Positions 1 through 64,000 of a DNA stretch of 64,000 bases are shown here, in pieces. Source of the stretch: Cirrosporium novae-zelandiae (taxonomy: Eukaryota); assembly GCA_026023565.1 (NCBI GenBank), contig JAPETS010000004.1, positions 372,001-436,000 of the forward strand, in the 5' to 3' direction. The notes under the pieces were generated by a model. It had not been told where the DNA came from. It did not search any database and saw only the letters and a list, made by a program, of their open reading frames with translations. A program made the position numbers and the translations under genes. Position 1 is the stretch's first letter, and each line of letters starts with the position of its first letter.

Positions 1-1657
1 AAAAGAAGTTTGCTATCATCTTCATAGAGTCAGTCAAGCTGCATATCCAGGAAGTTATCTGTGAACCTTCTCACCGGTACAAGCCAGTAGGCATGCATTT
101 GTGCTGTCCACCCATACCACACTAGTGCTCCTGAGTAAATTATACACGCTAGCCAAGCATTTTCTCTCATTCGATCTTCAGGTCGGACTATCAGCTTGCC
201 TTTTTCATCATACCTTCCTGCCCTCTTTGCTTCTCTACGCATGATATAGTCTGCTCCGTGTCAATATCCGGTTCGTACGAGCTTGGAGGTGAAAAATGCA
301 AACTCCTACTTACCAATCCACTTCCCACCAAAAATACTAGCAACCACATATCCAACGGAGTTGGGAATATAAAGCAAACCAACAATTAACTGGGAGAAAG
401 AATATGGTGCTTGAGAAAATGTGTCTTGAATAGATATGTTGAGTATATAAAGACAACCAAACCTAAGACAAGTCAGCATAGGGCAGCAGAAGGTGTGCAG
501 TTAAAAATTTACGTTATGCTAGCGTAACAAACCAAAATCGCGATTGCTGGAAACCGAATATAGAGTATGATGCGCAAGGGGTCCACAAAAACTCTTCGGA
601 AGATCTTTATCCATTTCTTGGTATTGCCCTGGATGATCTGCCGTGATGATGTCCTGCTAATCGTCACCCCAAGAGTCGCCTGGCCAGTCCCATCAGCGGC
701 CATTTCCTGTTCGACTTCTAGTTGAAGTGATTTCTGACTTTTCAAGGTTTCGGGAAGTACGAACAAGACAAGTATTAGAACAATCCCGCCGTATATTGTG
801 AGGAACCATTGTGTAGCTCTCCAGTCCCACTTCTGGGAGAGAGCACCACCAATAATAGGCGCCAACAAAGGCCCACAGAGAGGACCCAGATAAAAGATGC
901 CCATTGCTCTTCCTCTCTCCTCGGGGTAAAACATATCTGAAATTGTTCCGGCACCAACAGCCTGGACGGAGGCAGAAGCCCCACCGGCCAGCATTCGCAT
1001 AACAATCAACATAGCGATGGAATTCGCTATAGCCGAGAGAACATTGAAAACAAGGTATAGTGCAAAGCTAACGAGGTATATCGTTCGTCGACCAAGTGAT
1101 TCACTGAAAGAGGACCACCATAGGGGAAAGATACTCATGCTAAGCATATATAAGGCGACTGAAAGGTTTGTCACCGTCGATGAAGTATGGAATTGAGCAG
1201 CAATTCGCAATAAGGAAGCTGGTCACATGGGCTAAGATTAGAGCTCGAGCCTCAAAAATATTATAGTTAACAAGGGCCTCTCACGAAACAAGATTCCGCT
1301 ACCCATTGGGGCAGCAGCAGCAGCCATTGCAGCGATGAAGGTGATGAGCCATTTTGTTGACCGAGGATATAATTTTGCATCTTCCACCTCAGCAATAACT
1401 GTAAACCGGCCGAAGAGACCTCGACGTTGTGATCTCCGCACCGTTACCGCCTTTATTGAACCTGACCTAGAAGACAGGGGTGGTGGTGGTGTTTGGCTCT
1501 CTTCGTCTTCATCTTGGGAAAATGCACTCGAGGAGGATTCTTGACGACGGCCATGTGCTTTGATGGACAGCTTTTTGTCGTCCTCAGTCAGAGTAATCCG
1601 AGCATCTGGAATATTCCGCTCATTGAATTCTCTCTTCTCGGCATCGTGTGGGTCCAT
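1..1657 (-). CDS. MFS drug:H+ antiporter (DHA1, Qdr/Dtr1-like); 3' end runs off the window
   Basis: Motifs WSSFSESLGRR, GAGTISDMF..ERGRAMG, GPLCGPLLAPIIGG, LPETL and PEDRM. Introns 1219-1284, 463-512, 251-313 and 21-74 join the ORF fragments in frame. Confidence 0.9.
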
Positions 1658-2755
1658 GATAACGTTGAAAAACGTCTATAGAAAGCCACCTAGATGTCAT
1701 TTGCTTTAATTAAGAATTATTCTGTCTTCTATATCCCACACAGCACTCTCGTCCATGTCTGGCCAGGTTTTCTTTTCAGTTTCATCCTAGTCAGCTTAAA
1801 GAATCAAATCAGCCAGACTCAATGGTATTCGGAATAGAATACGACTGAGGGTAGAAATCTCCGCCATCGAATTTGGGGAAAGGATACGCCAAAGTAAGCG
1901 GGGAGAGATACAATAATCCAATCATGAACAAGAGTTTCGACTTTGGACGATAATGCACATAGTTAGTTATCAGCTATTGCAGCAATTCCCATTTAATTTC
2001 CACTATTTTGCTTTAGTAAATTTCTGCGCATCATAGTCATCAGCGGAAGAGGTAAAAGATTGCGGATGTGTGCCGATTACCCGGCCATTTTTTTATCAAC
2101 GACAATATGCCGAAATATATCCCATTAGATAAGTTATAACTAAATTAGCAATCCACAACTTAAAAGAAGGGTTTTTTTTATAACAGAAGTTATAATATAT
2201 GAATCAAGTTTGGAGTTGGCTAATAGGAACAAGATTGGATGGATTTCTCTATCATCAATGTACAGTACCTACCTAGGTAGGTAGTTAACCTTTAAGATGG
2301 TTGTTGGTGGTGATGAACAATCCGGGGTAACTTAGAGATATGAATTACAACCGAAAAGAAATACATAAAAAAGTATCATTTTTAAATGTTTATCTTAGTT
2401 ACGGTATAGTAACCAGATCATCCACCATATTTAATTATGAATATATCTTTTAAAGTCATATATTGATGGCAAGTTTCTTTGGTGGATTTAGGACATGACT
2501 GGATCCTTAATTGCTGTATTGGTTAATGTTCTCAAGTACTGATTACATACATGAAGCTAATCCACGTGACGCATGTTGCCTGATAAGGACGAAATGAGAC
2601 TAAGATCATTCGGGATTAGTGGAAACTAGCGCGTCAAGTCAAATAGTTCGAGACACGTCGAGCGCGTCTGGATAAGATAATTGAAGTAAACCATCTACAT
2701 ATTGCTATAAAAAGTAGACTTCCGTGACTTCCGTGACTTCCTACTCGACACAGAC

Positions 2756-4378
2756 ATGCCTCATTCCTTGTCTTCTGAAAAATCTATACAGCATGACCCT
2801 GCTGAAACTAATGATTCTCCCGCCGAGGAACACCCAGCCAACAATGATACACAAGCTACCTCCGCAGACGCGGGTGTTCAAATGAAAGATACAAGCCAAG
2901 AGGAAAGTAAAGCGATGAAAGATGAGCCGGATAGTGGAGAAGAAGAGAAACTGAAGCTGGATGATATGTTTGATGGCGACAGTGACAGTGATGAATTCAT
3001 GGGTTCAAGTGCGAAGACCAATAGCCAAGCAAATATCCCCAAGAGCTCTCCTATAGCAGCGGAGCCGATGCAACTAGCACCTTCAGGCAAATACTCAGAC
3101 CCGGAAATCATGTATGCGTTCTATTCGCGCCTTTTCCCATTTCGATATCTCTTCCAATGGCTTAACCATGGCATTAAGCCTGCGCCCGACTTTGGAAATC
3201 GAGAATTCGCCTTCACATTACAAAACGATGCATATCTACGATACCAATCTTTCCCCACAGCCGATCTCCTGCGGAAAGAAATCTTGCGCCTTAATCCATC
3301 TCGCTTCGAAATCGGACCCCAATACACCACGAATCCACGCGACCGAAAAATGCTTCGCAAATCTACTGTTTTCCGGCCCCTAGCAAAAGAACTCGTTTTC
3401 GATATCGATTTAACAGATTACGATGAAATCCGCACCTGCTGCGACAAGACAAACATATGTCACAAGTGCTGGTCGTTCATTACGATGGCGATTAAAGTAA
3501 TGGATGCGGCGTTGAGAGACGATTTCGGATTTAGACACATCATGTGGGTATACTCAGGACGTCGAGGAGCGCATTGCTGGGTGAGTGATAAGAAAGCACG
3601 AGAAATGGACGACGCCAAAAGAAGAGCTCTAGCAGGCTACCTAGAACTAATAAAAGGTGGATCGCAAAGCGGAAAAAAAGTCAAAGTCAAACGGCCCCTC
3701 CACCCACACGTGCAACGCAGCCTCGACATCCTCAAAGAGTACTTCCCCAGCACGATCCTGCAAGCCCAAAACCCTTTCCACACCCCCACCCAATCCAGCC
3801 GACTCCTCACGCTCCTCCCGGATGCCCCCCTCAACACGGCCCTGCAGAAAAAATGGGACTCTGCGCCCGGCCGCCCCAGCACCAGTAAATGGGCCGATAT
3901 CGACGCCCTCGCGAAGGCCGGTTCTAGTAAGTCCTTGGATCCCAAGGCGCTACTCGAAGCCAAACAGGACATCGTGCTGGAATACACGTATCCGCGACTG
4001 GATGTGGAGGTCAGTAAGAAGCAGATACATCTTCTGAAGAGCCCATTCGTTGTACATCCCGGCACCGGCCGTGTGTGCGTGCCCATCGACGTGTCAAAAA
4101 CCGAGGAGTTTGATCCCCTGGGTGTGCCGACGGTCACGCAATTGCTGGGGGAAATTGATGCATGGGATAAGGAACATGGTAGTGCAGATAGTGCAAATAG
4201 CACGGATCCCGAGACCGAGCCCCCCTCCCAGCTACTAAAAGATGAGAAAAAGATCCTGGATTACGAAAAGACAAGCCTGAAGCCCTATGTAGAGTTCTTT
4301 AAGGCATATGTTTCTGATTTGTTAAGGGATGAGAGACCCGTGAAGAGAGAGAGGGAGGAGTCCTCGATGGAGTTTTAG
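2756..4378 (+). CDS. PRI1: DNA primase small (catalytic) subunit
   Basis: Intronless 540-aa ORF with REFAFTL, ELVFDIDLTDY, YSGRRGAHCW and HLLKSPFVVHPGTGRVCVP motifs. Confidence 0.97.
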   Translation: MPHSLSSEKSIQHDPAETNDSPAEEHPANNDTQATSADAGVQMKDTSQEESKAMKDEPDSGEEEKLKLDDMFDGDSDSDEFMGSSAKTNSQANIPKSSPIAAEPMQLAPSGKYSDPEIMYAFYSRLFPFRYLFQWLNHGIKPAPDFGNREFAFTLQNDAYLRYQSFPTADLLRKEILRLNPSRFEIGPQYTTNPRDRKMLRKSTVFRPLAKELVFDIDLTDYDEIRTCCDKTNICHKCWSFITMAIKVMDAALRDDFGFRHIMWVYSGRRGAHCWVSDKKAREMDDAKRRALAGYLELIKGGSQSGKKVKVKRPLHPHVQRSLDILKEYFPSTILQAQNPFHTPTQSSRLLTLLPDAPLNTALQKKWDSAPGRPSTSKWADIDALAKAGSSKSLDPKALLEAKQDIVLEYTYPRLDVEVSKKQIHLLKSPFVVHPGTGRVCVPIDVSKTEEFDPLGVPTVTQLLGEIDAWDKEHGSADSANSTDPETEPPSQLLKDEKKILDYEKTSLKPYVEFFKAYVSDLLRDERPVKREREESSMEF

Positions 4379-4784
4379 CTAGCTTATCAGATCTGATGTT
4401 TCTTTCTTTCACCGGTTCCTTTTTCAGGATACCTTTTACGATGAAGACGGTGGATACCTTGAAAATGATTCTAAACTATAAGCCCTACAGGTTGCGCATG
4501 AAGTGGATGTACATTTGGAACTTTGGGGGTCCGGGGGGGGGGGGGTACGGATATGGATCTACCCAGGCGTCTGGGAGTCTGGGAGTCTTTTTGTGTGTGC
4601 CATAACATCTGATTTTGTTAGGGGAATGATAATAGCACAGGATAATAATGTGCACAAATGAGATCAATGCATTTTCAAATCATCATGATTTCGTCAAATA
4701 TGTAGGTTATGTATACACAAAAGCAGGCTATTCGATGCTACAGCAAGAAGCAACAGTAAGACCCAAAATATGTTCTATTCTATC

Positions 4785-6361
4785 CTATCTCCTTCCCCTC
4801 CCAAACCTACTCCGTCCCTTAGAATTCTTATTGCGGATCTTAAGAGCCCTGTAGTTTGCATGCGCAGTCGCGCTGATTTTACGTACTGCTTTCTTGACCT
4901 TGCTAGTTTTGTCCTCATCTGGCTTCGGCGATGGTTTCTTGCTCTGGTTTATCGTCTGCTTGCTTGAGGGGGATATCGTGAAGGATCCATCAGAGTCCGA
5001 GCCTTCTTCATGAATCGAGTGGAGCTCATCGGTGTCTGTATTGCATATTTTGTCTTCGTGGCCTGTCCCTGGGTGGACTTGGGTTTCTGCAATCGCGACA
5101 AGTTCCTCCCCCCCCTCCTCATCCCCAGTATCCCTCTCCTCAACCACAGGAAGTCGTTTCAGGGGTTTTCTAACTGGTCTCAGGACCGACCTTCTTGTCT
5201 GTCTCTTTTGTCCCTTCTTTTTCCAAGCACGTAGAGGTTTTCCGTTCCTGTCCAATCCTTCTTTGCTTTTCTCATCCCCATTATCATCCTCATCCTCGTT
5301 ACCAATTCTAGTAACTTGGCTATCTCCTACCTGCACATTCCCAGTATTCATGTCTTCTGCCTCTATCTCCCTGAGCATCTCTAAATCATCATCTTCCTTC
5401 TCTTTTTCCATTTTCCTTAAATCTTGAACAATACTACTCAACCCCCGAAAAAGTGGTTTTTTGGGCATACGTGCAGCAATGGGGCTCAAAGTTGGATCGT
5501 TTTCTTCATTCACAGTACTAGGGAGCTGATTGGAGCGACGGAGAAAGGACGGTGTTGTGAATTGAAGCTTTGAGACACTGGGTTGAGAGGGAGTTGTAGC
5601 AAGGACGTTAATACTACAAGGGGCAGTAGGAGTTCGGAAGAGAAGTCTTGTGGCTTCCAATATATCAACTTCATCCTCATCCTTTGTGATATCTTTGGGC
5701 ACATTCCCAGCTGATGATTGCTTCCTTGTAGGGGTCTCAGCGACGGGTAGCTGCTTTCTAGGAGATTCTTGATGCTTTGGCCGTGAAGGTGTTCTTGAAG
5801 GTAGTAAATCAAACAGTCCCAAGACCTTTCCATTCTTCTGAGGGGTAGGTCCGATACTTGTCTTCAACCGTGCCGGTGTGAAGAGCGCTCGAACTGTAGA
5901 AGGAGACTCATACGGATCTAATTGTGAAGGATGGAGTTGTTTTGAGGGTGTGGCCGTGAAGGAGGTCTTAGCTATTTTGCGAGGTGTACTGGAGGTTTGT
6001 TGGGAAGGGGGATGTGTTTTACGTTTTTTCGGTTGGTCATGGTGGTCATGATGATTAGAAGCTGAGGAGGATGATCGATTGATATTCTCCTTTCCAGAGA
6101 GGGCATTCCGAAGATGATTGTAGGCTTTGTATTTGGATGCTAGATGATAGATGAAACAACCAATATTAATATTTTGAAATTGGTGAAGAGCACGCAATTC
6201 AGCTTACCTATTTGGTGATTCGCTTTAATATCATCGCGCCCAGCTTTGCGACCTCCGTTTGCTGTTGCGAATTCATACTCCCAATCTTTCAATTCCTGTC
6301 GAAGGGCTTCTGCCTTGAGTTGAATTGACTTGATTCTATTAAGAGGATCTGAATTGGTCAT
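4785..6361 (-). CDS. SLD2: DNA replication regulator Sld2/Drc1
   Basis: N-terminal LKDWEYEFATANGGRKAGRDDIK...ASKYKAY, joined across intron 6140-6207 (GTAAGC..CTAG). Also IGPTPQKNGKVLGLFD, many S/T-P CDK sites, KKKGQKRQTRR and C-terminal NYRALKI. Confidence 0.9.
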
Positions 6362-6438
6362 TATATTATAAGGTTTAGAAGTTGCAATGCGGAAATATTA
6401 AAACAATGTTGAAATATTGTGAAGAGAAAATAGTTCAG

Positions 6439-6444
6439 ACGCGT
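6439..6444. promoter_or_regulatory. MCB element (ACGCGT) upstream of SLD2
   Basis: Perfect ACGCGT about 80 bp upstream of the SLD2 ATG. Two related GCGCGT sites lie upstream of PRI1 at about 2629 and 2662. Confidence 0.55.
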
Positions 6445-6895
6445 AGAGCAAAAAAGATGACATGACGTGTTTATCGTGTTTGTATCACGTGACTATACAG
6501 GGGGGTTCGCGGGGAAATGACCAAACCCTAAAAGTAGCTACAAAGTCACGCTAGTACATTCTAGTCCGTACACCGCTACACCGAGTAGTTACACCCCTCC
6601 CTTCTCAAAGCCTTTCAAGCCTTCAATTAACCTCACCAAGCATGCCATGACACGCAAGATAAGACTAGTGTTCACAGTAGTAAATTGCTACGCTGCTACT
6701 CAGTACTTTAGTCCCAGTACCGTGTCAGTGTACCCCTCTTGGGTCCAATGGATTCCCACTACAAAGTATATAAGTAGTGTGTATATATATACCTGATATT
6801 TGACCTGGTTAATCATCAAGACATCTCTTGAAGCTCATTCATTATTCGAATAGTCTTCTTATGTCTCTTTCTATATCTTTTAGGCCTATTTCCCA

Positions 6896-7720
6896 ATGCC
6901 TGTTGTATCACCTTTCCTACATCTTCCTACCGAAGTTCGTCTCATGATATATCGACATGTACTCAACATCTATCCTAACACACGACTTTTCATCCCAAGT
7001 CCTCAGAACTGTCGTGAAGAGATATTGACCCGAAGTCCCTACCCCCTCACTCTCTATGGCGAAAGAGAATCCTTCGACTCCGAGATCTCTCAGATTGTTG
7101 GCTATCATACCTACCGCGTTGGTCCACGTCTTGATCTATTTGCTGTGTGTCGAGCTATTTCCCATGAAGCCGTTCCTCTGTTCTATTCGGAAACATTTTT
7201 CGCATTCAAATCCCCTAGGAGCTTCCTAGCTTGCCTATCTCATATCAGCTCAGATGCAAGAACTACGATCAGGCATATGGAACTAGAATTGGAGCTCAAG
7301 GACAAGTGCTGGACGTTATGTCCAAATGGACGCACCTCTCCCAAGACTGAAGAAGCTCTCATCGAGCTAGCAACCTTCAAATCGTTAACTACACTTGAGA
7401 TAATGATACCCGATCGTGACCTTGGCATACTTTTATCCGTCTTTAAAGAAGATAACACGGATCCAACCTGGATCGGCAATATGCCCAAACTCGACTCGAT
7501 CAGGAGCAACACTAAAGTTGGAGATATAAGATGGATATTCTCGCAGAAAGACGCCTTCGATCCTGGTCCCAAAGATATGGAACACCTAGTTGCGGAAATG
7601 ATACGACAATACGAGATGTTGCTGGATGAAGATGAGGATGTCTCGGAATCTGAGGAGGCGGACTTTGAAAACAGAAAATTTAGGTCGCCGCCGCAATTAG
7701 ATGAGTATCGGGATGATTAG
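6896..7720 (+). CDS. Fungal protein with N-terminal F-box-like motif (DUF7730/2EXR-like)
   Basis: 274-aa intronless ORF starting SPFLHLPTEVRLMIYRHVL, with downstream LFAVCRAISHEAVPLFYSETFF, typical of this family. TATA-rich region upstream at about 6767-6790. Confidence 0.75.
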   Translation: MPVVSPFLHLPTEVRLMIYRHVLNIYPNTRLFIPSPQNCREEILTRSPYPLTLYGERESFDSEISQIVGYHTYRVGPRLDLFAVCRAISHEAVPLFYSETFFAFKSPRSFLACLSHISSDARTTIRHMELELELKDKCWTLCPNGRTSPKTEEALIELATFKSLTTLEIMIPDRDLGILLSVFKEDNTDPTWIGNMPKLDSIRSNTKVGDIRWIFSQKDAFDPGPKDMEHLVAEMIRQYEMLLDEDEDVSESEEADFENRKFRSPPQLDEYRDD

Positions 7721-8340
7721 GTTATAATATGACGGGTATTTTCTCGAATTGGTTCAGTAAGGCGGGCTTATTTTATTTATTCCATTAGGCTAGACGTAGC
7801 TGACAGTGGGAAAAGAGATCTATCTACCGAAACCATCGATTTCCTATCACAAGACACCGGTGGGGAAGAGCCGGACCGTTTGTCAAAATAATCGTTACTA
7901 ATCAATATCAATTTCGCAGCAATTTCGTAGGCAGATCAGACGGACAGACCAAACCACTCTGGAATTTCATGTAGATAAACTCAAACAAAGGGAAAAATAC
8001 GTTACATATACGATAATTACCCAATTTAACTTTAAATCAATAGAGAGAGGAAGAACATTTTATATTTTTTTGTTTCAATTCTCAAATAACTATATAGTCT
8101 AATTATTCCTTCTTTCTCCTTTCCCCCTTTTCTCTCTTTCTCCCTCCCTCTTCATCGTATCCAAAAGCCTAAGGACCTCGAACAAACAAAACAAATATGA
8201 AATCAAAGTCAAAACCAAACAAAAACATTTCGCAAGACAATGTAACTCCTTCCATCCATCCAGATCATTATTTTTTACCGTCCCTTTCTTCTTCTCCGTC
8301 CTCCACAATCCCATCTAGCAAGTGGTGGAGATGATGATGC

Positions 8341-9999
8341 TCATGCCAGGCAAGTCCGTACATTATGACCAGGACGCCTACACTTTGAGCACCTAGGTGG
8401 CTTGCGAATAGGGTTGGCGGCTGCTGCTGCTGGGGGAGGAGGAGGAGGGGAGAGGGGGGGGGACCCACCTGGAGATTCTAATGAATCTGGGGGATCTGAG
8501 AGCTCTGAGGAATAAGAAGTGGGTTTAAGGTTGTCTTGCTCTGATTTTAGTTGTGGGGTATCCTCCTCTTTTTCTTTTTTCCCTTCTTCATCCTCTCCTT
8601 CCCCTTCTCTTTCTTCTTCTTCCTCTTCTTCTTCCTCCTCTTCTTCTTCTTCTTCCTGTTTTCCCTCACTTTCTTCTTCCCCATCTTCCTCCTCTTTTAT
8701 TTGCTCTTCATATTGCTCTTCCTCTCCCCTTTTTTGTCCGTCTCCACCGTTGCCGTTGCCGCTGCCGTCACTGTCGCTATTGTTGTTACTCGATTTTTTA
8801 GGGCTGCTAATCCTGGAGTAAGAGCTGCTACCAGAAACAGCAGATGTCTGATCGTCTGGGGGGTTGTTATCTGCGTCCCCTTCATCATTCACACTCTCAT
8901 CATCCCCACTTTCACCATCATCCCTACTGTCAGAATCCCAGGTATCGCTACTAGTTTCAGGATCATCGTTGTAGTGGTCGGGTTTGTTTGGTGGCATTTG
9001 AAAGTTTTTCGCAAAAGTACTAAACTTCACGGGTGGATCTGCTAGCATCCATCGCCTTAGAGTTTTCAAGGAATATCTGTCAGTCCTTTCATCCATCGTG
9101 GGATAAAGCTTATCATTCCAATGCTCTTTTGGATGATACCAATGACCCACTTTAAACCCTCGAGCTACTCCTGTTACATCTTCTCCAAGCTTCAACGTGA
9201 GACTCCAGTCAACGAGAATCAGTAGGTCAGTTTTAGACTTTTTAACAAATACGGTCGTGATATTGAATGGGTTGAGATTACCGTGGCTTAATTCGAGAGT
9301 TTTGTGCATGTACCGTAGACTTTTTCTGATCAGTCTATAGTAGCTATGACGATCGATCATGTCATAACCGTCTACTAAATCTTGTATCCTCATATCAAAG
9401 TCTTCAAATCAAACTGTTTTAACATGGCTCCAACGGTTGGTAGTGCACCCATAACATTTAGATACGTAACTAACCTTGGTACGGAGCTCAAGTTCTTTGC
9501 GGGCAACATATTCACCGATCGTCGCTCTATGGAGCTGGGCCATTTGATGTTGAAGATAAAACCCAAGCTGGTTTGCAAGGTGTAGAGCAATTTCATTCCA
9601 GTCATCCCCAAGAAGATCCGTAGGGGTTTCTGAGTTTGAGCTTTGCTTGCCAGAAGGGTAGGCATCTGCATTATCAACTGATTTTGTTAAGACTTTTTTG
9701 AAATTTCCCGGCACTCCAAGCCAATCGAAAGATGGCATTTTAGTTTCCAGATCCTCCATATTGACAGTATCCATCCGATTGGGAAAGGCTGTATCCCAAT
9801 GAAGGTTTGTATAGTTTTTCTTGCTGTACTTCATAACTACTTTGCCTTTGGAAGAAATTTTGAAAAATGTGCCGTGAAACTCGGGCTTTAATGTCTCTAG
9901 GTCTAGATGATAAGCTTGGAAAGCCGCTTCAAATTTATTTGACGACCTATTAGGTTCGTCGTCTTCGTCGGGATTGTGTACCGAACTTGAGGTAGACAT
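8341..9999 (-). pseudogene. Protein-kinase-fold (pseudokinase) ORF with acidic and proline-rich tail and C-terminal CX2CX4HX4C zinc knuckle; one in-frame TGA at 9409-9411
   Basis: ORFs 9409-9999 and 8341-9393 are in the same frame. Kinase-like motifs appear in order: HGTFFK..VVMK, EYVARKEL, YVSKCYG, V*FED, LRYMH, HGNLNPFN, LVDWS, HPKE, TDRYSL. The protein ends CSKCRRPGHNVRTC. Confidence 0.65.
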
Positions 10000-10561
10000 G
10001 GTGACAGTGATGTCTGTATAACGATTAAGAGTTCACATAAAAATATTCAATGGGGACCAATAGTAAGAAGAATAAAACAGAATAGTTTATATATCATCTA
10101 GATTTGACCGAACTCGGGTGCCAAACTATCAGAATAAAAGATATAAGAGCTGAAATACAGAATGACAACCTGTGAATTAACGATTATTCGAAGACATCAA
10201 TACATTTGTAACTACTAAACAGAATGCGGAATACTATTGATCAATTGAATAAAGAGAAGCTGGTCCATTGGATAAAAGTATAGACCATCCTTTAGTATTG
10301 GTACATGATTCTTTGTTCGGTTGTCTGAATGCAGATAACAAAGCCAATCCCCAACCTAGCATAGAGCCTCCTGTAGTAGACTATGTACTTGGTATATTCC
10401 AATGATGAAACTAATTTTGTGTATGAAAAAACTGTACATTAAATAACAAGGCTATTCCTAAACAGAGCTAGTCGTAAACAACTAATTAATTACATTAGAT
10501 TACCGATGCTAATCACGTGCCAATTATGCACAGTACCAGTATTTTTCATTTTTTAGGGGAG

Positions 10562-10809
10562 CACGCGGGTCCCAAAATAAGCGGGACTCACAAATTCTTC
10601 ATCTTTTTTTTTACTATTATTTTGATATTTTAATATAATTCCAGTAATACTACAGTAGTCTACTAATAATTATTGATTGTTCCATGATCATTATTTGTAA
10701 ATAATTATTGTTGCGTTGATGTTATCTTGACATAGGCATTAGGACACTATTGGGAGGCAAATAGTGAGGGAACGAGTTTATGAGTCCCGTTTATTTTGGG
10801 ACCCGCGTG
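10562..10809. mobile_element. Non-autonomous TIR element (MITE-like), 248 bp
   Basis: 36-bp inverted repeats at 10562-10597 and 10774-10809 (33/36 identical, terminal 19 bp perfect), AT-rich interior, and GGGAG directly flanking both ends. Confidence 0.7.
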
Positions 10810-10945
10810 GGGAGGCAAGGAATTTGCAAGGGCGTGGGTTTATCTAAACAAGCTTACAAGGTACCTTTTTCATCCGGCCTCATCTCTTCAACTAACAGCT
10901 TTTTTATTGAAACTTTCCTTCTTCTCGTCCTTCACAACAGACATC

Positions 10946-11324
10946 ATGCAACCCGTCTAGCTTCAGAGTCTTCTTATTTCCTCCTTCTATTCTACCTCCA
11001 CCTAGCCGTGGCCTTGTGAACTGCGAAGGACCAAGCTCTGGGTAGGTTTATGAAGGTCTTCTTTTCGCAATGAAATATCACATTGTTGTACTACGACCAT
11101 AACGAAGGCGATCTTGAGGAAAATGATTACGGAAGCGGCTTTAGACTAGAAGACTTCGGCAGAGAGGCTATAGGAAAGTTTTACAATCAATATAAAGAAG
11201 ATGAAATTGAAAACCCTTTACCTGGTCATGCCGAAACCGCATATTCTTAAAAGGACAAAGGCGCTTAGGCTAGGTTAGCGGCCATCACCTACACATTTCT
11301 ATTTTTTAAAAGTAGAGAAGCGTA
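10946..11324 (+). pseudogene. Degraded coding relic
   Basis: Coding-like frame YDHNEGDLEENDYGSGFRLEDFGREAIGKFYNQYKEDEIENPLPGHAETAYS*KDKGA*ARLAA. Its TAA/TAG stops are compatible with CAA/CAG C-to-T changes. Confidence 0.3.
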
Positions 11325-11911
11325 AGGTTTCCTTTAAATAGTCAAATTAAATCGATTATGATTCTTCATCTACCGATTTTGAAAAAAAAATATCATTTTT
11401 AAATCAAGTCAAATAACGACAATATAGCAAAGAGAGAAATCCTGTGTAAGAAAGCTCGCTGATCGTGCATGGTATGGCATGGGATCATTGATGGTGATTA
11501 CTGAGACGGTATTCATTGTTGGGATACTCTATATATATAATGCAATTGGTAGTCGGTTGAGAACAAACTAAGGTTAGGGAATCTAGAAGTGGGGCGTGTT
11601 TGATGACTAGAGGGATGGTATTGTGGTTGTGTTTGGGGGTGAAGTGGGTGATGAAGAGTGTAGTTCCTTCTACTATACTTAGAAAGAGAATAAATTATCA
11701 TAAGGGAATGTAAGAATGGTCAATTATGGAATCTATAGCAGCAATAGACATCCAAGTTTGATGTATATCACCCTCAGATGCTTCTACAGCGGCCAACAAT
11801 CGACGAACAATTGTAATGAAACTTTTCCAAACAACTTTTGTTCTGCCATGCTGTCTTCTCCTTCACTAGGTACCCCTTAAACTTCCCGTAACAATCGTCC
11901 CACTATCCATA

Positions 11912-13252
11912 TCACCAGCCTAGCACTGCTTTAGCGCCCGTTTCACTGCAAACATATAAGACATTATGGTTGTCCGTGAAGCCATTGAACTTTGTAGCAC
12001 TGCAGCGTGTGTATGCACCCATATCCTCGAAGTAAAGCCAGTCTCCCACATCCAACAGCTCCTTAAATGTAACCCTCTCAGAGATCTGATCAATTCCATC
12101 ACAGGTCGGGCCCCAGATAGAGTAAGTCGTACAATTGTGAGTAGATAGTGGTGAGACTCTAGAGTAGAGGAAACTTCCAGCAGCACTTAGGAGCCTTGGA
12201 ATAGGATGTTGGTGATCAAACATGATAGATGAAAAGTTCCCGTAGACTCCATCATTGAGGTAGAGCATGTATGATGTGGCTCCAGTGGCATGATCATAGA
12301 CATCACGTCGAGAAATCACGTTACAAGCCAGGGTAAATGCGGAAGAGACGTAAAATCGCCCCGGCTCTGCAATCACATGGACATATGGAGGAAAGCATTC
12401 ATCTAGTGCATCACTGAGCACGGCTGCCATAGTTTCAAAGGTGTCGTTGGTAAATCCACCACCAACATCCAACGTTTTGAGATCATATCCTAGTTCAAGG
12501 GCTTGGTCAAAGACAATGCGTGAGTCTTGGACAGCTTTGAGGAATGATTGTGGATCGGAGGCTCCAGAACCAACATGGAAACTCACACCAACAACATTAA
12601 GGTCAAGGACTTTGGCTAGGTTGAGGAGCTCGAAAGTGCTATCGAGTGAGGCACCGAATTTCAAACTCAAGCGGCAGAGGCTAGTAGAGTCATCGGTGAG
12701 AATGCGAAGGAATAGTTCGGCATCTGGGTAGAGTTCCTTAATCTTGTAAAGCTCATCGGCATTGTCAAAGGTCATCTGCTTGACACCCTCTCTGGCAGCA
12801 TAGCGGACATAGGATTTAGTCTTGCATGGTTGTGCATATATGATTCGGGATGGGTCGATACCTAGTCCTAATACTTGCTCGATTTCAGATTTGGATGCAC
12901 AATCGAAACCTAAGCCGAGAGCACAAAGCAACTTTAGGACCTGGGGGTCTGGATTGCATTTCACGGCATAGAATGGTTTGACACGAGGGAGATGGAGTTT
13001 CCAGCGAAGGTGCTGGCGGTAAACTTCCCCTAGATCTGCAACGAAGAAGGCATCTTCTTCGCCTGGCTCGCAGGTATTTGGGTCAACTTTTGAGACCCTG
13101 TCTTGGAAGGCCTCGCCAATTAAGTCCTTAGGTGACTCGGAGGCTTGGGTTTGGTACTCATCGCCATAATGGTAAGTCTTTGATCCGGCTGTACCGTCTA
13201 AATTATAGAGAGGTAAATAGTTGTCCGAGATCGTAAGAGCAGATGGTGCCAT
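11912..13252 (-). CDS. SPE1: Ornithine decarboxylase
   Basis: PFYAVKCN (PLP lysine), FDCASKSEI, GVSFHVGSG, DVGGGF, IAEPGRF, WGPTCDGID and MGAYT. Confidence 0.97.
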   Translation of the reverse strand: MAPSALTISDNYLPLYNLDGTAGSKTYHYGDEYQTQASESPKDLIGEAFQDRVSKVDPNTCEPGEEDAFFVADLGEVYRQHLRWKLHLPRVKPFYAVKCNPDPQVLKLLCALGLGFDCASKSEIEQVLGLGIDPSRIIYAQPCKTKSYVRYAAREGVKQMTFDNADELYKIKELYPDAELFLRILTDDSTSLCRLSLKFGASLDSTFELLNLAKVLDLNVVGVSFHVGSGASDPQSFLKAVQDSRIVFDQALELGYDLKTLDVGGGFTNDTFETMAAVLSDALDECFPPYVHVIAEPGRFYVSSAFTLACNVISRRDVYDHATGATSYMLYLNDGVYGNFSSIMFDHQHPIPRLLSAAGSFLYSRVSPLSTHNCTTYSIWGPTCDGIDQISERVTFKELLDVGDWLYFEDMGAYTRCSATKFNGFTDNHNVLYVCSETGAKAVLGW

Positions 13253-13309
13253 AACCAGGTTTGGTTATGATAAGATAAAATGTGAGTCCTGGTTCTATTT
13301 CGGATACTG

Positions 13310-13543
13310 TTAGGGAGGGCGAAGAGACTCCGACCCTACGATACCAATTTGGCGAGACCCCCTCGACTCTTCCTCCGAGAGAGGAAGAACCTTTTGGCTC
13401 GTCCCAAGCGGCAGCTCGAAATTATCGAGGGTCAAGAGATGTTGGGGAAACAACTTGAAAAGCAGAAGATGAGGCTGACTAGACCTAGACAGCAGGAGGT
13501 GGTAGATTATTGAGTATGTCTCGATGTTGTCGAGGGAATACAA
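13310..13543 (-). promoter_or_regulatory. Non-AUG (UUG) upstream ORF in the ODC leader, ending Pro-Pro-stop (uCC-like)
   Basis: No ATG on the minus strand between 13253 and 13641. In-frame TTG codons at 13543 and 13453 both sit in TTCAAG-TTG context. The ORF ends ...SESLRPP-TAA 57 nt before the ODC ATG. Confidence 0.65.
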
Positions 13544-13641
13544 CTTGAAGGGCTACTTGGTTCGAGGCCGTCAAAGCCGTAGTGATTTGATGATTGCCTT
13601 TGGAGCTCAAAGGCGAATTTGATTATGGATTGACCTTAAGT

Positions 13642-13740
13642 CTGAAATTGTCAGTTAGAAGCAAGATATCGCAATAATAGTTCAAAGTGGCAATTCCAAC
13701 TTTGAACCCCAAAATTTAGGGGGGAGAAAACTTCACATAC
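13642..13740 (-). other. 5'-UTR intron of ODC mRNA
   Basis: CAG|GTATGT donor at 13740, CTAACTGAC branch region and TTTCAG acceptor at 13642. Confidence 0.7.
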
Positions 13741-14328
13741 CTGGAATACCACAAGGTAGGAATGCAGAATGCAGAATAGATGCTGTGAAACAGATCACCC
13801 CGGTTGATGGAGGAGAAGAAATTGTTTTGGAGGATTGTGGGGGGTTTTGTGCGAAGAAGTTCGGTGAGAGAAATTTAAGGGTTCGGTAGAGTAGTAACTC
13901 CGTCAAGTTGGGTTTCAAGGGTTCGGTAGAATACGGATGACGCCCAGCCCTGTCCAGGCGTGCCCAGTCATACCAGTCAACTGTAACCTCAGATTCAAGG
14001 GCCACATATAGGCTCTAGCTCTCCACAAATCGATATGAGTACATTTCGAATTGTGACGTACTTTAGCCCTACTTACTATGGTACTGTACAATCTTCTTGT
14101 GGGTACCTACATGATAATGTTACCGTCAATCTTTAAAAAACCTGGGAGAAATGATTTTAACCTATGATAACATTTCAATTAAGATACATCTTATTCATTG
14201 GCAAGTACCTACCCAGGTAGGTAATTAGTAATCCTTGACTTTGCTCTCAATGAATGGCAACTTCGTATTAAAGTTTGTATAATTTGACTATTCCTTGTCC
14301 ATTGCTACAAGAAGATATCCTCTCAGAT

Positions 14329-15780
14329 TCATATCCTTTTCGCCTTTATGAATGAATGCACATCAATTTGGCGCTTAGAAGGACTTTGCCCCTTCCCCAC
14401 GTAAATTCCGGGTATAGGAATTTCATGGGTTAGCCCCCCTTTCTTGAACCCAGCCTTTTTCATCATTGGAAAAAAAATTTTCTCTTCCTCATTTCGTACT
14501 TTGGTTGCAATAATCACCTTGATGTCAGGTTCCTGTTCTGCTAACCTGGATATAGTGCCAACAAGAGCGGGAAAACTGTCGGTATTGTAAGTACAGTCCG
14601 ATATGATCACAAGATCGAACCTCTTTCCCACAAGACTAGCTGGAAGTTCTTCCTCCCATCGAAGAGTTTCGAAAGTAACGGTGCTTGATTTTGCTGGAGT
14701 GGCATATTTGATGTTGATTTGCGCAAGCTCATTATCTTGATCTGTGATTGCAACGTCACAGTGTGATATAAGTTGCGCAAGAAGAATGCCTACGAGACCA
14801 CATCCCGTCCCGAGCTCGATTATCTTAAGTTTTCGACGATATGAGATAAGTAGGATTTCGTGTAGAATGGGAATGTCGAATTTTTTACTATCCGCGTGAA
14901 CATTTGCTATAGTGTCGTTATATTCGAGCCAGTCATTGAGGTATGCGACTAGGCCTAAGCTTGCATCCCTATAGTCCAAGACATGGTTAGAATCGCGTGG
15001 TAACATGTTCAGACATGACAAGGTGCCTATCTTTAATAGATCCAATATGCCGAAGAGACAAAGCCAGATAACAGGATAACCGATTCGTTTCTCTTAGAGT
15101 TTCTTTCAATTCTGCAAATTTGGTTGTACATCATGATATCTCATTCAAATGCAAATATAAATTTCAAGGGTTACGGCGAAAATCGCTTGAACAAGAAGCC
15201 AATCTCACCAAACATGTCCAGATAAACCAGTCTGTCCCATTGCCTCATTCACGTAGAGCCTAGTGCCATTGTACAATGAGAATACTCTTTGAACCTCTCT
15301 GGTGGCTTCCACGGTAAATGGTTTATCCAATTTTGAGGGTGTTGAGGGCCCCTGAAGTTTCAACTCCCCGCTGCGAGCACCCACGATTAAGGGAAGGGTT
15401 GAAGGGCTAAGAACGGGCTTGGGAAAGGGAATCATTGTCACTTCCATACGAAAGTGAGTCAAAGGTCGGCCAAATTGGAGATTGGTGTGTCCCTGTATCT
15501 CTTTGGAAGCTCGATAACGTGAATCAATTTTCAGAACGCGGTTGTCTTTATCCCAACTAACGTGCCTACCCTGGCATAATGACGTATCATACTGGGAAGT
15601 CTGACTGAGTGTATATTCATCTGTAATAAGGTCGATGTATATGTCCTGGGGGCGGGGGTAAAGTTCCTCTTGGAGATCAGAAGTGATGGATATCTTGGCC
15701 TGGACATGCCATTCTTGATTAAACTCCTTGGGGTCGAAGGAAATCTTTGGTGTAGAAACAAAATTCAAGTAGTAAACCAT
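14329..15780 (-). CDS. Family 16 (METTL21/Efm-like) SAM-dependent protein-lysine methyltransferase
   Basis: GHVW|DAS joined across intron 14969-15208. Motif I IIELGTGCGLVG, AITD, LRW and IISDCTYN (DxxY). Confidence 0.88.
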
Positions 15781-16437
15781 GTCGAATATTTTGAATCGAA
15801 GGTCTTCTAGTGAATATAACTCAGGCCCAAATCATTTCACTAAGAGGAGGTATGAGAGATAGAAGAGAAAAAATTTTTGGCTGAGCAAAAGAAGATAGTG
15901 TAGATAAATTTGTATTTCGTAGAAGACTGAAATCTTTTGGTGTAAGCGGAGGAGATAAGGGCTAGGAAGAGTAGTGGAGCTGGAAAAATCAGGCAAGACC
16001 GAAAGCTTGCTTTGTAGGGTAGGTGAATCTGAAAGATCTTTATCGATACTTATAACCCTAAGCATAGCTAATAGGAGACCTTTGAAAGCCTCCTGATAGG
16101 ATGATATAATATTTATTAATTTGATGTTATAGTGAGATGCAAAGTTGAAAAAGAAGTTGGTTAGATATTTGAGATTGACGATTATCACGTGATGCCTCAT
16201 TATCATCAATGCCAGGCAATGCCATAGGAATACGACGATATGAGGCCAAGCAAGTCCAACCGTAACATTCCATACTTCCAAATCCTCGAATTCAAAAAAA
16301 TCATTTCCCCACATAGATATTCTGTATATTACACAATATAACCCCAATAGCTCAAGGCAAACTTGATATCCTCCAACACTCAGCATTGAGGCAATGAATA
16401 GTATCAATCCCCGACAGCGTTCCTTCACGCTCCCAAG

Positions 16438-17980
16438 ATGATCCGTCGCAACGACCCTCGAATTCGTCATACCCTCAACCAGATCTCACAAAACATTGAA
16501 CACGCCAACGAGTCTACACAAACCGCCTTTTACACCTTTACACAAAACTATGTCTCTCCTTGTTTCTCTTCCATTGAGTCCTGCGTCGAGTCATGTACCG
16601 CTCCCTGCTTCCCCAGCCGTGAGGAGCGCTTGCGCAGAAAGCGGGGCCGATCGCGAGGACGGGCAGAATTGAATTTTGATTTCTACGACGATTGGGATGA
16701 GGATGAAAGCGCTGCCGACGGTTTCATGGGATGGGGAAATGACGAGCTGGATCGATTGTTAGCAGGTAGTTCTGGAGGCCGTGGTGCAACGCGAGACCAA
16801 CCGCAGAGACAAAGAGCTATGAGCTATGGCTCTCGAGGGCGGAGAAATACTACAACTCGTGAAGCTGATGATCCCAATGTTATACCTCGTTCTTCGGTCC
16901 TTGGATTTCTCGAAAGTCTTCCCTGGAAGATTGGTGGTAGAGGGGTTAAATACCGCCCTTCAGCTGCAGATCTTCAAGAACACCCCGGTTCTCGGCGATT
17001 TATAGAGCCAGAAAACGAACCATTGATCGAAGGAGATGAGTCTGATAATGAAGCCCAAACAAAAAGCGGGAAACATCAGAGACAGAGAAGCAACACTACA
17101 TGCTCACGCGAGACTACAAACTCTCTTAGTTCTCGCGGTGATCTCTTCCCAAGCGACGGCGAGGATGATGCAGTACCAATTGATGATGAATTTGCTACTG
17201 CATTAGAACGTCGACCTACAGGGCTCTCGTCCGATGATCGCAGTAGCGGGCGGACACATAATGGTAAGAGACCTGCACGCTCAAGAACATCCACCAGAAC
17301 ACGTTCGTCAAATGAGACAAAGCCGCCTACAATTGCAAGCAAGAGCCCAGTATCTATACGGAGTTTTCCGGGCGGAATACTGGAGGGGGAAACGGAGGAA
17401 GTGGAAATTATACAACCTGGTATAACGGAAATACCTTTACTGTCAGAGCTTAAGAAAGAGGAAGATCGTATACAACACGAGGAAGAAAGATCCATAACGC
17501 TAAAACGCGAGGCTGCTAGGAGGTTGGCGAAGAGACGTGGATTGAGTTCTTCAGATGACTTGTCCTTGTCAAAAGTAAGCCATATTCTCCTTCTATGGGG
17601 CGCTTTTACAATCATTAGATCAAGTGGTTAATAACATTTAGGAAATATATACGCCGGAAGATTCCAAATCTAACCTCCAGTCCAAAGAAGATATCAAACA
17701 GGTGTCATCTCTCTCTGATGCCGAAGCCAACCTGGACCCAGGCCAAGAAGAGGCCAATCAATCTTCCCCTCATCCTCTTACAGAAAATACAGCTGACCCA
17801 AACCTTCGCACCACCTCCACCCTAGTCGAAGAATCTGTTACCAATCCGCCTCCAAACCCATCTCAAACCTCCGATCAGGAACCACCCTCTTCAACAAACC
17901 CAAATCTCTGGACTACTCACCCACCTCCCCTGACCCAAGCTCATGACCCCTCCAACCCTCCGAATGTAATGATATCATGA
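16438..17980 (+). CDS. Uncharacterised fungal protein, Cys-containing N-terminus and disordered Ser/Arg-rich remainder
   Basis: Long ORF. Intron 17575-17641 (GTAAGC..TTAG) links it in frame to the 17702-17980 ORF. Confidence 0.75.
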
Positions 17981-18778
17981 CTACCACAATCAACACCCTT
18001 CCCCAACCATACCATTCCACCTACCTTCACAATATCCGTGTATTAATATGAGCTTCTTAATTCGCTTCCCATTAAATGACGGTGGCTAGGCTATCGCATA
18101 TTTTTAGCACACACACACAGTTCTTTCTTCGAGAAGAACAAGAGGAGGATTGGATGCCTTTGCTTTGGTTACCTTGTTTATCTTGAACGGAGGAGTGAAA
18201 TTTTGAAATTTTTTCTTTCCTTTTTCTTAGGGGTAGGACTTGAGGCCAAAGGCTAGGAAGGGATAGGGAGAGAAGACTTACTTGGTTCGTTCATGGCTAG
18301 TTTGGGATCGGCATTTCTCATTTACTTCTTCCCCCTCTAAATTTCAAGCTGGCTCTATATATTCACTTGCTTATTTTGCGGTTGAACGTAGCAGTGATGC
18401 CTTTATTACTGATGGCGGGTCCGATTGAGTAAATAGATATGCCAGGTGTGGCTGTCAGTCAACATTTAGATTGCTTAAACAATAGCTATTATAATTAGGT
18501 AAACCTCGTCAATCTTAAGATTTGACTGATCGACTATATTATACTACGTCTTGTATTCTTGACTCTTGCTGACAATTTGTGGAAAATATTTTTGAATGAT
18601 TAGTTAAATGTTCTATGCTTATTTTTAAATAAGTAGGAAGTATATATCTGGCTACTATGGGTTCATGTATGATATATGTGATATACCACCAAATGTGGAG
18701 AGAGGTAAAACCCAAATCACACGCAACCCATCAATGGACTTCATCTACGCCTCGCAGATAGGTAGGATTTTTTTTTTT

Positions 18779-21700
18779 TTAAATTTCGCCAAATCCTTCA
18801 ACTTCGAAGAAATTATCCCTAACAATACCACTCCTATCACACATACTGCGAAATATTCCTCCGCGATCGAACAAGTTCAACGGGGTATCAAGCTCAGCGA
18901 TCTGACCGCGATCCATCACGCAAATGCGGTCGTAGTTTAGGATGGTACGCAGGCGATGGGCGATGCACAGGAGGGTCTTCCCCTTGAAACCTCGGGCCAT
19001 GGTTCCTTGGATCTTGGCATCGGTTTCCATGTCGACGGAGGAGGTTGCTTCATCGCAGATGATAATGCGGGCATTTCGGACGAGAGCTCTGGCCAGAGCC
19101 ATGAGTTGTCGTTGGCCAAGAGAGAAGTTAAGGCCTTCTTCTTCGACAATGCTGTCGAGGTGGACACGACCAATGGTTTTATCGTTGAGTTCGGCATCTT
19201 GGTCGACAAGATCGGCTTGGCGTAAAGCGGACCAGAGTTCTAGATCTGTGTGTTCGTTAAAAGGATCAAGATTCGTTCGTATAGTCCCGCGGAAGAGGGT
19301 TGGGTCTTGAGGTATGATGGCCATGCGGGTTCGAAGGTCATGGAGGCCGACTGTTGCGATGTTGATGCCATCGATGGTAATGTTCCCGCCTGAGAGCTCG
19401 ACTAGACGGAAGAGCGTAGACATGATGCTAGACTTTCCAGCGCCGGTACGGCCAACGATTCCCATGCGTTCACCGCCTGCCACTGTCGCCGTGAAGTTCT
19501 GAAGAACGAGAGGAAGCCCTGCACGATAGCGCATCTGAACATTGTTGAAAGCGATCTCACCATGTTCAGGCCAAGAATCGCGGACGTCTTTGAGATAAAG
19601 AGGAGCTTCTTCGTCGAGCGAGGAAGTATAATAGTAGACTCTTTCCGCTGAGTTCATCCCGTTCTCTACTTCCGCAAGCTGGCGTACGGTGAACTGTAGC
19701 ATGCCTACAATTGACAAAATGTAAGACAACACCAGACCGGAAATGCTTGGTGACACGTTAAAACGCGATGTGACAACAAGAATGCCAGTTACAAACACCA
19801 AAACATTCCCGATGCAATCTAGCCGGAGACTTAGCCACCGCTGATTTGAGTAAGTAAGAAAGTAAGCACTGTCCATTGTATCAATGGATTCCCTGATCGT
19901 TTTGACGAAACGTCCTTGAAGCCCATAGGCCCGAATAGTTGATATCCCCGAAACACCTTCGCTGAATTTTGAAAACACAGATGAACGCAGAACAGCTTCA
20001 TGACGTTTTATCTCTCGTGCGGAGGCTCTATAATAACTGGCGGCAAAAATGAATAGAATGGTCAAAGGGACAAGCGCGATAGCAAACTATTATCATTAGT
20101 ATATTGGTGAAAGTGTGGAGGAGTTGACTTACATAGTGGAAATATACAATAATCAATATAAAGACTGCGGTGATCATCGCAAGTGTCAAAAGATACATTC
20201 GAATAGCGTCTGTGAGAAAGTTGTCCATTGTATCAACATCCTTCGAGAAACGATTGGTAATACGACCCAGTGGGGTAGTATCAAAAAAGGACATGGGTGC
20301 TCGAAGAACTCGGGCCATTGCCTGATGAAGGAAGGTTTTACTAGCATTTGTACCATAGACTGAGAGCGTTGTCGAAAAGACAAACATCAAAGCAGATTGT
20401 AAAACACCAAGCCCTGCGTATCCAGCGATATAATAGCCGTCAGGGTAATTAAATTTATCCGAGGTCCAGAATGATAACCATAGACTTGTTGCAATGTTTG
20501 CACATTGGGAAAGAATCAGCGATGCGAAGACGACTATTCCATTGAATAGTGTTCCCGAAGCTTGAACGTAGGCCTTGTACACTGACCAAGGAACTGATTT
20601 GACAGCCCTATCCTCTTGTTGCATCAAGCCGGCTCCAGGTTTCGAAGGCTGTTTCTTTATCTCTTTCTTGTCCTCTTCAACCTCTTCAGGATTTTTAGAG
20701 GGGCTCTCTTCCTTTTCCTCCTGACCTATAGTCGCCATCAACTTTCTGAACTCTTCACTGTCTCTCATGAGATTGTCGTAGGTCCCAATGCTCTCGACCG
20801 TGTTATCTTGCATCCAAACAATTCGATCACATCGTTGCAATACGTGAAGTTGGTGGGTTGCCAAAATCCTGCATTTATCCTTGAGGAGACCACAAATCGC
20901 TTTGTCGAAGATATGTCGTCCAACATGAGAATCAACTGCAGAGAGTGGATCATCCATGAGAATAATATCCGCATCAAAATAAATTGCACGAGCAATGTTG
21001 AGTCGTTGCTTTTGTCCACCAGAAAGAGTGATACCTCGCTCTCCAATTTCACTAAATTCTCCATTAGGAAGAATTTCTAAGTCCGGACCAAGAGCGCAGG
21101 CGTCTATGACACGTCGGTACCAAGTTTCGTTATACTCTTTTCCGAACGTGATGTTTTCTCTGAAAGTAGCGTTTTGAATCCATGCGTACTGTGGACAGAA
21201 GGCTCGGGAAGCACCAAGGACAAGATCGCCTTTTGTTCTTCGCATATCTCCTGCTAGAGCTGCTAGAAGTGAAGTTTTTCCAGATCCTACACCGCCAATT
21301 ACAGCAATCAACTCATTCCGACCGACAGTCAAGTTTATATCTTGCAGTTTGAATGGTTCTAGTGCAGTGAGAGTGGAAGAGCTAGAATCATCCTCCCCTC
21401 CTAGCTCCGCTGAAGTTTGGGGGGTCTTTTTTGCTTTCCTGGCGGCCTTCTTCATCTCCTTCTCTTCTTTTTTACTCCGCTTGAGCTGGGATTTGGTCTT
21501 GAAGAGTTGAGGCTTTGTGGGATCATGAGTAGCCTCACGTTCCCATGTGAAATCCGCGTCAACAACTTTGATAGCATTATTACTCTCAAAGTCCCAGGTA
21601 ACATCATCCTCGGCTTCCTCGGCTAAGAGAAATTCTTGCACACGTCCAAGAGAAGCCCATGCATCAATGACCTGGCCGATGACCATAGGCAATAGAGTTA

Positions 21701-23374
21701 GAGGTAGTCGAAGAGAATTGAAAAGCGCCATTGAAGAGAAGATAGGAGCTGGATTTAGGACGTGATTGGATAGGGAATATGTAATGAAAGCAAGCATTGA
21801 CGCAAAAACTGGCATCGATATGGAAACTGCGATGATGCCATTGCGAAGCGCAAGGAGAATTTGAATGGCGTGAATTTCACGCTTTCGTATTTCCTGTAAC
21901 CTCTCGAGGAAGCTTTTCTCCCATCCGAAATATTTGACAAATCGAACAGCTTGCAGAATTTCTTGAGTCAAAGAGACACGTTGATCAGTGACCTTATTAA
22001 TGGCTCGTCGTCTTTTGAAAAGCGATTTGATCGCACTTCCTAGTAATGGCATGAGGACCACAATGAAGCCAAATCCAGCAAGCGCACTGTATGTTAAGTT
22101 AATAATTAGAAGGACTAAGGCTAGAAGGACAGCAATTGGAGCAGTCCAAATCATATGGAACATGCCAAAAGCCTGATCAACGCGATAAGTATCAACGGCC
22201 ATAAGATTAGTAATTTTCCCGTTACTCCAGCCAGTACCGTCACCAACTATGCCTTTTGCCTTATCAGGAGTCAATATTGGACCAGTTCGTGGTTTGAATT
22301 TCTTCGAGAGCATTCGTTGAATAAAGTTGAGCTTCTCTCGATCTGCTTCCGCCGACTTTTCATGAGATAGATTTTCGCCTTGGTCGATAGCTTTACCCCC
22401 AGCCTTTGCTCTTCCTGATATTCGCATGGATTTCCCAAATATTAAATTGATTAAAACAGCTCTCGACTGTCCTCCAACTTGCATTCCTCGGTATATGAAT
22501 TGATTAATGCCTATAGACATGAAGAGCATCATAGCTGTAATTCCAATTACAAGGCCGAAACCACGACCGATGTTGGGACTCTTTCCATAACCTCTCTGTG
22601 CGAGGTATGCTTCTTCGGCAAAGCTGATCAAATATCGAAGGGTAAAGGGAGCAATGACTTGGACAATACTAGCGAAGAGCTGACCGAAACCGCCCAGCCA
22701 GAATTCGAACTTGAATGTTTCGTATAATGCAAATGCCAATGGATAGCGATCGCCACGAGCAACACGTCTCTTGAACGATGCTTCTACTTTCGGTGACAGT
22801 ACTTCGACACTTCTATTTGGATTGACTAGCCAGACATCGTTCAATTCCAAGGGACGCTTGTAACCTGTCTATATATGAATTAGAATATTTCTTCACTGTA
22901 ACAATTTCTAGGTCTAAAGTTGACTGCTCCTTGGAAGGAAGATTCTTGAAAGGTTCTTACCCGCATTAATGGCCCCATCCAATGGAAGGTCAACTGGCTG
23001 AAGAAACTTGCTCCATATTCTCTAGACAGGACATCCCTTTTTTCGGGAACAGGTGGCGGTGGAGACCATTTCAGCGGATTCGACAGTAATCTCTTGTACC
23101 ATGGTCTGATTGACTTGTCTTTGAACGAATTATTGGCATCATTGTCGCTTCCCTCTCTTTCTTGTGAATTAGACAAGCTTTCATCATCCAAAGTTGTAGA
23201 ATGAGGTAGCTTCTCCGGGTCCGTAGTCCCCAACTCGTTTGACTCCTCGACATTAAATGATGGCGAAAGATGTTGATCAACAGATTTCTCAAGATTAGAT
23301 GTGGCAGCCATGGTGACAGGAGGATCGGCGAACATGGCTTTCTCCACAATCTTGGCACTAGAAGGGTCGGCCAT
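18779..23374 (-). CDS. ABCC/MRP-type ABC transporter (YOR1-like)
   Basis: Two TMD-NBD halves: GGVGSGKT, LSGGQKQR, LMDD; GRTGAGKS, FSLGQRQL, ICDEATS. Introns 22869-22960 and 20087-20132. Confidence 0.93.
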
Positions 23375-24623
23375 GGTGAAAAAAAGGTGGTGAACGAAGA
23401 GCGGGTATCAAACAAGAAAGAGACATCAGGTTAAAATAAAGCTGCAACAAGACAGCCATTAAGGGGAAGTGGCCCCGAGGAATATGTTTCTTCGTATTAA
23501 GGCCCCGAGGCCCCCTCTTCAAAGGTTGTCGACTTACGAATCTCCTACTACCTACTACGCACGTACTTGAACACTGGACGGTGATAAAGAAGCCGAACTC
23601 CCGACCGATAAGCTTCGGTCAAAGGCGAAAGAGGATGCACATCATCGAGAATAAAAGCTTGAGTAAATTTGCTTACATAACCTGTAGTTATTTGTATGTA
23701 GTTAATTGAAGCCCTCGGAATAATTAAAAGCATAATTATTTTATAATGAGACATTCGGGGCCGACTGACAAAGCAACGGACAAGGACATCAACAGATTGA
23801 CTGAATTGATAGATATTTGATATCATTCTTTCCAATAGTGATGCAGCCTCGACAGCACCACGTCCCACATGGAATCGGGATGACGTTACAATCATACCTA
23901 TCTCCGACCACGAGATCTTGGTTCTTCAGCATTATTTCTCTTTGTTATCATTGGCCATGAACATAAGAAACCCTTCTAGGCTTCCGTGGCTTCTACGCCC
24001 ACTTTTATTGTTTCTTCTTCTTCGCCCTGTTCTTCCCCACCTCGGGTCCGACGGACCCATTCATTTAATATTTTGCCTTTCGGTACTTAGGAGCTTATTT
24101 CCGAGGTAAGAAAAGCACACTTTTGAATGCTTACTTTTGAAGAATTACGTTTCAACTGCTATTGGTGCAATAACAACTGCATTTTTTATTCTTATTTATC
24201 CTTGTCATCTTCAACCTTCAAGCCTGCAGCCTACTTGGTTTGTAATATGCCAGCGTCTATTCTCGTTTCTTTTTTTAAAGGTCAAAATTGGACGAGCTCT
24301 CAGATTTTTGATCCACTCACGCGTGTCTGTCAAAGGTTCAAACGCCATTCTTCCGCCTAGACTGTTGACGAATAACATCCTGACATGTTGATCTGTTCCA
24401 CAAAGGATGACAGACGCAGAGTGGGAGGACCAGAGGAAGGTGACTCACATCAGACCCCTTATGGTGCTGGTGACCTCCGTAAAGCACTAAGTAGGTGAGC
24501 CTTGTTAGGATTTTAACAACGGTAGGGGAGTAAGCTCTTCATTGGATTTCCCCAGAAATGCCCTGTCCTTACGTGCCAGGATTTCATATATGCCCCATAT
24601 CACCTGCCTCCGGACTGAGTCAC

Positions 24624-26108
24624 TCAGTTCTCAATCTGAATGGACACGTTCTTTTCCGAAGGTGGGATAACATGCCCCTCAAGCCCATTTTTAAGATTTG
24701 GAAGTTCTGCAATAGCCTCTTTGATGATATCTAAAGCTGTCTTGATTTCCTCTTCGGTGATGACGAGAGGGGGAGCAAGCCGGATGATATTTTGGTGTGT
24801 TGGTTTTGCCAATAAGCCCTTTTCCTTCATTAACAAGCACAAATCCCATGCACTGTGACCGCCGGTCTTAGATTCATCAATAACGATAGCATTAAGGAGG
24901 CCTTTTCCACGAACAAGCTGAATCATTGGACTATTCAGATCTTTGAGCCCCTGGCGAAAAATCTTCCCCAATTTTTCAGCTCTCTCCGTCATTTTCTCGT
25001 CCCTTATCACTTCTAGGGCACGAATTGCAACCGCACTGCCGAGAGGATTGCCTCCATAGGTTGAGCCATGAGTTCCAGGCTCGACAACAAGCATGATTTC
25101 CTTCCTTCCAAGAACACATGAGACAGGATACATGCCTCCTGAAATAGCCTTACCCAGGAGGACAAGATCTGGCTTGATACCACTCCATTCATAGCAAAGA
25201 AGCTTGCCAGTTCGAGCGATACCGGTTTGGATTTCATCACATATCAAGAGAACGTTATGCTTGTTGCAGAGAGCTCTTACTTCTTTCAGATAATTGTCAT
25301 CTGGGACCATGATCCCAGCCTCGCCCTGAATTGGTTCAACGAGGAAAGCTGCGACCTTTTTGCCATGCTTTTCGAGGGCTTCGCGTAAAGCGTTCACATC
25401 GTTGTATGGTAGAGGTTTGTCTTCTCCTGGAAGATAAGGTCCAATATTCGGAACGAAGGGACCATAGTTGTCTCGTGATTCAGGGTCGGTTGACATGGAA
25501 ATGGCACCAAACTAAGACAAGTGTTTTATTAGTTCAAATCACCTTAGCTTGCCCGTGATATTTGCAAGGCGACATACTGTTCTGCCATGGAAGTTTTCTT
25601 TCACGCTGATCACGAATGCTTCGTTCTCAGGTATCCCCTTGACTTTGTATCCCCATTTTCTCGCAATTTTGACGGCAGTTTCAACGGCTTCTGCACCTGT
25701 ATTCATTGGCAACACCATGTCAAATCCAAAATAGTTGGTGACAAATTCGGCAAATTTTGGAAAGACGTCATTGTAAAATGCCCTTGAGCTCAGTGTCAAT
25801 ATTTGTGCTTGTTCAGTCAAGGCCTTTACAAGTTCGGGATGACAATGACCCTGGTTCACTGCGGAGTAGGCAGATAGCCAATCGTAATAGTGCTTGCCTT
25901 CTGGGTCCCAAACAGAACATCCAGATGCTCTCGCAAATACAACAGGGAGAGGGTGATAGTTGTGCGCGGCATGTTTATGTTCGAGCGCTATGGCTGCACC
26001 CGAAGCAGCCACATGATATTGACTGGGGTCTGTATTTCCTGAGGGACGGAATGTAGGGGCAGTGGCTTTCAAGTTGCTGCCATTGGCTAATTCAGGATTG
26101 ACGCCCAT
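24624..26108 (-). CDS. CAR2: Ornithine aminotransferase
   Basis: [55 protein letters not shown] and [10 protein letters not shown]. Intron 25512-25577. Confidence 0.96.
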
Positions 26109-27233
26109 GTTGATGGATTATACTGGGGTCAATGTTCTTCAAGGTGCAATATAACTTTGAGAATTAGATCAACTTTTGATATTATAAAATTATTTCCTGG
26201 TGGACTAACAAGAAATATGTAGAAAATATGTAGAAAAAAGAGGCTCTTAGTTTGAGTGCGGGCAAGGTTTTTAAGGTCAAAGAGATTTGTTCAATGACCA
26301 GTTTGCATGTTTGCCCCTCATACTAACACACTTATCGGACGTTATCGAAACCCTTGGCGTGGGGTATTTTGACCGTATGACCTTGTCCTTGACGCTTATT
26401 CGCGGGTCGCTTGCCCCTGCTTAATGTAGATGTTTGTTTTATTACTCAGATTACAGAATTACAGTAACTGTCCTGGTGCAAGGGGTGCTCTCAAAGGCAA
26501 GGACATATACTCATAAATTACTCAAGCAGGTCTCTCTTGTATCTACTTTGACTGAAATAATGAAAATGAAATTTGCTGATAGGGAAACTTTTGACTCTTG
26601 GCATAAAAAATTATTAGCTAATAGAATTCCTTTGTTCCTTATTGGCGAATATCACGTGTAACTGAAAACCCTTTTTTTTCCCCAAGTGCCATCATGGGAC
26701 ATGCAAATTATTTTGGCCTGATCCTCTCTTTCTACATGGTACTAATAAACACTGCTATTGATACATAATAAAACCTTCTATATATTTAGGTGGTTGTTCT
26801 TCCATATTCGTAGACCACCAGATCCTAGCACCATCTGACTCACCAATCTGTTAATTAATTATTAACCTATGACGCTACTCTTCTCCTAAGCCTAGATTAG
26901 AAATGACTCGAGCTATTCCCGAGTACAACATACTTTCAATCATTGCCGATTTCCTTCCAGTTGTCTTCCAAACTAGACTACAAGTTTAGAAATTCACCGA
27001 GTCAAGCATTTGACTGTCCTTTCTTTCTTTGCAACTACTTATTTACCTCTTACCCAAGGCTGTTTTCTTGAAGCCTTCAATTTCCTATCACAATCTCAAG
27101 CAGGCAAACTCCATTACCAGTCAACAACCACAACAACTATCAGCCAGTTTTAACCCCAACCACGGATTCAGATCAAGTTCAGCTAGCTTCTTCTTTCACC
27201 CCGGGGATAGACACAAATATCACATCGGTTTCT

Positions 27234-30200
27234 ATGCCACCTTTAACTGTCAACCGGCCGCGACGAGGCGGAAGGAGACGCGGACATGGTAGAAATAACC
27301 TACCTCAAAATGTCCCTGAAACGCTTGCTTCAAGCAGTACCAATATTGACCCCAATTCCAGGCCTTTGGCGGTTAACAACGCAGACTCTGTCTCAAGCTC
27401 TATACCTAATGCACCACAAACCATACCTAGAAATACAAGAGTTCAATACAACGCTAGTGGAAGGGGACACAGGCAACGCCCTCAACACCGTGACCCACGA
27501 AATACTCATCAAGATAGAAATGGTGATCGACCTATAGGGGGAAGAGGCAATGTCCGTAATCGCAGGGCGAGGGGAGGAACAAGAGTAGAAGCCGGAAGAC
27601 AATTTGGAGGGCAGCTGACAACCGTTGACGAGACGCGGAATCAGTCCTCCCATCCAACACTTCAAGCAGATGCCGCTGAATTCATCCCAAATGAACCAAA
27701 TCACGGTACAGTTGAGAGACAATCGGTCCCTTCCTCTCCCTCTCAACCTAAGAGAAATCAGCAACATTCAAGACGTGGCTCAATTCAAAAGTCTACAGCC
27801 CCAGACCTTTCTACTCGTATCCATGAAGATATTGCACATACAGCTTACGAATGCCTTATATGCATGAGTGAGCTTAGTCGGAATTCTATGGTGTGGTCAT
27901 GTAAGATTTGTTGGATGGTCTTTCATTTAACTTGCATCAAGACGTGGTCTCATAATACGATGTCCACCATGGCAGAGCAACCAACACCAAATGGAGACTT
28001 TCCACCACAACGGCGGTGGAGATGCCCTGGCTGCAATCTTCCACAAAACGTTACTCCGAATGTCTGCTTGTGTTGGTGTGAAAAGGAAGTTAATCCCAAC
28101 CCAATCTCAGGTCTTCCCCCGCTCTCATGTGGCCAAACCTGCGGAAAACCACGGCTATTACCTAAGAAGTGCCCCCATCCATGTGAACTCTTGTGTCATG
28201 CTGGTCCTTGCCCACCATGTGCTCACATGGGGCCTGTGCAGGCCTGCTTTTGCGGCAAGAACTCTTCATCAAAAAGATGTGTCAATACTGACTATGAAAA
28301 TGGGTGGAGCTGCGGAGAAATTTGTGGAGATCTAATGCCATGTGGGACCCATACATGTCAACGTTCATGTCATGAAGGATTATGCGGAGCCTGTGAAGAG
28401 AAAATTCCATCTCGATGTTACTGCGGAAAGCTGGAACAGGATATTCTATGCTCGGAAAGAGAAGGTGAAAGGGAGAGTACAACTGGCATTCCTGACAGCA
28501 AGAGCACCATAGTTGTTGAGACGTGGACTGGCTCATTTCACTGTGGTAATGTCTGCAAGAGAAAATTTGACTGTGGGAAACATTCCTGTGAGAAAAAATG
28601 CCATCTACAGACTGCCGAACCAATTCACTGCCCTTGGTCCCCAGATTTGATCACTCACTGTCCATGTGGCAAAACACCATTGAAAGAGATTTCAGGAACA
28701 CCACGTCAATCCTGCGAAGATAAAATACCAAACTGCAAGAAGGAATGTTCAAGAGCTTTACCTTGTGGTCATCTATGTCGACAAATTTGTCACTCTGGGG
28801 AGTGCAGCATGCCCTGTTTCGAAACTGTACAGATATCATGTAGATGTGAACGAAATTTGCTCTCATCTATTTGTCATCAGGGCAAAGAAGAACCACCTCA
28901 GTGTATGCGGTGTTGCACCGTGACCCTTAACTGTGGCAGACATACATGTGGAGAGCGATGTTGTCTAGGAGAATATAAGGCCCATGAACGACTGGCTGCG
29001 AAGAGGAAAATGCGGTCGCTAAACAGACATCGAATAAACATTGAAGGATTCGAACCAGAACATATATGCACCCGGATATGTGGCCGTCCACAGAAATGTG
29101 GCAACCATACTTGCCCAGAACCCTGTCACAAAGGACCTTGTTTTAGTTGTCAAGAAGCTATTTTTGATGAGATTAGTTGCAATTGTGGACGAACTGTTTT
29201 GCAGCCCCCATTACCTTGTGGTACCAAACCTCCTCTATGTAGGTATGATTGTGAAAGGCGAAAAGCCTGTAGTCATCCTCAAACACCCCACAACTGCCAT
29301 GGCGATGAGGAGTCGTGCCCAAAATGCCCATTTCTTGTCACCAAAGAATGTATGTGCGGTAAAAGGACCGTAAAAAACCAACCTTGTTGGCTATCTGAGG
29401 CTCGATGCGGAGAAGTTTGCGGTAAGAGATTGAAGTGTGGATCTCATTATTGCCGCAAGACCTGTCATAAACTAGGAGATTGTGAAGATATTGGATCTGT
29501 ATGTCAACAACCATGTGGCAAAGCAAAGAAGACTTGTGGCCATCCTTGCGAACGTGCGTGTCATGCACCTTCGACATGTTTAGAAGACCAGCAATGTCCG
29601 TTCAAGATGATCATCACTTGTGACTGTCAGAATCTGAAACAAGAAGTTCGATGCAACGCTTCGAAGAACAGCGAAGGTAACAATAATAATAAGCTTACAT
29701 GTAACGATGAGTGCCTACGACTTGAACGGAACCGCATGCTTGCCTTGGCCTTGAATATTAATCCAGAAACCCATCGGGATGATCATATTCCTTATTCCAA
29801 CGCAACGCTTTCCAAATTCCAAGAAAATCCTAAATGGTCCCAAACCCAAGAGCGAGAACTCCGTATCTTCGCTACCGATGAAAAGGAAAAGCGTCTAATA
29901 TTCAAACCGATGAAGGCCCACGAACGTGCATTTATCCATTCGCTTGCTGAAGACTTTGGATTTGATAGCGAAAGCGTGGATCCTGAACCTCATCGTCAAG
30001 TCTTTGTTTTCAAAACTCCAAAGTTTGTCATGGCACCCATGAAAACACTGGTTCAATGTATCAGAATCAAACAACATGTCATGGAAGTCTCCGCAACTAT
30101 GCCAGAAACACCAAAGGGTCTCAGCGAGATAAACATTCCTTCGAATGGCTTTTTGCTACGCGAACCGCAGTTTGGACTCACGGTGGAAGAACTTCGGGCT

Positions 30201-30812
30201 GGGATTTCTGATGTCGTAAAATTATCAAAAGTCTCCTTGGACGTATCATTCCTACCCAGCGAGGAGGTGGCCCTTAAAGCACGACCTTCGGCTCAAACAG
30301 AGAGCGAAGTATCCTTAGCGTTGAAAACGCTTAAGCCACTGCTATCAAAAATCGTCTTATCTAAGAAGCTTGCAAAATCCATAACCCTATGCACTTTAGA
30401 TGCATCTCTCAACGTATTACGTACAGAGGATGAAAGCGAGGGCAAATCTGGTGGGTGGAGTGAAGTTGTCTCTAAAGCCGCTTTCCCAAGAATGGCTCCC
30501 AGACCGAGGGCTGTTGGGAATAAAAGTATCTACACGGTTCTAGGGAGTCGAGTCAAGGAAAGCCAGGAAAGGAAAAAGGCGCTCGAGGCAGAGAAGAAGA
30601 GAGGGAAAGAAAATGTGGTGGATGATTGGGAGGAGGAAATGGAGAAGGAAGAAGAAAGAGAAAAGGCGGAAAACCTTGCAGAAAAGACTGATGAACCGGA
30701 GGGTTCAGCAGATGACAATGAAAAGACGAAGGCCGTTAAGATGCACAGTGATGATCCCGAAACTCCGGATGGCGGTGGTGGTGAGAGCAGAAGTTCAGAC
30801 GCGTCGGTGTAG
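27234..30812 (+). CDS. FAP1: NF-X1-type zinc-finger protein with RING/PHD and R3H domains (NFX1/Fap1-like)
   Basis: CLIC..WSC..C..VFH..CI..W RING/PHD, multiple CGxHxCxxxCHxGxC repeats, and R3H RAFIHSLAEDFG. Intronless, 1192 aa. Confidence 0.9.
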   Translation: MPPLTVNRPRRGGRRRGHGRNNLPQNVPETLASSSTNIDPNSRPLAVNNADSVSSSIPNAPQTIPRNTRVQYNASGRGHRQRPQHRDPRNTHQDRNGDRPIGGRGNVRNRRARGGTRVEAGRQFGGQLTTVDETRNQSSHPTLQADAAEFIPNEPNHGTVERQSVPSSPSQPKRNQQHSRRGSIQKSTAPDLSTRIHEDIAHTAYECLICMSELSRNSMVWSCKICWMVFHLTCIKTWSHNTMSTMAEQPTPNGDFPPQRRWRCPGCNLPQNVTPNVCLCWCEKEVNPNPISGLPPLSCGQTCGKPRLLPKKCPHPCELLCHAGPCPPCAHMGPVQACFCGKNSSSKRCVNTDYENGWSCGEICGDLMPCGTHTCQRSCHEGLCGACEEKIPSRCYCGKLEQDILCSEREGERESTTGIPDSKSTIVVETWTGSFHCGNVCKRKFDCGKHSCEKKCHLQTAEPIHCPWSPDLITHCPCGKTPLKEISGTPRQSCEDKIPNCKKECSRALPCGHLCRQICHSGECSMPCFETVQISCRCERNLLSSICHQGKEEPPQCMRCCTVTLNCGRHTCGERCCLGEYKAHERLAAKRKMRSLNRHRINIEGFEPEHICTRICGRPQKCGNHTCPEPCHKGPCFSCQEAIFDEISCNCGRTVLQPPLPCGTKPPLCRYDCERRKACSHPQTPHNCHGDEESCPKCPFLVTKECMCGKRTVKNQPCWLSEARCGEVCGKRLKCGSHYCRKTCHKLGDCEDIGSVCQQPCGKAKKTCGHPCERACHAPSTCLEDQQCPFKMIITCDCQNLKQEVRCNASKNSEGNNNNKLTCNDECLRLERNRMLALALNINPETHRDDHIPYSNATLSKFQENPKWSQTQERELRIFATDEKEKRLIFKPMKAHERAFIHSLAEDFGFDSESVDPEPHRQVFVFKTPKFVMAPMKTLVQCIRIKQHVMEVSATMPETPKGLSEINIPSNGFLLREPQFGLTVEELRAGISDVVKLSKVSLDVSFLPSEEVALKARPSAQTESEVSLALKTLKPLLSKIVLSKKLAKSITLCTLDASLNVLRTEDESEGKSGGWSEVVSKAAFPRMAPRPRAVGNKSIYTVLGSRVKESQERKKALEAEKKRGKENVVDDWEEEMEKEEEREKAENLAEKTDEPEGSADDNEKTKAVKMHSDDPETPDGGGGESRSSDASV

Positions 30813-32869
30813 GCGCAAGATGTCTTGAAGATTTCCCCGAGGGATACCATAAATCCCGGGGAGTAGAATTGGTTGGTTTTTGTCTATTCTCAGCGATAGT
30901 ATTGCGAAATGCCTGTCTAGGAAGGGTTCGGGAATGTTCATAATAAAATAATAATTACCATAGATAGCATGGTGGACGTCATCACATAGATGTAGGACAA
31001 CCGAGGATCCAAGGACATGCCCACGGTGGCCACTTGAATTCCGAAAGAATGATCGACAGAAATTCAAAATTACTTTTCGGTGATGGTCAATGATCAGGAG
31101 CTCCAAAAATTTTCCCTTGGAGATGCTAAGACCACCCATAGCCCATGATTCACAGCCTACAGCCGAGGCGAGATTCGCTTGTAATGCAAAATGTCTAGCA
31201 AGACGTGGAAGGTAAATGGTCTGATCTCAGCAGGCATAATCCGCAAAGTCAACATGTACTTAACTTTGAATCAAGAACAGAATCAAAACATTAAAACTGC
31301 CGATGATCTTTTTTAAAATTTTAATGGCCGAACTACATGGGTTTCTGAGTCCATACCATGGTGACAGTAGTAGACAGGTATGGCGGGGGGAGGGGGCTTT
31401 TGGAATCAGCAGTATCGCGTTTTACCTTTTTTCAATCTCCTATCTCTTCTCAACCTCACTCATGTCGGGGAATGGAAATGATTGATGATGACTACTAGTT
31501 AAATGTTTTAATGGCTGGAAAAGGTGGTGATTCAATAATTTGATATACTCCTAACGAGTTCAGGCCCCCTCCAATTATTCACGATGATGTTATCTAGAGA
31601 TTTCCCATTTGGAGATCCCCTATTTGATTTTGAATGTTTTCTTACATTGGGGGGATCCAACATGTTAGCCAATATTTCCAACACGTGCTAAGGGACCCTA
31701 ATCAAGTGCCACAGCGAGCTAACTGTTTTAATTCCAAACTAGCCTCACTAACTTCACTAGCCAAGGTCTAACCAAAACTACTGAGCTCGACCTGAGCGCT
31801 ACTGCAATTTCCCGTCAACCTTCAGCTATTTTTCAACTCCTCAATTGGTTAGGTAGCCCTGGGCATGTTCGCGGCTACGACCGTGCCTGGACTTGATTGT
31901 GGCTTTAACTTCTGTTTACCTGTTTGATCGCTTTCGATCCCTTACCCCCAATGGGCCACTTCGTAACCTCCTCCCCAAATCGGAGTTTCCCTTCCCCCCC
32001 CTAGACTACCACGAAACGAAATACAGTAAACCAGTCAAACCAGTCCAGAGAAAAGAACATGCAACTGCCCACCGATCTTTCATTCTTTCCCTCCCCCGAC
32101 TTTCTTTTAAAAAAACTTACGCAAAGACCTTTCAACGGGTACTTACTTCAGTTCAATTGAATTGATTGGAACATTTGTTTCTTAATCGCAAAGTGTCTTG
32201 TGTTCTTACCTGTACAAATTTGCTGCCTGTCTTTTTTGTCTAAAAGAGAGGGAGAAAGAAGAAAGAGAAAGAGATCGAGAAGAACACTCTTCATCCATCA
32301 ACTACTCCAAACGGTCCTTAATTCTCCTCTCGATCACCTACACTACGACCGTTTTACCAACTACCAACAATACCACTTTTAATTTACCTGTTCATTGTTA
32401 ATACTTTTGAGGCACCTTCCAATCTTTGTATCACAATCAACCAAAGCAGGGAAGAGGGTGATTGACTAGGAAACGTCTGCGAAACTAGTTAATCCTGTCT
32501 GAGAGTGACGACACCGGAAATTACTCAGTTTACTTGTTAGAAGAGCACGCTCATCAACACTCTGATCTGGACAGCATTAACCCTTTCATTCTTCACTGCT
32601 GGAATTGGGTGATCCCACTCTACTTAATCGATAACGTTGCAAGAACACCCAATACCAAGACCATTTCAACTCCCATCCCAATTATCTTTGACTGGACAGC
32701 CCAATTTCTGAGCACTTCGAGTTCGCTATTTCTCCAAGTACTATTTTGAAGTCAACCGGTCCTCCTCACAACCCACCTTAAGCTGATCGGACATTCTTTA
32801 CCTACTGAGTATAAAGGTTGGGGTCTGGAATTTTTAAATAGGAGACGTTGGACCGATCGCAAAATCACC

Positions 32870-33410
32870 ATGTCGGAAAAAAACACAACCGGTAGATTTT
32901 TTGCTCCCCCATTAAAATCCTATCTTGACAAATAGACTAACTATTGATCCAGAAGTGGTTGTTACCCCCTCCGCTACAGCAGGCGCTCATGTCGAACCAT
33001 CCCTCGAAATGCCCAAGCCTGCAGTGGTTAATATAACTCAACTTGATACAAACCAATCCCAACACAATGAAACCAACTCTCCTACTTCGGACAGCCCAAA
33101 TAGCTCCATGGACCAAACTCGTGCCCAGGGAGGCATGTACCGTAACTCGACACTTGATCTCGAAAAGGGATTATGCTCAAACGGAAATAATGCCAATCAA
33201 GGTTGTGGGCGGATACGGTGGGGCAAGAAAGATGGACGGATACGGCTGAGAGAGAAGGAAGACCGATGTTTCCCTCTCAACAAGATGTCGAGGAAATGGC
33301 GAATCGTATTCAAAGTCACCATGGTACTACTGATAGTTTCCATTGCTGTTGTTGTGGGGGTGGTGATATCACAACAGACTGGTAACCGCTTGACCCCTTC
33401 GTCACGGTAA
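32870..33410 (+). CDS. Small single-pass membrane protein of unknown function
   Basis: ACCATG at 32870. Intron 32892-32952 joins in frame. DLEKG motif and C-terminal hydrophobic helix. Confidence 0.65.
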
Positions 33411-34957
33411 GGTCCTTTGATATTCTTCTACTCATCGTCATCATTATACAAGGCGTTTGGGGGGGGGGTATTAAGGAGAAGAATGGGTCTCGGAATTGGC
33501 ATTTGGTTTGAGCTCCTATGGAGTCATGATATGTATAGCTGGCACGGTATGCAGGTTAAGTTTTAATATCAAGTGAAAGCTTGGGGTTTCTTGGTGGAAT
33601 CAATGGAACGGATGTCTTGTCCAGTTACCAATCTGGAGGGAGAGACGGACTTCTGGAAGGACTGGGACTGTACAAAAGGCTGAACAAGAAGACATTATAC
33701 CAATTTATTAATTGTTCTCCTGAGGTGGAGACTTTATTACTGCAACGATGAAACATGCCATATCACTGTTTTTTATGCGACTCTTTTTAGGAACCTTTCT
33801 GGTATTGAAAGTATGACATTATTGGAAAAATATACAGGACAGTAATTAATGAATTCATTTTCTTTCAGATAGTAGGTCATGATGACCTAATTGATGGCTT
33901 GTTGATAACCAGCTATCTATAATCTTGGATTCCGCATAATTACTTTGGTGTGATCTGGCTGGCTCTAGGGTGATGGTGAAATTTAAAAATTTTGACATTA
34001 AAGAAGGGGCACGGTGACATGTTGATCCGGGGTTTCTTCGCTTAACTAATCCTTCCCACCATAAAACCTCCACGTCTCCCGCCAACGAATTCTTCTTCTT
34101 TTTTTCTCCTTATCAAAAAGCCAACAGAGCCAGCCACGACCGTCGTTTTAACGCTTCTTGCTTTCCTACAGCGATGTGTTGCCATGAGGTCTCTGACCTC
34201 CATCGGCTCTGGAGATTAAGGTTTCTGTCCCGGATCTAACTTGTTCCCTTTATTGTAAAGGTGAACGCTAGTTGATGGGAAACATCTCGTAGGAGTAATG
34301 GAATCACTACACTTGAAATGAACTAGAGGCTTACTGGTTACTCAAGTCTGTTGTAGAATATTCCTTAACCAAATTATCCTGAAGCACTAATTAAATTTTC
34401 ATCTATATTGTGACATTATAAAGCCTTTCGAGATTAAATATACCAAAGCATTTCCATTACCTACCAGTTTTGTACCCGATGATAGTTATTCTACTCGAGA
34501 GGGAAGGGGAATCAAGACAATGCTCAAGCCTAGGAATTTTACATTGCTGCTTCGATATATTTCCTTGGTGAAAATCGAGAAGATACTTGAGTTCTTTGTC
34601 TAGCATAGCAACAGTACTGAACAAAGGCCACTCTATTCAAATCTTTTTTGTTCTTTCTCGGTCCATAAAGCCGTTGCTCGGTCTTGGAAACAATGGTACT
34701 GGTATATGTGGAGCAATACGAAACAATGCATTTTTATTCCTTTATTGTGTTATTTGTATATAAATACAAGGCCCTCTCGAGCCTTTTCTAATCAAACATA
34801 ATACGGATATTTCGTACCCAGCATATTCTAACCGAATCAAACAGCTACAGGTATTACATTGCCCGCCAAATCAGTCAACAACAAGGCTCTCTCTTATCCA
34901 TACTCATTATTCCATCCTCATCCACGGTTATTCTGTCGAGACGCTATATATCAAGAT

Positions 34958-36433
34958 ATGGACCGACACAGAAGCAGCAGTGCTGCCATAAGAGGTCTTT
35001 ATAGCGAAGAGGGTGCAGAGAGAATGATGGAGAAAGAAAGAGGAGGGATAGAAAACAATGAAGGGATGGTGAGGGCTCATGAGCACCGCCGTTGTTGTCA
35101 TCATCATAGCCTAAAACACTACCATGATGTGAATGAAAAAGCTCATACTATTCACGAGCATCGCCATCGCCATCGCCATCGGTGTCATCATCATCGTGAA
35201 ACGTTGGACCATCATGCTAAAAACAATACAGAGGTTCGTCGCCGTCGAGAAATCGAAGAAAATCCCCTCGTTACCGTAGATGATTTCATCGAATGGTACG
35301 GCACAGCCTCCCACAAAGATCACACGCGCTTCTGGGAATCTGTCCCAGAGTTTTTTTCAATCCCACGATCTAGACTTCACTCCCGCGCTTCCCAAGGAAA
35401 CGACTTCGCCACCAAGCTTTCTAGTTTCGTATCTAAGCTCAAGAGCGGAATAAAGGACTACAACAACGCACCCGACGAGAATGGCCTCTCAATCATCTTC
35501 CAGGAGATGAAAAAACAGATGAAAAAACGGAGGGAGAAAAGGATAACGCAAAAACAGGAGGAAGACAAGAGGATTCTCAAGAGCATGATAAGTAATCCAA
35601 CCCCGCTTGACCCCCGCGATCTTACCTTTGCGGTCGAAAGCAGGAGTGATAGCCTATCAAGAAAATCACTCCAGAGCCAACTGATGTTTAGCCACAAGGC
35701 TATAGATAACCGGTTACGCGAGGCAGATCAAAGATTACCCAAATCCAGATATCCCAATATCCTCCCTACAGCCCCCTCGCCCCCAAGAGACGATCTTGCA
35801 CGCTCGGGTCTCGAGAAAACATGGACGCCCAAGTCCCAAAGTCCTCGATGCGAAGCGTTCGTTCGATCAGCCACTCGTCGCAGCCACCATCACGATGAGA
35901 ATAATCTATACGGTTACACATCGTCCGAAGATGAAAGCAGCAACGAGGCCGAGGCCTACGAAACCGACTCCCTCTACAGCACCGATTCCGAAGCCGGACG
36001 GGATCTCCACCACTACCATAGATGTCCAGAATCCCCCACCTCCATGCTCACTAGCAGTAGGCACCCCGTACCCTCCTCCACGCATGGCTCCAGCAACCAA
36101 CCCGGCCTTAACGACCCAGCCTGGTGCTCCCGCTTCTCAGCATGGCAACATCAGGAAGTTGCCTCGCGGTTCGGGAACATGACTGTCGAGGAGAAGGAGA
36201 AGGAGAAGGAGAAGTGCAAGATTCAGATGACCTACGGAGAATTATTACCTGAGCTTGTGGAACCTCCCCTAAGCGAGCATCCTGCTTTCAGAAATGATAG
36301 CTGGCTGACTACTAGTTCAGAGCACCACCACCGTCTTAACTCTAGCGGGGAGCCGTGGAATGTCGAGCGGCTTAGTGCTTTGCCCGCTCCGTTGAGGAAT
36401 AAGGAAGAAGAGAGAGGGAGAGAGAGGAAATAG
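34958..36433 (+). CDS. Orphan, His/Arg-rich, largely disordered protein
   Basis: About 490-codon open frame from the first ATG at 34958. TATA box (TATATAAA) at about 34757. Confidence 0.6.
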   Translation: MDRHRSSSAAIRGLYSEEGAERMMEKERGGIENNEGMVRAHEHRRCCHHHSLKHYHDVNEKAHTIHEHRHRHRHRCHHHRETLDHHAKNNTEVRRRREIEENPLVTVDDFIEWYGTASHKDHTRFWESVPEFFSIPRSRLHSRASQGNDFATKLSSFVSKLKSGIKDYNNAPDENGLSIIFQEMKKQMKKRREKRITQKQEEDKRILKSMISNPTPLDPRDLTFAVESRSDSLSRKSLQSQLMFSHKAIDNRLREADQRLPKSRYPNILPTAPSPPRDDLARSGLEKTWTPKSQSPRCEAFVRSATRRSHHHDENNLYGYTSSEDESSNEAEAYETDSLYSTDSEAGRDLHHYHRCPESPTSMLTSSRHPVPSSTHGSSNQPGLNDPAWCSRFSAWQHQEVASRFGNMTVEEKEKEKEKCKIQMTYGELLPELVEPPLSEHPAFRNDSWLTTSSEHHHRLNSSGEPWNVERLSALPAPLRNKEEERGRERK

Positions 36434-37625
36434 ATAAATAATGAGAGAGGTTTTGAGGTAGGTTTTTTATGTACGCATATGTATGCATATACAAATATAT
36501 ATATACCCCCTTATTGTAGTAGTATTTGTCGTCATCGAACTAACTTCATTCATAGCGGGCTGCTTTTTTTTTCTCTCTCTTGTGGTTAGCCGCATCCCAT
36601 GGTATGTAATATATAATTTAATATAACATAATACATACATTCATACATATATCCAAATCCCAAGTAATAAAAACAAATCCAACCCAATCTAATTCATTTT
36701 TACCAACCGAAATCCTTACTCCACTTCAACTTCCCCCCAAACATCCCCCCATTACCCTCAGGCTCTACCATAATCTCCCACCCCAAACTCCAAACTCTCA
36801 AACTCCCAATCAACATCAATATCAATATCAATAAACAAACATCTAACAACCAATACTAACCCAAACCAAAGCAAAAAATTATGATTAAATCAAATATCTA
36901 GACTATCTAAACCCCTCTCGTTTTATTATTTTTTTCATGAAGAGTGAATGAATGAATGAACCTTTGAGCTTTTAGCTTGTTACTGTAGGGTTTTTTTTGG
37001 GTTGGTTGATTAATCTACCTGCTTTGTAGACATCCAGTTACCTACCTATCTATCAGGCGGCGAATAGATCATTCCCAACCAAAGAAAAAAGCTTGAAAAA
37101 ATATCAAAAATAGTAAACAAAAAACTCTATCACCGTCCCCCACTGTTATCTATGCCCAAAGTAGTGAAGTGAAAGGGGATGAATGAATGGATCAAAAACT
37201 TAGACTGGTGTCTATCGTTGTGGTCAAAAATAGCCTCATAAAATGGGATATGGAATGGATGGATGACACGGATTAATTAGTACTGGAAAAAACGTTCGGT
37301 CCATGATGACAGTTATTATACCATAGCAATGATTAATCACCTCCAATAACCGGTTTTGGTCTAGACTATTCATTCATTCCCTTTCGCTGGTCCAGAGTAA
37401 GTTTAATTCAAAAACGCGTTTCCTTACACGAGAAGCATAAAATACATAAAGCTGAAATGAAAACGAAAAGGTTCCACCAGCTCCTCCTTGCATGTGGTTG
37501 ATACTAACTAACAGACAGTTTAGCATCATCACGGTCATGGATTTTTCAAGAAAAAAGGTTGGGGAATGGATTTTGCTTACCTCCGCGATCTAATGCATTC
37601 ATGGCCTTTGGCAAGATCATGCTTG

Positions 37626-39305
37626 TTAGAGTATAAATAGCATGGCTCCCACGAGGCAAATTACGGCACTGATGCCGTGAGCGGCTGCCTTACTGTTATT
37701 GACGGTGGTGGCGGCACCAGTGAAATCGATTGTCTCGCTTGGGGAGGAGGTGGTTGTGCTGTCGGGAGTGATTGTAGGGATAAGAATCGTTGAAGGGGTA
37801 GTTGCGAGAGTGCTTTCCGAGGTGGTTTCTGTCACGTTATCAGGCACGATTTCGGCATACTTGCTCGGTGGAGAAAGTGGTGACGGTTGGGAAGGAGGTG
37901 GTTCGATAATGGTGTTAGGTGTTGTTCCTCCTCCAGCTCCGTCCCCGCTCCCGCTGCCACCTCCTCCGGTAAGGTCGCCTTCTCCCTGCCCTTGCCCTTG
38001 CCCACCCCCTACTCCAGTTCCGCCGTTTGTTGCGCTACCGCCGCCACCTCCTTGACCTGTGGACGGGGGAGGAGGAGGTGTTGTTGAACTCCCAGGTGAT
38101 ATTGCTAAAATCCCAAGTGGTGTTACTGAACTCTCAGGTGGTGCGGTAGGGCTTCCCTGATTCAAACGCTGGGGAGGCGGAGTAATAGAGCCTGTTAGTG
38201 CCATCGAGTTGTTGTCTTCATCACATGAACATGGCCCATCAGGGTTCTGTTCGTCATCTGAGCAAGGTTGAGGGCTTCTAGGAATTCCTACAGCTCGAGA
38301 TACTAAGCCTTCTGACGGTCCAAGATTATTTCCCCCGGCGAATGTTTCTGCGAGCAGGAAACAGTCGGTTGGTGTCACATATGACGTTTTTGTCACTGTT
38401 ACGTCCCTTTGTGGTGGCGTTACAGGATGGTGACTTGGGCCATGAGGGTGTGAACTATGAGGGTGTGGACCGTGAGGTGGCGGACTGTGGGATGGCGGAC
38501 CATGAGGCGGAGAACTGTGGAATGGTGGACCATGAGGTGGTGGACTGTGGTGTGGTGGACCGTATGGCGGTGGACCAGGTGGTTCAAACCCCCCAGGCGG
38601 TAGACCGGGTGGCAGACCAGGCGGTAGACCGGGTGGCAGACCAGGCGGTAGACCGGGTGGCAGACCAGGCGGTCCATGGCCCCCAGATCCTAGATGAGAA
38701 GCATGAGAGTTGCTTTGTCCATTGCCATTCCCACCTCCGTGACCTCCACCACCTCCGCCTTTGTCACCTCCTCCATTGCCCTCCCCATTGCCTCCACCAT
38801 TACCACTTGCGAATCCTGGTCCCAATACTGCATTCCCACCACCCATGCCCCCACCCTTTCCCCCGCCACCAATTTTACCCCCTCCATGACCATTCCCATC
38901 GCCGTAACCATGGCCATGAGCATTTCCCATTGGACCACTGACAACCCCACTACCACCACCACTTCCCGTTCCAGCTCCTCCAGAGTTTCCAGGATCATTA
39001 TGATTTCCTTGGCCGCCACCGTGACCATTGCCGCTACCACCACCCTTGGCAAATCCTCCATAGGGATCGGTTTCAGATGAGCCTCCACCTCCTCCTCCAC
39101 CACCGCCGCCGCCTCCCTTAGAGCCACCTCCTCCACCGCTTCCGGCCCCACCTCCTGAGGCTGAAGCAGTTATGAGGACGCCGTGACCATCATCGACAGT
39201 GATTAAACTTTGACCTACACCATTGCCATCACCATTCCCAATATCAGTATTACCGGTAGCTAGACTCGCACAGAGCGCGATTGTAAGAGTGTTGGCAATC
39301 CTCAT
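37626..39305 (-). CDS. Secreted, probably GPI-anchored Gly/Pro/His-rich repeat cell-wall protein
   Basis: Signal peptide MRIANTLTIALCASLATG, Gly-rich block, PPGL and PPPHGP repeats, Ser/Thr-rich stalk, FTGAA motif and hydrophobic C-terminus. Confidence 0.8.
   Translation of the reverse strand: MRIANTLTIALCASLATGNTDIGNGDGNGVGQSLITVDDGHGVLITASASGGGAGSGGGGGSKGGGGGGGGGGGGSSETDPYGGFAKGGGSGNGHGGGQGNHNDPGNSGGAGTGSGGGSGVVSGPMGNAHGHGYGDGNGHGGGKIGGGGKGGGMGGGNAVLGPGFASGNGGGNGEGNGGGDKGGGGGGHGGGNGNGQSNSHASHLGSGGHGPPGLPPGLPPGLPPGLPPGLPPGLPPGGFEPPGPPPYGPPHHSPPPHGPPFHSSPPHGPPSHSPPPHGPHPHSSHPHGPSHHPVTPPQRDVTVTKTSYVTPTDCFLLAETFAGGNNLGPSEGLVSRAVGIPRSPQPCSDDEQNPDGPCSCDEDNNSMALTGSITPPPQRLNQGSPTAPPESSVTPLGILAISPGSSTTPPPPPSTGQGGGGGSATNGGTGVGGGQGQGQGEGDLTGGGGSGSGDGAGGGTTPNTIIEPPPSQPSPLSPPSKYAEIVPDNVTETTSESTLATTPSTILIPTITPDSTTTSSPSETIDFTGAATTVNNSKAAAHGISAVICLVGAMLFIL
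38430..38672. repeat. Coding minisatellites (12/24-bp PPGL units and about 30-bp SPPPHGPPxH units)
   Basis: gtagaccgggtggcagaccaggcg three times in tandem at about 38600-38671, plus four degenerate 30-bp ggaccatgagg...ggactgtgg units. Confidence 0.85.
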
Positions 39306-40125
39306 CCTTAGTTCGCAAGCTGAAAGTGAATTAAGAAGAATATAATCGAGGGAGTGATCTCACCCTTGCAGCTGATAACTGCAGGGTACACGTCATAAAA
39401 TACCAGCTAGGCCAAGGAGTGTGAAGTTTCAAACGAAGGACTTAGGCATTGATGTAACGAAAGAATGAAAACTCGAACACAAAAAAAAATAATACTAGAG
39501 GGTGAGCAGAATTTAAATCATGGTCTTCCGACCTTTACATTGGGCCACTCAATGGCGAAGCGAGGAATGTCGACCTGAAGATAACAAAACAAAATGTACT
39601 GTGGAATGAGCAGAAGGGTGATTGGAATGTCTCCTGAATCTAGAACTTGGAACAAATGAAGAGGAACTTGGCTACAGTACGCTTCTGTATGATATTCAAA
39701 CCGGTCGGTCGAATTCATTTTGCAAATTATTTTGTCAAGAAAAAAGTAGAACAGGAGGCACAGCTCTTGACAAAATGCAATTTATTTCTCTAAAAATAAA
39801 GTAAAAATAGGGTTTATTTGTTTTGAAGAAGTAGAATGAAAGCCAAGACCTTATAAGTCACGTGAGACGGACACCTAAAAGCCAAGGTTTTTATTCCCCG
39901 TGTCCCCGTGTCCCCGTGCCCCCCACCCCTCATTAACTTAATTTCTACGCCGAGGTACACGCGATTGCAACAAATGTACCTAGGTAATTACTGTTTGTAT
40001 TCAGGATTAGAAGAGGATGTGCCACAGTAACTAATACTGATTTCTGTTGCTTTATTACTCGTTCACTTCTCTAATACCTCATAATCACCATCTATTTAAT
40101 TACTCTCTTTATAATACTTCCAGAA

Positions 40126-41180
40126 ATGACTCGTCCAAAACTGACTTTATTTATTGATGTTGTCAGTCCATTTGCTTATTTCGCTTTCTATGTCACAAAG
40201 GTAAATTACACATATAACATCTCTCCTGTCATGCTTAATATCTATTGGATTTCAACTACCTTCATTTCTCTACTCTTGCTTATCCTCTGCTGCTCACTAA
40301 AGCAAACTGGATTTCATATGCTAGATGCTTTCGATTGATGACTTCTACCAGAACCGATCTAACATTATGAACTTAGCATTCTTTAGTTTTCAAGGATTGC
40401 GATGTTTCTTATATTCCTGTCTTCCTTGGTGGAATCATGCAGGCTTGCGGGAATACTCCACCCATCAAAATAAAGAGTAATGTCACTTATCTCTTCACTA
40501 GGACTGTTGTTCTGATCATGATCAATAGACAAGGATAATTTCGTCGACAAGGACCGTCGCCGGCATTCTCGTCAATTCAATATCCCCATTGCCGACCGGG
40601 TACCCGATGGATTTCCTGCATTTACTTTGAGTGTATGCTATTCTCCTGAAGTCTATGTTGGGGAAGAGCGAATCGGTTGGTTCTTGGATTAATTCTTGTG
40701 ATTATCTAGACACAAAGAGCTCTCTGTGCTGTGGCAATAACTGTCCCAGCCAAACTTTCCGATGCTATCAGTTCTTTTTACCACGCTTACTGGGTTGAGC
40801 GGAAACCAATCGACGATCTCACCGTTATCGAGGCAGCACTCGGAAAGGTATTAGGGAAGGATCTCACACAGGAAACCATGGCTAAGGTAAGACTAATAAA
40901 TCCAACCGTCATCGTAGAATTATCTCCAAAGCTCAAAATTCTAACCATTAAAAAGATCGTCACTCCAGAAATCAAGAAGCATCTTCAAAGCAATACAGAT
41001 AAAGCGCTTGCAGAGGGTGCTTTTGGATTACCGTACTTTGTCGCAACAAATGCTAAGGATGAAAAAGAAACCTTTTGGGGCTTTGACCACATCGGACAGG
41101 TTTGCGAGCATCTTGAACTTGATAGATCTAAGGGTTTGGGTGTAAAAAAAGAAGAACAAGGATGGAGAGCGATGCTTTAG
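40126..41180 (+). CDS. Glutathione S-transferase kappa / HCCA isomerase (DsbA-like)
   Basis: FIDVVSPFAY, PVFLGGIM..GNTPP, GAFGLP and FWGFDH. Five exons with canonical splice sites. Confidence 0.9.
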
Positions 41181-41827
41181 ATAAGTTCTATGCCAATAAT
41201 TCCGTAGTCCTTGGCTATAATTATTGAAGAGATCTCTCGATGCTCCAATAGGATTAATCTAATTATCATTGCAGCCTGGTTTCTAGGTCATGTCTTTGCT
41301 TACCTTGGCAGCGAATACTGGTTATTGTAGTTAATTCCTTGTATTTAACAACGTGGTAGAAGGTTTTACCGGAGGATCAAACTCCCCGTGCTCCCGTTCC
41401 TAATCGTCCATTCTCCGACCCCCGCCAATTTGAATGTAGTCTATTAGTTCACTCTTTCATTCTATAACTGGGGTTTGAAGTATATGTAAATTGTATCTAT
41501 TGCCTTACGGACGTAATATTCAGCTTATAACAATGACTTGAAAAATGGTTTCACAAAGCGGCATAATATTGCCTACAATATTATCCGATGCAATTTGATG
41601 TTAACTCCGTCAGACATAATTAATTGATGTGTGGTAGAGATATCCTTAGCTACGGATTTTAACATCGATGGAAGGGCATTTATAAACTCTTCGGAGTCCC
41701 TAGCAGAGGGAAAAAACAACAACACAGACATCTATCTCTACCTTCCCTCAGCAAATCATTCCTTGATTTTTAATTGGCCTCTTGAAAACTATCAATCAAT
41801 CAATTGCAGAAACACCCCTGGTTTATC

Positions 41828-42936
41828 ATGAAGTTTATACCAGCTTTCAGTCCTTATACGCAAAAGCCTACCTCTCAAACAGGTTCAGCGAGGGGGATAG
41901 GGCCTAATGCTACTGGAATTTCGTTAACTCATCTCATACGGGGTCATTTCGAAATCCATACATGGCTTCTTCTAGGGGCTGCTTTACAGGCCATTCTAAC
42001 ATTCCTGCCATTTACAAGAAAATATGTTGTCCTTGTTGTTTTCGTCATTCTTGGTGTCAAGGCGACAAAGCAACTCCTAATGGTGTTTGGACTCCGGAAG
42101 AATATATATATGGAGGGTGTATTGAAGGGAAAGTGGGCACCTTTGATACCAAATGAGGATGGAAGCTTCGATAGGGAGGCGAAAAATAAAACGCCTGGTG
42201 GTGGGGAGATTTGTGTTGTCCATATATGCTCTAGAGTGAACCAGTGAGTCCTACCTATGTGTGATACTTTGTGTTCTTTATTTCTTAAAAGCTTCTATGA
42301 TTTGTTTTAATGCTTTCTTTACACCCTTCTATGAATTTTGGCCTTCATTTACTTACTAGCAGTGTATACAGCCCTTTGGGTCTGCTCGCACCCGGTTTTA
42401 AAGAGGTCGGAAAATATTCCACAAAAATGTACCTTGACCTTGAGGCACGCGCCGAGTATTATGGCTACCTGGGCTCTAGTAGCTATATTAGTTCTTCTGA
42501 TCGCACGACCCTTAGCGAATCCTTGGAGGTCATCTACTTCAAGTCTCGAGAGCACCTTGCGAGGTTCGCGGAGGAAGCAGCACATCGCGATGGATGGAAT
42601 TGGTGGAATAAACACAATAAAGAGGGAAAGGTGAATCACATTAGTATTAACCATGAAGTTTTTTGTATTCCAGAGGGAAAGTGGGAGGCTATTTATATAA
42701 ATTTCCCGCCGACTCTTTTAGGTGAGTTTATTGAAATCCTGGTCATAGTCCTTAGTACAAGTTAACCAGTTACAGGGAATACATCTCACCCAATCAAAGA
42801 TAAAGATGGGAAAACCAAATGGGCCAATCCCCTTGTAGATTCTCGTAAAGGGAGATTGAGGACACAGAGGGGGCGCATGGGGTTGAGTATTGGAAATGAT
42901 TACGAGAAATATAAGGATGACCCTTATGAGGTTTGA
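41828..42936 (+). CDS. DUF4188 / af470-like putative monooxygenase
   Basis: N-terminal TM segment, NH|PLG..APG, YFKS..L..FA...AH..GW.WW, ISINHEVF and WEAIY.NFPPT. Introns 42244-42371 and 42722-42775. Confidence 0.75.
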
Positions 42937-43520
42937 AGACATGATATTTATGAGTGTCGAGTGTTGAGCGTTGAGTGTTTAGTGTATCTCATGGAGTCTG
43001 GAGGTTACTTTAACGAATGATAATAGCATGATCTTGAAAATATAACTACGGGGCAAAAGTGCCTACTAGCATCTTGACAACAATCCACGATTCATACCCC
43101 TCAATACCTCTTATCGATAAGATACTTTATTGTACCTGTTTCACAATTGCTAAATTAGGAAACAGGTCAAGCAGCCCCTCCCTCTCTCCACAGCCTCAGC
43201 CAAGAAGAATTCGACGTCATCTTAGCGGCTCAGATCAAGGAAACCAGAGTACCTAGGCAGACTTGACACATGGGTGAAACTTTATCTTTGATGTTCTTAA
43301 GGACTCGACTTCCTCACTTAAATTGCATCTTTAACATAACTACCTAGGTACTTCCCAGATCCTTAATTTCGAGACTGTCTATCAACGTAAGTTCGCCTTT
43401 GACCACACCAAGGCTCTCAACATACTAATACACCTGGCATTATAAAGGGGATATTCACATTTCAACCACATTAAACAAGCGTTCAATTAACCTCCCAATC
43501 TCATACCTAGAATCATAACC

Positions 43521-43929
43521 ATGGACTTCATTAAGAACGCCATGGGCGGTGACAAGAATGAAGAAAGCAAAGCCTCCACCTCCACCTCCACCGAACAAGA
43601 GCCAAAGAAAGAAAGTGGAGGGTTTCTTAGTGGTATCTCGGATAAGATAAACACTGCTGCTGGAGGAGGCAAAGAGAGCGAAAAGAATGAGGATCTGTTG
43701 GATAAAGGTATTTTACTTCATACACTACCATGAATAATTGCATTCTCTCCTTACACTGAGGTTAACAATTGTTTTAGGTGTTGACTTCGTCCAAGAACAT
43801 TTCATGGGCCAAGGCAAACAAGACAACGAATCCGCTATCGAACAGGCTAAAGACGAAAAGATCTCGGATTTCATTCGTGGACAGTATAAGAGTGCTACTG
43901 GGAAAGATATCCCCATTGCGGACAAATAA
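43521..43929 (+). CDS. Small hydrophilic stress protein (fungal DDR48-like family)
   Basis: GGGKESEKNEDLLDK|GVDFVQEH..GQG.QDNESAIEQAKDEKISDFIR. Intron 43708-43777. TATAAA at 43442. Confidence 0.8.
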
Positions 43930-44478
43930 ATGAATGGCTCCAGGGGGCGGCTGCATTGGTACAGGCCGAGAAAGCAATTATCTCATGATCTGCACTCAGC
44001 AGATATGAACAACCTAGCATTTAGATGATACCATTGCTAATGACATTATGAATTACGGCGATCTGATCACTACTTCAAATTAAAAACTGCCTTCATCTAA
44101 ACATTGTAAACTCCAGAAGATGAAACCCTAGGGTCGGTAGGACTCTTGGAAGATCTTGATTTATGTAATAATGGCAACTTTCTCGTTACATTCTCAGGAG
44201 AAGCTTATTGAGATATTATCTGTACTTCCTAAACCCTCTGCCTGATTGTTCTTGCCACTGTAATATCCTATTACCCCTTAGGGAAGACATACATTCATAG
44301 CAATCTCTAAAATCATTTTCAAACGGATGGTTTAACCACAGCAACTTCTAGTATATTCGCTCTTCTATCCCCATGCCAAGTCACTTAATAAAGCAGCGGA
44401 GACAACACAAAAATCAATATATTTTCCTTACACGTATCTCCAACTTATTTGATTGAATGGTCAGTCTCTTCAGCTACC

Positions 44479-45327
44479 ATGGGATTTAAAGAAGACGACC
44501 TCATTGATCTTGACCCACCATCCCCAAAACCTTCCGAGCCCAAGCCAAAGAAGACTCTAGTGCTTAGACTTATAAATGTCCCTTCCAGAGCTGAGGAGAA
44601 AAGTTGTTGTCCTCCATGCTCGAAACCTAGGATACTTCTCCTTCACCTTGATAATTGTTGGCCATTCGAGATATACCAATCCCTTTTTGACATATTGAAG
44701 AAGACATATCAACTGGACGAAAGAGGTAGTGGGAAGGACGCGGCAGCATATCTTAAAGCATGTGGTGTTGATGCTCCTCGGGCTGTTCTGGCATTGGATG
44801 AGGGAGTCCCAGAGGATGGAAGTAAGGCAATGTTCAAGGCGTTGAGAAAATACATCAAACAAGGAGGTACATTGATCATGGGTTTTCACATGACAGTGTG
44901 GGGACTAGCTCGGAAAGATGAGATGACGATCCGGGTCAAAAAAATGGAGAAAGTATTCCAGCAGCTCGGTGTCACTTGGGAGCTGGCTTGCCCAGGCGAT
45001 TATGAGCTCTGGGAGTACACCAATGGAATAATAAATCATCAGTGCACGAACTTACCACATACATCGGCCTACCTAAGTGAATTCCCGAAGCAGAACCGAT
45101 TTAAATGTCTACCTGTTAAGGTTAGGGAAGAGGGGGAGATTCTTTATCATAGAGAGGCATGCAAGGAGTATTCAGCGTACAATGAATCTAGACACATGGA
45201 GGCCGTTGTTGCATGCAAGCGGATCCATGATGGAGCAGTTTGGTGGATTGGGCAGAGCATTGAAGGAGAGGTGCTTAACACTATGGTCTTGAGGCTAATT
45301 GGGCTCAACATCAGTTGGGATGATTGA
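44479..45327 (+). CDS. Uncharacterised alpha/beta protein
   Basis: ACCATGG start at 44479, 282 aa, with an LRKYIKQGGTLI motif reminiscent of class-I amidotransferase-like folds (inference). Confidence 0.65.
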   Translation: MGFKEDDLIDLDPPSPKPSEPKPKKTLVLRLINVPSRAEEKSCCPPCSKPRILLLHLDNCWPFEIYQSLFDILKKTYQLDERGSGKDAAAYLKACGVDAPRAVLALDEGVPEDGSKAMFKALRKYIKQGGTLIMGFHMTVWGLARKDEMTIRVKKMEKVFQQLGVTWELACPGDYELWEYTNGIINHQCTNLPHTSAYLSEFPKQNRFKCLPVKVREEGEILYHREACKEYSAYNESRHMEAVVACKRIHDGAVWWIGQSIEGEVLNTMVLRLIGLNISWDD

Positions 45328-45705
45328 TTATTGAAAATGTACAGTACAAAGGTTTCGAAGTTGGAAGATACGCCTTGGATCGGCCTTTAAACAAAATTGT
45401 GTAGCGATGCTTACTCAGTCAAGAGCTCAGCAGAGCCTGTGACAAAAATGGGGTTATAATTTAAATCAATTTTTGAAAGCCTCCTCAAGGTGTATACTCA
45501 AGTGTCATTTTTTAGTTGTCCTGCGCTTGGTGGAATTAGAATCCTGGCGTGCCCGGACCCCAGCAAACCGAAGAAATCAGCAAAGTTTCCGAGGTTATAC
45601 CGCCGCATAATGTGATAACTCATATCAGCTTATCAGGCCCTCAACATTAATTTATTTGTTACTCCCCCTCCAAAAAATATCTAACACAAACCTCATCATC
45701 CTACC

Positions 45706-46851
45706 ATGACATCTATTCCTATCACCATCATAACCGGTTTCCTCGGGTCCGGCAAAACTACCCTCATCCTCAACCTCATCCCCCAATTACCCAAAGACTA
45801 CAAACTCGCTCTTCTGAAAAACGAATTCGGTGATCTTGCAATCGATTCCCAACTCGCCTCGTCGCAGTCTATTTCAGGTGTCCAGGAACTTCTCAATGGT
45901 TGCATCTGCTGCAATCTGGTGGGCCAACTAGGTGATGCGCTTGCCACGCTCCGCAATGATGTCAAGCCCAACCGTATCATTATTGAAACAAGCGGGAGCG
46001 CTTTCCCTGCGACCCTGGCAATGGAGATTAATCGATTGGCAAAAGAAACAGGATGGTACGCATTAGATGGGGTGATCAGTGTAATTGATGTGGAGAACTG
46101 GCAAGGCTATGAGGATAAGAGCTATACCGCTAAGCTGCAGGCTAGCTATACAGATTTGATGGTGTTTAATAAATGGGAATATTGCGATCAGAGGCGGTTT
46201 GATGACTGCCTTGATCGAGTTGGTGACTTGGAATTAGATATATCTTGGGTCAAGTCGAATAAAGGATATGTAAATAAGGATATTATTCTGGGAATTGATG
46301 GTGGACTGGCAAGCCAGCTAATGGATGATGGGAAACATACCGCAGAGCATGAGCATAAGGAACATGACCATGATCACAAGGAGCACCACCAATCAGAGGT
46401 AGAGGTCCTCTCCGTCACAATTCTGCAAATGTCTCCCACGAAAGGAATGGATTTGGCAAAGTTAGAAATGTTTCTCCAATCTACTCCCAAAGACGAGATC
46501 TATCGTATCAAATCTGTCCTCTACGCATCCCAACCACCGACCTCGTCAGATGGCTCCAAGGCTGCTCCTTCAGAAACTTTAAATGGGAATGAGAATCTCC
46601 AGAAATATATATTAAACTGGGCCTATGGACGCTGGACGTTCTGGCCACTCCCAAGCAGCAATGACACACAAGAAACTAATGGCGATACCAACGGGGAAGT
46701 GAAAGAACCAAAAGGGCCTGTATTGCGCATGACGCTCATCCTAGCGAAATACGAATCTAATAAATGGAAGAAGAGGCTCGAGAGCCAGGATATACTTGAG
46801 TTAGAGGGTGGACAGGGAAAGAAGAACATGAAGGTTGAACGGATCCTGTGA
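45706..46851 (+). CDS. CobW/COG0523 G3E-family GTPase (putative zinc metallochaperone)
   Basis: GFLGSGKTT, NEFG, GCICC, IETSG, NKWE and a His-rich linker. Confidence 0.92.
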   Translation: MTSIPITIITGFLGSGKTTLILNLIPQLPKDYKLALLKNEFGDLAIDSQLASSQSISGVQELLNGCICCNLVGQLGDALATLRNDVKPNRIIIETSGSAFPATLAMEINRLAKETGWYALDGVISVIDVENWQGYEDKSYTAKLQASYTDLMVFNKWEYCDQRRFDDCLDRVGDLELDISWVKSNKGYVNKDIILGIDGGLASQLMDDGKHTAEHEHKEHDHDHKEHHQSEVEVLSVTILQMSPTKGMDLAKLEMFLQSTPKDEIYRIKSVLYASQPPTSSDGSKAAPSETLNGNENLQKYILNWAYGRWTFWPLPSSNDTQETNGDTNGEVKEPKGPVLRMTLILAKYESNKWKKRLESQDILELEGGQGKKNMKVERIL

Positions 46852-47865
46852 TGGCATGATAGAGCATATGGATAGAAGAAGCTTTACATCATAGATGAAA
46901 GAATCTTGCATAAGACATGGATTTTGGCATGTGAAAGAGATGGTTTTCTGGTTTGATAGAAGGCTTGGAGAAACAGAATATACCCCATTTACTACTTGTA
47001 TTTAGATTGTATACAGAAGTCATAAGTGTTATGCCTCTAGAGGATATAGACCATTTGAAGAGACTAGTCGGGAAAAATAATTGGCCCAAAAGTGGAACTA
47101 AAAAGTGCCGCTACAATATATGAATACATAGTACAGGTTTCATATGGTGTCACTTTTTGGTTCCGCTCTTACTCTTTCTTAGATATCCGTTATATCCAAA
47201 GGTAGAAGACACGACTAAGTCACCTCTATCTACCTAGGTACTTATCCGTCGTTTTTCTGCTCTTGTATCTCTTTTTCTTTTTTCCTCTTCTCCTCTGTTA
47301 ATCTATTTTCTCTACATACTCATTGCAGTAAAAAATAGATATGCATCCATTCATTCAAATTATTCTAAGAATAACAGTCGTTTGAAGGATTTCACGAACA
47401 GTATAACACCATCCACACTGTCCATTCAAAGGAACCAGAGATAGTTGGACGGAAATTTTTCGCACTCTGCTTCCTGAAGTCTCCTAGAGTGAGATCCTTA
47501 AGTGTTAATGGAGGACGAAGAGGAATCTTGCATCCCTCTATAAAACCGGAAATAAACACCCTTTTTAAAAGGAACAGCGGGGAGTAATATGCGCCTTAAT
47601 TGAAATCGTTGAGGAACACTGTCGTTCTTCTCATGAGGTCGTTCACGTTCTAGCGCTTGTTAGACAGAAGGTATTGAGGAATACTGTCGCTCTAGTCCTT
47701 CAAATCGCCTATAGGATATCTCATCAGGGGTCAAGATCGGGTTAGCGTGATATAAGTGTAGAGTGCGAAGACCCTACAACACGCTCCTGCATCAGTTCAC
47801 AGCCTTAAGATAACGGCTCATATTATTTCGGTACTCTCCCGTCATCGTTCAGTTGTTCACCCATA

Positions 47866-48342
47866 ATGATGGATGAAGAGAGCGAGAAAAGTCATGAAGA
47901 TCCAATAGTTCCTTTCGTTTACAACTACAAGCTGCCTACTATCGGCAAGCCGAAGCAGCTTGGTGAAAAGGTTCTCGAATTAGATCCTGTCATCTCCACT
48001 CTCGAAATGGACCACATGTCTATCACCAACTCACCCACTTTAGTCATTGGAAATAACTCTGGATCTAGTCCTATTACTCCTTATGACTGCCCATGCCCGG
48101 CTCATTACGATCAGCTCCTCCAGGTTCAGCACCGCTTACTCTGCATTGAGATCCTAAATGCCTGGTATATATTTTTTCATCTCATCTGCACCCTCATCAT
48201 CTGTATAGAGGATGTTAAGTTTATGTTCAACTTCCGAGAACGCTGTATGCACACATTGATGCTAACAATGATTTCGGCGCTTGGCTGCTGTATCAGCTAT
48301 TTATGGGTTGACCTGTGGCTTATGGAGGGGGGGGGTTATTGA
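47866..48342 (+). CDS. Orphan protein with two C-terminal hydrophobic segments
   Basis: 158-aa ATG-initiated ORF with a TATA-like element upstream. No recognised motif. Confidence 0.45.
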   Translation: MMDEESEKSHEDPIVPFVYNYKLPTIGKPKQLGEKVLELDPVISTLEMDHMSITNSPTLVIGNNSGSSPITPYDCPCPAHYDQLLQVQHRLLCIEILNAWYIFFHLICTLIICIEDVKFMFNFRERCMHTLMLTMISALGCCISYLWVDLWLMEGGGY

Positions 48343-49313
48343 GGATAAATTCTTAGGGAAGCGGATGATATATGTGAAAGGGGGATTGATACAAGTGATG
48401 GTGATGTGCTGGATATTGTGGTGGTTTCTGGGGATTATGACAGCATAGGGTGAAATTAGGACAACTATGAGAGGGTGGCTTAGGTTGTTGTTAACATTCT
48501 ATTATTACTAGAAAGTAGATGCACTCTAGTTAAATGATTTCTAGGGATTGTGTACTGTCAATATGTCAATATCGTGCAACGAAACTCGGGCCGAGGCTTA
48601 CAGTAGCTCTGCGCTTCGCTTGCTGAGCTGAGCTTAATTGAACACAGTCCGAATTTCATAAACAGTTAAATTCACCAGCTCACCTTAAAGAGGTATTTCA
48701 AATAATATCGGATCTAAATTAGTTTTCAATAAAGCACGATTTTTGCTCCTCGGATTATGGGGAGGTCTTGAAAATAGATTGGCTACCGAAACCCAAATTT
48801 ACTATCACATTTTGCGGGAGGAACCTTGTCTTTGATCATCTCAGGGATTCAAACCTACACTATTAAATTTTTATTTCCCACCGCTTGATATCATCCATCA
48901 TCCAATAAAGACGATAGATATTTAGAATCGTTCAGTACTCAATCGGATCCGCTTACCGAGTAATATTGTAAACAACCGAGGGATCAACAGGAAACTACTA
49001 ATTACTTAGCATTGATTTTTAGCCTATGACCAGTCCTAAAAGAATCCCCTGACATGAATCGGTTAATCGGCATCTCTAGAATGACTTGAAAAATGGGGGA
49101 AAAATGGGAACATAAAACATGTTAATGATCGAATTCCCTCTTAAAATCGTCTTGGTGCTTTCTAGAATCTTACTGTTTGATTGAGTTTTATTACGATTTT
49201 CTCACTCACCTTCTTCTTATTTTGGATTGTTGTTTGAGCATTGGTTTCCCTCCTATTTTCCCTACCAGCTTTTGCATTGGCTTCTGAGAGGTTTCCTATT
49301 ATGAGTATGAGGA

Positions 49314-51137
49314 ATGGAGAAGAGTAATCTCGATCCAGAATCTGGTCGTGGTCCAAGCCCAAAGTCCTTCTCCCATTGGACTCTCATCCTCAACCAAGCA
49401 CCACTCACGCCAGAGATTGAAAATTGGAATTATGAAGGATCTGGAACCGATGAGGATCCTTACGTTGTTGGCTGGATTGAAAACGACCCTCGCGACCCTA
49501 TGCGCACTCCCGTCTGGAAGAAGTGGGTTTTTACGTATATAGAGGCCATCCTCACACTTGCTGTCGCATTCGGATCAAGCTCTTATGCTGGTAGCATAGA
49601 TAGCACAATTGAAGATTTTAATGTCTCTGTTGAGATTGCGACTCTAGGTCTTGCTCTGTAGGTATAGATCTATATAAATATTAATTCCTAAAGACTGACC
49701 TTCTGATTAAGGTATGTCCTTGGCTTTGCGCTAGGTCCAGTGATCTGGGCCCCCTTGAGCGAGAACAATGGCCGTCAAAGTGTTCTTTTCGTCTCATATG
49801 GCTTATTCACCATATTCAATGCCGCCGCAGTTGGGTCCCCGAATATTACTGCGTTGATCATTTTCCGTTTTCTTGCAGGAACATTTGGATCCTCTCCGTA
49901 CACCAATGCAGGAGCTGTATGCACATTCCACAATCCGTATCAATCGTTAACCCTCAGACTGACTAACATATCCTTCTAGGTGATTGCAGATATCTTTTCC
50001 GTATCTGAACGTGGCTTCGCTATGACACTTTTTGCCGCTGCTCCTTTTATGGGGCCCGTCATTGGACCAATTATCGGTGGCTTCCTTGGAGAAGCTGCAG
50101 GCTGGCGCTGGGTTCAGGGCCTTCTCGCCCTCTTCTCTGGTGCCCTCTGGATTATCTCTGCCCTCGTGGTCCCCGAGACCTACGCCCCTTACCTTCTGCA
50201 CAAGCGTGCTGAGAAGCTCTCCAAGATAACTGGTAAAGTATATAAGAGTGGTATTGAGGCCATCCGCGGCAGGAAATCAACCTTGGAACTTCTGAAGACC
50301 GCATTATTACGACCGTTGGTGCTTCTTTTCCACGAACCGATTGTTGGCCTGCTTTCGCTTTGGATGGCCATCGTTTATGGGACGCTTTACCTTCTCTTTG
50401 GCGCCTATCCCATCGTCTATCAAGAAAAACGCGGCTGGTCTCAAGGTGTCGGTTCGCTTCCATACCTCGGAATCATGATCGGCATGTTTGGTGCCATCCT
50501 CTACAATTACATGGACAACGAGCGCTATAAGCGCAAGGTAAAGAAGGATGGTCCCGCCCCACCTGAATCACGTCTTCCCTCCGCCATGGTTGGAGGCATT
50601 GCGCTCACAATCGGGCTCTTCTGGTTTGCATGGACATGCACCCCTTCCATCCATTGGATCGTAAGCGTCATTTCCGGAGCACCGTTTGGCTTCGGCATGG
50701 TCCTCATTTTCGTCGCCATCAAAAACTACCTAGTAGACGCGTACACAATTTTCGCAGCCTCCACGCTCGCCGCGACCGTCTTCCTACGCTCGATTTTCGG
50801 GTTTGCCTTTCCCCTCTTTACGACTTACATGTACGACGCTTTGGGCCTAAACTGGGCGAGCATGATCCCGGCTTTCTTGGCGCTAGCTTGTTCCCCGATG
50901 CCTTTTTTATTTTATAAATTCGGGATTGTTATCCGTGCCAAATGTAAATTTGCAAGTGAGGCGGATATGTATATGAAAAAGCTGCAAATGCAGGTTGGGG
51001 AAGGGCTACAGACGAGCCAAGGGAATACGCCAAGAGATGAGAGTAGAATTGATATTCAGAATGGAGAAAAGGAAGCGGGAGTTCTGGATTTTCAGGACGG
51101 GGAAAAGTTGCCACGGCCAGATTCTAATAAGGAATGA
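49314..51137 (+). CDS. MFS DHA1 multidrug/polyamine transporter (Tpo/Flu1-like)
   Basis: DPRDP..W.KW, WAPLSE..GR, RFLAG.FGS, GPVIGPIIGG, PETY and PESRL. Introns 49658-49711 and 49917-49979. Confidence 0.92.
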
Positions 51138-51708
51138 AGACGGATTAATGGGTAAAGTGCTATGTAGTTACATATGAACGTGTTATTGATAAAGTTGACG
51201 ATGTCTTTCCAATGGTCCACTGACTATACTTTGATAGATAATTGTATTACAGACCCCACTCCTACTGTGGGGGAGGGGTTCTAATGAGTGGACCCTTGGC
51301 CAAAACTCTATCAGGGTCGACGTAGATTTAACATAATTACCGCATTCGGTGTAGGACACATCTGATAAAGTTAAGTTAGACGAGTCATAACCTTGAAATT
51401 AGATTGTCAAAAGGAATTCTACCGTTCACACGACTTACTTTCGTAGTTGCGCTCGATGAGAATGCAATGCATGAGTCTAAGGTCACACATGAGGCCTGAA
51501 GGATGAATTTCCCTGTACATGTACAGTACATTACATGTTGAAAGGAAGGGAGGGGGTTCGTGAGGTAGGCATCTTGTATCTTTGAAGAGCCAGGTCTCAA
51601 TGGTAATCTGTTATTTATTTTTGACGTCAGCATATATCTAGCTGGAACGTGACTGTTGTAGGGGCATGAGGGAATTTATATATCGGAATGCTCTTGATAA
51701 TACTTGTT

Positions 51709-51728
51709 AATATATTGTCTCTGATTGG
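51709..51728 (-). promoter_or_regulatory. CCAAT-N12-RWT bipartite CBC:HapX-type site upstream of SDH2
   Basis: Minus strand reads CCAAT-CAGAGACAATAT-ATT(AA). Confidence 0.5.
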
Positions 51729-51965
51729 CTACAACATTGGTGACATAATCATAACCTCGGGCTTTACCTCTTTCATGCTTCCTCATTAGATCCTTGTTCC
51801 GCTTCCTCCCACTTCGTCTTCATCTCATCTGGCATTGTTCGTTAATCTCCACTCAATTCTTTTAATTCTTACCTTTCTTTTGCCTCAGTTCTTTATATCG
51901 GGTGAGTATAGTATCTTCTCTTAAACATGAGTTTCGTTAATAATTGTGAAGGTATTATCGACGTC

Positions 51966-53167
<1,202 letters not shown>

Positions 53168-53518
53168 GCAATAGCGTAGAAGTTCAACCGATAGGAGCGC
53201 CATCTTCTGTTTACTGGCTCGTCATGCGTCGAACCGGTGTATATATTGAGCAAATTACAAATTGGGAATGCGATGGCGTTGTCAAGCTTTTGCTGGCCAA
53301 TGATATGTATTAATGTACTCACGTGTACTAGGTCCGGAATGGACTTTCATAGAATACATATTAAAATTGAAACAGTCAAAATAGATTCCTCCTTGTAGAT
53401 AGATGGGAGATAGGATGTACCCATGTCCGAGAAACAATGGTGACGGCCGAACTCACTATAAGAAACTATTACTTCTCGAATGTTTCAGATTTGGGGTTTT
53501 CAATATAGTATCATTTTC

Positions 53519-54522
53519 TTATATTGTATGCTTATAGTTTTGATGCCAGGTATAATCCCGATTTGCTTGCAACAGCTCCCGGATAACTTCTTTCCCGTCT
53601 TTTGGTGGCCTCCCTAGCATTTTCTCTATTAGCGGATCAACGGCAGCACATTCACCCCTTGCAATCCCATCAAACCATGTCAATTGAGCGCGGAAGAAGA
53701 CTTCCCTTTTCTTGCCTTCGTCATTCGCAGTCCTGATGCGAATAAATTCTTCACCCGAAACTTTTTTCAATGTTACTAAGCGCCCAGTTATCTGATTCAC
53801 CACATCTAATATATCTGCCATGGTATATGCCTTCGGTCCAGTAAATAGCACTGTTTTACCATTAAACTCATTTGAACCCGCGAACATTAACTTCGCAGTC
53901 GCCTCCCCAAGCTCTTCTCTTGAAACCCAGGCGATTGGGCCGTCTACAGGCAATACTATTTCCGTGGAAGCTGGGTACCAGCCCGTAAAGACGGGGAATG
54001 CTTCTGCATAGACGCCTTCGCGGACTGATGTGAATGGGACGCTAGATTCCCAGAGCCACTTTTCGGTTTGGAGATGGGGGAGCTGGAGGAGGACCTTGGA
54101 GGTTGAGGCGTGGCCACCGAAGGAAAGAGAGGTGTAATATATCTGATTCCATCAGTTCTTGACCTGTGTGTCTAGAGCTTCTCCGATGGAAGCGCCGTGG
54201 ACCCTTAACTCACATGCTTTACGCCTGCCTCCTTGGCAGCTTTGATCACATTCATATGTTGCCGTTCTCGCTGCTTGTTGTCCATCGTGGGGCTAGATAC
54301 GAAGAGCAATTTCTCCACGTCGTGAAATGCATTCACCAGTGACGTATAGTTATCATAAGAAGCTTGTCGAAAAGGGATTCCTACGTCTTCGAATTGGGAC
54401 GCTGCTGAGGCGCGAGAGGAGGAAGCCACCAGATCAGCCTTGGCGACTTGGAGAGAGAGATGATGCAGGATGGAGGCGCCAAGGCCCCCAGTTGCACCTG
54501 TAATAAGGTATTTGATGGCCAT
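53519..54522 (-). CDS. NmrA-like NAD(P)-binding protein
   Basis: YLITGATGGLG Rossmann motif and AAKEAGVKH|IYYTS across intron 54143-54213. Confidence 0.88.
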
Positions 54523-55880
54523 TTTGAAGATTGGTCCCTTAGACTATCTAGAAACTTGGGTTGAGTTGCAAGGACCTCATAGTGAGGGCTTCTTTTAAAA
54601 TTTTCTATATCCATGTATTTATAAGCCAAAGCTGCTAAGACGATTACCAATCAGAATTTCGAAGCCTTTCTATGTATGCCTAAGAAGGATTTGAATTTGC
54701 TGTATTGACAGCTAGTTGCAGGAAGACTAATCATTTAGATGAAAAACGTGCACGGAAGTGTTGGTATGGTGGTGGACACAGCAATGATCAAGTAGTCTGG
54801 GTAGGCGGGTGTATGTAGTGATAACATGAAAGGATGCTATCAGCGCTTAATCAGTGTTGGATAAAAACTTGGTTTTAAGAGGCAATGGAGACTGAATTTG
54901 GTGTTTATCACGACATTCATCAATTGTAGGCAAATATCACCATCTGATTAATAGAAAAGGTGACTTCTGAAGAGACTCGGTTAGAGATTGTTCAACCCAC
55001 CCTTCCCACCTTCTTCAACCCTCGGAGACCAAAAAAATATATCCGAGGCCAAGGTCTTAGCTAACCTTTAGGTATATTTGAAGCTTTTGTCCATATCCAT
55101 TTCATGCTATTGTCAAATCATTCTACCTACTTTTGTATTAGTTCTCTGTGTCTTATTTGGTCTTGAAGATAACGGCATTGTCTGCTTTTGCTCTAATCTC
55201 TGACAATTGGAATAAATGGTGGGAATTGTTACATTGCATTGTCTCAACATCCCATTACTTACCATCAGGAATTATTTCGGATCAGCTCCCTGGTTCGAAA
55301 TGGAATATATTATCCCAACGATATTCATGTCAAATAATATCATGCAACGTTGACCGAACTTGGCTAGCAACGATGCCTGTTTCCCCGCAATGCAGGAACA
55401 ACATCGATTATTCTTCAACAACAACAACAACACCACCATGCTCTTGATGCCTCAATGCCTCCAAGTCTCCAAAGCTCCAGCTCTTGACCTTCCGCCCGTT
55501 CCTTGACTATCAAGGTCCACGAATAATATTTGTTGGCGGTCCCCCTTCACTGTCTGCTAAATAACTCAATTAGACTCCGCTCTCCTCCTTCCGCTTCCTT
55601 ATTTTGTTTACCCGAACCCCATTTCCACTTTGTTTCATTTAAATATCAGCGTGTTTTTGTGACCTGCCTTTCTCAACTCGGAGAAATTTCTAATATTGTG
55701 TAGCGTTATTCTTCTGCATGAGATTGGATTTCTCCCGTGCTCGTGTTATTTCTCCGCCTCCCCCACTTACCCCCTAGCTTTGAATTATTATTTACTAAAA
55801 GGCCTGTCTTTCCTGATGGATTACCTTTCTTCTCCAGCCACCTCTCCTCAAACTCTAACCTTTCCTCTTGTTTTCCCAAG

Positions 55881-57446
55881 ATGAAGGTCAGCATTTTCTC
55901 CTTCGCAGCTTTGCTGCTTCCTTCATTAGTATCTGCTCAGCTTTCTGGGGACGTTGGGCCACTCACTACCTACAAGACTAAGCTTGCAACGAAAACTTGC
56001 AATGTGCTCAACTATGGTGCAGTCGCCGACAAGTCCACTGACCTGGGCCCTCCTTTAACATCGGCCTGGGCAGCGTGCAAGTCCGGAGGCGTAGTGGTGA
56101 TCCCCTCCGGCAACTATGCCTTGGAAACCTGGGTGACACTTACCGGTGGTTCCGCCACAGGCATTCAGCTTGACGGCATTATATATCGTACCGGGACGTC
56201 CAGCGGGAACATGATTTTCATTGAACATACAACCGACTTTGAGCTATACAGTACTACCAGCGAAGGAGCCGTCCAAGGCTATGGATATGTGTTCCATAAG
56301 GCAGGCTCGTATGGGGCTAGGATCCTCAGATTGTATAAGGTCACCCATTTCTCCATACATGATATTGCTCTTGTCGACGGTGAGATTTCCAGTTTAACAT
56401 GTTATAAAATCTGAATCCCAATTAATGCATCCCCATAGCTCCACAATACCACTTGAGTATGGATACCTGCGAAGATGGCGAGGTGTATAATATGGTAATT
56501 TATGGAGGCAACGAAGGTGGTCTCGATGGCATTGACGTCTGGGGGTCTAATATGTACATCCACGACATTGAAGTCTCGAACAAAGACGAATGTGTGACGG
56601 TTAAAAACCCCTCCGACCACATGCTTATTTCCGACATCTACTGCAACTGGTCTGGCGGTAAGCAATCCTCGGGCTTAATCTTAACTCTAATGTTTTTCTA
56701 ATGTTTATTGTCCTCCCCAGGCTGCGCTATCGGCTCGCTAGGTGCAGATACTTATATTCATCATATCGAATACCAATATGTGTATAGCGCGAATTGCAAT
56801 CAAATGATGATGCTCAAGTCCAATGGCGGTTCTGGAAACGTAACCCGCGTTTCCTTCACCAACTTCATCGGACATGCAAATGCCTACAGTCTTGACATTA
56901 ATGGTATTGATACCCAGCACGATTCCCCCAACCCATGTTAATCATCTCTTCAGGTTACTGGACCGACGCCTCTGAAGCCGACGGTGATGGTGTTCTCTAT
57001 ACCAAACTTACCTTCGAGGACTGGAAGGGCGATTGCGCTAATGGAGGTAAGCTGGCTAACCTACTCAATTCCGCTAATCGGTTTCCACTTGCTGACTCCT
57101 CCGCCCAGCCACCCGCGCCCCTATTAATGTGATCTGCCCCGACGGCAACCCTTGCACTAACATCCAGGTCGAGGACTTCAGCATGTGGACCAACTCGGGT
57201 TCCAAGGAGTATTACAAGTGTCGGTCCGCTTGGGGAGACGGAGGATGTCTCCGTAGCGGAAGCGCGCACACATCTTACACCACCTCCACGGTGACGGTGA
57301 CGACGGCTACGAGTTGGAGTGCAAGTTACATGCCAAGCGACTTGACTACTGGGTTTGCTATTAGCAAAAGTATCTCAATCCCAACCATTCCCACGAGCTT
57401 TTATCCGGGGAGAACCCCGGTCAGTTCGCTCTTGGGAAGTAGTTAG
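55881..57446 (+). CDS. Secreted rhamnogalacturonan hydrolase (GH28, RhgA-like)
   Basis: Signal peptide then [41 protein letters not shown] and MLKSNGGSG. Introns 56380-56438, 56658-56720, 56904-56953 and 57047-57108. Confidence 0.93.
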
Positions 57447-59241
57447 ATGTGAGAGAGGCACGTGATATAAAAAGTGCTAGTGGTAAACAAAAAGTGTTTT
57501 ATTTGTTGAAAGTAATACAGATAAGGTCGTCTTATGTAAATACAATTGAGCTGTCTGAAGTTTCGATTCGTACGTGTCATGGCTAGTAGACTGTAGTAGG
57601 GGAAATGGTTGTTTGGCAAGGTGGGGTTGTTTTCCAGGAATCTAACGGAATCGGGGTAGGCTTTGTACGTAGTGTTTACCTCAAATGGTTAAATTCCGTG
57701 TGACCGCCCTATTGTACAAGTGCTAGTAATTGGCTTCCCTAGCACTAGAAATACTTGATGGATGGATACTCTCATAATTACCGAATATGGGAGCAAAACA
57801 GTGCACGCACGCTCGACCTCAGTGCCGAGTTCTCGATTTTCTATTGAGATGGGTTGGGGTATATTACGGTGAGATTACCCGCCGGCCCCTTTCTAAACGA
57901 ATTCCAGCCTATTGTGTACTCTACCTAGGTACTTGGCAGGAGAGCTAGACGATCATGTCTGATTTTGCATCAACTTTAGACTTGTTGGGTCAAAAGTATC
58001 TAAAGGCTTTCTACGTTATTGTATAATAAGTGGCTGGAAGTCCATGTGATGAGTCATGATGATGATTTATTTAAATAGTGGATCGTAAATCGGATTGGAC
58101 GAAAGCAAAAGTGTCCTGCCACATGAATAACGTACTGCGGGCAACGTATCCAGGTGAGACAATGGGGAAAGTAAAGTTGTTTTTTTTATATGTCACGTGG
58201 CTCAGAGGTGACGAGGTTGGCGGGTAGATTACGGAAAGAAGCGAGGTTAATGGCACGAATGGTAAAAGAGAAGACGAAGGGTGACGGTTAGAAGGAAGGA
58301 GAGAGCGGATTTCGCCGAGGTTTAGTGGATAGACTTTAATTGCAGATCAAATATTTCAGTTGACATTGATACAGTCAGTGAGTGAATTTTGGAAGATTCA
58401 ATGGTTCATGATAGATGAATAGTAGGATCAAAAAGGAATGGTTTGAATCAAAATTCAGATGAGCTTGGCGGGGCTTATCAGTTGGAGACTTGGGAGGACG
58501 AATTGGTTTAACGGTTTTTAGAAAGTGGCCGGCTAGTGTCGAACCTACTGTAGGTACTGGAGGTAACTGTTAGGTACGTTAGGTACTTCCAAGGTCCTCT
58601 CTGCCTTTTAACCCTCGGCTTTTCGGCTTTGAATGAGGTTTACCACTACAAGAGTTCCCCAAGAGCTTACCTTTTATGTCTTGGTACTCTTGATAGCTGT
58701 CTTAGTTTGGTTTTTTTTTCTTGTTCTTCTTCTTCTTATTGCCCGGGGTACAGCTAAGCAACTAATGTATGTAATGTGGTTTTAGAGTACATCCAACTAA
58801 ACTGAAAAGATAGCTATGGCCTGAATTCAGTCAATCGACACATCACGCTTGGACAGCTCTGGTCGCTCTGACTACGGGACAGTGAAAAAACCATTCACTT
58901 CCTAAATTTCACTTAAATTGCCCATCCCTCGCACCTCCTCTATTTCCTTCTGTTTGACGGAAATTCTCTCAACCTTTTCCCGAGTCCTTTTGGTCCTTCG
59001 CTGAACTTCCTGTTTATACAGGGTTGCCCCTCTCAAATACGGTCGTTCCAGCTTTATCATATTATCAAGCTGAATTGAATTTTCGCCCGGAGCATCTTCT
59101 GCTTTACCCGACTTCCTCAAACTTCATAAACTCCACATTTATTTCGGTGCATACGCCAATCATCAATTATCAATCCCCCCAATCATCACCCACCACCCAT
59201 TTGCACCCTTCAAACCCCTCCCCAAAAATAAAACAGTCATC

Positions 59242-59932
59242 ATGCTCCAACTCACTGCTATTGCCTTCACTGGCTTCCTCTGCCAGTTTGTTGCTGGAAC
59301 TTCTAGCAATTATACCATTGATACCAGCGAAGTTTCTCTCTCCACTAGAAGTAAGAGCATTGCCACTCTTTTTCAGCGTCGAATTATTAAATAGCTGACT
59401 TGGATAGATTCTTGGTGCAATGCCGAGTATACCTCTTGCGATACCCTCTGTGGAGGCTCAGCTTCAACCAACACCTGCGATGGGGTACTTATTGCTTCCG
59501 CAACACAGGATTTTTGAACCTTGTAACTGATGCCAGTTGATTTAGTCCAGCCTGAACTACACCTGCACTTGCCCCAATGGCGAGTCTCCAGATCTCGCTG
59601 AATACACAGATACCATGCCATACTATATCTGTACCGAAGCCTCGAATGAATGCGTTGCCGATAACCCAAATAATGCTACAGGCCAAGAAGACTGTCGCTC
59701 CTACTACAGCTGCGGCACCAAGAATGTCAGTGATGCTACCTATGCCGCGTCCTCCAGCAGCTCCTCTGCATCAGCCAGTGCTACTGCAGCTTCTACTACC
59801 ACAGCTTCTGGATCTTCTGCAACAGCGACTGCTACCAGCACCGAAAATGCTGCCGTTGCCCATATCGCCGAGAAATACTCCACTGGTATCGTTGCAGCGG
59901 GTCTAGCTGCTGTTTTCGGTCTCCTTCTCTAG
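59242..59932 (+). CDS. Small secreted Cys-rich GPI-anchored protein (DUF7707-like)
   Basis: Signal peptide, WC...C..LC...N.C...Y.C.C domain, Ser/Thr/Ala stalk and hydrophobic tail. Introns 59351-59407 and 59485-59545. Confidence 0.85.
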
Positions 59933-60990
59933 ATGAGGGCTCTGGCTCTTTTGATTTATTGGGGGATGCCATGGGAATTATCTTTGACGTGTAATGTTTC
60001 TTTATCAGCGGGGAGCACGAGGAGTGTCATTGGTAAAGAGGGGATGTTTATTCGGAACCGGATTTAAGAGCAAAGCGCAGGATAATATACAAGTGGAAGC
60101 ACTTCATAAGTCGCACTCTCTTGTCCGGCTGGTCACTAAGGGGTTCTAAGATTTCTTATGAAGGGTCTGAGACTATATCGGACTGGCTTCGCAGGTACTT
60201 TTTCGATGTACAACTTTTAATAATAACAAGGCGGCAAGCATCCGCACGAGCTTTGGATGATTGTGATTTTAGCGGTAGTCATTAACAAAACAAAAATCTC
60301 AAATTTGATCAAAAGTAGCTATTCAATCGTTACGTGATTGTCTTTTGCCATATGTAGAGACCTACAACATTTGTGTAATTTTTCGAGTGGAGTTTTGATG
60401 ATGTTGATGCTTGATGTTCCATAGACTATTTTGTATTACGGTGGAGAGAATTTGGTATGAAAAGTAGAGTAGGCACATGTATGTTGTAATATACCGTGTT
60501 CTGGGCATACAAAATGACCTAAGCTCGCAGCTGGTAAGTTGGGGGCTGTTGTGGATCTTTTACCAACCCAACCGTGCCAACCTGCCAACGTAATTCTCAT
60601 TCTTCCCCCCCCCCGGACACTCGGACCTAAACTTTGCCGATTGATTGTTCTTGCTACCATTGACGTTGTTGGTTCCAAGCTTTCATCATCTATCAATCTT
60701 CAGCCCTTCATCCAAGAACTACATTTGCTCATCAAAGATATAATTATCCTCACAAATAATACCCAAGAAAATCTTATAATCACATCTACAGTCTCCTTGA
60801 CACCTTTAAACTACTATTCATTGCACCTGTCGAATCCTCGCTCAATTGTCTCCTAGCCAGTCCCACGTCATTTCCTCAAAATCTATCTATTATTACTAGT
60901 ACTCGTACCTCTGCTACACCGTGAGACGCTACAAAATTCATTCAAATTAGGTAGCGACGGTAGACTATTCGGGTAATCTCTACCCGTATA

Positions 60991-62247
60991 ATGCACCCAT
61001 TCGGAGGTCGTGTGTCGCGGCACTTTGGCAATTCGGTATGCTCAATCAACTCATCCTAAAATCATACTTAAACATGGCTTCCCCAGCTGCCTTCAGGAGC
61101 TCTTCAAGTTCCTCGTCTCTTTCCGACCTGTCAGATTCAAACTTTGATGGGCTTTCCCTAAATTTTCTCCATGATGCTACAAATAAAGGCAAGGCTAGAG
61201 CTGACACTGAGGTGGAACCACAGTTAAGTCCCGAGGATGCCTACTTATGCTGTATGTGCCATCGCCCTCTTTAACAAATGATGATATCTAACTCTTTCCG
61301 CAACCAGATCATGAAATCCGATGTGTGGGCACCTTACCAGGAAACCCATTTCCATTAAAGTACAAGTGCTAATAATGGACATAGTGACGAAGGAGGATGT
61401 GGATACACTGAAGGATGACTGGTTAACAGACAATGTAAGCGAGTCTAGCGCTTGGTTCAATGACATTATGCTAATCTATCTCTGAGACAATTTCTTTCTG
61501 GGAAGAGTATGAGTCCTCTTCCATTCATCCAGCTAGAATCCTGTCAGTCGAGGGCTATTTCTAATTATAGCAGATACCTCGAACATGAACATTTGTACAA
61601 GTATACAAGCTCCCACATTGTCCTCCTACGACCTTCAATGTCATTCCTGCTCCTTCAGACACCAGACCCAAGCACATTAAAAGGCGTTTTACCAGATTTG
61701 TCAAAGACCACCCACATATTCCTCCCTATCAATGACTGCGCAAACGTTAATCAACCAGAAGGTGGTACACACTGGTCGCTATTACTTGTCAGCGTTATTG
61801 ACGGAGTATCGTTTCACTATGATTCCATGGATCCTCAAAATTTCCGGGATGCACAAAATACATCCTTCAAGATCAGTAAACTTCTCGGATTGCAAAGACC
61901 TTTACGGTTTATCAATCTTGAAAGCCCACAGCAAAATAATTCAATGGATTGTGGAGTCTTTGTATGCATATTGATGAAATTTCTACTACTCAATAAGCTT
62001 CTATTACACAACTCCAACGAGAAAGTGAGCATGTCCATGGCGGGAAAGCAGATTGATGCAGCAGGTGGAAGGAAGGAGATGCTCAAAGTCATTGAAAGCT
62101 TCAGGAAGGAAGGCGAAAGGAGAAGATCGTATGGCATGTGTTCAACCTTGAATGTCTAAATGCTAACAGTCAAGCAGTCGCAGCGCAAGCCCATTTCGGC
62201 CAGGGAGCAAGAAGTTATCGAAAAGTCCACCCAGAATTGATTATTGA
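60991..62247 (+). CDS. denA: NEDD8-specific Ulp1-family protease (DEN1/SENP8/DenA)
   Basis: WLTDNTISFWEEYLE, FLPIND, GGTHWSLL, HYDSM and QQNNSMDCG. Exons 60991-61035, 61224-61251, 61308-61322, 61385-61434, 61487-61506, 61574-62128 and 62178-62247. Confidence 0.88.
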
Positions 62248-63207
62248 TATCCGATGACAAGAGAGTCGTCACGTTTTCTAGAGGTATTTTTGCTCGCTAT
62301 TCGGAAGGGATCATAGGGCATATTCGAAAAAAGAGCTAATTAGTTTATGCATGATGAAAATAAATATTTATGAATCATTTAACTTGTGGCGATTGAGCTG
62401 ATGAGCAAGCATTTGCCTTGATATGATTCCTAGTAAAGGCCCAACACCAATGAATAATTGTTCATCGGATCAAGATGGTTACTTGTCCCCAGGTTTCGGA
62501 AGGAGCTACTGGTGGTTTCTATCACGTTTCTTTTTGAGTGATTTAACGGAATCGTTTTGTTTCATATGTCCCAATTCCCAGGCCTGCAAGATATGACTTG
62601 AAGAAAACAACAATTACCGGTATGAACAACATGCAGATATCAAATTCATTTTAACCAACATAATCTCATTCATCTTCCGTTCATGATTCGTTTTGGAAGG
62701 AAGAGAAGACGAAAAACTTAGATACACTGGCTAGGATTGTCTAGACCTTGTGATTGGCCATTCACATCCGCCTGATGACGCCGACTTTGGTTGATCGGCA
62801 ACCAACCAACCAGCTAGGCAACCATGTGTTAACAACACCCCGAATTTGCGCCAGGCTTTGCCATCTGTTTATCCGAACTTTGCCGAACATCTGCATTCAA
62901 ACAAAACTTTAACGATCAATAGTACAACTCCAATATTGATGCTAGCAAACCTCCTAGGTGACATGAAAAAAAGTGAGACTCAGAAAACATACCTTAACAT
63001 GCGCCTTGAAGGATGAATTTAACCCATGATTGATGCACTATTCACACTGGGGGAATCTCAATAATGAAAACGCCTTTGGAAAAAATTCCGTAACGGCTTC
63101 ATGTGAATGACTGTTCCACCCTCCGAAAGTAAACCCTAAGTATACAAATTTAAGAAATAATAATTGACGATAAATGTTTGTTGTGTCTGCGTAAAATATA
63201 TACCGTT

Positions 63208-64000
63208 TCATTTTGGGGAAGTACTTGTTACTCCCAACGGATTCGGTGACGAGGTGACTGGTTTCGAGGATGTGAGTGCAGGAGCAGATGCTCGTTTGTT
63301 CATCATAGCTAACTTCTTTCGTAAAGCTGCTAGCCGGTTACGGATACTGTTAACCACTAGATACGAGCAATTAGATTCAATTTCTCTGCTTGTTCGAAAT
63401 GAAATTGATTGAATGGACTCACGTTTCTCAACGACCTCTCGGTCTTCTGCCTCGACGCCATTCACAGTATCTTCTGTAGTCTTGTCATTCTTATCCTCTT
63501 TACTGCTTTTGCGTAACGAAGATGCATCATCTGAAGAAAGAACTGCTTCTAATAATCGAATTGCAGTAACGTATGAGACTTCACAGCCGGGGAGATCATC
63601 TCCAACAAGTTCATTCACCGCAGCCATTCGACTCATTTCCAATGCTCGGTCATACATCAACTTCTCCGCCGTAACACCTGGGCTCACGAATACATTCTCT
63701 GTGGAACTTCCCAACCCAGGAGTCGAAAGTTGGGTAGATGGATGATTATTCGGATGGCATGGATGATCCGTTGGGAGCTTCTTCTGGGCTTCTTGAAGTT
63801 TGCAGCGAGCAAATTCTGCCTTTTCCAACACCTCGTTGAATCGATTCCGTACCCACTGAACGCAATTATTGATCCGAGGACCGACTGTAGCAGTTGACAA
63901 ACTAATTCCTCTAGGAGAGGACGAGTAACCGACGACTTCACCACGATTCTTGCGGGCCCACCAAGCCCCTGCAATGTCCATTGCCTTTGCCAGCAGTGCC
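63208..64000 (-). CDS. ATG1: Serine/threonine kinase Atg1, C-terminal tandem MIT region (partial)
   Basis: [37 protein letters not shown] and [14 protein letters not shown]. Intron 63357-63422. Confidence 0.9.

Follow-up and report, generated by a model that had tools for sequence, protein, structure and literature searches.

Two overlapping non-AUG upstream reading frames with proline motifs in the ornithine decarboxylase leader of Cirrosporium novae-zelandiae and its relatives

The leader of the ornithine decarboxylase (ODC) gene in Cirrosporium novae-zelandiae contains two overlapping upstream open reading frames (uORFs) with non-AUG start codons, which we refer to as uORF-A and uORF-B. 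uORF-A starts at an ACG codon and encodes three consecutive prolines (PPP), while uORF-B starts at a UUG codon and ends with two prolines followed by a stop codon (PP-stop). Both starts and both frames are under selection among the leaders of related ODC genes, and the spacing is fixed. uORF-B is already known, and represents the upstream conserved coding region (uCC) of the Pezizomycotina ODC genes described by Ivanov, Loughran, and Atkins in 2008, as summarized in section 6 of the review PMC2811004. uORF-A was overlooked in the original prediction, which was made from the letters of the window alone; the window is the whole stretch of 64,000 nucleotides analysed here (contig JAPETS010000004.1, positions 372,001 to 436,000). 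On balance, we lean towards the interpretation that the leader acts as a feedback switch through which polyamines control the synthesis of ODC, in which each of the two uORFs would contribute a proline stall. The features are listed in Table 1.

Table 1. Features of the ODC gene and its leader, in window coordinates
Feature	Position	Strand	Description
ODC main ORF	11912..13252	-	446 aa; coding sequence without intron; YAVKCN (PLP lysine) and GPTCDG (catalytic cysteine)
uORF-B (known uCC)	13310..13543	-	UUG start; 77 codons; ends with SLRPP-UAA
Hairpin 2	13368..13388	-	within uORF-B, codons VLPLSEEE; 8 pairs
Near-invariant motif	13406..13415	-	GCUGC[C/U]GC[A/U]U; within uORF-B; codons CUG-CCG-CAU in most relatives
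uORF-A	13485..13580	-	31 codons, opened by ACG with A at -3 and G at +4; peptide (M)ALTASNQVALQVVFPRQHRDILNNLPPPAV-stop
uORF-A Pro-Pro-Pro	13494..13502	-	first base 41 nt 3' of the uORF-B start
uORF-B start and context	13541..13547	-	C-A-A-R-[UUG/AUU/AUC/CUG/ACG]
Hairpin 1	13596..13614	-	GCCUUUG/CAAAGGC stem
Predicted 5'-UTR intron	13642..13740	-	99 nt, GT-AG; donor GTATGT, branch CTAAC at 13658-13654, acceptor CAG

The protein encoded by the main ORF, which starts with the ATG at 13252 on the minus strand, matched the Pfam families PF02784 (E-value 6e-83) and PF00278. Its best matches in PDB were ODCs, with scores of 391 to 395 bits, as compared to 290 to 295 bits for AZIN1, and the gene was present in a single copy, with one match in its own genome. 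It was also noted that the intron-free coding sequence (13252 to 11912) has relatives in L071, L072, and L020 with an intron of 48 to 51 nt at about position +275. Two codons upstream of the ODC ATG, a CTG in the same frame is flanked by A at -3 and G at +4 in the window (CTG-GTT-ATG at 13258 to 13250, minus strand), where many relatives read ATG-GTT-ATG, encoding MVM.

The original prediction of a 5'-UTR intron followed by an AUG-free leader of about 390 nt agreed with the sequence. The exon-2 leader downstream of the predicted GT-AG intron (13641 to 13253, minus strand) is 389 nt long and contains no ATG, as compared to the 5.0 predicted from its composition (P of about 0.007). The closest ATGs in the 5' direction are located at 13738, within the intron donor and followed directly by a stop codon (ATG-TGA), and at 13971. 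By eye, intron-like signals near the equivalent site were identified in L002, L039, L050, and L073, among 7 nearby loci. The exon-2 leader of the window had a folding z-score of -3.4, and a search against Rfam recovered no family over the leader, the sole hit being at chance level and located outside it. In L009 and L020, a second intron-like stretch was seen in the 5'-UTR between the uCC stop and the ODC start, and might link the uCC to nonsense-mediated decay.

To study the conservation of the leader, we scanned metagenome contigs and selected the best 80 of 483 stretches that encode a relative, in 78 of which the start ATG was located. Removal of 4 loci without PP-stop, of loci with less than 300 nt of sequence upstream, and of loci that were identical over the last 150 nt resulted in 51 distinct leaders, including that of the window. 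The full architecture, i.e. uORF-A with an ACG-G start plus uORF-B, was present in 46 of these, which form the basis of most alignment counts, and 5 near-duplicates were dropped for the alignments of the hairpins, resulting in 41 leaders. The sequences are related, and the counts do not represent independent events. The ODC proteins of the set were 61% to 99% identical, with a median of 71%, and 2 clusters bear names of Dothideomycetes, namely Alternaria, Bipolaris, Pyrenophora, and Cladosporium (4 of 10 proteins found).

Among the best 80 of the 483 stretches, 74 of the 78 loci had a PP-stop in the 300 nt before the ODC start, as did 65 of the 66 loci whose upstream sequence was 300 nt or longer. 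The corresponding values were 5, 1, and 1 of 49 in intervals further upstream, 1 of 66 on the antisense strand, and 12% in shuffled sequences, and the PP-stop near the ODC start is thus found beyond chance. The single long locus without it (L070, with 600 nt upstream of the ODC start at 1363) has retained the invariant motif described below, and its uCC is apparently frameshifted with a different end, which may reflect decay or an assembly error. Across the 46 leaders, ATG codons were identified in only 2, as compared to about 184 expected; both apparently lie in introns, as the surrounding sequence is intron-like, and one of these stretches is missing from the spliced contig L075. Furthermore, contig L060 was identical to the genomic L071 over 479 nt of leader and lacked the 51-nt intron in the coding sequence of L071, and is hence spliced. 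Since hairpin 1, the ACG, and the uORF-B start are all present in L060, they are contained in the mature mRNA of a relative.

In accordance with the original prediction, uORF-B in the window is a frame of 77 codons that is bounded by an in-frame stop codon four codons 5' of the UUG (TAG at 13555 to 13553) and ends with GIVGSESLRPP-TAA, the stop ending at 13310, 57 nt upstream of the ODC ATG. Two in-frame UUG codons had been suggested as starts on the basis of their identical TTCAAG-TTG context with A at -3, and both copies were found, at 13543 and 13453, but only the first withstood the comparison with relatives. The combination of A at -3 and TTG at 13453 was observed in 1 of the 46 leaders, which was the window itself, and we rejected this codon as a functional second start. 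At 13543, a near-cognate codon was present in 47 of the 51 leaders (TTG in 25, ATT in 13, ATC in 6, CTG in 2, and ACG in 1; other codons in 4). The start codon has switched 7 times on the tree by parsimony, always within the near-cognate set, and its context was nearly invariant, all 46 leaders reading A at -3 and 45 reading C at -4. The glutamine codon that covers this context was CAA in 45 of the 46 leaders and never CAG, whereas CAG is the more common of the two in ODC coding starts (109 vs. 50), as expected for a start context frozen inside a coding frame.

The frame of uORF-B was unbroken from start to stop in all 46 leaders, with lengths of 71 to 86 codons, and was blocked between the ACG and the uORF-B start in 23 of them. 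The codon-level conservation of its C-terminus that the original prediction had proposed to examine was evident in the alignment: the stop codon was TAA in all 46 leaders, the two proline codons varied only synonymously, and downstream from the QLPH block, over the remainder of the uORF, the pN/pS ratio was 0.55 in frame, as compared to 1.10 and 1.02 in the other frames. The position of the stop codon relative to the ODC reading frame was random (14, 15, and 17 leaders), which argues that uORF-B is a free-standing uORF. No Pfam family was recovered for the peptide of either uORF.

These features place uORF-B in the uCC family, in line with the original prediction. It shares with the Pezizomycotina uCC, as outlined in section 6 of PMC2811004, the location in an ODC leader, a non-AUG start (AUU or UUG), conserved C-terminal residues, and two adjacent prolines at the C-terminus. 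The uCC is given as about 100 codons in that section, whereas uORF-B has 71 to 86 codons, or 82 to 98 if counted from the out-of-frame ACG. The section lists ACG among the putative uCC starts, and names no second non-AUG uORF, PPP frame, or hairpins for the Pezizomycotina.

The ACG at 13580 is the most conserved start codon in the leader. It forms part of a near-invariant ACGGC sequence that is located 37 nt upstream of the UUG at 13543 in the alignment, and was identified as ACG in 49 and as ACG-G in 46 of the 51 leaders, the latter invariably having a purine at -3 (41 A and 5 G). uORF-A extends over 28 to 46 codons in these 46 leaders and ends with RDILNNLPPPAV-stop in the window. It runs into the 5' portion of uORF-B, which is read in another frame, the relation of A to B being +1 in all 46 leaders. 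No stop codon was present in frame A between the ACG and PPP in any of them, as compared to 22 and 24 leaders with stops in the other two frames.

Several measures indicated that frame A is the constrained frame in the overlap. Frame A had a pN/pS ratio of 0.47 to 0.57, as compared to 1.16 for frame B and 1.3 to 1.6 for the third frame, such that selection in this segment acts on A and not on B. The parsimony steps in frame A were distributed as 73, 66, and 178 over codon positions 1, 2, and 3, and over nine codons, 53 amino acid steps were required for frame A, 112 for frame B, and 120 for the third frame. PPP was located at +41 from the uORF-B start in all 46 leaders, with no changes at the first and second codon positions, 16, 13, and 17 changes at the third positions, and all four proline codons in use at each site. 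The segment from the uORF-B start to PPP was the sole segment without length changes, while 8, 17, 11, 23, and 37 changes were counted in the others. The distance between the ACG and the uORF-B start was 31, 34, or 37 nt, and all of its 8 length changes on the tree were multiples of 3. By comparison, the uORF-A stop was located 0 to 51 nt after PPP, with 23 length changes and a diverse context of 32 different 7-mers in the 46 leaders.

uORF-A was absent from 5 of the 51 leaders, representing three lineages (L018/L023/L024, L037, and L045). These leaders have retained the PP-stop, and uORF-A is therefore dispensable in some lineages. L018, L021, L023, L024, L037, and L045, in which the PP-stop uORF was kept and uORF-A is lacking, provide natural contrasts for tests of uORF-A; in L018/L023/L024, the uORF-B start has been replaced too, and this clade may use another start. 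A search pattern for the architecture that omitted the 31-nt spacing matched 56 of the 64 long-enough loci, counted without deduplication, and the omission accounted for 2 of the 8 misses (L042 and L049).

Two hairpins in the leader covary. Hairpin 1 ends about 10 to 15 nt upstream of the ACG, a spacing that was measurable in 39 of the 46 leaders, and is present in the minimum free energy fold of the window. In the alignment of 41 leaders, 92.3% of its cells were paired and 7 cells had changed on both sides, counts that are inflated by relatedness. None of 500 shuffles reached as high a value, and partners that were slid along the alignment were paired in 17% to 57%. For hairpin 2, 95.6% of the cells were paired and one U-A pair was replaced by C-G in 10 sequences (41 leaders; inflated likewise), but the RNAalifold consensus at this site was weak, at -3.5 kcal/mol, and shifted in register. 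A long-range GAC/GUC helix around hairpin 2 was weak, with 82.6% paired and 12 broken cells at one pair, and was rejected.

The motif GCTGC[CT]GC[AT]T was present in all 51 leaders. Its codons were CTG-CCG-CAT in 43 of the 46 leaders, with no synonymous variation in any frame, and in S. cerevisiae, CUG-CCG is a codon pair with a conserved inhibitory effect, according to passages of PMC6379720. The frequency of the pattern in its own genome, 25 as compared to 16 for a reversed control, was uninformative. We also considered a third uORF that would end with Ala-Ala-Ala-stop at the motif, and rejected it on the grounds that the frame upstream was open for 0 to 95 codons with no shared start, and that the window lacks the stop. 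The motif is followed by TGG in the window and by TAG or TAA in 49 of the 50 other leaders. This TGG leaves a frame of 72 codons open over the ODC start (13421 to 13203, minus strand), the 5' end of which has no evident start codon.

Both uORFs are very probably translated and functional, and polyamines are likely to be the signal; a relay from uORF-A to uORF-B as the main logic is slightly favored. Translation in C. novae-zelandiae, the ligand, and the relay are what we infer. In AZIN1 and HOL1, high polyamine levels inhibit eIF5A, and stalls at PPW or PS-stop queue ribosomes and raise near-cognate initiation, according to passages of PMC11550727 and PMC9082881. For the fungal uCC, we infer a polyamine/eIF5A mechanism by analogy with these two genes, for which it was shown. 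At low polyamine levels, most scanning 43S complexes would bypass both weak starts, ACG and UUG, by leaky scanning and, with no AUG on the way, reach the start codon of ODC. The small number of ribosomes that had initiated upstream would clear the prolines rapidly with eIF5A. At high levels, eIF5A would be inhibited, and ribosomes would pause at PPP in uORF-A and at PP-stop in uORF-B. The queue behind PPP, which is located 41 nt 3' of the UUG and 72 to 78 nt 3' of the ACG, would park ribosomes over the weak starts and raise their use, which would feed the long PP-stop uORF and block access to the ODC AUG. PPP would thus serve as a near and fast sensor, and the PP-stop uORF as a long block. Based on footprint sizes, a scanning complex that touches an 80S ribosome stalled at +44 would sit near +14, off the UUG, and the scanning footprint would therefore have to be larger, or the queue longer, for the geometry to fit.

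A more far-reaching version of this reading, which we put forward only tentatively, is that the ODC mRNAs of filamentous ascomycetes use a previously undescribed queue relay in two stages, where a stall at the PPP of the ACG uORF, which follows a hairpin and keeps the 41-nt distance, would start translation in the other frame, followed by a stall at its PP-stop. The near-invariant motif and hairpin 2 in uORF-B would then add a further layer of control.

The overlap between the uORFs could also serve a different purpose. In all 46 leaders, uORF-A overlaps the uORF-B start out of frame, and its stop is located 183 to 399 nt upstream of the ODC AUG with no AUG in between. With uORF-A as a decoy, ribosomes that initiate at the ACG might translate past the UUG in the other frame, terminate, and then start again at the AUG of ODC. 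A stall at PPP at high polyamine levels would abolish this reinitiation, such that uORF-A would promote ODC synthesis at low polyamine levels instead of feeding uORF-B. However, long uORFs reinitiate poorly, and with 28 to 46 codons and PPP, uORF-A is long for efficient reinitiation; moreover, a conserved peptide and a fixed spacing to PPP would be superfluous in this role. We consider it unlikely, although a similar model with a tiny uORF of 2 to 3 codons and a small uORF is described for plant AdoMetDC in passages of PMC2811004.

The constraint at the nucleotide level and the covarying hairpins within uORF-B would suit an effect that is exerted mainly on mRNA level, through nonsense-mediated decay or decay set off by stalling. 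The RNA structures and the motif would then be co-factors, and the translational block would be secondary. In N. crassa, the leader region that holds the uCC represses ODC about 30-fold, an effect described in PMC2811004 for the region. Of this, about 3-fold acts at the level of translation and is eased in part when polyamines are depleted, which also speaks for the feedback switch, and the bulk is not ascribed there to translation of the main ORF. Such a mechanism would leave the fixed geometry between the starts and PPP unexplained, and is compatible with the feedback switch rather than exclusive of it; as the main explanation, it seems a little less likely than reinitiation.

It is improbable that the architecture is real and responds to a signal other than polyamines, such as the elongation rate, the stringency of start selection by eIF1 and eIF5, or the supply of amino acids. 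Non-AUG starts respond to many inputs, according to passages of PMC9082881 and PMC5487733, and the CUG-CCG pair in uORF-B is inhibitory in S. cerevisiae (PMC6379720, in part), but the leader belongs to the gene whose product catalyses the first step in making polyamines, and a spermidine response of homologous uCCs is stated in PMC2811004.

An antizyme-like +1 frameshift from an ACG start into frame B would be in agreement with the constant +1 relation and would yield a single peptide of 82 to 98 codons ending with PP-stop, close to the uCC length of 100 codons stated in PMC2811004, but is very improbable because the uORF-A stop moves and its context is diverse, in place of the conserved shift site found at the ORF1 stop of antizyme, the third positions of PPP are free and leave no fixed slippery site, and uORF-B has a conserved start of its own.

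The feedback switch that we favor resembles several known systems. The vertebrate AZIN1 uCC likewise combines a weak start (AUU) with a proline stall (PPW) upstream of an ODC homolog, as published by Ivanov in 2018 and described in passages of PMC11550727 and PMC9082881. In AZIN1, however, start and stall are in one frame, whereas the leader examined here has two non-AUG frames, two stalls (PPP and PP-stop, with no PPW or PPS motif), and an ODC of the active type as the main ORF. We propose, by analogy, that the leader may work like the AZIN1 uCC without being its ortholog; uCCs of different groups are considered in PMC2811004 to have arisen independently. The S. cerevisiae HOL1 uORF, which belongs to a fungal polyamine gene as well, also stalls ribosomes at its stop codon by a motif with proline (PMC11550727, in part), but differs in that it ends with PS-stop and precedes a transporter, as compared to PP-UAA and a biosynthetic enzyme here; the two are likened by motif and not by sequence similarity. 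The plant AdoMetDC leader contains two conserved, overlapping uORFs, termed tiny and small, the first of which extends over the start of the second, again in a polyamine gene, but as presented in PMC2811004, these have AUG starts and the first is non-inhibitory with only 2 to 3 codons, whereas both starts are near-cognate here and uORF-A, which is ACG-initiated and has 28 to 46 codons, encodes a conserved PPP peptide.

No description of an ACG/PPP uORF in fungal ODC leaders was found in the titles and abstract openings searched, and the primary uCC papers may contain it. The passages of PMC2811004, PMC5487733, PMC5009743, PMC11550727, PMC9082881, and PMC12719033 did not mention it. The authors of the uCC work may well have noticed the ACG, since PMC2811004 names ACG starts and about 100 codons in its section on the uCC, which is near the 82 to 98 codons counted from the ACG here. 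We consider the chances about even that uORF-A is already in print. What the present analysis adds is the anatomy of the leader, with two conserved non-AUG starts and two proline stalls in different frames. The spacing has remained unchanged across ODCs that are only 61% to 99% identical, which provides exact positions to mutate. For the queuing model, it becomes testable whether a stall can set the choice of start codon in another frame, and at what distance. The anatomy could also explain older results on the N. crassa spe-1 leader, which were obtained without knowledge of any uORF.

Two other reading frames were noted in the surroundings. The upstream neighbor on the same strand (14329 to 15093, minus strand) encodes a lysine methyltransferase of the Methyltransf_16 family (PF10294), and ends about 1.08 kb upstream of the ODC ATG. 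A frame of 355 codons at 8341 to 9408 (minus strand) has a kinase-like start, an acidic middle part of low complexity and a C-terminal CxxCxxxGHxxxxC motif that resembles a zinc knuckle, and is possibly related to a transposon.
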